A stretch of 63,692 nucleotides of DNA, counting the filler, from Octopus bimaculoides (Eukaryota): NCBI RefSeq assembly GCF_001194135.2. It is 5 parts of 5 records of this genome, joined end to end, with 100 filler letters (N's around TTAATTAATTAA, not from the genome) between each part and the next. Parts side by side here need not be neighbours in the genome. Positions count along the whole stretch, not along the records: positions 36,062 to 46,549 come from NC_069006.1; 4 more parts are not named here. One strand, 5' to 3'. Position numbers and translations under genes: made by a program. Each line of letters begins with the position of its first letter. Positions within the stretch are counted from its first letter, which is position 1. The notes under the pieces were generated by a model. The model searched no databases, was not told the origin of the DNA, and saw only the letters and a program-made list of their open reading frames with translations. Below are positions 1-63,692 of this stretch, one piece after another.

Positions 1-23
1 GAAAAACCCCTCATACATGTTTT

Positions 24-83
24 GCGCACTCGCGCTTGGTAGTCGCAGGATCGACTAGTCACGACTCGCTAGCGCGAGTGCGC
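24..83. repeat. GC-rich nested inverted repeat (cruciform/hairpin)
   Basis: Perfect 13-bp arms GCGCACTCGCGCT (24-36) / AGCGCGAGTGCGC (71-83) enclosing an inner TAGTCG (40-45) / CGACTA (52-57) hairpin. Confidence 0.8.
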
Positions 84-120
84 GCACCGGGACCACTCTT
101 CTTGAATAGTACCCACTTGT

Positions 121-344
121 CTTCTTATTTCTTTACTGCCTACAAGGGGCTACACACAGAGGGGACAAACAAGGATTAAATCAATTATATCGACCCCAGT
201 GCGTAACTGGTACTTATTTAATCAACCCCGAAAGAATGAAAGGCAAAGTCGACCTCGGCGGAATTTGAACTCAGAACGTAGCAGCAGATGAAATACCGCT
301 AAGCATTTCGTCCGGCGTGCTGACGTTTCTGCCATCTCGCCGCC
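121..344 (-). mobile_element. tRNA-headed SINE, family 1 (GGCGAGCTGGCAG...GTCGACTTTGCCTTTCATCC)
   Basis: Near-identical to copies at 10375-10786, 19511-19741, 33424-33572, 43831-44040 and 55045-55400. B-box-like GAGTTCAAATTCC. Confidence 0.85.
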
Positions 345-675
345 TTACCCAATTGTCTTCTACTGTACCATTTTGGGATTCCAGCATCTTTCATATTTGC
401 GTATTTGTACTTTCGAAACACTGGCTTTACATATTTTTCGCATGTTTTCACTTTTCAGGACTCCCCCTTTTTCACATTGTTCCTGTTTTTGATTGCTAAA
501 TGTTTTGTTCATATATTTTTGCTCAACGTTTATACATACAAACACACATTTTGTTCTCTACAAGAACAGACATTTCTCTACATGTTTCCTCCAAATTTGT
601 ACTCTGCATTATTCATACAACTGTTTTGCTGTTTCAGTCTTCTGTGCCCTCTTATCGCACATGTACTTCGCTTAC

Positions 676-744
676 CTTGATTTTGTTCGACCGGTTGGCG
701 ATCTTTCGTGCGCACGCGTACTGATTACATTATCGTATAGTGTG
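676..744 (-). other. candidate first (non-coding) exon of a leftward gene
   Basis: Strong minus-strand donor AAG|GTAAGC at 676/675, directly downstream of an inverted copy of the 1243-1316 promoter segment. Confidence 0.35.
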
Positions 745-1204
745 TTTATGTTTTTAAATGACTTGAAAATATGAAAAGACAACATTAAATAGAAAAAAAA
801 AATGAATGGCTCACTAAATTTAAACCTTCTCCCTTCAGATTCGTACAGTTCTCAAACTTTAAACGCATAAACACATATAGGAAAGTGGGTTATACATCAT
901 TAGATGTATACCTGACTTTCCAATATAAAATTAAGAATTAACGGAACGCTGAACTCCAGACTATCAACATAACAATTATTTATTTAAGGTGGAATATATA
1001 TACATCATTAGCTCTTGTTTGTTGAGACGTCTTCTGTGTGTGTGAGCATGGTTGTTGGGACGTTGGTATGTAGATGTGAGCGAGCTGTCTAGCGTAAGTT
1101 CGAAAGATGGAGAGAGACAGCTAAACACGTCCTTGCTCAATCGCTGGCCAGCAAGAAAGAGACAGAATGAAGCGGGAAAGCTTGGTTGTTGAATTCCACG
1201 CATG

Positions 1205-1316
1205 CGTGAGACTACGCATGCGCACGACGTTACTACACACATTATACGATAATGTAATCAGTATGCGTGCGCACAACGACCGGAAGTTATGGGATCTAGT
1301 ACCGAAAGATCGCCAA
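1205..1316. promoter_or_regulatory. CpG-rich housekeeping-type promoter
   Basis: NRF1-like CGCATGCGCA (1215-1224) and ETS CCGGAAGT (1280-1287) in a CpG-rich patch within AT-rich DNA. Confidence 0.55.
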
Positions 1317-2005
1317 GACTTGATCTAGCCATCTCTCGCACACCTGCGGCAGCGAATACCATGAGGTTACGCAGAAGATGAACATGGTTCTTTCATCAAC
1401 CTCTTTCCATTGTTATTCAATTTGTATATATTTGAGACCGAGAGTAAAAGTATTTAAAGTTTCAGTTTGTTCTATGAATTCTTTGTCGAATGACATATTA
1501 CAGCCTTCTGAACAGGGTCATCTTTAGATGGCTTCAACCTGAGAACATCACCACTAAACCTTCAACAGCCGGAGAAAGTTCAAAAGGTCAGCTCATTCTT
1601 AATAATCTGTAAGAACAGGGAGAATAAAACAAAAGACTTTAAATTTGAATTTTAAAATACTGATTTTTCTACGACTAAAAATTCCTCAAAGTGGTGCTCC
1701 AGCATGGCCGCAGTCTAATGACTGAGACAAGTAAAAAAAAAAAAAAAATTCTGGGGTCAATACATTCAACTAAAAATTCCTCAAGACGGTGCCCCAGCAT
1801 GGCCGCAGTCCAATGACTGAAGCAAGTAAAGAAATTTTTACAAAATATAAAAAACCCTCCAAAAAAAAAACCCAAAAAATATAACCAATTAACTAAAGGC
1901 TTTTGTTCTAAGGGGCTTTTGTCCGGATCCCTAGATGATTATAATATGTATCTACCCCTTTCCAAGATTAGTTTCTTTCATATATTATTATTATTATATG
2001 CCCGT

Positions 2006-2285
2006 GGGCATATGGCGTAGTGGTTAAGAGCGCAGCTACTAACCCCAAGATTCCGAGTTCGATTCCAGGCAGTGACCTGATTATTAATAATAATTAATTC
2101 TGGTTTTATTGGCCACAAGGGCTAATATAAATTAAAAACATATAAAGACAAAGACAGGACGAAGGTTACAAAGGGTTTCGTCCGAAAAGAAAACGTTAAC
2201 ATATACCACACACTCATATATACACGCTCAAACACAGGTTCGAAATTTCCTCAGGACACCTGATGAAGGCTGGAGGGTATATATA
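2006..2285 (+). mobile_element. tRNA-headed SINE with Penelope-like tail (family 5), disrupted
   Basis: A box TGGCGTAGTGG, B box GAGTTCGATTCC, tail ACACCTGATGAAGGCTGGAGGGTAT. Sister copy at 18096-18370. Confidence 0.7.
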
Positions 2286-3009
2286 TATTACATTCGCTGC
2301 TTTCTTCCAAGCAATCTAGTGCTCTTAGCTTAGTTTTTCCTTGGGGCTGGCCAGATTGGAGCAATCTCGAGTATAATCAGCCGAAATTGCGAAGATAATC
2401 TGGAACTCGACTGAGGAAAGAAAACTTCGAATGACCCATCCTTGTTTTCTTTGTATCGTCTATCTTGATGTTTTGGTGTTCCATTTTTGTGTCACCTAAC
2501 TNNNNNNNNNNNNNNNNNNNNNNNNNNNNNNNNNNNNNNNNNNNNNNNNNNNNNNNNNNNNNNNNNNNNNNNNNNNNNNNNNNNNNNNNNNNNNNNNNNN
2601 NNNNNNNNNNNNNNNNNNNNNNNNNNNNNNNNNNNNNNNNNNNNNNNNNNNNNNNNNNNNNNNNNNNNNNNNNNNNNNNNNNNNNNNNNNNNNNNNNNNN
2701 NNNNNNNNNNNNNNNNNNNNNNNNNNNNNNNNNNNNNNNNNNNNNNNNNNNNNNNNNNNNNNNNNNNNNNNNNNNNNNNNNNNNNNNNNNNNNNNNNNNN
2801 NNNNNNNNNNNNNNNNNNNNNNNNNNNNNNNNNNNNNNNNNNNNNNNNNNNNNNNNNNNNNNNNNNNNNNNNNNNNNNNNNNNNNNNNNNNNNNNNNNNN
2901 NNNNNNNNNNNNNNNNNNNNNNNNNNNNNNNNNNNNNNNNNNNNNNNATTTCATCCGGTTTAATCGTAATTTATACGCATATATTGTTTATATAATAAAT
3001 TACGCTGTG

Positions 3010-3340
3010 CGTATCTATGTGTGTAACAATTTTAGAGTTCGGATTCTAGAGTTAGGGTTAGGGTTAGGGTTAACAGTCTAGTTAGGGTTAGGGTTAGGGG
3101 ATTAATACGATATACACCGTTACAGCGCTAACTGTTTTCAACTGAATAGACGTCAGTGATTAGTAGAAATTATCGAAATAAGACAATTTTTTACATGAAA
3201 TAAATTCGAATACAAAAATTTTTTTCTGTTCTATAACACAAAATAGATAAGTATACGAAGTTTGAAAGTCTTTCGGTACCAAAAACACTACATAAAACAT
3301 AAATGAAAACTGGTGCCCCGTTTTGACAGGAACACATAGA
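3010..3340. mobile_element. MITE containing (TTAGGG)n tracts, related to the 55773-56365 family
   Basis: About 3165-3310 is nearly identical to about 56195-56340. Two (TTAGGG)3 tracts at 3050-3100. Left end lost in an N gap. Confidence 0.7.
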
Positions 3341-3543
3341 AATAGAACGTTAAGAAGAAATATATTCGAAGAAAAACCAGTTTAGTATTTAAACTTATGA
3401 TGACCTCAGCAGATAACGAAAAAATAAAAAATTCTACGTCACGATATTTAGTTATCTAACTATTAATATCTGCTGAAAAGGACTTTGAAAAATTACTCTT
3501 ACTAGCACGGTTATTTTGAAAATTGTATATTTTCCTAAAACAT

Positions 3544-3746
3544 TTACTCTTTTACTTGCTTCAGTCATTTGACTGCGGCCATGCTGGAGCACCGACTTTA
3601 GTCGAGCAAATAGACCCCGGGACTTATTCTTTGTAAGCTTAGTACTTATTCTATCGGTCTCTTTTGCCGAACCGCTAGTGACGGGGACATAAACACACCA
3701 GCATCGGTTGTCAAGCAACGCTAGGAGGACAAACACAGACACACAA

Positions 3747-3785
<39 letters not shown>

Positions 3786-3902
3786 CGACGGGCTTCTTTC
3801 AGTTTCCGTCTACCAAATCCACTCACAAGGCTTTGATCGGCCTGAGGCTATAGCAGAAGACACTTGCCCAAGGTGCCACGCAGTGGGACTGAACCCGGAA
3901 CC
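3544..3902 (-). mobile_element. SINE family 2 (GGCGCAGGAGTGGCTGTGTGG...CAGTCAAATGACTGAAACAAGTAAAAGAG)
   Basis: Matches full-length copies at 49949-50349 and 53903-54328. Internal (CA)/(TA) microsatellite. Confidence 0.85.
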
Positions 3903-4904
3903 NNNNNNNNNNNNNNNNNNNNNNNNNNNNNNNNNNNNNNNNNNNNNNNNNNNNNNNNNNNNNNNNNNNNNNNNNNNNNNNNNNNNNNNNNNNNNNNNNN
4001 NNNNNNNNNNNNNNNNNNNNNNNNNNNNNNNNNNNNNNNNNNNNNNNNNNNNNNNNNNNNNNNNNNNNNNNNNNNNNNNNNNNNNNNNNNNNNNNNNNNN
4101 NNNNNNNNNNNNNNNNNNNNNNNNNNNNNNNNNNNNNNNNNNNNNNNNNNNNNNNNNNNNNNNNNNNNNNNNNNNNNNNNNNNNNNNNNNNNNNNNNNNN
4201 NNNNNNNNNNNNNNNNNNNNNNNNNNNNNNNNNNNNNNNNNNNNNNNNNNNNNNNNNNNNNNNNNNNNNNNNNNNNNNNNNNNNNNNNNNNNNNNNNNNN
4301 NNNNNNNNNNNNNNNNNNNNNNNNNNNNNNNNNNNNNNNNNNNNNNNNNNNNNNNNNNNNNNNNNNNNNNNNNNNNNNNNNNNNNNNNNNNNNNNNNNNN
4401 NNNNNNNNNNNNNNNNNNNNNNNNNNNNNNNNNNNNNNNNNNNNNNNNNNNNNNNNNNNNNNNNNNNNNNNNNNNNNNNNNNNNNNNNNNNNNNNNNNNN
4501 NNNNNNNNNNNNNNNNNNNNNNNNNNNNNNNNNNNNNNNNNNNNNNNNNNNNNNNNNNNNNNNNNNNNNNNNNNNNNNNNNNNNNNNNNNNNNNNNNNNN
4601 NNNNNNNNNNNNNNNNNNNNNNNNNNNNNNNNNNNNNNNNNNNNNNNNNNNNNNNNNNNNNNNNNNNNNNNNNNNNNNNNNNNNNNNNNNNNNNNNNNNN
4701 NNNNNNNNNNNNNNNNNNNNNNNNNNNNNNNNNNNNNNNNNNNNNNNNNNNNNNNNNNNNNNNNNNNNNNNNNNNNNATAATTTTAATCTTCGGATTTTT
4801 TTAATATGCTAGACCACTGGTTTTAATTGATTAATATCAATTTCTACCCTTATTAATAAATTTTATATATATATGCATATATGTATTCTTTTATTTTTTT
4901 AATT

Positions 4905-5052
4905 CTTTTACGTATTTCAGATTGCTGCGGCCCGCACCGCTTTTAGTCGAATAAATCGACTCCAGGACTTATTCTTTGAAAGCCTAGTACTTATTCTATC
5001 GGGATCTTTTGCCGAACCGCTACAGGGACATAAACACACCAACATCGGTTGT

Positions 5053-5102
<50 letters not shown>

Positions 5103-5430
5103 CGATGTGGTTGGGAAGCAAGCTTCTTACCGCACTGCCACTCCTGCGCCTTCTCACCATACGGCCACTCCTGTCACATGTATATATGTATGCATGCATG
5201 TATGTATGTATGTGTGTGTGTTTGTGTTTTTGTCTGTGTTTGTCTCCCCATCACCACATAACAACCGGTGTTGGTGTATTTACATCCCCGTAACATAGCG
5301 GTTCGGCAAAGAGTCCGAGAGAATAAGTACCAGGTTTTAAAAGATAAGTCCTGGAGTTGATTTGTTCGGCTAAAAATTCTTCAAGGCGGTGCTCCAGCAT
5401 GGTCTCGGTCAAATGACAGAAACAAATAGC
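4905..5430. mobile_element. two SINE family 2 copies in inverted orientation
   Basis: Minus-strand tail at ~4905-5055 and plus-strand tail at ~5220-5430. Confidence 0.75.
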
Positions 5431-5770
5431 ATAAAGTAGAAGAATACAGAAATGCAACGAATGGCTATGGAGGTTCAGTTGTGTAAAATGAGAATCAAAG
5501 AGGTTCATGGGTAAAAAAGAAAATGGTTGAGAACCTCCAGAGTAAACATTCAAACATCATTGTAATCTTTCCAAATTCTGCTGCATTTCACATGGAATTT
5601 TTGGTCCTCCAAAATAATCTTAGTTCTAAGTCGACCAACCTTTCTTTAGCAGTAAATTTCGGCCTGAAAAATTCGACTTGTATACCGGAGAATACGGTGC
5701 TTTGTTTCATTGACGCTTGAAAACGATGGCATGAAAGACAAATAACGAGAAAGAATTCAGTGAAATTGAC

Positions 5771-5829
5771 TTTATTAATAATAACAATAACCTTAAAAAT
5801 AATAATTACTTAACAGTACGGTTTTTATT
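5771..5829 (-). terminator. candidate polyadenylation signals of CFAP57
   Basis: Two AATAAA on the minus strand (forward TTTATT at 5824-5829 and 5771-5776), about 90 and 145 nt after the stop. Confidence 0.45.
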
Positions 5830-5920
5830 GCTGAATGTAAAAACCGGCCGTTTCGTTTCGTTTTGTTTGAATGATTGAAGTCCAATGATCAAAAATTAGA
5901 TCCATTTTCATTTTTTTTTT

Positions 5921-8900
5921 TCATTTAGCTCGTTCCATTATAGACAGCAAACGACGGTTCTTTTCTCTCTCCAACTGCAACACTTCTCCCATTTTATTGC
6001 ATTTATTTACCAGGACCTCATTCTCCAGAGAAGCGTTTTTCACGGTGCGGTTCAACTGATGCTTCAGTTTGTGTATGCTGTATTCGAAATGGTTCCGCTG
6101 CCGACCCCATTCCACCTGTATGTTGGGATCTGTAGTGACAATCTTATCGACATTCCTCTCGATGTATTTAGTATAAAGGGCTTTGATACTGCTCTTTAGC
6201 CTCATCGGGTCTTGTATGAAGGACGTGCAGTCGATAAGATCAGCGCAGAACCTATCCAACAAAGCTGTTTTCCGATGTAGCGCCATCCGTTCTTTGCTCA
6301 ATTCTAGAGAAGTGGCCGCTAGCTTCTGTTTCGTTTCTGCTGTCGTGTGGTCCATGATGATAAACTGTTGAGTGAAGTTTTCCAGTTCGCTTTGCATAGC
6401 TTTGATTTGTTCCTTCATGTTACTAATTTCCGTCTCCCTCTGTTCGATTTGTTGTCTCAGTTCGATGATCTTGTTGTATTCAAGTTCGCATTTCAGTTTC
6501 TCGATTTCGTGATTCTTCAACTTCAGATCATAGAACCGTTTCTCTTCGTCCTGTAGTCCGTGATCTTGGTTCTGTAGTTCTTTCTTTAAACTCTGTATAT
6601 CTTTCTCCAGATTACCTATAATAATGTTCAGTCTCTTTATCTCGAGTTTATACTTCTTGCACTCTTCCTTGCTTTCTTTTAGTTCTTTGGGGAAAGCTAA
6701 GAGCTTCTTCTTCAAAATACTGTTTTCATCTTTGATTTTAGAATTGGAATATCTCTCATGATACAATTGCTGTTCGTAATCGGTTTTTGTGAAGACGATT
6801 TCCATATCTGCATCTTCCTCGATCTGTTTTTTCATTTCCTCGTATTCTTTCTGTTGCAGCATAATATCCTCCTGACGCTGTTCCAATTTCTTCTCCACTT
6901 CTTGAAGTTTCCCTTCGTAGTGTGCTGTCAATTGGTCTTGTAGAAGTTCTTGCTTTTCTTCCAGTTCTTGTACCTGCTGGTCGTGTTCTTCTTGCAGTTT
7001 TAACAACCTGTTGTGAAGATCCTTGAATTTTTCATATTCTTCTAATAACTTTTTATCGTTGGCAGATTCGATGAACTGAAGTTCTCTGCAGTGCTTTTCC
7101 ATAATTTCTGTCATTATCTCGTCATGCCTAGATTCCTGTTTGCTTTTGTCATTCTGTAGGGCTTGGTTTTTGGTTTTCAAATTTTCCATTTCTTGAATAA
7201 ATGTTTCGGTCATCTCTCTTATTTTGTCGTTGTAGCTCATGTCTTTGAGGTGCATCTGGTATTCGTTTTCCATGTTAAGTTCTTCTACACGAGATTTCAA
7301 CTCTGCAAGCCAACCATTTTTTTCTTCCAAATCGAACCTTGGGATTAAGATCTCCTCGGACCAAATAGTACTCCGGTCACGTTTCAAAGTCCGACTTTCA
7401 GCAACGTTTACCTTCCATATTGCAATTGAAGCATCTTTTGATGTTGAAATTAAATATCGATCATCAGTTGTAAAAGTCATGTGTGTAGTTTCGAGACTAT
7501 GACATGGATAATCAAGCCATCTTCCCGGAAGCATTATAGGATACTCCAAGCTTCTTATATAACCGTTATTAGTTCCAACAAATAGCATTGTATTGGACCA
7601 CGACAGAGCAATTGATTTGAAAAGCACGTCACCCGATGGAAATGTTCGCAATATGTCAGACTCGTGGATTTCTTTCATAGAATAATCTGAGCCTACGGCA
7701 TAGAAATTCTTGTTTTCGAAATTAATGATGACATCGTTATAGGCGCAGGATTTCAAGACGCACTGACCAATTCGTTTCCCGGTTTTTAATTCCCAGTCAT
7801 AAACTGCCCCATCCAAGCCGCATGAGATTAGATTATTATCATCCATACACCAGGCGGTAGCTTGAACTTTACCATTGTGACCTTTCAGGTTGGCCAGCAT
7901 TTCGAAAGTAATCGACGAGTATACCTGTATAAAGTTGTTGTTGACCGCCGCGAACATGTGCCCACCTCGGCTGAAGTTACAATGTGTACACATACGGATA
8001 TTGAATTCCTTAAACTGTTTGAAGTCGTCTCTGAGAATATACATGAAACGTAATTTGTCGCTGAAACCTGCCAGAAGAAATAGTCCCATTGGGTGCATAG
8101 ATATGCTATAGACTTCTTCTGAAAAGTCTTTAGAAAGTTCTAAGGTAAACGTTTCATAGTTCCACACTTTTATGGAACCGTCCAGAGAGCTGGTTGCAAT
8201 GAAAGGCTTCCACGAGCAGACACAACACCCAGTGACAGATTTGTAATGGAAAGGCTGTACTAAAACATCAAACACGCTCGTCTGCTTCATATATTTCGTT
8301 TCCGGTGGATTAACTTGTGTAGAATACATTTGTTTCATATTGGTGCTAATAACGAGAACATCCTCCGATGGATTCACCACCATCCATTTTATAATCTGGT
8401 CGCATAGTTTGTTATTCTCCAATGTATCTGACGGCAGCAAAACATCCCTAACAAACTTGTAATTATCTTTGTCTTCAACTCTTTCAAAAAACTGTACATA
8501 TTGCGTACCACACGCTGTAATAAACCCTTTAGAATAACTGACGATTGCTGTCACTCCATGCGTCCTTGCGACATCGTTTGGAAGATTCAAATATTGGAAT
8601 ACGTTAAAATCGAGTCTTAAATCCGTACCTTCAATAAACAACACTCTTCCATTGCCTGTACCCACCAAAAGACGCTCGTTCGCATCCCAACAATAGCATT
8701 TGAAATCTCGAGGTTCGATCTTCGGGAAATTGAACTGTTTGAAGTTACCTTCGACGAATCGGAATGATTTTAGAAGTCCATTGCCAAAAGCATACACGTT
8801 AAGATGATCCTGAGGATTGAAGCTGATAAAATTAAGAGTCTCTGGTACCAGAGAAGTCGTGACTTTGGCTGTTATGAGTAGTCTCGATTTTTCCCATGAC

Positions 8901-9298
8901 CAGTAAAGGAGAGTTCGTGATGGGTCGTCACATATGGCTATGATACATCGAGAATCAGATGAAAAAGATAAACTAAGGATTTTACAAGAAAATAATTCTG
9001 GACAAACTAATGTCTTCTTTTTCCGCAAAGCAAACAAATCAAGAATGTTTATAGACGGTTTTTCGTATTTCAAACCAACAGCAGTATAGTTACGGTTAGG
9101 ACTAATAGCCATGGCAGTTATTTCAGCTCCTTTCTCTGACGCTAAGAGCAATCGCATAGTCTTCTGTTCGGTGTTAAAAAAGACACAGTAACAACCACAC
9201 GGATAAAGGATCGTTTGTTCATCAAGATAAAAAACATTGCTAGAAATATCCGAGTTGATTCCAATCAAATATTTTATTGTCGCTGTAGAGATAGCCAT
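5921..9298 (-). CDS. CFAP57: cilia- and flagella-associated protein 57 (WD40 repeats plus long C-terminal coiled coil), single exon
   Basis: Uninterrupted 1125-aa ORF. The N-terminus (NVFYLDEQTILYPCG, AMAISPNRNY), the WD motifs (LKGHNGKVQ, LISCGLDGAVYDW, FSRGGHMFAAV) and the coiled coil (RVEELNMENEYQMHLKDMSYNDKIREMTETF) match CFAP57/WDR65 orthologues from recall. Confidence 0.93.
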   Translation of the reverse strand: MAISTATIKYLIGINSDISSNVFYLDEQTILYPCGCYCVFFNTEQKTMRLLLASEKGAEITAMAISPNRNYTAVGLKYEKPSINILDLFALRKKKTLVCPELFSCKILSLSFSSDSRCIIAICDDPSRTLLYWSWEKSRLLITAKVTTSLVPETLNFISFNPQDHLNVYAFGNGLLKSFRFVEGNFKQFNFPKIEPRDFKCYCWDANERLLVGTGNGRVLFIEGTDLRLDFNVFQYLNLPNDVARTHGVTAIVSYSKGFITACGTQYVQFFERVEDKDNYKFVRDVLLPSDTLENNKLCDQIIKWMVVNPSEDVLVISTNMKQMYSTQVNPPETKYMKQTSVFDVLVQPFHYKSVTGCCVCSWKPFIATSSLDGSIKVWNYETFTLELSKDFSEEVYSISMHPMGLFLLAGFSDKLRFMYILRDDFKQFKEFNIRMCTHCNFSRGGHMFAAVNNNFIQVYSSITFEMLANLKGHNGKVQATAWCMDDNNLISCGLDGAVYDWELKTGKRIGQCVLKSCAYNDVIINFENKNFYAVGSDYSMKEIHESDILRTFPSGDVLFKSIALSWSNTMLFVGTNNGYIRSLEYPIMLPGRWLDYPCHSLETTHMTFTTDDRYLISTSKDASIAIWKVNVAESRTLKRDRSTIWSEEILIPRFDLEEKNGWLAELKSRVEELNMENEYQMHLKDMSYNDKIREMTETFIQEMENLKTKNQALQNDKSKQESRHDEIMTEIMEKHCRELQFIESANDKKLLEEYEKFKDLHNRLLKLQEEHDQQVQELEEKQELLQDQLTAHYEGKLQEVEKKLEQRQEDIMLQQKEYEEMKKQIEEDADMEIVFTKTDYEQQLYHERYSNSKIKDENSILKKKLLAFPKELKESKEECKKYKLEIKRLNIIIGNLEKDIQSLKKELQNQDHGLQDEEKRFYDLKLKNHEIEKLKCELEYNKIIELRQQIEQRETEISNMKEQIKAMQSELENFTQQFIIMDHTTAETKQKLAATSLELSKERMALHRKTALLDRFCADLIDCTSFIQDPMRLKSSIKALYTKYIERNVDKIVTTDPNIQVEWGRQRNHFEYSIHKLKHQLNRTVKNASLENEVLVNKCNKMGEVLQLEREKNRRLLSIMERAK

Positions 9299-9549
9299 TT
9301 TGAATAGAAATAAATTCCCTGACTTTTCTTGTCGCTTTTGTTATAAGTTAAAAATGAAATTAAATCTCAAAACGAGACGTCACATGATGCTAGTCAGGTG
9401 ACCCAAATTTTATTCTAATGGACAGCCTCCCATTTTTTCCTATTTTTTCGACATTTTGATATTTATTTATTCATTCATTCATTCATTTATTTATTTATTT
9501 ACTAAAGTTCTGTTATGCTACCAACACACACGGACACACTCACACACAC

Positions 9550-9950
9550 ATTTCCGACGAATGAAAAGCATACATCTCCCAACGAATTTCACTTACATGC
9601 ACGCATCTTTTAACAAATTTAAGGCACCTACTCACAAACACACATACATATCTTTTAACGAATTTGTGGTACACACATACACACACTCACATACTTTTGA
9701 TGAATTTAAGGTAGAAATACACACACGCATCTTTCGACGAATTAAAAACACGCACGTCCACATACACACGCATACGAACACACTCACATACCACAACACA
9801 TCTACATACATATATACGCGCACACAACTACGTACTCACACACACACACACACACACGTTTTGAGTTATTTACAAAACACCACACACATATACACACACC
9901 TTTTAAGAAATTTATGGTTCACACGCACATACTTCTTTTGACAAACTTAA
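9550..9950. repeat. array of about 8 copies of a ~15-bp motif (CTTTTAACGAATTTA-like) separated by variable CA-rich spacers
   Basis: Copies near 9551, 9578, 9606, 9651, 9694, 9730, 9900 and 9935. Confidence 0.7.
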
Positions 9951-10374
9951 TACACACTTACACAAACATATCTTTATATCTATCATTTCATAATAGAGTT
10001 ATTATTAATAAACTCTTTTAACATTGTTCATAGCAATCTGCTCAAAACCTCTCTTGCTTCTATAGCATAAACTTTCTGTTTTAAACTAATTTAAAAACAT
10101 TCCATCAAAATTTACACCTTACACCAGATAGTTATTTTGCTAAGTTTTTCATTATTTTCAAAATTAATTGAAACAAAGATGGTGAATTTCAAGAGAAATA
10201 TGGTGATACAAGGATTAAATATTTTATGACTCTATCAGTCTCTGTGTTCTGTGACTCACCAGAGACCATTCCTTGGTTCTACGATACAAACTTCCTGTTT
10301 CAAACTGATCTTAATTAAAACCTTCCATCAAAATTTCACCTTAATTTATGTTCCAAACACCAGCTCAATAATCC

Positions 10375-10786
10375 CTTCTCCTGTAGACACAAAGCCTGAA
10401 ATTTGGAGGAAGGGATTAAGTCAATTACACCGACCCCAGTGCGTAACTGGTACTTATTTAATCGACTCCGAAAGGATGAAAGGCAAAGTCGACCTCGGCG
10501 GAATTTGAACATATGAAATACCGCTAAGCATTTCGCCTGGCATGCTAATGATTCTTATTTCTTTATTGCCCACAAAGGGCTAAACATAGAGGGGACAAAC
10601 AAGGACAGACAAAGGGATTAAGTCGATTACATCGACCCCAGTGCGTAACTGGTACTTAATTTATCAACCCCGAAAGGATGAAAGGCAAAGTCGACCTCGG
10701 CGGAATTTGAACTCAGAACGTAAGGGCAGACAAAATACCGCTAAGCACTTCGCCTGGCATGCTAATGATTCTGCCAGCTTACCACC
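10375..10786 (-). mobile_element. two tandem SINE family 1 copies
   Basis: The segment CGACCCCAGTGCGTAACTGGTACTT...GTCGACCTCGGCGGAATTTGAAC occurs twice. Confidence 0.85.
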
Positions 10787-22635: not shown

Positions 22636-22727
22636 GTTCTCTCTCCGCCTCTTATGAGTTTGCTACACTTCCTTGGTATTCTAGCGGAATGCCTGTTCAC
22701 CCAGGAACGAAATGGCTCTACACCAAC
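22636..22727 (-). other. candidate 92-nt internal exon of an unidentified minus-strand transcript
   Basis: TTATTCTAG| acceptor and AAC|GTAAGT donor. One open frame (VGVEPFRSWVNRHSARIPRKCSKLIRGGER) with no recognised homology. Confidence 0.25.
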
Positions 22728-23109
22728 CTAGAATAAATTATTGATCTGTTGTTACCATTATCCTTCGTGTTGTTGTATTTCTGGATTTCAATGATTAATA
22801 TAAGAACTGGGGAGAGATGGCCGAGCCGTCATATCTCATCCAATGCTTATAACTGTTTGGCATTCAGATCACTCTGTCAAATGTAATGCTTATCTATTCA
22901 CATTGTTTTGAATTAATCATGCATTATCTCATAGCTTCAAAACTTTGATGATGTGATTGGTTATTTACTCTACATTTCAGTAAGTTTGAACTCTTCTCAT
23001 CATCAGATGTTTTATTTCTGTTCCTGAATGTGTAAATGTCTAAGATGAAGTATTGTTAAAAAGAAGATTAGGGTTATAGCTCCTTCAAGGTTATCAACCT
23101 CAACTTTAA

Positions 23110-23339
23110 CCCTTTAGAATTCAGATTACTCTGTCAAATGTAATGCTTATTGATTCACATTGTTTTGAATTGATCATGCATTATCTCATAGCTTCAAGAT
23201 TTTGATGATGCGATTGTTTATTTTTAGAATGACATTGTAGGGTAGGCGTGAGAGGCCAGATCTGGCTGATTTCAAAATAGAACATAAAATATCAGATAGA
23301 ATATTTGGAATGGATATGGCTAGCTTAAATGCTAAAGCA
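23110..23339 (+). mobile_element. TTAA-flanked (piggyBac-type) MITE family B
   Basis: TTAA|CCCTTTAGAATTCAG ... GCTAAAGCA|TTAA. Further copies near 26910-27145, 29770-29976, 33180-33365, 51225-51430 and 51802-52149. Confidence 0.7.
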
Positions 23340-23814
23340 TTAAGCATTTATTATTTGATGCCAACATTTTTGTTGTACCATTTGCAACTTGGTAGAACTG
23401 CATCAGTAACCAGATCACAGTTGGTGTGATGAAAATTTTGACACCAAATAATAACTGTTTAAATGAAGTTAACGATCTTTGTGTGTTTTCCATGCTGTAG
23501 ATATTTAGGACATCCAAGTGAATCATTGTATTCGACCTTTGACCCTTTAGTATTTAATTAGGTCATGTCCAGCCCAAATATTCTACCTATTTTACGTTCA
23601 AATTGGCCAAATCCTGCCTCTCACACCTATCCTGTAGTGTCATTATAAAACTAAGCAATTACACCATTGAAACTTTGAAGCTACAAGATACTGCATGACT
23701 AATTTAAAAACAATGTGAATAAATAAGCAATGCATTTGATAGAAGGTGCATGGCTTAGTGGTTAGAACATCAGGTTCACAATCATGAGGTAGTGAGTTTG
23801 ATTCCTGAACCAGG

Positions 23815-23848
<34 letters not shown>

Positions 23849-24393
23849 NNNNNNNNNNNNNNNNNNNNNNNNNNNNNNNNNNNNNNNNNNNNNNNNNNNN
23901 NNNNNNNNNNNNNNNNNNNNNNNNNNNNNNNNNNNNNNNNNNNNNNNNNNNNNNNNNNNNNNNNNNNNNNNNNNNNNNNNNNNNNNNNNNNNNNNNNNNN
24001 NNNNNNNNNNNNNNNNNNNNNNNNNNNNNNNNNNNNNNNNNNNNNNNNNNNNNNNNNNNNNNNNNNNNNNNNNNNNNNNNNNNNNNNNNNNNNNNNNNNN
24101 NNNNNNNNNNNNNNNNNNNNNNNNNNNNNNNNNNNNNNNNNNNNNNNNNNNNNNNNNNNNNNNNNNNNNNNNNNNNNNNNNNNNNNNNNNNNNNNNNNNN
24201 NNNNNNNNNNNNNNNNNNNNNNNNNNNNNNNNNNNNNNNNATAAAATAAATGGGTTAATAGAAACCAATGTAGCAAAGAACACAAAATAACTGTGGTTTA
24301 GTTCCTGTTTTTAAGGCAGGAACTCCTTGAAATTTTGGTTATTTGAGTATATTTAAGAATTTAAGGATTGGAGAAAACGCATGTTATAATTGC

Positions 24394-24490
24394 ATACTTT
24401 ATTCTTACATATGTTTCAAAGGATTACAACCTGTGTGATCCATAGGGATCTTTGATATTAAAATTGTAACCTTCTCATCAGGGAAAGCAT
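24394..24490 (-). ncRNA. type I hammerhead ribozyme (Penelope-type)
   Basis: Core CUGAUGA (24481-24475), GAAA (24417-24414), GUA triplet (24408-24406). Long stem II GAAGGUUACAAU/GUUGUAAUCCUUU, palindromic stem III ACAUAUGU, bulged stem I AUGCUUUCC/AGAAUAAAGUAU. Confidence 0.75.
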
Positions 24491-24535
24491 GGGAATCATC
24501 TTAAATGTAAGACATTATGACCGATTATGAAAACA

Positions 24536-24578
<43 letters not shown>

Positions 24579-25258
24579 AGGTTGAGGAAAAAGTTCATGG
24601 GCCGTGTTAAAATAATGCTATTTTATATATTTTTGTGATGTGTGTGTTCATTCAGTTCATTATTTTAACACGGCACACAAACTTTTCCCTCAACCCAGCA
24701 TATATATATGTGTGTGTGTGTGTGTGTGAAGCCATGCCAAATCAGACTAGAACTGGAGCAACTCCCCAGCTTGCCGGCTCTGGTCAAACCGTCCACTCCA
24801 TGCCACCATGGTCAACAGATGTTAGATGATGATGATTTATGTATATATTTATATATATATGTACATACATACATACATATAGATACATACATATATATAG
24901 ACATGATGGACTTCCATACAGTTTCTGTCTACCAAATTCACTCACAAAGCATTGGTCATTAAGTGAAAACACTTGCTCAAGATGCTGTGCAGTGGGACTG
25001 AACTTGAAATCATGTGGTTGCAAAGTGAGCTTCTTATTGTTGGGAAGAAATAATTGTTGTTTAGCCCCAGGTAAAGTATTTCGCTAGAGATACACCCATG
25101 AAAGGGTTAAGGCAGTGCTGTCTTATGGTTGCCGGGGTTCACAAGTGTAGGAGCCTAATGCTAATCTATGCATGCTGTTGTTGTGTATCGAAGAGTGCCA
25201 TTGTGATGCTTTGTTCAGGGGTCTATAATACTGTTATGAGGGTCCTAGATTAAAGTGT

Positions 25259-25648
25259 GGAGGTGCAATGGCCCAATGGTTAGGGCAGCGGACTTGCGGT
25301 CATAGGACCGCGGTTTCGATTCCCAGACCGGACGTTGTGAGTGTTTATTGAGCGAAAACACCTAAAGCTCCACGAGGCTCCGGCAGGGGATGGTGGCGAA
25401 CCCTGCTGTACTCTTTCACCACAACTTTCTCTCAATCTTACTTCCTGTTTCTGTTGTGCCTGTAATTCAAAAGGGTCAAGCCTTGTCACACTTTGTGTCA
25501 CGCTGAATATCCCCGAGAACTACGTTAGGGGTATACGTGTCTTTGGAGTGCTCAGCCACTTGCACGTTAATTTCAACAGCAGGCTGTTCCGTTGATCGGA
25601 TCAACTGGAACCCTCGTCGTCGTAAGCGACGGAGTGCCAACAACAACA
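25259..25648 (+). mobile_element. tRNA-headed SINE family 4
   Basis: A box TGGCCCAATGG, B box GGTTTCGATTCC, (CAA)n tail. A related diverged copy lies on the minus strand at ~49405-49737. Confidence 0.8.
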
Positions 25649-25943
25649 AGATTAAGGTATCACACCTAAGGACCCAAAAGTAGAAATCTGATGATTAGGG
25701 TTAAGGATTTAATCTTAGTAGCTCAAAAATAAATATTTGATGATAAGGGTTTGACGTCTTACTCTTATAGATATAGTTATCACATGATAAGGATCTAAGG
25801 TTTTGCCCACAAAATCTCATGATTTGAATTTAAAGAGCTGCCCTTAATGGTCTAGACATAGGTATCATTTGATAAGGATCTAAGGATTTATCTATTTAGA
25901 GTCCAAAGGTTGATAGCTCATGATCAGGGTTTGAAGAGTTGGG

Positions 25944-26173
25944 TTAAGCCTTTTGATACCAAACCAGCTGAAGCCACCTCTGGCTCTGTAGTACAAATGT
26001 CTTGTTTTCATAAGTTCTGAATTAAAATCTCCCACCTAACCTTAGTCACAATTTATGTTCCTAACATTAGCTTAACTATTACTGAGTTATTTTACTAAAA
26101 TCTTTGTTATATTTAAAATTAATTGAAAGAAACACAGAGCATCTCTACAGAAATATGGTAAGAAAAGGGTTAA
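25944..26173 (-). mobile_element. piggyBac-type MITE family A
   Basis: TTAA at both ends and an AAAAGGG|TTAA terminus. Confidence 0.7.
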
Positions 26174-27659
26174 ACTCTCAATGGTTCAGAGGTAGATACG
26201 ATTTCATGAGAGAAATTTAGAATGTTACTCTCGAATGATGCCCATAAGTAGTTATAACTTGATGATTAATTAAAGAATTTCTACCAATGTCTTAGTCCAC
26301 CTATGTCTGTGTAGGAACTGATGTCTGGTGTAATTTATTGCTGGATAACTATCTATGGTTGCAAGTATTAAGCTTATTCCCTTCTTCCAACTGCATAGTT
26401 TTGGGTTCAGCCCCACAGTGTGACACCTTGAGCAAATGTCTTCTATCATAGCCCTGAGCCAACCAGTGCCCTGTGAGTAGATTTACTTGATAGAATCTGA
26501 AAAAAAGTCATTTGTATATGTGTGTGCAGGCATGATGTGTGTATGTGTGTGTGTGTGCATGTGCACACATGTGTACACATGTGTTCTGCGTGTGTATGTG
26601 TCTTCTCATCTTGACATTGTGTGATTGTTGTTCATTTCCAATATTCTACAAAACCATTTCTGTCTGTGGAGAAATATTGGTTTCAAATTTTGGCACAAGG
26701 CCAGCAAGTTCAGGGCAGGGGTTAAGTCGATTGCATTGAACTCCAGTGCTCAACTGGTACTTATTTTATCAACCCCTAAAGGATGGAGGACTATGGGGAA
26801 ATATTACCATATTAACTTGCTTGAGAACAGGTACAAGTTATTAACAGTAAAGAATCTCTACCTTGATATCTTCTGTCTGATCCATGCAAGTATGGAAAAG
26901 TAGATATTAACTCTTTTGCATTCAGATTAATCTATCAACTGCAATGCCTATTTATCCACATTATTTTGAATTAATCATGTATTATCTCATAATCTCATAG
27001 CTTTGTAATTCTGATGATGTGATTGTTTGTGTTTAGAGTGACATTGTAAGGTAGGTGTGAGAGGCCAGATCTGGCTGGCTTGAACATAAAAGCAGATCAA
27101 ATATTTGAGCCAGATATGGCCTGATCGAATGTTAAGAGATTAAAGCAATTATGATGACAACCATGATGGCAATGACGACAATACTAAATTCTTATTCTAC
27201 TAACTTAGGTAGATATGGCAGAGATGGCAAAAGGGTCAGTTCACAGGCGTTAGTGTAAGTGCTGCCCTATTCAAGAGTAGATTAATCTTTCATCATCTTA
27301 ATGACACAAAAGCCAGGGCTAAGCTTTGGCACTTAAGAATGCCAAGAGCAATGACAACAACAGAGATGATGCTGATGATGGCAATGATGATGAATTGTAA
27401 AACAAAAAAAAACCTTGTCCTATTTGTTTTTTTTTTTAATCATTCATTTGGTTAACTCCTTATAATAGTTCTGCTCATGCTGAAGTAACTTAAAGTCTCT
27501 TAACAACAACAACAACAACATTGGTAGGTGTAGTATCAACAACTACAATAACCACAATAATGGTTGGTTGCTCTGTAAAAGGAATGAAGCTAGTTTGTAA
27601 GTTGATCTTCGGTTCTGTGTAATTAGACGAGGGTCAGTCAGCAAAGGAGTCTTTCCCTG

Positions 27660-28822
27660 TTAAGGAAGGAGATGGAAGAGAAGAAAAATACAGGGAATAA
27701 AGAGAAGGAAGAAGGAGAGAGAGAGAGAGAGAGAGGGTGAAGGAGGAGAAAGAGAAGAAAAATACAGAGAATAAAGAAGAAAAATATAGAGAATAAAGAG
27801 AAGGAAAGGGGGGAAGAATGTGGTGAAGGAGATGGAAGAGAAGAAAAATACAGAGAATGAAGAGAAGGAAGAAGGAGAGAGAGAGAGAGGGTGAAGGAGG
27901 AGAAAGAGAAGAAAAATACAGAGAATAAAGAAGAAAAATATAGAGAATAAAGAGAAGGAAAGGGGGGAAGAATGTGGTGAAGGAGATGGAAGAGAAGAAA
28001 AATACAGAGAATGAAGAGAAGGANNNNNNNNNNNNNNNNNNNNNNNNNNNNNNNNNNNNNNNNNNNNNNNNNNNNNNNNNNNNNNNNNNNNNNNNNNNNN
28101 NNNNNNNNNNNNNNNNNNNNNNNNNNNNNNNNNNNNNNNNNNNNNNNNNNNNNNNNNNNNNNNNNNNNNNNNNNNNNNNNNNNNNNNNNNNNNNNNNNNN
28201 NNNNNNNNNNNNNNNNNNNNNNNNNNNNNNNNNNNNNNNNNNNNNNNNNNNNNNNNNNNNNNNNNNNNNNNNNNNNNNNNTGTGGTGAAGGAGATGGAAG
28301 AGAAGAAAAATACAGAGAATGAAGAGAAGGAAGAAGGAGAGAGAGAGAAGGTGGTGAAGGAGGAGAAAGAGAAGAAAAATACAGAGAATAAAGAGAAGGA
28401 AAAGGGAGGGAGAGAGAGAGAGAAGGTGGTAAAGGAGGAGAAAGAGAAGAAAAATACAGAGAATAAAGAGAAGGAAAATATAGAGAATAAAGAGAAGGAA
28501 AGGGGGGAGAGAAGGTGGTGAAGGAGATGGAAGAGAAGAAAAATACAGAGAAGGAAGAAAGAGAGAGAGAGAAGGTGGTGAAGGAGGAGAAAGAAGACAA
28601 AGGAGGAGGAAGAAAAGACAAAGAAGGAAGAAAAAAGAAAGAGGAGGAGAGAAGGGGGGAAGATGAAAAGAAGACAAAGAAGAAGGGACATTAAAGACAG
28701 AAGTGAAATAAAAGTTGTTGAAAGGAAGAAAGTAGGGAGGAAAGAAAATGACACCGAAAAAGAAGACGAAAAAAGCTGGAATATGAAATTTTTGGAAAAG
28801 GAGACGAAAAATAAGGAAGAGG
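27660..28822. repeat. purine-rich compound minisatellite (gapped)
   Basis: Repeated GAAGGAGATGGAAGAGAAGAAAAATACAGAGAAT(A/G)AAGAGAAGGAA units. The plus strand is almost entirely A/G. Confidence 0.9.
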
Positions 28823-29432
28823 NNNNNNNNNNNNNNNNNNNNNNNNNNNNNNNNNNNNNNNNNNNNNNNNNNNNNNNNNNNNNNNNNNNNNNNNNNNNNN
28901 NNNNNNNNNNNNNNNNNNNNNNNNNNNNNNNNNNNNNNNNNNNNNNNNNNNNNNNNNNNNNNNNNNNNNNNNNNNNNNNNNNNNNNNNNNNNNNNNNNNN
29001 NNNNNNNNNNNNNNNNNNNNNNNNNNNNNNNNNNNNNNNNNNNNNNNNNNNNNNNNNNNNNNNNNNNNNNNNNNNNNNNNNNNNNNNNNNNNNNNNNNNN
29101 NNNNNNNNNNNNNNNNNNNNNNNNNNNNNNNNNNNNNNNNNNNNNNNNNNNNNNNNNNNNNNNNNNNNNNNNNNNNNNNNNNNNNNNNNNNNNNNNNNNN
29201 NNNNNNNNNNNNNNNNNNNNNNNNNNNNNNNNNNNNNNNNNNNNNNNNNNNNNNNNNNNNNNNNNNNNNNNNNNNNNNNNNNNNNNNNNNNNNNNNNNNN
29301 NNNNNNNNNNNNNNNNNNNNNNNNNNNNNNNNNNNNNNNNNNNNNNTGTGTAGCACTTTGGTAAGTCTCTTATATCAAAGTCTTGAGTGGATTCGGTATA
29401 CAGAAACTGAAAGAAGCCTATAGTATGTATGT

Positions 29433-29570
29433 GTCTGTCTGTTGAAGAGCGTAGCTCGAAACGTTAAAGACTTTCTGTATTCCCGAGCGTCAAACTAATA
29501 CATCCTTTTGTTGTTTACACCACCTGTTCTCGTCTGTTGTTTTTTTTTCCGTACATTCTCCCATATATGT
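29433..29570 (+). mobile_element. Penelope-like short repeat with hammerhead-like fold
   Basis: CTGTTGAAGAGCGTAGCTCGAAACGTTAAAGAC followed by a family tail. Sister copy at ~47350-47520. Confidence 0.55.
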
Positions 29571-30011
29571 TTGTGTGTCTGTGTTTGTCCCCCCAATATC
29601 GCTTGACAACCGATTCTGAGGAAACTTTTCCACCAACATATACACCACAAATTAAGTGGGAATTAGCATGTGCACCCTCCCCCACACACATACATAGCAT
29701 GTCACCCGAACACCAACTAAACTTCACATTTACATTGTTTTTACAAAATTTCACCTTTAGCACAAAAGTTAATTCTGTCAAATGTAATGCTTATTTATTA
29801 ACGATGTTTTGAATTAATTATGCACTATCTCATAGCTTCAAGATTTCAGTGATACGATCGTTTATTTTTAGAATGACATTATAGTATGTGTGTGAAAGGC
29901 TGTCTGGCTGGATTGAACATAAAACAGGTAGACTATTTTGGACCAGATATGGCCAGTTTAAATGCTGAAAGGTTAACATAAAAGATTTTTAGATTTCAAA
30001 TGTGAATATGA

Positions 30012-30045
<34 letters not shown>

Positions 30046-30945
30046 ATATGAGCATATACATGTATACATACATATATGTACATACCTACATCTACATATA
30101 TATATAGATGCATATCCGGGTACAGGACGTCAAAAAAGGAACGGGAACATAAACAAAGCACAAAAAAACGGACTTTTTTTACGGACAACAGAATGAACAC
30201 ATAGGAAAACAGACGAGCCACTTATGGAACTTTTCCTTCATCAGCTGCCTCTATTCTAAACTAGGCGTTTCGAAGATGAGAAGCTCCTACACAAATCTGG
30301 TGTAATTACAACAATACTGCAATGACTATGATTTAAAGAAAAATGGTCTATTCTGTGTCATGTCACTTTAAAAGCCATTTTGTTATCATAGAATTTCAAT
30401 TTGCTTCCCCAATCTGGCAGCAAACCAAAGTTGCTTAATTCATTTTAACACTAGTAAATCTACAATTATATCCTTTGTAGAGATTTTCATCTCTACAAAT
30501 TGAAACATGCCCTGTACAAGAGTCTTCTGCAGGATTGCAGAGAGAAGGAATGGCAGTCATGAATTTTCCCAATTGAGGTTTGCTTTAGGGGATTTCTTTC
30601 CTCCCCAATTAGTATGCAGGATGCTTACAGATATTGAACTTGAGACCATGTAGTTTGCAAAGTGAACTTATTAACCACACAGACAAACCTGTAGCCATCT
30701 GGATAATGTTATGTTCCCCTTCCTTCCTTTCTCTCCCTTTCTCTCCCTTTCTCACTATATTTCCTTTTTCTCTCAGTTACTTATCTTTTTCTTTCTTCCT
30801 CACTCTCTCAGCTGTAATTTTTCTCTGTCTGTCTGTCTCACTCTCTCGCCTTTGTATATTCTTCTTTCTTCCTCCCTCTCCTCACCACATCACTCCTGCA
30901 TCATACTCCCTCTCTCTCTCTCTCTCTCTTTCACACGCTCTCTCT

Positions 30946-30984
<39 letters not shown>

Positions 30985-31199
30985 ACTCTGTCCTGTCTTC
31001 CCTTTCTCCTCATCAGTTCAATTTTTTTTAGGGGAGCAATGATATACATCAAGATATATTTGCCCTCAAAGAAGAGAGAGAGATAGAAGAGAGAAAGAGA
31101 TGTAAATAAATAAATGAATGAATAAATAAATGAATGAATGAATGACAAATGATATTAGTGGAGCTTAGGGAGGGGTTTAATATCCTTGTGCCAATGTTA

Positions 31200-31720
31200 A
31201 AAATCAATATTCAGGGCGGTGGTGGTGGCGGTGCTTGTGTTATGGTGGTGCTGTTGATATAGATGGAAGTGGTAGTGGTGATTAGTGTGGTATTGGTGGT
31301 GGTGGTGGTGGAGTTGTGAGGGTGGTGTTGGTGTTGTGGTAATGCCACAGTGGTCACTGTTGTTGTGTTCTTGTTACTGTTATTGTGATGGTGATGGTGT
31401 TGATATTAGCAGTGGTGGTGGTGGTAGTACAAGTGGTGCTATTGTAGCAGTACTTAAGTGGTGATGTGATGGTGGTGGTGGTGGTGGTGTTGACATTGCT
31501 TATTGTTGTTGTTGTTGTTATTGTTGTTGCTGTGACAGGGTTAGTAATAGTTGTGCTTGTGGTCATGTAGATGTGATGGTGGTTGTTGTGGTGGTGGTGG
31601 TTGTAGTGATGGGAGTGGTAGTGGTGATGGTGGTGGTGGTGGTGTTGGTAGAGTGGTGGTTGTGGTGGCAGCGGCGGCAGTGGTGGTGGTGGTGGCGCAG
31701 CGGCAGTGGTGGTGGTGGTG
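31200..31720. repeat. (GGT/GTT)n low-complexity tract
   Basis: Degenerate trinucleotide repeats. A similar tract lies at ~35160-35830. Confidence 0.85.
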
Positions 31721-32423
31721 GATGAGTCATCCCCCACCCAAACTCCCTTTCCCATTCTCTTCCAGTGCTCCACATTCGCTTATCAGCCCCTTTCCCACCC
31801 CCTATTTGATACATCTAAAAGAATACGGGTTGAAAGGAGCCTATTAGTGTGTGTGTGTGTGTCTCAGTGCATGTGTGTATTGATGTGCTTCTATGTGTCA
31901 CTAGCTGTATGCGTATATCTGTGTACATGTATGTATGTGTCAATGTATAAATGTACATGTATGTGTTACTAGTTGTATAAGTGTACATACCTACATGTAG
32001 TAGTATGTATTCTGCATGTTCTTGTGTGTGTGTGTGTGTGTGTGTATAGATGTGTATGTATTTATCACCAGCTGTTTATGTGTATGCATTTATGCATAAG
32101 TACGTGTATGTATATGTTGGTGTTTGTGTATGTGTGTATGTGTGCAGATGTACATGTATGTGTACATGTATGTACCACCAGCTGTGTATGCATGTCTGTC
32201 TATGTATAGGTATATGTTTGTATATATCGGTGTGTGTATACAGATGAACATATATGCGTCACACTTGCTAGCTATGTATGTATGTATGTATGTATGTACG
32301 TGTGTCTGTGTGTGAGTAACCCCCCCCCCGTAAACTACCTCTTCCCTTCTCCCTTATAAAGTGTTATCTTCCTTCAGTATTATATATCATTGGTGGTGGT
32401 GGTGGTGAGGAGGAGGTGAAAGA

Positions 32424-32460
<37 letters not shown>

Positions 32461-32687
32461 GGCACAGAAATATAAAGACAGATAAATATAAAAGCAAAAT
32501 GAAATTAATTAATTATTCAATTAACTTAATAATTAATGGAACGCATGAATAAGATATTGTCCCTTGAATCATCTAGGAAGGCAATTAACTCCAAATTAGA
32601 ACTGACTCAGACTCCAATGACCCATCCAACCCATGCCAACATGGAAAAGCAGATGTGTAACAATGATGGTGTCTTGATATTGCCACT

Positions 32688-32726
<39 letters not shown>

Positions 32727-32840
32727 CTGGTGTAAAATTCTAAACAAACCCAAATCCTTTTCCCAAATCCAAGTAATTAAATCTGTGAATGTCTCCTCTA
32801 ATTATCTAAACGAGTTGTTCATAAGATTATAATTTTTGGG

Positions 32841-32985
32841 GGTGCTACTTTTAGCATGCAGTCAAACACTAACTCTAACCCCTAATCGTAACCCTAACTC
32901 TAAACCCTAATCCCTAACCCAGATCAGGTCATTTCACAGCTGTAGATTACAGTTATTGCGGTAGGCTGCACACTAAAGTAGCACC
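32841..32985. mobile_element. 145-bp MITE with GG-starting TIRs and a degenerate (TAACCC)n core
   Basis: GGTGCTACTTTTAGCATGCAG ... CTGCACACTAAAGTAGCACC. The TSD is not clean. Confidence 0.6.
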
Positions 32986-34104
32986 ATTTTTTTGTTTGTT
33001 TGTTATTTTGTTTAATTAAGCTAATCTTTAGTGATGAAATATTTACACTGCATTTCAGTTAATTTGAACTCTTCTCATCATCAGATGTCTTATTTCTGTT
33101 CCTGGATGTGTAAATGTCTAAGATGAAGTATTGTTAAAAAAGATTAGGGCTATGGCTCCTTCCAGATTATCTATCTCAACTTTAGCCCTTCAGCATTCGG
33201 ATTACTCTGTCAAATATAATGCTTATTTATTCACATTGTTTTGATTTAATCATGCATTATCTAACAGCTTCAAGATTTTGATGATGTGATTGTTTTAGTT
33301 TTAGAATGACATTGTAGGGTAGGCGTGAGAGACTAGATCCAGCCAGCTTAAACATAAAACATGTAGAATAGAGGAAATATGTTTTCTTTTATATTTGATT
33401 TTACAATATTTACATCTTCACTGAGGTGGTGAGCTGGCAGAAATGTTAGCATGCCAGGTGAAATGCTTAGCAATATTTCGTCTGCCATTACGGTCTGAGT
33501 TCAAATTCCGCCGAGGTTGACTTTGCTTTTCATCCTTTCGGGGTCGATAAATTAAGTACCAGTTATGCACTGGCAAAAATGAGTAATCCTGTGACAGATC
33601 AGCGTATCATCCAGGTGGGAAATATATTACATCATGGAAACCAGGAAACCAGCCCTAATGACTCGAGAAGGAAGCTTACCATTTTTTTTTTTGTGTGTGT
33701 GTATCAAATTCCTTACAAATTTGTGGTTTCTTCTAAGAAACCCGTTATTATTCCATTGTAAATCATTATTATTTCTTATCTCTTTCTTATAATCTCTTCA
33801 TCCCACCCACCCCACTGACTATGTATGCAAGTGTGGGTGGGGTTCTTCAATTATTTACTTTAATTCAAGGGTAAAACTTCATCTACCTTGTCACATTATT
33901 TCATTACTCAAAAGGCTTCTATTTCAAGCTGCCATACATCACAACCATGCTTACTCTTCAGGTATTTTGTTTAGGTTGTTATTATTTCCATAGTTATTTA
34001 TATATTCATTTTGCTTCTTACCTTGATCAAGTAAATGGTTTGCATGTGTGCGTGCATGTGTGCGTGTATATGTGAGTATATGTATTTGCTTATAGATGTA
34101 TGCA

Positions 34105-34149
<45 letters not shown>

Positions 34150-36510
34150 NNNNNNNNNNNNNNNNNNNNNNNNNNNNNNNNNNNNNNNNNNNNNNNNNNN
34201 NNNNNNNNNNNNNNNNNNNNNNNNNNNNNNNNNNNNNNNNNNNNNNNNNNNNNNNNNNNNNNNNNNNNNNNNNNNNNNNNNNNNNNNNNNNNNNNNNNNN
34301 NNNNNNNNNNNNNNNNNNNNNNNNNNNNNNNNNNNNNNNNNNNNNNNNNNNNNNNNNNNNNNNNNNNNNNNNNNNNNNNNNNNNNNNNNNNNNNNNNNNN
34401 NNNNNNNNNNNNNNNNNNNNNNNNNNNNNNNNNNNNNNNNNNNNNNNNNNNNNNNNNNNNNNNNNNNNNNNNNNNNNNNNNNNNNNNNNNNNNNNNNNNN
34501 NNNNNNNNNNNNNNNNNNNNNNNNNNNNNNNNNNNNNNNNNNNNNNNNNNNNNNNNNNNNNNNNNNNNNNNNNNNNNNNNNNNNNNNNNNNNNNNNNNNN
34601 NNNNNNNNNNNNNNNNNNNNNNNNNNNNNNNNNNNNNNNNNNNNNNNNNNNNNNNNNNNNNNNNNNNNNNNNNNNNNNNNNNNNNNNNNNNNNNNNNNNN
34701 NNNNNNNNNNNNNNNNNNNNNNNNNNNNNNNNNNNNNNNNNNNNNNNNNNNNNNNNNNNNNNNNNNNNNNNNNNNNNNNNNNNNNNNNNNNNNNNNNNNN
34801 NNNNNNNNNNNNNNNNNNNNNNNNNNNNNNNNNNNNNNNNNNNNNNNNNNNNNNNNNNNNNNNNNNNNNNNNNNNNNNNNNNNNNNNNNNNNNNNNNNNN
34901 NNNNNNNNNNNNNNNNNNNNNNNNNNNNNNNNNNNNNNNNNNNNNNNNNNNNNNNNNNNNNNNNNNNNNNNNNNNNNNNNNNNNNNNNNNNNNNNNNNNN
35001 NNNNNNNNNNNNNNNNNNNNNNNNNNNNNNNNNNNNNNNNNATCTTTATTTATTGAATCATTTATTTACATGTGAATTTATTTATTTATTTATTTAATTG
35101 TTCATTTCTTTATTGTGAGAAAAATCTTTAAAAGTTTTTTTAAAAAGAGATATGAACGGGAGAGGGTATGGTGGTGGTGGTGGTGCTGGTGCTGTTTGGT
35201 GGATGGCATTAGTTTACAGAGAGAGAGGGGTGGAGGATGTCGTAGCGATGGTGATTGTGGTGGTGGTGGTGGAGTTTTACTGAATGAATAGGGAGTTGGT
35301 TGATGGCAGTGGAGGAGATAGCATGTTAAAGATTGCAGTAGAAGAAAGGGTGGTAACTGATGGCAATGTTGACAGTGGGAGTGTAATGATGATTGATGTG
35401 GTGGCGTTGGTGGCGATGGTGGTGAGGAGGGGATGGTGTTGGGTGATGGTAATGGTGGTAGTGTTGTTAGGGGGTGGAGTTATGATAATTCATGGTTATA
35501 TGAGAATGGTGGTGGTGGTGGTGGTTGAGAGGTTGTGACATGTCGATGTGATGGAGGTGTTAGTAAAAGTGAGAGAGAGAGGTTACATGGTGTGACAGTG
35601 TTAACATCAGGGGGTAGATATGTCAGTGGAACAAGTAGGGGGTGACTCTTCACTGCACCACCACCACCACCACCGCCAGCACTACACATGAGTAGCAGTG
35701 TTGGTGATAATGGTGCTGGAGAATACATGTGGTGGAGCTGGTGGTGGTGGTGGTGGTTCTAATAACTTATAGCATTTCATAACAATTTTGTAGGGAGGAG
35801 GCAGGGGTAGGAGCAGAAAGGTGGGGTGTGGGGGACTGTTGTAGGAATTGTGGAGGGGTGTAGTTTGTTTCGGGCATTTCTTGGTGATATTATTAGCAAC
35901 CACATACACTCTCTTTATCTCTCTCTCTCTCTCCCTCTCTCTCCCTCTCTCTCTCTCTCTCNNNNNNNNNNNNNNNNNNNNNNNNNNNNNNNNNNNNNNN
36001 NNNNNTTAATTAATTAANNNNNNNNNNNNNNNNNNNNNNNNNNNNNNNNNNNNNNNNNNNNAAAATGGGTAGGGGTGGGTAGGTACCGTCAGCGAGTAGA
36101 TAGGGCTCTTAATTGTAGATTTTAAATATTTGAGAGACAACAATGCATAAATTGTAATTTTTAAAAGAGCAATGAATTCTAGGTGAATAGAATATAACGT
36201 AGCATGAATTTAGGAAGCTTAGAAAATGAATAAGTATGAATTTAAGACAACTGAATTCAATTGAATTTCATGGAGAGAAACAAGATAAATAATAGAGGGC
36301 AGACTAAAGCGCGAAGGTATGAGATGTTTGAGGCCGTAAATAAATAAAAATCTCCATCTTATCTGCATCTTGGAGACTTCGTCGTAGTATGTCAGCGGAT
36401 ATATATATATATAAGGTAACATTCTTGGTTGTTTAGATAATTGTTATATTCATAGTATATTATAAATAAATGATTGGATTGTCACTTGTATCTCTCTCTA
36501 ATTTATTGTT

Positions 36511-36541
<31 letters not shown>

Positions 36542-36800
36542 GTTTATATACATACATATGTGTGTGTCGACTGTTGGGAGTTTGAAATACTGCTGTTTCT
36601 ATCAATATGGATGGGTGTGTGCAGCAACCAGCAAAATGATGTTGTTCATTATATCATAATCGTGTATAAAATAATGCAATTGATTGAATGGTGCTTGTAT
36701 TAAAAATAGAAAAAAGAAAACACCTCGTCTCTCTTTGAAACTGAATGTTATTTAAGATAATGCATTTGAAATAACTGCTGCATTTGTGTTTGTCCTTCAG

Positions 36801-36960
36801 TTGTCAGAATCTGACCAACAGCTGTATGAGAACTTTACACTCACCGTGTCTGACCGATGGCAACAAGAAATTACAGAGACTGTCTTCGACACTGTCAATG
36901 CCGAGACTGACAAGTTGGAAATGAAGAAAAAACCAAAGAGAGAAGACCAAATAGAAAAAG
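36801..36960 (+). CDS. GRK2: GRK2/3-type G protein-coupled receptor kinase, exon after the AGC C-tail (phase 0 to 1)
   Basis: TCCTTCAG| acceptor and AAAG|GTCAG donor. [40 protein letters not shown] matches GRK2 [40 protein letters not shown]. Confidence 0.93.
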
Positions 36961-37224
36961 GTCAGAGGTCGTTTCATTCCTGTCTGTCTGTCTGTCTTTG
37001 TGTGGTTTTGTGCTGATAGTGTTGTTTTGGTAGTAGGGTTTGAGATGGGGATGGAGGGGAGACGTCGTGTGACTGAAACTGACTGGAAATGTATGCTGCT
37101 GAAATTAGTGTATCTTTTATGCCATCAAATCTAATATTAATTTTAAAATGAAGAATTAGTAAAAGCCTTCATCTAACAGAAATCAATCAATTTACTTTAG
37201 TCAATATAAATCACCTTTTATCTT

Positions 37225-37567
37225 TTCAGTCATTCGACTATGGCCATGCTGAAGCATCGCTTTGAAGGGCTTTAGTCACACAAATCAACCCCAGGGCTTA
37301 TTTTCTGAAGCCTAGTACTTATTTTATTGGTCGCTTTTACTGAACTGCTAAGTTACAGGGATGTAAACACACCATCACCAGTTGTCAAGCAGTGGTGAAG
37401 GAACAAACAGACACACACACACATATATATACATATACATACACAACAAGCTTCTTTCAGTTTCCATCTACAAGAGCCACTCACAATGTTTTGGTCAGCC
37501 CAAGACTATAGTAGAAGATATTTGGCCAATGTGACAGACAAGCTTCTTACCACATAACCATGCCTGT
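37225..37567 (-). mobile_element. SINE family 2, diverged, intronic
   Basis: Family head and tail motifs. Confidence 0.75.
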
Positions 37568-40464
37568 GTGGATTTTATTTCCAATCGTTTTAGTCACTAA
37601 AACCATGTAAGGGTTATAGTCTCTTATACAGAGATATAATTCTAAAATACTTTAATCTGTAAAACTATATAGATGTATATTTTCTGATTTATAAATATAA
37701 TTTAAAATACTTCAGTCAATAAAACTATGTAGAGGTATAAATATAAAATAAGATATTTTAGTCAGTGACACTATCTAATGGTTATATTTTCTAATTAATA
37801 AATATAATTCTAAAAATATGGGCTGTGGTTCTTGAACAGAAAGAAAATATCAGATATGTCTCTGTTACGAAACAACAGGGACAACCTTGATATATATTGT
37901 GTGTGTGTATTGTTTATATTAGTTATATATCTCTCGTAAGCAGGGTTTGTGTGTGTGTGTGTGTTGTGGTACATTGTTGTATTTTAAATGTGATCTGTTA
38001 TTTCATGAAAATCTTTAATATTTATTGTGGTCTCTTGTATGTTTAACTGTTTTTTTTGTTTCGATTAAGTTTGGAAATTAGGAAGAATTTACTAAAATAA
38101 CCTTGTCATTAATTAAGCTAGTGTTTTAGAAAATAAATTAGCATGAAATTCTGATGGAAGGTTTTAATTTAGATCATTTCAGAAAAGCAAGTTTGTGTCA
38201 TAGAAATAAGGGGAGATCTTGGTTAGGTTTGTATCAAAAGGGTTAATTGATAGAGTAATATTTTCACAGTGTTACTAAGTCACTTATCTTTTGTCCATGC
38301 CTAAATCTACAGTCAATGCCAGCTTTCTTGCCCCTGTCCCCCACCACCACCATCTTGAAAATGAGATAGGACTTGTATTTAAACAAAGAGTCATTGTAAA
38401 TATGAAATACATTGTTGTTACCTACAAATTTTCAAAATATGGAACAAGCCAGCTTCAAAGGAAATATTCAAATGAAAGATTAAATTACATTTGATGAGAT
38501 TCACATCCACGATGCTTTTCGTGTTCTACTGTTAACAACCAAATTCTTTTATAAATCCATTGCCCATCACTGCTGAGCTGAGCGTTTTCAGGTCGGTCTT
38601 AATCAGCATTAGCTTGATAATTGAATCAGCAATGATAGAATTGACAAAGACAGAACCTAACAAAATTTGCGATTAAAACTGCCGCCACAATGGTCTTTTA
38701 TTTAATTTTGCCATGAAGTGTCCTTGATGACTGGAGTCTAGTTTTCTGCGTCGTTAAATAGCAGTTACAAACTAAATTGAATCTCCCTTCTGGTTAAAAT
38801 CTAGTGCCTCTAGCAAATTTAACTACAAAGCATTAGAATAAAATATCTTCAAATGCTCACAGTTGATAGGTCAATAAGTTATCTAATCAGACATTTCACA
38901 TTTAGCAATCATTCAGGATCAAATGGATGGCTTCATTTTAGAAGATGATTTAACAATAATTAACAAATAAGTGTTAATTATCATCAGAGAATGTTAAATC
39001 ATTATTCTTTTTTTTTTTTTTTTTTTTTTNNNNNNNNNNNNNNNNNNNNNNNNNNNNNNNNNNNNNNNNNNNNNNNNNNNNNNNNNNNNNNNNNNNNNNN
39101 NNNNNNNNNNNNNNNNNNNNNNNNNNNNNNNNNNNNNNNNNNNNNNNNNNNNNNNNNNNNNNNNNNNNNNNNNNNNNNNNNNNNNNNNNNNNNNNNNNNN
39201 NNNNNNNNNNNNNNNNNNNNNNNNNNNNNNNNNNNNNNNNNNNNNNNNNNNNNNNNNNNNNNNNNNNNNNNNNNNNNNNNNNNNNNNNNNNNNNNNNNNN
39301 NNNNNNNNNNNNNNNNNNNNNNNNNNNNNNNNNNNNNNNNNNNNNNNNNNNNNNNNNNNNNNNNNNNNNNNNNNNNNNNNNNNNNNNNNNNNNNNNNNNN
39401 NNNNNNNNNNNNNNNNNNNNNNNNNNNNNNNNNNNNNNNNCAGACACACACACATTTACTGTAAAATTATTAAAACCTGGTAAAAATGTTTAGAAATGCC
39501 AGATATTACCAACTGACCCTTAATGTTTTATTAACATGTTCTTTCTTTCTTTTTCTCTTTTTCTTTTTCTTTTCCGTTGGGTGCGGCGGGGGGGCTTTTG
39601 TCTCTTCTCTCAACTTTCATCCTTACGTTTGAGGTAAGTTTTGTTTGCAGTCAGTCTTCAACAGACTAGTTTACCCTCCATGCTCTTGTCCCAATTTCCA
39701 AAAACCTCGATGGCACAAACATGTGTTGTATGTGTGTGTATATATATGTGTGTTTAAAATATATATACAATATATGTATGTATATATACATACACACACA
39801 CACACATACAGACACTGCACTAATTTGCAGGAATCACTACTTCGCAGGTGACAATTTTACTATCTCTTCTCTGCCCCTATCTTACCACCCACCTACCAGA
39901 CAATGGGTTAGTCCATAGAAACGGTTGATTAAAGTATCATGGGATAAGTAATAAAAGGAATATTTAGTGGCTGTGAGTTCAATACCTGGGTGGGTTAATT
40001 TATATACAGTGATTCGAGCAGAGCAAACAAACAACATCATAACTAGGAGGGGGCGGTTGTCCCAGATATGGACAGTAAAATGATGAAACTACCCTACCCT
40101 ACCCCTGTAAATAGAATAAGAGATTTGGTTCGAAATACTGCACACAACAAGGATTTGAGGAGGGCCTGGGGTTCAATGACTGAAACATTTTGACTCAACA
40201 ACCAAGATAAGGACGCTCCTAATAAAAGAACTGCTTGCTATTATTGTAATTAGTTCTGGGGGATCTTATTTTTGTCTTATTAAAACCTCAGAGACTGTTT
40301 AGGAAGAAATTACTGAATATCAAAGACACGGTTTGCTCTGCTGGGGATTGTGTAGGTTTCCTCTCGTTTCTAGGCTGGCGTGGAGGGTGTCATCTGTTTG
40401 TAGTTGCGACTGTTCCGCTCAATCCACCTCTACAGTGTCGTGAAGTGTTTGCCTGGTTTTTCAG

Positions 40465-40985
40465 GTCGTGTTCCACTGCCCAAGCGCTCCAGCATGGCAT
40501 CAATTGTGATGACCTATCTGCACATTAAGCACATGTCCACCATGTTCCTCATGTGCTCTCGCCACGGTCCGTCATACGCTTTAGATGACGACGGCACGTA
40601 CGAACCTGCAGACGAGAACGGCAACAGGAACCAAATCGAGGCTTCCCTTCCTGCCTCCATCACCAACTTGACAACAAATAGAACCACTGACGACTACGAA
40701 ACAACATCCGAGTGCCTCCTTCATCAGCAACACATTCCTTCTCCCTCCCAGTCTTCTTTCTCTTCTCTCCTTCTTCCTCCTCCTCCTGTTCATTCTTCTC
40801 TTCCCTCTACTCATCCTCATCAGCAGCATAGTCCTCAGGATAATCAAAACAACAACTTCTGTGACCAACAACACAATCATTTCCGCTTATTACATCTTTT
40901 CAATCGATCTGATCATGAACCTCTGCCTTCAACAGAAGGTAATACTGACCACAAATTAGCAACAACACTAATTGCCCAACACTAA
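40465..40985 (+). CDS. candidate alternative terminal exon of the GRK (PH-less isoform)
   Basis: GGTTTTTCAG|GT acceptor in the same phase 1 as exon 44094. Open for 172 codons after the junction Gly. Coding-like GC content. AATAAA at 41068-41073. Confidence 0.4.
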
Positions 40986-42246
40986 TCACTCCAACAGCTC
41001 TTCCCATTTTCCCAGTGTTGCAATTGCACAAATTCTTCACCTACACATTTTTCATTCTTCCCTTTTAAATAAACATAGGTTGTGCACACTTTCTCAATTT
41101 CTGCCGATAAACAGAAACATTTCTATCAACAATGTTCCATAGTTGATCTTATTAGCATTTATAATTCCTGGTGTTTCACTGCAATTCCTGTTACATCTCT
41201 CTTTCCCGCTCTCAGTTCACAGCTGAGCCCCTTTTTTCCAGAGTTTCTCCCTTCGTGTTTCTTTTCTCATATTTTTCCCTTCAAAAGAAACCCAACCCCA
41301 AATTCCTCTGCCTCTCTAGCTCCTTGAGGGCTCTCTCTCCTTCCAATGGTCACAGGAACCCTTGTCTCACTCCAAGACTCCCAAAGCTGCCACTGCACCT
41401 CAGATGTATTTTAGAACATTCCTCGTTTTTATTATAAAGAACTACGATGTTTTGCTTTGACTTCTTCATTCATCTTTTATCTTTCCTCTAACAATAATTC
41501 CTCCTGTTGTCTGCCAATTAAAAATTTGCTAGGAAATTCCTTTGTAGAAATCCCCATTACAAGATTATTTCACCATCCAACACTCCAGTGAATTCTGTAG
41601 AAATGTCTAGAAGTTTTAGATAACCAGGGAAACATGGTTTTCTCCATTTCACTGAAATAGTGTAGTTGTCGCACAATGATGTACTTTTTATGTATGTTTT
41701 TCATTGTACTTTTATGTAACCTACTAAAATGTGTTGAGTAATTCTTCAGTTTCATGTTAAATTCTTTTATATAGTTTGACATAAAAACAAACACTAACAT
41801 GTTTGTGTATATATGTATGTATATGAAATATTGTTGGTCTTCTTGTTGAATCACTTTTGATTACAATCTCTATTGTTTTTACATTGATCTGCTGGTTTTG
41901 TTTTATTTTCAATTGCTTCGTTTTTCAGATTTTGTCAATTGTTTTATATTCTAATGTTAACATTGGAAATTATTAAACTTTACAGCATCTAAGAACTGGT
42001 GTGTGTGTGTGTGTGTGTCTAAACTTTGATGTCATTGTTTTGTTGGATAAAGAGAAAGAGCTGCCCATTTCTCTAATTCCTTGTCTAATTCCCCACAATT
42101 CTTTGTCTAGCCTTGTTCTATTATTTGTGTTGCAAAAAAGTGACAGTGATTGTGTGATTATCTCCCAAATCTAGATCAGGGGACTTATGAAAGAATCATA
42201 GGAATGCCAAACAGACAGAGAAGAAAAAATGGGCATTAATACTGAG

Positions 42247-42425
42247 GGTCAAATTTGCCCTTTCATTCTTCTTGTCCAGAACAAATATGCCCTTTCATCC
42301 ATCTTAACTAGGTCTAATATGCCCTTTCATCCATCCTAGATGGGTCAAATGTGCTTTTTTTGTCCTTCATGGATAGGTTGATATTTGCCCTTCATCCTTG
42401 CAATGTGGGGCCAAGTTTACCTTTT
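42247..42425. repeat. diverged ~35-bp minisatellite resembling the SINE family 1 core
   Basis: About six GGTCAAAT(A/T)TGCCCTTTCATCC-like units, similar to SINE GGTCGACTTTGCCTTTCATCC. Confidence 0.6.
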
Positions 42426-42945
42426 ATTCTTCTGTCACCAATAAAATTAACCCCCAGTTATTTACTGGGCTCAATTTTCTGGACAGTTTTTCCCCCTTTC
42501 CCCAAATACACCCTGCCTCCACGTGTGTATGTATATTAAACACCATCAAAAGGTAACATAATCATTTTGACTGATTGAAGTCAAACCTATTGTGTTTTGA
42601 CATTGCTCACAGCAGCAAGGATGGAAGGAAGGAAGGAAGAAAGGAAGGAATAAGACTTCACAGTTGTTTCATGTTGGACATTGAACACATAATTAGGAGA
42701 CAGAATATTTAGTAATCAATAAATATGTCTCTATATTAGTATTTCCATGTGTGTGTGTGGATAGGTATATATAAATATGGCTACTTGCATATGTGTGTAT
42801 GTATTGTGTTCATATATGTGTGTGTTTTAAATATATTTCCTGTATGTTCTGTGTGCAGGCACATATAACTTAATATTGGTATATCTGTGTATGTAGTGTG
42901 TGCATGTGGTCTGTAGATGCATATATAAATATGTATTTGTGTATA

Positions 42946-42979
<34 letters not shown>

Positions 42980-42989
42980 NNNNNNNNNN

Positions 42990-43029
<40 letters not shown>

Positions 43030-43510
43030 CCTGTGTGTATTATATATATAGGCAATATATATATATATATACTCACACATGTGAGTGCATTGTATATAGG
43101 CATATATATGCACACACACACACACATATATATATATATACACACATGTATGTATTGTATATATATGCATATACACAAATATAAATAATTGTCTTTGTAA
43201 GAAGCTGGGTTGTTTTTTTTCTTTTTGTTTGTTTTCTTTTTGCATTGTTTTTCTTTTTTTTTTCGCTTTATTCTTGTTGCTTATGTAATGTCCTGCTTTG
43301 ATGACCAGTTTTTTTATTTGTTATGTCAGACTGATGGACTTGAGCTGTTAGCTATACAATGGTGTCTGCCACCAAAGGATTGGCTTATGAACCGATATTG
43401 TTGTTCATCTGCTTTTACACACACATACACATGTGTTTGTGAGTGTATACATATGTGTGTGTGTCTATGTATGTGAGTGCGTGTATATATATATGTGTGT
43501 GTGTGTGTGA

Positions 43511-43546
<36 letters not shown>

Positions 43547-43793
43547 GTAGTAATGAGTTGCTGCCAGTACTTAAGCCACAGCAATGTCTATCTCCTTTTG
43601 CTGCCCCCCCCCTTTATCTTTGTTTCTGTCAACATCTATGTCTGTGTGTCCTTGTCCTTGTTTCAGTGCTCCAGTCTGACATAACTGTAGAGTGTAACAA
43701 GGTGTCTGCAACAAGTGAACCCAAGTTAATGCTTTGGGAACTCTGCAAAGGATTTGTATATTTCCAAGCAAGATTGTTTTCTGCAGATGCTCT

Positions 43794-43827
<34 letters not shown>

Positions 43828-44093
43828 CAAGGGAGTGAGCTGGCAGAATTGTTAGCATGCTGGGCGAAATGTTTAGACACATTTTGTCTGTCCTTACATT
43901 CTGAGTTCACTTTCCAACGAGGTCGACTTTGCCTTTCATCCTTTCGGGGTCGATAAAACAAGTACCAGTTGAATACTGGGGGTTGATGTAATCGACTTAC
44001 CCTCCGTCCTGAAATTGCTGGCCTTGTGCTAAAATTTTAAATCATCATCATTATTATTATTGTTATTATTATTGTTCTCTTTCTCGCAAACAG

Positions 44094-44242
44094 GTACAGA
44101 TGTGATTGTGGAAGGAGAGATCTTAAAGCTTGGTGGTCCGTTCTTAAATTCGTGGCAAAAGAGGCACTTACGGCTCTACCCCAACCGTTTAGAATTTTAC
44201 CAGAAGAACCGAGATGGCGGTATACAGAAAAATAAAGTAGAG
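44094..44242 (+). CDS. GRK2: GRK PH-domain exon 1 (phase 1 to 0)
   Basis: AAACAG| acceptor and GAG|GTGAGT donor. (G)TDVIVEGEILKLGGPFLNSWQKRHLRLYPNRLEF matches GRK2 [33 protein letters not shown]. Confidence 0.93.
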
Positions 44243-44818
44243 GTGAGTCTGTTTTACATTTGGTGCAAGGCCTCTGTAATGCATTAGTTCAATGGCTTGA
44301 ATTAGTTTAGCTCTCAAAACCAAGTAAGAATGAAAACAGGTAAACTTACCTTCCACCCTTCATTAGCTGAGAGGGGCTGGTGACGAGCAGGACATATTAA
44401 CAATGTTGTCCTCACACTTATGGGAAACAGTTGTGTTAGATTGTAAAACCATCCATCATCTGGGAATACAATGGGGAAAAAAAAATGGAAGAAGACTATG
44501 ATGAACATAATAAATATATTTCTAACAGAGAAAATATTGTGAATAATACTTTCTCCATCTTCTTTAATCATTGTCACTGCATTGTCTGAAATTAAAATAC
44601 TTCAAATTAAAAAGTGGGGGGGGGGAGATTTGTTAAAGTATTACTTTGTAATTGTAACAAAATTGTGAGAAAATTATCGTCTATTGTAATTATTGGTTAA
44701 TTATCATAAAGTAATTATAATTAATGCAACATCTGTTGATCATGAATTGTTTTGAATGATCCTCCCTCTCTTCATGCACTCACTCTCTCTCTCTCTCTTT
44801 TTCTTGCTTCCGTTTCAG

Positions 44819-44935
44819 CTTATAACTATGTACGACATAAAAGAAGTCTGCCACGAATTCCAGAAACTGAACAAAACAGACAACTGCATTGTGATGGTAT
44901 TAAAGAATGAAACCAAGTTGGTAATAACCTCCCCG
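44819..44935 (+). CDS. GRK2: GRK PH-domain exon 2 (phase 0 to 0)
   Basis: TTTCAG| acceptor and CCG|GTGAGT donor. LITMYDIKEVCHEFQKLNKTDNCIVMVLKNETKLVITSP aligns to GRK2 LLTMEEIQSV...KCLLLKIRGGKQFILQC. Confidence 0.9.
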
Positions 44936-45181
44936 GTGAGTGGCACATCTTGTCAACATTCTTGAGAAATATGTGTCTGTATGTGTTTATATATGCATGT
45001 GTAAGTAGATGTAATTGGTTTTGTTGGTGTCGTGGTTTACATTTTTAGTCCCATTCCAGCGTGGTCCCTATTTTAAGGACAGTTATAATTATTGCTGGAA
45101 GTTGTTTCAGTCTGATTTCTGTTGTTAGTATCTGATGATGCTGAATTGTAATTCCTGTTATTTCTGTTTGTACTTCTACAG

Positions 45182-45328
45182 GATAAAGTGATAATACACC
45201 AGTGGAAGGAAGAGATATTAGGAGGGTTCCGGGCCTCCACGAAAATGCAGTCGAAAATGAACAAGAAGGCCAGTAAGCTTTACGGAGCTGACATCCCAAT
45301 TGAACACAGGAATAGCAATGGCAGTTAG
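45182..45328 (+). CDS. GRK2: GRK terminal exon (PH C-terminal helix and tail)
   Basis: TTCTACAG| acceptor. DKVIIHQWKEEILGGFRASTKMQSKMNKKASKLYGADIPIEHRNSNGS* contains the PH-helix QWK, and RNSNGS* parallels GRK2 RGSANGL*. Confidence 0.9.
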   Translation, partial: DKVIIHQWKEEILGGFRASTKMQSKMNKKASKLYGADIPIEHRNSNGS

Positions 45329-46114
45329 AAGCACTGTTCTCCTTAGCAAAAACGGCGGCGCTAGAGACTTCTAGATTGGAAATAATGTTGCCAACCATTT
45401 TTAAACCCAGTGCAAGGGGGGAGGGGAAGAGGGGGATGTTGGTGTTAATTCATTTTTGACCTCCACCCCACCCCCCTTGTCTTTCCACATCTCTTTCTTT
45501 CTCTTGCTCTCCCATCACACCAAAGCAGCAAAAAGATGAAAAAAAAATGAATAAAAAAAAATATAATGCAGACATGCATATATATGCAGTCACATAGACA
45601 TATATATATATAAATATATATAAATATATAGATGCATACAAAGTATTTATTTAAGAGTAACATTTTTAGAAACCAGCCAATTTTAGTCGGCCAATGCAAC
45701 TGGAAATCAAAGACCAACCCCCACCAAGAATTCATGTCTTGTTAATTAATTAATTAATTCTGGACTAATTTTTGGTAGGGGGGAAGTCAGAAATTTTTCC
45801 TTTTTTTTTTTTCTTTTCCTTTCTCCCTTTTCTTGTCTCGGTTGTCTTGTTTACTTTATTCTAAATGTTGATGTGGGTGTTGAAATTTTTTGTCTCACAA
45901 ATGTGTGTGTGTGCATGTGTGTGTGTATATATATAGGTGTATATATATTTATATATATGACAGTATTGTTCAACCAACAAATTAGAATTTTCTGTCAACT
46001 TCAGAAGATACAGCATAAAAAAAGACACTTGTTGATATATGTATGTATATATATATATATATTCATATATATGTGTGCGTATATTTATATGTATATATAC
46101 ACACACACATACAC

Positions 46115-46146
<32 letters not shown>

Positions 46147-46301
46147 ATGTGTATATATGCATACATATATATATACACATATTCCTGTGCTGGTATTTAG
46201 ATGATGCATTTTTCTTTGATAGAGAGAAGGAAAAAAAATAGTCAGATGAGAAAGATAGGAAATGAAACAAATTTGTACAAATGGTGAAAAATATATATAT
46301 A

Positions 46302-46339
<38 letters not shown>

Positions 46340-46649
46340 CATACAAAGAAAATATAACCTAAATTGTTTTCTTTTTGCAATGAAGTTTAACTACAAAACA
46401 AACTTTTTTTTTTTCTCTTGTCTCTTGCACTCTCAAAATTTGAACCCTGGGGGACAAAGACTAACCAATTCTTCAGCTTGGTTTAAATGTTCACCAAATT
46501 GCTTCACTTGAACTCACTTTGAATATATTGAATCTCTTGTGTCTCTCTCNNNNNNNNNNNNNNNNNNNNNNNNNNNNNNNNNNNNNNNNNNNNTTAATTA
46601 ATTAANNNNNNNNNNNNNNNNNNNNNNNNNNNNNNNNNNNNNNNNNNNN

Positions 46650-60060: not shown

Positions 60061-60884
60061 GTATGTCAAACCAAAAATGTATGTATACTACACATATTTA
60101 TGGTATGTCAAACCAAAAAGACACACATATACACACATCTCGTTGGATGACCATTCGATTACTTAGTATTGAACCTATAATTATCGTAATCATATTATTC
60201 TCAAGGCAAATGAAGAAAATATTTATATCGCAGTCAACGTTGTTTTTTTTTAAGCTCTACTGAAAAATATTTATACTCTAAGAAATCATTATTATTATTA
60301 TTATTATCCAATGTGATGTCATTCTTTATATTCTATCAGGGCAGTAGATAGCATAATAAAGATCAATAAAAAAACGCTGGATAAAATGCTTTAATACCCT
60401 TCCTTATTTAAATATGTACTTTCTAATACATTTTGAGTTCCAGTCCCATCAGGAACGACTTAGCTTTTTCATCCTTCAGGGGCCCTAATAGCTTTCGTTA
60501 TTCAAACACGCCCTTTCTTAAAGCGTTATAAGTTCTAATTCCACCCAAATCGTCTTGGCTATTTGTTCTAACATGGTCCGAAATATAAATGCCATTCACA
60601 TGTAGGGATAAGGGCCGGTTATATCGACTACCCCTTCTTACTTACTGAGATTCGTGGCCCTATATTTGTGTTAAAAATGGTTTTTTGATTTCGTATTTTG
60701 TCTACCACCTTCTCTCTATCTGTGTGTGTCACCACTATGGAATATAGTTCTGTCGTAAATAAGGACACTCCCTGGTCTCTCACTGAACCAGTCACAGTCA
60801 TCTGATGCACCAGATTCTTCGAAATAAAAGGGCAACATCTGTATTTACGGATGGGTGTATATGTGTGTACTTTTATTTGTTTGA

Positions 60885-60955
<71 letters not shown>

Positions 60956-62410
60956 CACACACACAAACACTACGTATTACTATATGTGCACATACGTCTC
61001 TGTGCTTGTGTCTGAGGTTTGCAAATGTGAAATGGATGTGTATACATACGTGTGTGTGTATATATATAAATATATGTGTGTGTGTGTGTATATATATATA
61101 TGTGTGTGTGTGTGTGTGCTTATGTATGAAGCTATATGTGCTTTTGCATATGTGAAAATATACGCAACGTACGTGGTGTATGTGTATGGAATATATAATG
61201 CACTCATCTACGAGTGCTTATAATACGTATGTTCAATTACTTGTTTATATAAAGCATAGGCATATACACTCATTAAAGACATTTCTACAATCATGGTGTG
61301 AGCATAGAGATGAAGGTGGCAGTGACGGAAATTAATCAATCTATAAACACAATATCCACCCACACATTCTAAGATAATTGAATAACAAAGTTTAAAAAAT
61401 CGTTTCTCCGAGTCTTGAATGACTCATAGTCCTGGTTTCTAACGAGAATGAGAGAAGAATTTGTCCTTCAGTCGTAGAATGCTGGCCTCCTGTAGCTTAT
61501 TTGTGTATTCCCCACATAGAAACCCACTTTGAAAACAGATGGAGATTATAAAATAGTCACCCGTCACACATTACTCAAAACACGAGGCAAAACAAAAAAA
61601 TAAATATAATTGTTTAAAGAATAATAACTGATTACATAAATGATTGTGTATGTTTTCTCGTTTCCTTTAAGTGTCAAAATACCCTTTTTACTTTCATTTT
61701 TTGTTGTTGTTGTTTAACCCCAGGTCTGTACCGATCGAGCTGACTTGTGATCATAGGCATTCCAGCTGTGGCCATTCCTCTGTTATTATTTTTCTTTTTG
61801 GTATTATCTATCTAAGACTACGTTATCTAATGCTTTCTCTTTTCTTTCGTAATGTGGTTGGATATAATTTGATAAAAAATTTGGCTGCTATTTCTAGCAA
61901 GTTGAGTACCATACTGGTTGTTAAGCCCCTAAGTCAATATCCTGGTCGAGCAAACCTATAATCAAAAGCATTCCAGCCGTGACTAAATGGATATTTATTG
62001 TGTGTGTGTGTGTGTGTGTAAGACAATATTGCTTAATGTGGCTTTCTCTTTCCAAGGCTGTGGGACCTAGTTTTAGATTTTTACTGCTATTTCCAGCTGC
62101 TCAAACGCCTACAGCTGATTTCTTTGAGAGGAGGAGAGAAGAATTGACTGCAGTATTGGACATATCCTATTTATTGATCCCCCAACCCTCGATTATTTTA
62201 GTAAGTGAAAATGTATTTAGTGTTCAGAACCTCTTGAAACTATATTTATACATGGAATATGTCCAATATAGAACTAGAGAAAACCATTGTGTAGTGTATA
62301 CTTATTTTTGATGGTGAGAAAATCTACAGAGATTTCTCTTTCACAGGCACAGATCATGGGAATGGATGAGCTCTCACAATCAAAATAATGTGTGTGTGTG
62401 TGTGTGTATA

Positions 62411-62524
62411 CAAGGTGTCCGACAGAAAAACTAGACACATCAAGCTTCTTATCCTTTTTACAGATAAATTCTTCTACGAAGCTACATGTATCTTAAATTT
62501 CATCATGACTTTATAGACACCCTA
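62411..62524. mobile_element. degenerate Tc1/mariner-type MITE
   Basis: TA|CAAGGTGTCC ... GACACCCTA|TA. Confidence 0.5.
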
Positions 62525-62653
62525 TATATATATATNNNNNNNNNNNNNNNNNNNNNNNNNNNNNNNNNNNNNNNNNNNNTTAATTAATTAANNNNNNNNN
62601 NNNNNNNNNNNNNNNNNNNNNNNNNNNNNNNNNNNTCATCATCATCATCATAC

Positions 62654-62684
<31 letters not shown>

Positions 62685-63397
62685 TATTATCTTTATTACG
62701 TGTATCGTGGATAACATTTTTTGTTGTTGTTTCTTTTGTGGTTTACACATTCCCCTCTTTTTTTCGTCTCCGACACACACTGTAAGCCACCGCAGCAATG
62801 ATAATACACTAGCAAACTCACACCTATATACACAACACACCTGCATACATACCGTAATGCAAACATGCATGTATACACTCACGCACATATACATACGAAC
62901 ATACGAGCATGTGTATGTATGTGTCTGTGTATGTATGTATGTATGTATGTATGTATGCACGTACGTACATGCATACATATGTATATGCGCATATACATAA
63001 ATCATAGACATATATATATATGTGGGGAGGGGGGTATGTATGTATGTATATATGTATGTATGTATAGGCATATACACATAATTGATAGCGACCGAATCAT
63101 ATGTATGNNNNNNNNNNTATGTATAGGCATATACACATAATTGATAGCGACCGAATCATATGTATGTGTGTGTGTATATTAGATATATATATAGCATACA
63201 CATCTCATCTTACATAGATTTTGATATTGATGTAGATCACGTAGATATGAATACACTAGAGTATATATGCATGCGTTTGTGTGCAGTGCCCCAGCATGGC
63301 CACAGCCTAAGGACTGAATCATATAAAAGAATAAACGAATATAGATAGATAGATAGACAGATAGATAGATAGATAGATAGATAGATANNNNNNNNNN

Positions 63398-63432
<35 letters not shown>

Positions 63433-63692
63433 GTAGATAGACATACACATATACATACTTTCATACATATATATATATATACATACATAACTGCATATAT
63501 ACATAGATATATATATATGCATATAATCATACGCGTGCACACACATATGTAGTTGAACAAACACACACATACGTACACACCCAGAGAGATCGTCCCACCT
63601 CCAATGATCTCTCCATATAAGTAATGCTCACAAAAATAAGAGGGGAAGAGAAAGAGAGAGGGAGACAGAAACGGAAAGAAAGAGAGAGGGGG

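What the first reader, a model, noticed from the sequence alone, without database searches (positions are those of the whole stretch)
5921..9298. Intact intronless CFAP57: probable functional retrogene
Seen: a 3.4-kb uninterrupted ORF with downstream AATAAA signals, in a genome where the neighbouring GRK has short exons and kb-scale introns. Established: animal CFAP57 genes are normally multi-exon, and CFAP57 is an axonemal protein needed for cilia and sperm flagellar motility. Inference: this is a retrocopy kept under selection, possibly sperm-specific or replacing the parental gene. It looks diverged from orthologues as I recall them.
Basis: partly seen in the sequence, partly recalled or inferred. 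Interest (0 to 1): 0.7.

Follow-up and report, generated by a model that had tools for sequence, protein, structure and literature searches.

The report
Conserved intronless CFAP57 paralogue in octopus
This is a real, selectively maintained, single-exon octopus gene for a shortened copy of the cilium/sperm-tail protein CFAP57, but it is the old founder of a tandem gene cluster in a lineage where every CFAP57 gene lacks introns, not a recent retrocopy of an intron-bearing parent.

Summary
The 3,378-nt ORF (window 5921-9298, minus strand, 1125 codons) is real and encodes a full-length CFAP57-type protein: two beta-propellers plus a long helical rod. Its best sequence and fold matches are CFAP57 chains in axoneme structures. 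The window comes from Octopus bimaculoides chromosome CM046623.1.

Against its O. sinensis orthologue, dN/dS is 0.11 (95% bootstrap 0.07-0.16), so the gene is functional.

The "retrocopy of a multi-exon parent" reading holds only in part.
- Haliotis CFAP57 has at least 18 coding blocks, so intron loss is derived.
- The canonical octopus CFAP57 (1255 aa, 1.1 Mb away, dN/dS 0.05) is also single-exon in O. bimaculoides, O. vulgaris and Argonauta.
- The window gene is one of five single-exon "short" paralogues within 150 kb. The array is conserved in O. sinensis.
- A cuttlefish has a single-exon short orthologue that is the window protein's reciprocal best hit. The short lineage therefore predates the octopus-cuttlefish split.
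- No poly(A) tail remnant remains.

Best reading: one ancient RNA-mediated loss of introns in the cephalopod stem, then DNA duplications. The window gene is the conservative founder of the short subfamily. The other copies evolve faster (dN/dS 0.5 to 1.05). Where the gene is expressed and what it does in the axoneme were not tested.

The parts
5921..9298 (-). Single-exon coding sequence of a short CFAP57 paralogue, 1125 codons plus a TGA stop. It corresponds to O. bimaculoides CM046623.1 11,686,000-11,689,377.
   Evidence: ORF listing and translation. Exact match to a called gene in GCA_001194135.2. dN/dS 0.11 against O. sinensis.
7406..9286 (-). N-terminal tandem beta-propellers, aa 5-631. 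The Pfam EML-type propeller 1 covers aa 59-304 (window 8387-9124) and propeller 2 covers aa 359-630 (window 7409-8224).
   Evidence: Pfam PF23409 and PF23414. The AlphaFold2 model has all-beta structure at about pLDDT 90 over aa 5-631. Coordinates were converted.
5927..7339 (-). C-terminal long alpha-helical (coiled-coil) rod, aa 654-1124. It ends about 70 residues short of canonical CFAP57.
   Evidence: AF2 helices 654-912, 930-1025 and 1058-1124. Collinear alignment to human CFAP57 residues 285-1125. The canonical C-terminal segment is missing.
5696..5913 (-). 3' flank (probable 3'UTR) that is homologous among all Octopus short paralogues.
   Evidence: blastn of flanks and the seven-sequence alignment A1.
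5771..5776 (-). AATAAA polyadenylation hexamer 145 nt after the stop, inside an invariant TAATAAAGTCAAT motif.
   Evidence: Invariant in all seven Octopus short-copy 3' flanks. Position confirmed.
5824..5829 (-). Second AATAAA, 92 nt after the stop. It is not conserved in paralogues, which read GATAAA there.
5718..11368 (-). Block collinear with the O. sinensis orthologous locus. The gene and its near flanks are 94.6% identical, and a further 1.4 kb upstream is 85% identical.
   Evidence: blastn of L001 against L008. The conversion is window = 19299 minus the L001 coordinate.

Best explanation
SHOWN. The ORF is a functional single-exon gene of Octopus bimaculoides that encodes a divergent, C-terminally shortened CFAP57 (two beta-propellers plus a helical rod). 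It is the slowest-evolving member of a five-gene cluster of single-exon 'short' CFAP57 paralogues on the chromosome that also carries the single-exon canonical CFAP57, 1.1 Mb away. The short lineage also exists, single-exon, in a cuttlefish. INFERRED (history). A multi-exon CFAP57 lost all of its introns in one RNA-mediated event in the cephalopod stem. That event was either a retrogene that replaced its parent or conversion of the gene in place by a cDNA. The intronless gene then duplicated at the DNA level into a long (canonical) and a short lineage before octopuses and cuttlefish split. Within the Octopus lineage the short gene later spawned four faster-evolving tandem copies. The window gene is the conservative founder copy and not a fresh retrocopy. 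INFERRED (function). [quoted passage not shown] It lacks the conserved C-terminal end, which in Tetrahymena sits by radial spoke 1 of the next 96-nm repeat and also contacts radial spoke 3. It therefore most likely acts as a specialised subunit. It could be the heterodimer partner of the canonical protein, as paralogue pairs are in Tetrahymena, Trypanosoma and Leishmania. Alternatively it could be the CFAP57 of one axoneme type, such as the sperm flagellum.
For: Identity and fold. Pfam finds EML-type propellers. phmmer gives E=4e-274 to human CFAP57 and E=5e-194 to Chlamydomonas FAP57. The AF2 model has mean pLDDT 76.7, and its eleven best PDB fold matches are all CFAP57-type chains in 96-nm repeat structures. 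Constraint. dN/dS is 0.109 [0.071-0.163] against O. sinensis, with no indels. Family and intron status. Five short copies lie at 11.663-11.814 Mb and the canonical copy at 10.588 Mb of CM046623.1. Each is an uninterrupted ORF, except that the N-terminal ~97 codons of P0007 are hidden by an assembly gap, which is what its annotated 'intron' spans. O. vulgaris long and short copies, Argonauta long and short copies, and the cuttlefish-like short copy are also single-exon. Haliotis CFAP57 is multi-exon. Phylogeny. In the NJ trees, all cephalopod copies are monophyletic, and the long clade and the short clade (Sepia plus octopods) each have 100% bootstrap support. The short clade shares two 7-aa deletions and the missing C-terminus. 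The Sepia short form and the window protein are reciprocal best hits. Timing. Four-fold-site distances are 0.20-0.52 among the five O. bimaculoides copies and about 1.2-1.3 between Octopus and Argonauta; dS between O. bimaculoides and O. sinensis is about 0.12. The window copy has the lowest dN to Argonauta and to Sepia. The tandem order is conserved in O. sinensis. Function by homology. CFAP57 spans the 96-nm repeat, is an adaptor for dyneins g and d, and forms an A/C paralogue heterodimer in Tetrahymena (PMC10504270). Two different paralogue chains are also present in the T. brucei and Leishmania structures.
Against: There are no expression data for this gene. No transcript-derived member was found in its 90% cluster and no paper mentions it. 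A whole-genome search for a degraded multi-exon parent could not be run; only annotated proteins were screened. Retroposition and in-place cDNA conversion cannot be told apart, because synteny of the canonical copy with other molluscs was not resolved. Among paralogues, homology outside the CDS is limited to about 225 nt of the 3' flank and almost nothing 5', which also fits RNA-mediated copying. The NJ trees place Argonauta P0009 with Octopus P0002 (98-99% bootstrap), which disagrees with the silent-site timing; this may be long-branch attraction. The species behind the presumed decapod long form (P0057) is unknown. The axonemal role rests on homology alone.
Confidence: 0.75

Rival explanations
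1. One reading: a relatively recent functional retrocopy of an intron-containing octopus CFAP57 that inserted here, perhaps replacing the parent.
For: The CDS is single-exon whereas Haliotis CFAP57 has at least 18 coding blocks. The gene is under purifying selection.
Against: The canonical copy is itself single-exon in three octopod genomes and is retained. The gene sits in a tandem array shared with O. sinensis. A single-exon cuttlefish orthologue exists. Silent sites are saturated against both the long form and Sepia. There is no poly(A) tract.
Confidence: 0.05
2. Serial retroposition: each short paralogue is a separate retrocopy of another family member's mRNA that happened to land in the same region.
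For: Paralogue homology covers the CDS and about 225 nt of 3' flank and stops within a few bases 5' of the ATG.
Against: Three copies lie head-to-tail on one strand within 26 kb, and two more lie on the other strand within 19 kb. The order is conserved between species. Homology continues 60-90 nt past the invariant AATAAA and does not end in an A-run. With silent divergence of 0.2-0.5, neutral flanks are expected to have decayed anyway.
Confidence: 0.08
3. The intronless state arose by gradual, intron-by-intron loss in the cephalopod lineage, with no RNA-mediated event, followed by tandem duplication.
For: Nothing direct. It cannot be excluded, because no cephalopod with an intermediate gene structure was available to examine.
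Against: All of roughly 18 or more introns are absent from every long and short copy examined in Octopus, Argonauta and a cuttlefish. Simultaneous complete loss is the signature of a cDNA-based event (established knowledge; the concept of retrogene replacement is reviewed in PMC5803294).
Confidence: 0.07
4. The ORF is a non-functional relic or an annotation or assembly artefact, such as cDNA contamination.
For: No expression evidence was obtainable.
Against: dN/dS is 0.11, with third-position bias 21/14/79 and no indels across 1125 codons. The orthologous locus with collinear flanks is present in an independent O. sinensis assembly. An O. vulgaris orthologue falls in the same 90% cluster.
Confidence: 0.02

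Closest known systems
CFAP57 / WDR65 / FAP57 (Chlamydomonas BOP2), the axonemal adaptor for inner dynein arms g and d
   Same: It has the same architecture: tandem EML-type beta-propellers followed by a roughly 470-residue helical rod. It aligns collinearly from residue 6 to 1091 with human CFAP57. Its best sequence and fold matches are CFAP57 chains in human, bovine-sperm, mouse and Chlamydomonas 96-nm repeat structures.
   Different: It is only 45-48% identical to other animal CFAP57. It has changed 37% of positions that are invariant across 16 other animals. It lacks the last ~70 residues, including a conserved coiled-coil segment, and has two 7-aa deletions. It coexists with a canonical orthologue, whereas humans have no CFAP57 paralogue (PMC7444499).
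CFAP57 paralogue pairs in protists: Tetrahymena CFAP57A/C, T. brucei CMF5/CMF6, the Leishmania pair, and Chlamydomonas FAP57/FBB7
   Same: These are lineage-specific duplications of CFAP57 that yield two or more co-existing proteins. In Tetrahymena the two form a heterodimer on protofilaments A3-A4 (PMC10504270). Two distinct chains are also modelled in the T. brucei and Leishmania structures.
   Different: The duplication here is independent and restricted to cephalopods. All copies are intronless. In Octopus the family has expanded to five tandem short copies. Whether the long and short proteins pair is untested.
Retrogene replacement ('orphaned retrogenes'), e.g. amphioxus SYCP1
   Same: A large gene that is normally multi-exon is present only as single-coding-exon copies throughout a lineage, and no multi-exon parent has been detected (PMC5803294).
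   Different: This applies to the founder of the cephalopod family and not to the window gene itself, which is a later DNA-level duplicate. Relocation from the ancestral locus has not been demonstrated. The single-exon gene has since diversified into a family.

Membership tests
CFAP57/WDR65 protein family | Two N-terminal WD40 (EML-type) beta-propellers | tested here: met
   Pfam PF23409 (aa 59-304) and PF23414 (aa 359-630). The AF2 model is all-beta over aa 5-631 at about pLDDT 90.
CFAP57/WDR65 protein family | Long C-terminal coiled-coil rod collinear with CFAP57 | tested here: met
   AF2 helices span aa 654-1124. phmmer alignment 249-1091 matches human 285-1125.
CFAP57/WDR65 protein family | Closest relatives by sequence and by fold are bona fide CFAP57 proteins | tested here: met
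   E=4e-274 to human CFAP57. The top 11 Foldseek PDB hits are all CFAP57-type chains. All named homologues are CFAP57.
CFAP57/WDR65 protein family | Conserved extreme C-terminal segment (Haliotis residues 1140-1209) | tested here: not met
   It is absent from the window protein and from the whole short clade. No remnant was found in the 3' flank.
CFAP57/WDR65 protein family | Location on the doublet microtubule and a requirement for inner dynein arms g and d | not testable with these tools
   This needs proteomics, cryo-ET or genetics. It is known for Chlamydomonas and Tetrahymena.
Processed retrogene (this gene as a direct retrocopy) | Intron-free CDS where homologues elsewhere have many introns | tested here: met
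   The window has a single ORF. Haliotis has at least 18 coding blocks in 14.2 kb.
Processed retrogene (this gene as a direct retrocopy) | An intron-containing parental gene in the same genome | tested here: not met
   The only other O. bimaculoides CFAP57 proteins found are four short copies and the canonical copy, and all are single-exon or interrupted only by an assembly gap. Caveat: only annotated proteins were screened, not the raw genome.
Processed retrogene (this gene as a direct retrocopy) | Poly(A) tract at the 3' end of the copied segment | tested here: not met
   The 11-A run directly after the stop is part of an A-rich UTR shared with the paralogues. No A-tract lies where paralogue homology ends.
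Processed retrogene (this gene as a direct retrocopy) | Flanking target-site duplications | not tested
   Given the age (silent sites are saturated against Sepia), short duplications would not have survived. No dedicated search was made.
Processed retrogene (this gene as a direct retrocopy) | Insertion at a site unrelated to its source gene | tested here: not met
   It lies in a same-strand array with two paralogues, 106 kb from two more and 1.1 Mb from the canonical gene, all on one chromosome.
Tandem (DNA-level) duplicate gene family | Adjacent paralogues on the same strand, with the array conserved in a sister species | tested here: met
   P0007, P0008 and the window gene are all on the minus strand within 26 kb. 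The order window gene then P0008 orthologue is conserved in O. sinensis.
Tandem (DNA-level) duplicate gene family | Homology between copies extends beyond the transcribed unit | tested here: inconclusive
   Homology runs about 225 nt 3' of the stop and 60-90 nt past the invariant AATAAA, but almost nothing is shared 5'. The true transcript ends are unknown.
Retrogene replacement (for the founder of the cephalopod CFAP57 family) | Only single-exon copies in the lineage, multi-exon in outgroups, and the parent lost | tested here: inconclusive
   Every Octopus, Argonauta and cuttlefish-like copy examined is single-exon, and Haliotis is multi-exon. Whole-genome absence of a parent, the Nautilus gene structure and relocation from the ancestral locus could not be tested.

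The most novel reading that the evidence does not exclude
Coleoid cephalopods replaced the ancestral multi-exon CFAP57 with an intronless copy. They then evolved a second, C-terminally truncated CFAP57 that pairs with the canonical protein, an animal parallel to the paralogue heterodimers of ciliates and kinetoplastids, or that builds a distinct axoneme such as the sperm flagellum. Octopus further spawned tandem copies that are kept open while evolving at dN/dS of about 1, which would point to sexual or other diversifying selection on the inner-dynein-arm docking system.
Probability: 0.25. Interest if true: 0.6.

Novelty: new member of a known kind. Interest (0 to 1): 0.4.

Why it matters
CFAP57 is a single-copy gene in humans, where mutation causes primary ciliary dyskinesia. 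[quoted passage not shown] An animal lineage with a canonical copy plus a constrained, truncated paralogue and several fast-evolving copies is a natural experiment. It shows which parts of this axonemal 'ruler/adaptor' can vary, and it allows a test of whether paralogue heterodimers, so far seen only in protists, also arise in animals. It also adds a clean case of complete intron loss in a large gene of about 20 exons across coleoid cephalopods. I found no paper that mentions CFAP57 in octopus. For genome annotation, it corrects three under-called gene models and one spurious intron.

Tried and rejected
The public annotation calls only this gene over window 1-19298. The ten largest other ORFs have no Pfam hit. 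Small exons therefore cannot be fully excluded.

(2) I looked for a relic of the canonical C-terminus in the 3' flanks of four short copies. No tblastn hit had an E-value below 0.28.

(3) I looked for retroposition hallmarks. There is no terminal poly(A). The A-run after the stop is shared UTR sequence.

(4) I looked for expression evidence. There is no Logan member in the gene's 90% cluster. No paper mentions CFAP57 in octopus. The O. sinensis gonad transcriptome paper does not mention CFAP genes.

(5) I considered that P0007 might carry a real intron. This was rejected, because the 'intron' is an assembly gap (N-run at L004 12224-12879).

(6) I considered that P0008 might be a decaying pseudogene, given dN/dS of about 1. 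This was rejected. A neutral simulation expects 13.7 stop codons, and none of 5000 replicates was stop-free.

(7) I tried to compare synteny of the canonical copy with Haliotis. This is not informative.

(8) Rfam found only a tRNA-like hit inside a SINE-like repeat.
Full report
**Observation.** The piece holds one outstanding ORF, at 5921-9298 on the minus strand. It runs ATG to TGA over 1125 codons. The next-longest ORF is 213 aa and lies in CAC/CAA low-complexity DNA. AATAAA hexamers lie 92 and 145 nt after the stop. The sequence matches exactly a called gene on Octopus bimaculoides chromosome record CM046623.1 (GCA_001194135.2), at 11,686,000-11,689,377 on the minus strand. No other gene is called across window 1-19298, and the ten largest other ORFs have no Pfam hit. 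The flanks consist of SINE-like interspersed repeats, microsatellites and three assembly gaps.

**What the protein is.** Pfam finds two EML-type beta-propellers, at aa 59-304 and 359-630. phmmer against PDB sequences gives E=4e-274 to human CFAP57 (8j07_i4), 1e-273 to the bovine sperm chain, 5e-194 to the Chlamydomonas FAP57 chain, and weaker matches to the Trypanosoma, Leishmania and Tetrahymena paralogue pairs. An AlphaFold2 model was built on a 41-sequence alignment (mean pLDDT 76.7). It shows all-beta structure for aa 5-631 and helices from 654 to 1124. Its eleven best Foldseek hits in the PDB are all CFAP57-type chains in 96-nm axonemal repeat structures. Family membership is therefore secure.

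**How far it has diverged.** The protein is 45-48% identical to other animal CFAP57. It keeps 308 of 489 columns that are invariant in 16 non-cephalopod animals. It also lacks the last ~70 canonical residues, including a conserved coiled-coil segment, and has two 7-aa deletions.

**It is one of a family, and all members lack introns.** The homologue search returned four more O. bimaculoides proteins on the same chromosome. Contig look-ups place them as follows:

| Copy | Position on CM046623.1 | Strand |
|---|---|---|
| P0007 | 11,663,037-11,669,004 | minus |
| P0008 | 11,670,242-11,673,607 | minus |
| window gene | 11,686,000-11,689,377 | minus |
| P0005 | 11,795,212-11,798,580 | plus |
| P0002 | 11,810,727-11,814,098 | plus |

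- tblastn shows each copy as one uninterrupted block.
- P0007's annotated 'intron' is an assembly gap.
- P0008's true ORF is 1121 aa, not the annotated 983 aa.
- A sixth gene, 1255 aa long, is 61% identical to Haliotis CFAP57 and is therefore the canonical orthologue. It lies at 10,587,602-10,591,369 on the same chromosome and is also a single exon.
- The canonical gene is likewise single-exon in O. vulgaris and in Argonauta hians.
- Short copies are single-exon in O. vulgaris, O. sinensis, Argonauta and on a cuttlefish-like contig. That contig's protein is at least 90% identical to an Acanthosepion pharaonis protein.
- By contrast, Haliotis CFAP57 spans 14.2 kb in at least 18 coding blocks.

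**Genealogy.** NJ trees with 100 bootstraps make all cephalopod copies one clade (100%). That clade splits into a long clade (100%) and a short clade (100%). The long clade holds Octopus, Argonauta and a transcript-sized Logan protein, P0057, that is probably decapodiform. The short clade holds Sepia plus all octopod short copies. The short clade also shares the indels noted above. The Sepia short form and the window protein are reciprocal best hits.

**Timing.** Four-fold-site distances are 0.20-0.52 among the five O. bimaculoides short copies. They are 1.17 between the window gene and Argonauta P0003, and 1.33 between the Octopus and Argonauta canonical genes. They are saturated against Sepia and against the long form. 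dS between O. bimaculoides and O. sinensis or O. vulgaris orthologues is about 0.12.

The long/short split is therefore older than the octopus-cuttlefish divergence. The five-fold expansion happened within the Octopus lineage, after it split from Argonauta and before O. bimaculoides and O. sinensis separated. The window copy has the smallest dN to Argonauta (0.185, against 0.29-0.36 for the others) and to Sepia (0.387, against 0.44-0.53). It is the conservative founder copy.

**Selection.** dN/dS values are (NG86, bootstrap intervals):

| Copy | dN/dS | 95% interval |
|---|---|---|
| Window gene vs its O. sinensis orthologue | 0.109 | 0.071-0.163 |
| Canonical copy | 0.047 | 0.030-0.072 |
| P0002 lineage | 0.49 | 0.36-0.68 |
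| P0008 lineage | 1.05 | 0.78-1.40 (on the shorter annotated ORFs) |

- The YN00 estimate for the window gene is 0.18.
- Window-gene differences by codon position are 21/14/79, with no indels.
- Synteny confirms orthology. Window 5718-11368 is collinear with the O. sinensis locus, and the next short gene downstream is shared.
- The P0008 lineage keeps intact ORFs of 1121 and 1134 codons. A neutral simulation expects 13.7 stop codons, and none of 5000 replicates was stop-free.

**Retrogene or not.** The gene has the one classic property of a retrogene, an intron-free CDS. It fails the other properties that could be tested.
- There is no intron-bearing parent among annotated octopod proteins.
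- It is linked to its relatives in a tandem array.
- There is no poly(A) tract. The 11-A run after the stop is shared, A-rich UTR sequence.

Paralogues share about 225 nt of 3' flank with an invariant TAATAAAGTCAAT motif. That homology runs 60-90 nt beyond the hexamer. They share almost nothing 5' of the ATG. This is compatible with DNA duplication followed by decay of neutral flanks, and it does not require serial retroposition.

The most economical history has three steps. First, one RNA-mediated wipe-out of introns occurred in the cephalopod stem. Second, a local DNA duplication produced the long and short genes. Third, tandem expansion followed in Octopus. Two questions could not be decided with the data reachable here. 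One is whether the first step was retroposition with loss of the parent ('retrogene replacement', a concept described in PMC5803294) or cDNA conversion in place. The other is whether Nautilus still has introns.

**Likely mechanism of the protein (inferred from homology).**
- CFAP57 forms a dimer that runs along protofilaments A3-A4 for almost the whole 96-nm repeat.
- It contacts the I1 complex, the N-DRC, CCDC96/113 and CFAP337, and it acts as an adaptor for inner dyneins g and d.
- Its C-terminus sits near radial spoke 1 of the next repeat, and the C-terminal region also contacts RS3.
- In Tetrahymena the dimer is made of two paralogues (PMC10504270).
- Chlamydomonas has a second paralogue, FBB7, that increases when FAP57 is lost, and humans have no paralogue (PMC7444499).
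- Two different paralogue chains are also modelled in the T. brucei and Leishmania structures. The human and Chlamydomonas structures carry two chains of one sequence.

The octopus short protein keeps both propellers and the rod but lacks the C-terminal end. I therefore propose that it is a specialised subunit. It could be the partner of the canonical protein or the CFAP57 of a particular axoneme type. The sperm-specific idea remains a hypothesis. No expression information could be found.

**Verdict.** The gene itself is already annotated as 'CFAP57-like'. The family-level picture appears to be undescribed. That picture is that all coleoid CFAP57 genes examined are intronless, that an old truncated paralogue exists, and that Octopus carries a tandem expansion with a gradient from strong constraint to dN/dS of about 1. 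It is of moderate interest.

Noticed in passing
L004 5398-8763 (O. bimaculoides P0008, 12.4 kb downstream of the window gene) and L008 19464-22868 (its O. sinensis orthologue): This neighbouring short CFAP57 copy evolves at dN/dS 1.05, with differences spread evenly over codon positions (129/121/94). Both species nevertheless keep intact ORFs of 1121 and 1134 codons. A neutral simulation expects 13.7 stops, and 0 of 5000 replicates were stop-free. It is a candidate for positive or diversifying selection.
   Followed up: partly
L004 5398-5811; L006 9860-10000; L008 19464-19607; L004 12224-12879: Several public gene models are under-called. P0008 is annotated at 983 aa but its ORF is 1121 aa. 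O. vulgaris P0004 is annotated at 1076 aa but its ORF is 1123 aa. The O. sinensis neighbour is annotated at 1086 aa but its ORF is 1134 aa. P0007's only 'intron' spans an N-run assembly gap that hides its N-terminal coding part.
   Followed up: yes
L003 1-2446 (CM046623.1 about 11,785,212-11,787,657): A TTL-domain (tubulin tyrosine ligase-like) gene lies 7.5 kb upstream of short copy P0005. It is another gene with a possible axonemal-tubulin role next to the cluster, and this may be coincidence.
   Followed up: no
L010 10001-13768; L005; L012: The canonical octopod CFAP57 is itself unusually diverged. It keeps 410 of 489 positions that are invariant in 16 other animals and carries small lineage-specific insertions, although its dN/dS is only 0.05.
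   Followed up: partly
window 2502-2947, 3903-4777, 15185-15753: These are three runs of N (assembly gaps) in the piece. They account for the very low 'GC' values in the composition profile.
   Followed up: yes
window 11935-12266: An 82-bp unit is repeated 4.1 times in tandem at 95% identity. Related single units occur at 10127-10266 and 10967-11106.
   Followed up: no
window 13137-13208 (-), with repeats at 160-351, 10410-10510, 10602-10793, 11239-11430 and inverted at 19509-19742: An Rfam tRNA hit (44 bits) lies beside a repeated element. Several families of 100-260-nt interspersed repeats resemble tRNA-derived SINEs. None of them interrupts the ORF.
   Followed up: partly
window 18371-18848: Imperfect CAC/CAA/CAG triplet-rich low-complexity DNA creates spurious ORFs of about 210 aa on both strands. 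These ORFs have no Pfam hit.
   Followed up: yes
L007 (ENA ERZ21867824, contig ctg101322l, 65.9 kb): A contig filed under a metagenome assembly is evidently cuttlefish nuclear DNA. Its CFAP57-short protein falls in the same 90% cluster as an Acanthosepion pharaonis protein, and an RVT_2 retroelement ORF lies nearby.
   Followed up: partly
NJ trees compared with silent-site distances: Argonauta P0009 groups with Octopus P0002 at 98-99% bootstrap. Silent-site distances, however, say that all Octopus short copies split after the Octopus-Argonauta divergence. The cause is either long-branch attraction between fast copies or gene conversion among the Octopus copies. This is unresolved.
   Followed up: partly

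What the first reader, a model, noticed from the sequence alone, without database searches (positions are those of the whole stretch)
40465..40985. Candidate alternative last exon giving a GRK isoform without its PH domain
Seen: inside the 7.1-kb intron between the IEK-G exon (ends phase 1) and the first PH exon lies a coding-like, GC-richer ORF. Its TTTTTCAG|GT acceptor joins in frame (G|GT = Gly), it runs 172 codons to a stop, and AATAAA follows 83 nt later. The tail starts RVPLPKRSSMASIVMTYLHIKHMSTMFLMC (basic, then hydrophobic, with a Cys), followed by acidic and S/P/Q/H-rich sequence. Established: the GRK2/3 PH domain binds G-beta-gamma and PIP2, while GRK1/4/5/6 use lipidation or amphipathic helices instead. 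Inference: splicing could switch the membrane-targeting mode of this kinase. A second phase-1 acceptor at 40373/40374 would give a short alternative tail (GWRGGCH...SAH*).
Basis: partly seen in the sequence, partly recalled or inferred. Interest (0 to 1): 0.7.

Follow-up and report, generated by a model that had tools for sequence, protein, structure and literature searches.

The report
Conserved hidden exon in octopus GRK2-type kinase
An unannotated protein-coding exon sits inside an intron of an octopus GRK2-type (rhodopsin-kinase-like) gene and is conserved in four cephalopod-like genomes, but its conserved splice sites at both ends suggest an in-frame insert that keeps the PH domain, not a new last exon that removes it.

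Summary
The ORF is real. It is open from 40404 to 40985, the acceptor is at 40464/40465, the stop is at 40983-40985 and AATAAA is at 41068. It is also genuinely coding. Orthologous copies turned up in three other species-level sequences. Against the distant pair, synonymous sites are saturated, yet a 36-codon block shows 5/3/19 substitutions at codon positions 1/2/3.

The "last exon, no PH domain" reading is only partly supported. A donor site, CAGAAG|GTAA at 40938/40939, lies 45 nt before the stop. It is conserved at nucleotide level in all four sequences. The acceptor-to-donor length is always a multiple of three (474, 483, 351, 351 nt). The exon enters and leaves in phase 1, the same phase as the flanking GRK exons. 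Past the donor, conservation collapses and a frameshifting indel appears between the two distant species.

The best reading is a 158-codon in-frame cassette exon, placed in the linker between the RH (regulator of G protein signalling homology) domain and the PH domain, near GRK2 residue 555. It encodes one conserved predicted helix followed by a His/Ser/Thr/Pro-rich disordered stretch. The published Octopus vulgaris cDNA (79.6 kDa) is too small to contain it, so it would be alternative.

No transcript data could be reached. Inclusion, tissue pattern and poly(A) use remain untested. Linkage to GRK exons in the distant species is also unproven.

The parts
36801..36960 (+). Constitutive GRK exon. 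It encodes the C-terminal RH helices ([12 protein letters not shown]…KREDQIEK-G) and ends in phase 1. The donor GT is at 36961-36962.
   Evidence: It aligns to GRK2 residues 499-~555 in solved structures.
40332..40464 (+). Conserved intronic block just upstream of the exon. It holds a candidate branch site (cgTGAAg), a pyrimidine tract and the AG at 40463-40464.
   Evidence: 40373-40464 has 1 mismatch in 92 nt against L001, while far intron is 80% identical. The 40 nt before the acceptor are 92.5% identical between L002 and L008. CCTGGTTTTTCAG is identical in all four sequences.
40465..40938 (+). Proposed cassette exon: 474 nt, 158 codons, phase 1 in and phase 1 out.
   Evidence: The frame is open. 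Orthologous intervals are 483, 351 and 351 nt. Omega is 0.43-0.48 against L001 and 0.29 for L002 against L008. There are no indels in 351 nt between L002 and L008.
40482..40589 (+). Conserved N-terminal block KRSSMASIVMTYLHIKHMSTMFLMCSRHGPSYALDD. Residues 10-32 (40494-40562) are a predicted helix.
   Evidence: Against L002, substitutions fall 5/3/19 on codon positions 1/2/3 over 36 codons. 29 of 36 residues are identical to L002. The AF2 helix has pLDDT about 80.
40917..40944 (+). Conserved exon end EPLPSTE-G plus the donor CAGAAG|GTAATA. GT is at 40939-40940.
   Evidence: Blastn segments over this site: 28 nt at 96% identity to L002 and 31 nt at 97% to L008. Third codon positions of the last 8 codons are identical in 7/8 and 8/8, against 36-37% across the whole exon. 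It is the best donor-like site in the ORF.
40939..40985 (+). Read-through tail (G)NTDHKLATTLIAQH and the stop TAA at 40983-40985. It is translated only if the donor is not used.
   Evidence: It is not alignable to the distant species beyond about +24 nt. A 1-nt indel lies in the equivalent tail between L002 and L008.
41068..41073 (+).
   Evidence: It is present here and in L001. It is not positionally conserved in L002 or L008. Such hexamers occur about once per 395 nt in this intron.
40372..40373 (+). In phase 1 it would give a 51-residue out-of-frame tail.
   Evidence: It is conserved in L001 only, as part of the near-invariant intronic block. The distant species align only from 40428-40448 onward, so this site falls outside the conserved region.
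44094..44242 (+). First PH-domain exon (G|GT ACA GAT… TDVIVEGEILKLGGPF…KNKVE). It starts in phase 1.
   Evidence: the Pfam PH hit and alignment to the GRK2 PH domain.
44819..44935 (+). Second PH-domain exon (LITMYDIKEV…VITSP), phase 0 to phase 0.

Best explanation
Window 40465-40938 is a genuine protein-coding alternative exon of the GRK2/beta-ARK-type kinase gene. It has been kept under selection over deep divergence.

It is most likely used as an in-frame cassette. The upstream exon (…IEK-G) would splice to 40465, and the conserved donor at 40938|40939 would splice to the first PH exon at 44094. This inserts 158 residues into the RH-PH linker, near GRK2 Gly555, without losing the PH domain.

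The insert has four parts:
- a basic Ser-rich start (KRSS);
- one conserved, moderately hydrophobic predicted helix (MASIVMTYLHIKHMSTMFLMCSR) followed by an acidic patch;
- a length-variable His/Ser/Thr/Pro/Gln-rich disordered spacer;
- a conserved EPLPSTE end.

Shown here: coding constraint, conserved splice signals at both ends, phase and length compatibility, and absence from the known cDNA.

Inferred: that both junctions are actually used in GRK mRNA; and that the helix acts as a docking or regulatory element tethered by a flexible spacer next to the PH domain that binds G-beta-gamma and lipid.
For: (1) Orthologues.
- P0001/L001 is a close species, 84-87% amino-acid identity, and colinear with window 40241-42187.
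- P0002/L002-L007 and P0026/L008 are two distant species, with dS 0.40 between them.

(2) Coding signature.
- Window against L002 over the 36-codon N-terminal block: 5/3/19 substitutions by codon position.
- pS is about 0.70-0.76 (saturated or nearly so) against pN 0.33-0.36. Omega for L002 against L008 is 0.29.
- No indels in 351 nt of exon between L002 and L008, while the flanks carry indels of 11, 64, 9, 1 and 9 nt.

(3) Splice signals.
- CCTGGTTTTTCAG is identical in all four sequences.
- The donor AAG|GTAA is conserved, and synonymous sites in the last 8 codons are nearly invariant (7/8 and 8/8, against 36-37% overall).
- It is the best donor-like site in the ORF.

(4) Lengths and phase.
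- Acceptor-to-donor lengths are 474, 483, 351 and 351 nt, all 3n.
- The exon is phase 1 at both ends, matching the flanking GRK exons. The Gly codon G|GT is regenerated at both junctions.

(5) Flanking intron. Conservation next to the exon is high: 98.9% over the 92 nt upstream against L001, and 91.7% over donor +1..+24 between L002 and L008. Conservation then collapses in the distant pair.

(6) Host gene. The flanking exons are GRK2-type: they align to GRK2 residues 499-609 and hit Pfam PH.

(7) Known cDNA. The published O. vulgaris rhodopsin-kinase protein is 79.6 kDa and carries the same DGGIQKNKV motif. The known mRNA is therefore too small to hold this exon (PMC8465341).
Against: - No transcript, junction read or annotated isoform containing the exon could be found. 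The protein databases reached here hold no cephalopod GRK at all, so this absence says nothing either way.
- In the only long distant-species locus (L008, ±10 kb) no GRK exon is detectable by tblastn or tblastx. Linkage to GRK outside the window's lineage is therefore unproven.
- Between the window and L001, the sequence past the donor is as conserved as the exon (91%). The close pair cannot separate cassette use from terminal use.
- Omega for the middle of the exon is only about 0.5.
- A conserved Met at residue 10 in all four sequences also allows translation to start inside the exon.
Confidence: 0.55

Rival explanations
1. One reading: an alternative terminal exon. The acceptor at 40465 is used and the donor at 40939 is ignored. 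Translation runs on to TAA at 40983, and the transcript is polyadenylated after AATAAA at 41068. The product is a kinase without a PH domain. This could coexist with cassette use, making a composite exon.
For: - An in-frame stop lies 15 codons past the donor, and AATAAA follows 83 nt later. Both are conserved in L001.
- Sequence from 40939 to 41101 is 91% identical to L001, above the 77-81% background.
Against: - The donor and the 3n length are conserved in all four sequences. A purely terminal exon does not need either.
- Between L002 and L008 the tail carries a 1-nt indel and drops to 75% identity, then to 54% further downstream.
- The tail is 14 residues long in the window and 35 in L002 and L008, and the sequences are unrelated.
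- The poly(A) hexamer is not positionally conserved and is common in this intron.
Confidence: 0.15
2. The exon belongs to a different transcript from the full-length kinase. One form is an internal-promoter or 5'-UTR-spliced isoform that starts translation at the conserved Met10 (ATG 40494) and continues into the PH exons, giving a kinase-less protein made of the new N-terminus plus the PH domain, similar to beta-ARKct. The other form is an exon of a separate nested gene.
For: - Met10 is conserved in all four sequences.
- No GRK exon lies within ±10 kb in L008.
- Residues between the acceptor and KRS are not conserved between the two species groups.
Against: - The acceptor region is conserved and the frame is open from the acceptor in all four sequences.
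- The phase matches the upstream GRK exon.
- No other conserved coding block lies in the 7.1-kb intron or in L008 ±10 kb that could serve as a partner exon of a nested gene.
Confidence: 0.2
3. A chance ORF in C-rich, low-complexity intron sequence, or a repeat or transposon fragment, with no coding function.
For: - Strong C-over-G skew and low-complexity S/P/H/Q sequence make stop codons rarer.
- The ORF alone has P of only about 0.003-0.03.
- No Pfam or PDB match.
Against: - The substitution pattern shows three-base periodicity. The ORF, the 3n length and the splice sites are kept across saturated synonymous divergence.
- Searches of 5.8 and 1.8 billion proteins returned only single-locus orthologues, so this is not a repeat family.
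Confidence: 0.03

Closest known systems
GRK6 C-terminal splice variants (GRK6A/B/C) and GRK1b (retained last intron). Cited from my own knowledge, not tested here.
   Same: Alternative splicing in a GRK gene changes the region C-terminal to the kinase/RH core, which governs membrane or partner association.
   Different: Those variants replace or truncate the extreme C-terminus and alter lipidation sites. Here the best-supported product keeps the whole C-terminal PH domain and gains an internal 158-residue insert. It also occurs in the GRK2/3 subfamily, for which I know of no comparable isoform.
GRK4 alpha/beta/gamma/delta cassette-exon isoforms. Cited from my own knowledge.
   Same: In-frame inclusion or skipping of whole exons in a GRK.
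   Different: The GRK4 cassettes are ordinary parts of the conserved fold, namely the N-terminal PIP2-binding and C-terminal regions. The octopus exon is an extra, mostly disordered segment with no counterpart in other GRKs (no Pfam or PDB match).
Canonical octopus rhodopsin kinase / Ov-GRK1, a beta-ARK-like protein of 79.6 kDa (PMC8465341).
   Same: The same gene type. The flanking exons encode the same RH end and PH start, including the DGGIQKNKV motif.
   Different: The published protein is too small to contain the 158-residue insert, so it represents the skipped form.
Variable RH-PH linkers in GRK2 proteins of other invertebrates, for example P0010.
   Same: Extra Ser/Thr/Asn-rich residues lie at exactly this linker position, which shows that the site tolerates insertions.
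   Different: Those are short (about 30 residues), appear to be constitutive linker expansions, and are not homologous to this exon. They have no conserved helix block.

Membership tests
GRK2/beta-ARK subfamily gene (host gene) | C-terminal RH helices followed by a PH domain | tested here: met
   The spliced flanking exons align to GRK2 residues 499-609 (E = 3e-28) and to GRK3. Pfam PH scores 26.6 bits against a cutoff of 25.1.
In-frame alternative cassette exon | Functional-looking 3' splice site conserved across species | tested here: met
   CCTGGTTTTTCAG is identical in four sequences. The 40 nt upstream are 92.5% identical between L002 and L008, against 60-75% further out.
In-frame alternative cassette exon | Functional-looking 5' splice site conserved across species | tested here: met
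   AAG|GTAA(T/A) is present in all four. Synonymous sites next to it are nearly invariant. It scores 7/9 against the consensus, equal to the constitutive donor.
In-frame alternative cassette exon | Length a multiple of 3, with an open frame in the phase set by the neighbouring exons | tested here: met
   Lengths are 474, 483, 351 and 351 nt. The exon is phase 1 in and phase 1 out, and the flanking exons end and start in phase 1.
In-frame alternative cassette exon | Both inclusion and skipping seen in transcripts | not testable with these tools
   Skipping is implied by the 79.6-kDa cDNA. No transcript resource for cephalopods was reachable.
Alternative terminal exon (intronic polyadenylation) | In-frame stop after the acceptor, followed by a poly(A) signal | tested here: met
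   TAA is at 40983 and AATAAA at 41068. The hexamer is common in this intron, at 17 per 6.7 kb.
Alternative terminal exon (intronic polyadenylation) | Coding constraint and poly(A) signal conserved through to the stop and 3' end | tested here: not met
   Between L002 and L008 the tail has a 1-nt indel and 75% identity. The distant and close species have unrelated tails. Hexamer positions differ.
GRK membrane anchors that need no PH domain (GRK5/6 amphipathic helix; GRK1/7 CaaX) | A strongly amphipathic basic helix, or a C-terminal CaaX box | tested here: not met
   The helix has a hydrophobic moment of 0.14-0.28. The read-through tail ends …IAQH, with no Cys at position -4. Palmitoylation of the conserved Cys30 cannot be tested here.

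The most novel reading that the evidence does not exclude
The exon is a composite switch point that yields up to three products from one GRK2-type gene:
- the canonical kinase;
- a kinase carrying a His-rich, helix-bearing insert beside the PH domain;
- either a PH-less kinase, by polyadenylation after the exon, or a kinase-less protein made of the new N-terminus plus the PH domain, started at the conserved Met10. The latter would be a natural analogue of the G-beta-gamma scavenger beta-ARKct.

This would give cephalopods a spliced way to tune G-beta-gamma-dependent receptor desensitisation.
Probability: 0.12. Interest if true: 0.65.

Novelty: new variant of a known kind. Interest (0 to 1): 0.42.

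Why it matters
GRK2-type kinases are recruited to activated receptors through their PH domain, which binds G-beta-gamma and PIP2. In cephalopods this kinase is the rhodopsin kinase of the retina and is also expressed in skin and suckers.

A deeply conserved optional 117-161-residue insert right at the hinge before the PH domain would be a previously undescribed way of modifying a GRK2-family enzyme. I know of no GRK2/3 isoform of this kind.

It is easy to test by RT-PCR or with existing RNA-seq data. It also shows that current cephalopod gene models may miss conserved alternative coding exons.

If instead it is used as a terminal exon, it would make a PH-less GRK2, which would be of similar interest.

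Tried and rejected
- Pfam and PDB sequence searches of the ORF and of the conserved block gave no meaningful hit.
- A profile search of 1.84 billion representatives gave only orthologues, plus one weak tandem-repeat protein, P0027 (E = 3.7e-4), which I treat as chance.
- A search with flanking exons plus cassette, meant to catch spliced products, found no cephalopod GRK of any form. The database cannot speak to expression.
- An exact look-up of the window's own ORF found nothing on record.
- Synteny in L008: tblastn, blastn and tblastx found no GRK exon within ±10 kb.
- A scan of metagenome contigs for the conserved donor motif gave 0 hits.
- RNA structure or miRNA as an explanation for the near-invariant block upstream of the acceptor: fold z-scores were 0.72, 0.97 and -0.64, and all Rfam hits fell below gathering score in TA/CA microsatellites.
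- The amphipathic membrane-helix idea: the hydrophobic moment is low.
- Literature searches for a cephalopod GRK isoform and for the run accessions returned nothing relevant.
- All Logan contigs look genomic: they are colinear with the intron and bounded by repeats. They are not transcript evidence.

Full report
**1. The observation**

The piece carries part of a GRK2/beta-ARK-type gene on the + strand.
- The exon at 36801-36960 encodes [12 protein letters not shown]…KREDQIEK and ends with one base of a split codon (…AAA G|gtcaga).
- The next known exon starts at 44094 (acag|GT ACA GAT…) and encodes the start of the PH domain. A second PH exon lies at 44819-44935.
- Spliced together, these exons align to residues 499-609 of solved GRK2 structures (E = 3e-28) and pass the Pfam PH threshold.

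- It is open from 40404 to TAA at 40983-40985.
- The acceptor tttttcag|GT is at 40464/40465, in the frame required by a phase-1 junction.
- 172 codons follow the split Gly codon.
- AATAAA is at 41068.
- GC is higher than in the rest of the intron.
- The second acceptor at 40373/40374 gives the short GWRGGCH…SAH* tail.

By composition alone, an open frame of this length has a chance probability of about 0.003 to 0.03. That is suggestive but not decisive.

**2. Related sequences**

A protein search with the tail found two ORFs from Logan assemblies: P0001 (84% identity) and P0002 (67% identity over the first quarter). A profile search of 1.84 billion representatives added P0026.

The contigs behind these hits are as follows.
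- L001 and L009 are 2.7 kb, from two runs of one close species. They are colinear with window 40241-42187.
- L002-L007 are about 1.1 kb, from seven runs of one distant species. They are bounded by microsatellites.
- L008 is 20.5 kb of a 126-kb ENA contig from a second distant species.

All of them look like genomic DNA rather than spliced transcripts. No hit suggested a repeat family.

**3. It is coding**

Against the distant species only two stretches align at DNA level: 40428/40448-40597 and 40912/40915-40942.
- In the first stretch, 36 codons (KRSSMASIVMTYLHIKHMSTMFLMCSRHGPSYALDD) differ at 5, 3 and 19 sites at codon positions 1, 2 and 3. This is the signature of purifying selection on this reading frame.
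- Synonymous sites between the two species groups are saturated or nearly so (pS about 0.70-0.76), while pN is 0.33-0.36.
- The two distant species differ by dS 0.40, with omega 0.29. Omega for the window against L001 is 0.43-0.48, and about 0.2 in the N-terminal block.
- Between L002 and L008 the exon has no indel in 351 nt. The flanks carry indels of 11, 64, 9, 1 and 9 nt.

**4. It has a conserved donor as well as a conserved acceptor**

*Acceptor.* The 13 nt CCTGGTTTTTCAG before the exon are identical in all four sequences. Conservation extends about 40 nt upstream.

*Donor.* At the other end, the conserved stretch stops at CAGAAG|GTAA, at window 40938|40939. That is 45 nt before the stop codon.
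- This is the best donor-like site in the ORF. It matches the consensus as well as the constitutive donor at 36961 does.
- The last eight codons are identical at 7/8 and 8/8 third positions between the window and the distant species. The figure is 36-37% over the whole exon and about 50% in the N-terminal block. This constraint acts on the nucleotides themselves, as expected next to a used splice site.

*Length and phase.* The acceptor-to-donor interval is 474 nt here, and 483, 351 and 351 nt in the others. All are multiples of three. The exon is entered and left in phase 1, and G|GT = Gly is rebuilt at both junctions with the GRK exons.

*Beyond the donor.* The two distant species stay similar for about 24 nt. 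After that they fall to 75% identity with a frameshifting 1-nt indel, and then to 54%. The read-through tails of the two species groups are unrelated in sequence and length. The AATAAA is conserved only in the close species. Such hexamers occur once per about 400 nt in this intron.

**5. Interpretation**

The comparative pattern is that of a regulated, in-frame cassette exon. It would insert 158 residues (117-161 in the relatives) between the last RH helix and the PH domain, near GRK2 Gly555, and would keep the PH domain.

The published O. vulgaris rhodopsin-kinase protein is 79.6 kDa and has the same DGGIQKNKV motif as this window (PMC8465341). The known mRNA is therefore too small to hold the exon, which makes the exon alternative.

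Its near-invariant upstream intron also fits regulated splicing: 1 mismatch in 92 nt against L001, while far intron is 80% identical.

Between the close pair, the sequence past the donor is as conserved as the exon (91%). However, the model explains neither the conserved donor nor the 3n length.

A third possibility is an isoform that starts at the conserved Met10 and runs into the PH exons, or an exon of another transcript. This stays open for two reasons. No transcript data could be reached. L008 also shows no GRK exon within ±10 kb. In the window both neighbouring exons lie about 3.2-3.5 kb away, so the introns there would have to be at least three times longer.

**6. The encoded segment**

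There is no Pfam or PDB relative.

AlphaFold2, run on a four-sequence alignment, predicts one helix at residues 10-32 with pLDDT about 80, a weak second helix near the C-terminus, and disorder elsewhere.

The helix is moderately hydrophobic but not clearly amphipathic, with a hydrophobic moment of 0.14-0.28. There is no CaaX box. I therefore see no support for a switch of membrane-anchoring mode.

Conserved features are:
- KRS before the helix;
- Cys30-Ser-Arg;
- a Pro-x-Tyr-x-Leu-Asp-Asp acidic patch;
- a His-rich character in the spacer (HQQH/HPHQQH here, runs of His in the distant species);
- the EPLPSTE end.

My working model, which is inference only, is a docking or regulatory helix held on a flexible, possibly metal- or pH-sensitive, spacer next to the PH domain.

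**7. What is known**

To my knowledge GRK4, GRK6 and GRK1 have splice variants that affect their ends, but no GRK2/3-type kinase is described with an optional insert at the RH-PH hinge. Literature searches here found nothing on cephalopod GRK isoforms.

Other invertebrate GRK2 proteins carry short, unrelated linker expansions at the same point (P0010), so the site tolerates insertions.

**8. Verdict**

The specific reading "last exon, no PH domain" is only partly supported. An in-frame cassette that keeps the PH domain is the better-supported model (about 0.55). Terminal-exon use (0.15) and an alternative transcript (0.2) are the live rivals. Expression is entirely untested. Interest is moderate.

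Noticed in passing
window 40332-40464: An intronic block just upstream of the exon is almost invariant against the close species: 1 mismatch in 92 nt over 40373-40464, while the exon itself is 91% identical and far intron 80%. It shows no fold signal on either strand and no Rfam match. It is probably a splicing-regulatory element, but that was not tested.
   Followed up: partly
window 40560-41720: Strong C-over-G strand asymmetry (GC skew -0.35 to -0.63) continues about 700 nt beyond the exon. Over the same span identity to L001 is raised (88-91%), apart from a 64-nt indel at 41104. The cause is unknown.
   Followed up: no
window 39030-39440 and 42980-42989: Two assembly gaps (411 N and 10 N) lie inside the same intron. 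Any element hidden there could not be examined.
   Followed up: no
P0027: A 410-residue protein built of about 97-residue tandem repeats contains MLLICTEHGPSEED, which resembles MFLMCSRHGPSYALDD in the exon's conserved block (profile E = 3.7e-4, summed over 4 repeats). It is probably chance, and its origin is unknown.
   Followed up: no
window 39716-39816, 42887-43178, 43405-43510, 45410-45641, 45893-46349: Dozens of Rfam miRNA-family matches, all below gathering score, fall on TA/CA/GT microsatellites and on both strands. I treat them as artefacts of low-complexity palindromes.
   Followed up: yes
window 43477-43956 (+): A second long open frame of 159 codons in the same intron starts in a GT microsatellite (CVCVCV…). 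No relative was found for it in L008 by tblastx. It is consistent with chance.
   Followed up: partly
L008 2807-3070 (-): An ORF contains HPPYSADLAIPDYHLF, a motif I recall from mariner/Tc1-type transposases, so this may be a transposon remnant about 7 kb upstream of the orthologous exon. No search was run on it.
   Followed up: no
L009 (P0028) compared with L001 (P0001): Two runs of the close species differ by one nonsynonymous change (Pro to His in THPHQQH) in the low-complexity part of the exon.
   Followed up: no
L008, called genes listed: Two called genes I tried (18554-19027 and 4520-4618) contain stop codons when translated from the locus as listed, while 14501-14710 matches a plain ORF. 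Some neighbour coordinates or gene models in that record may be unreliable.
   Followed up: partly
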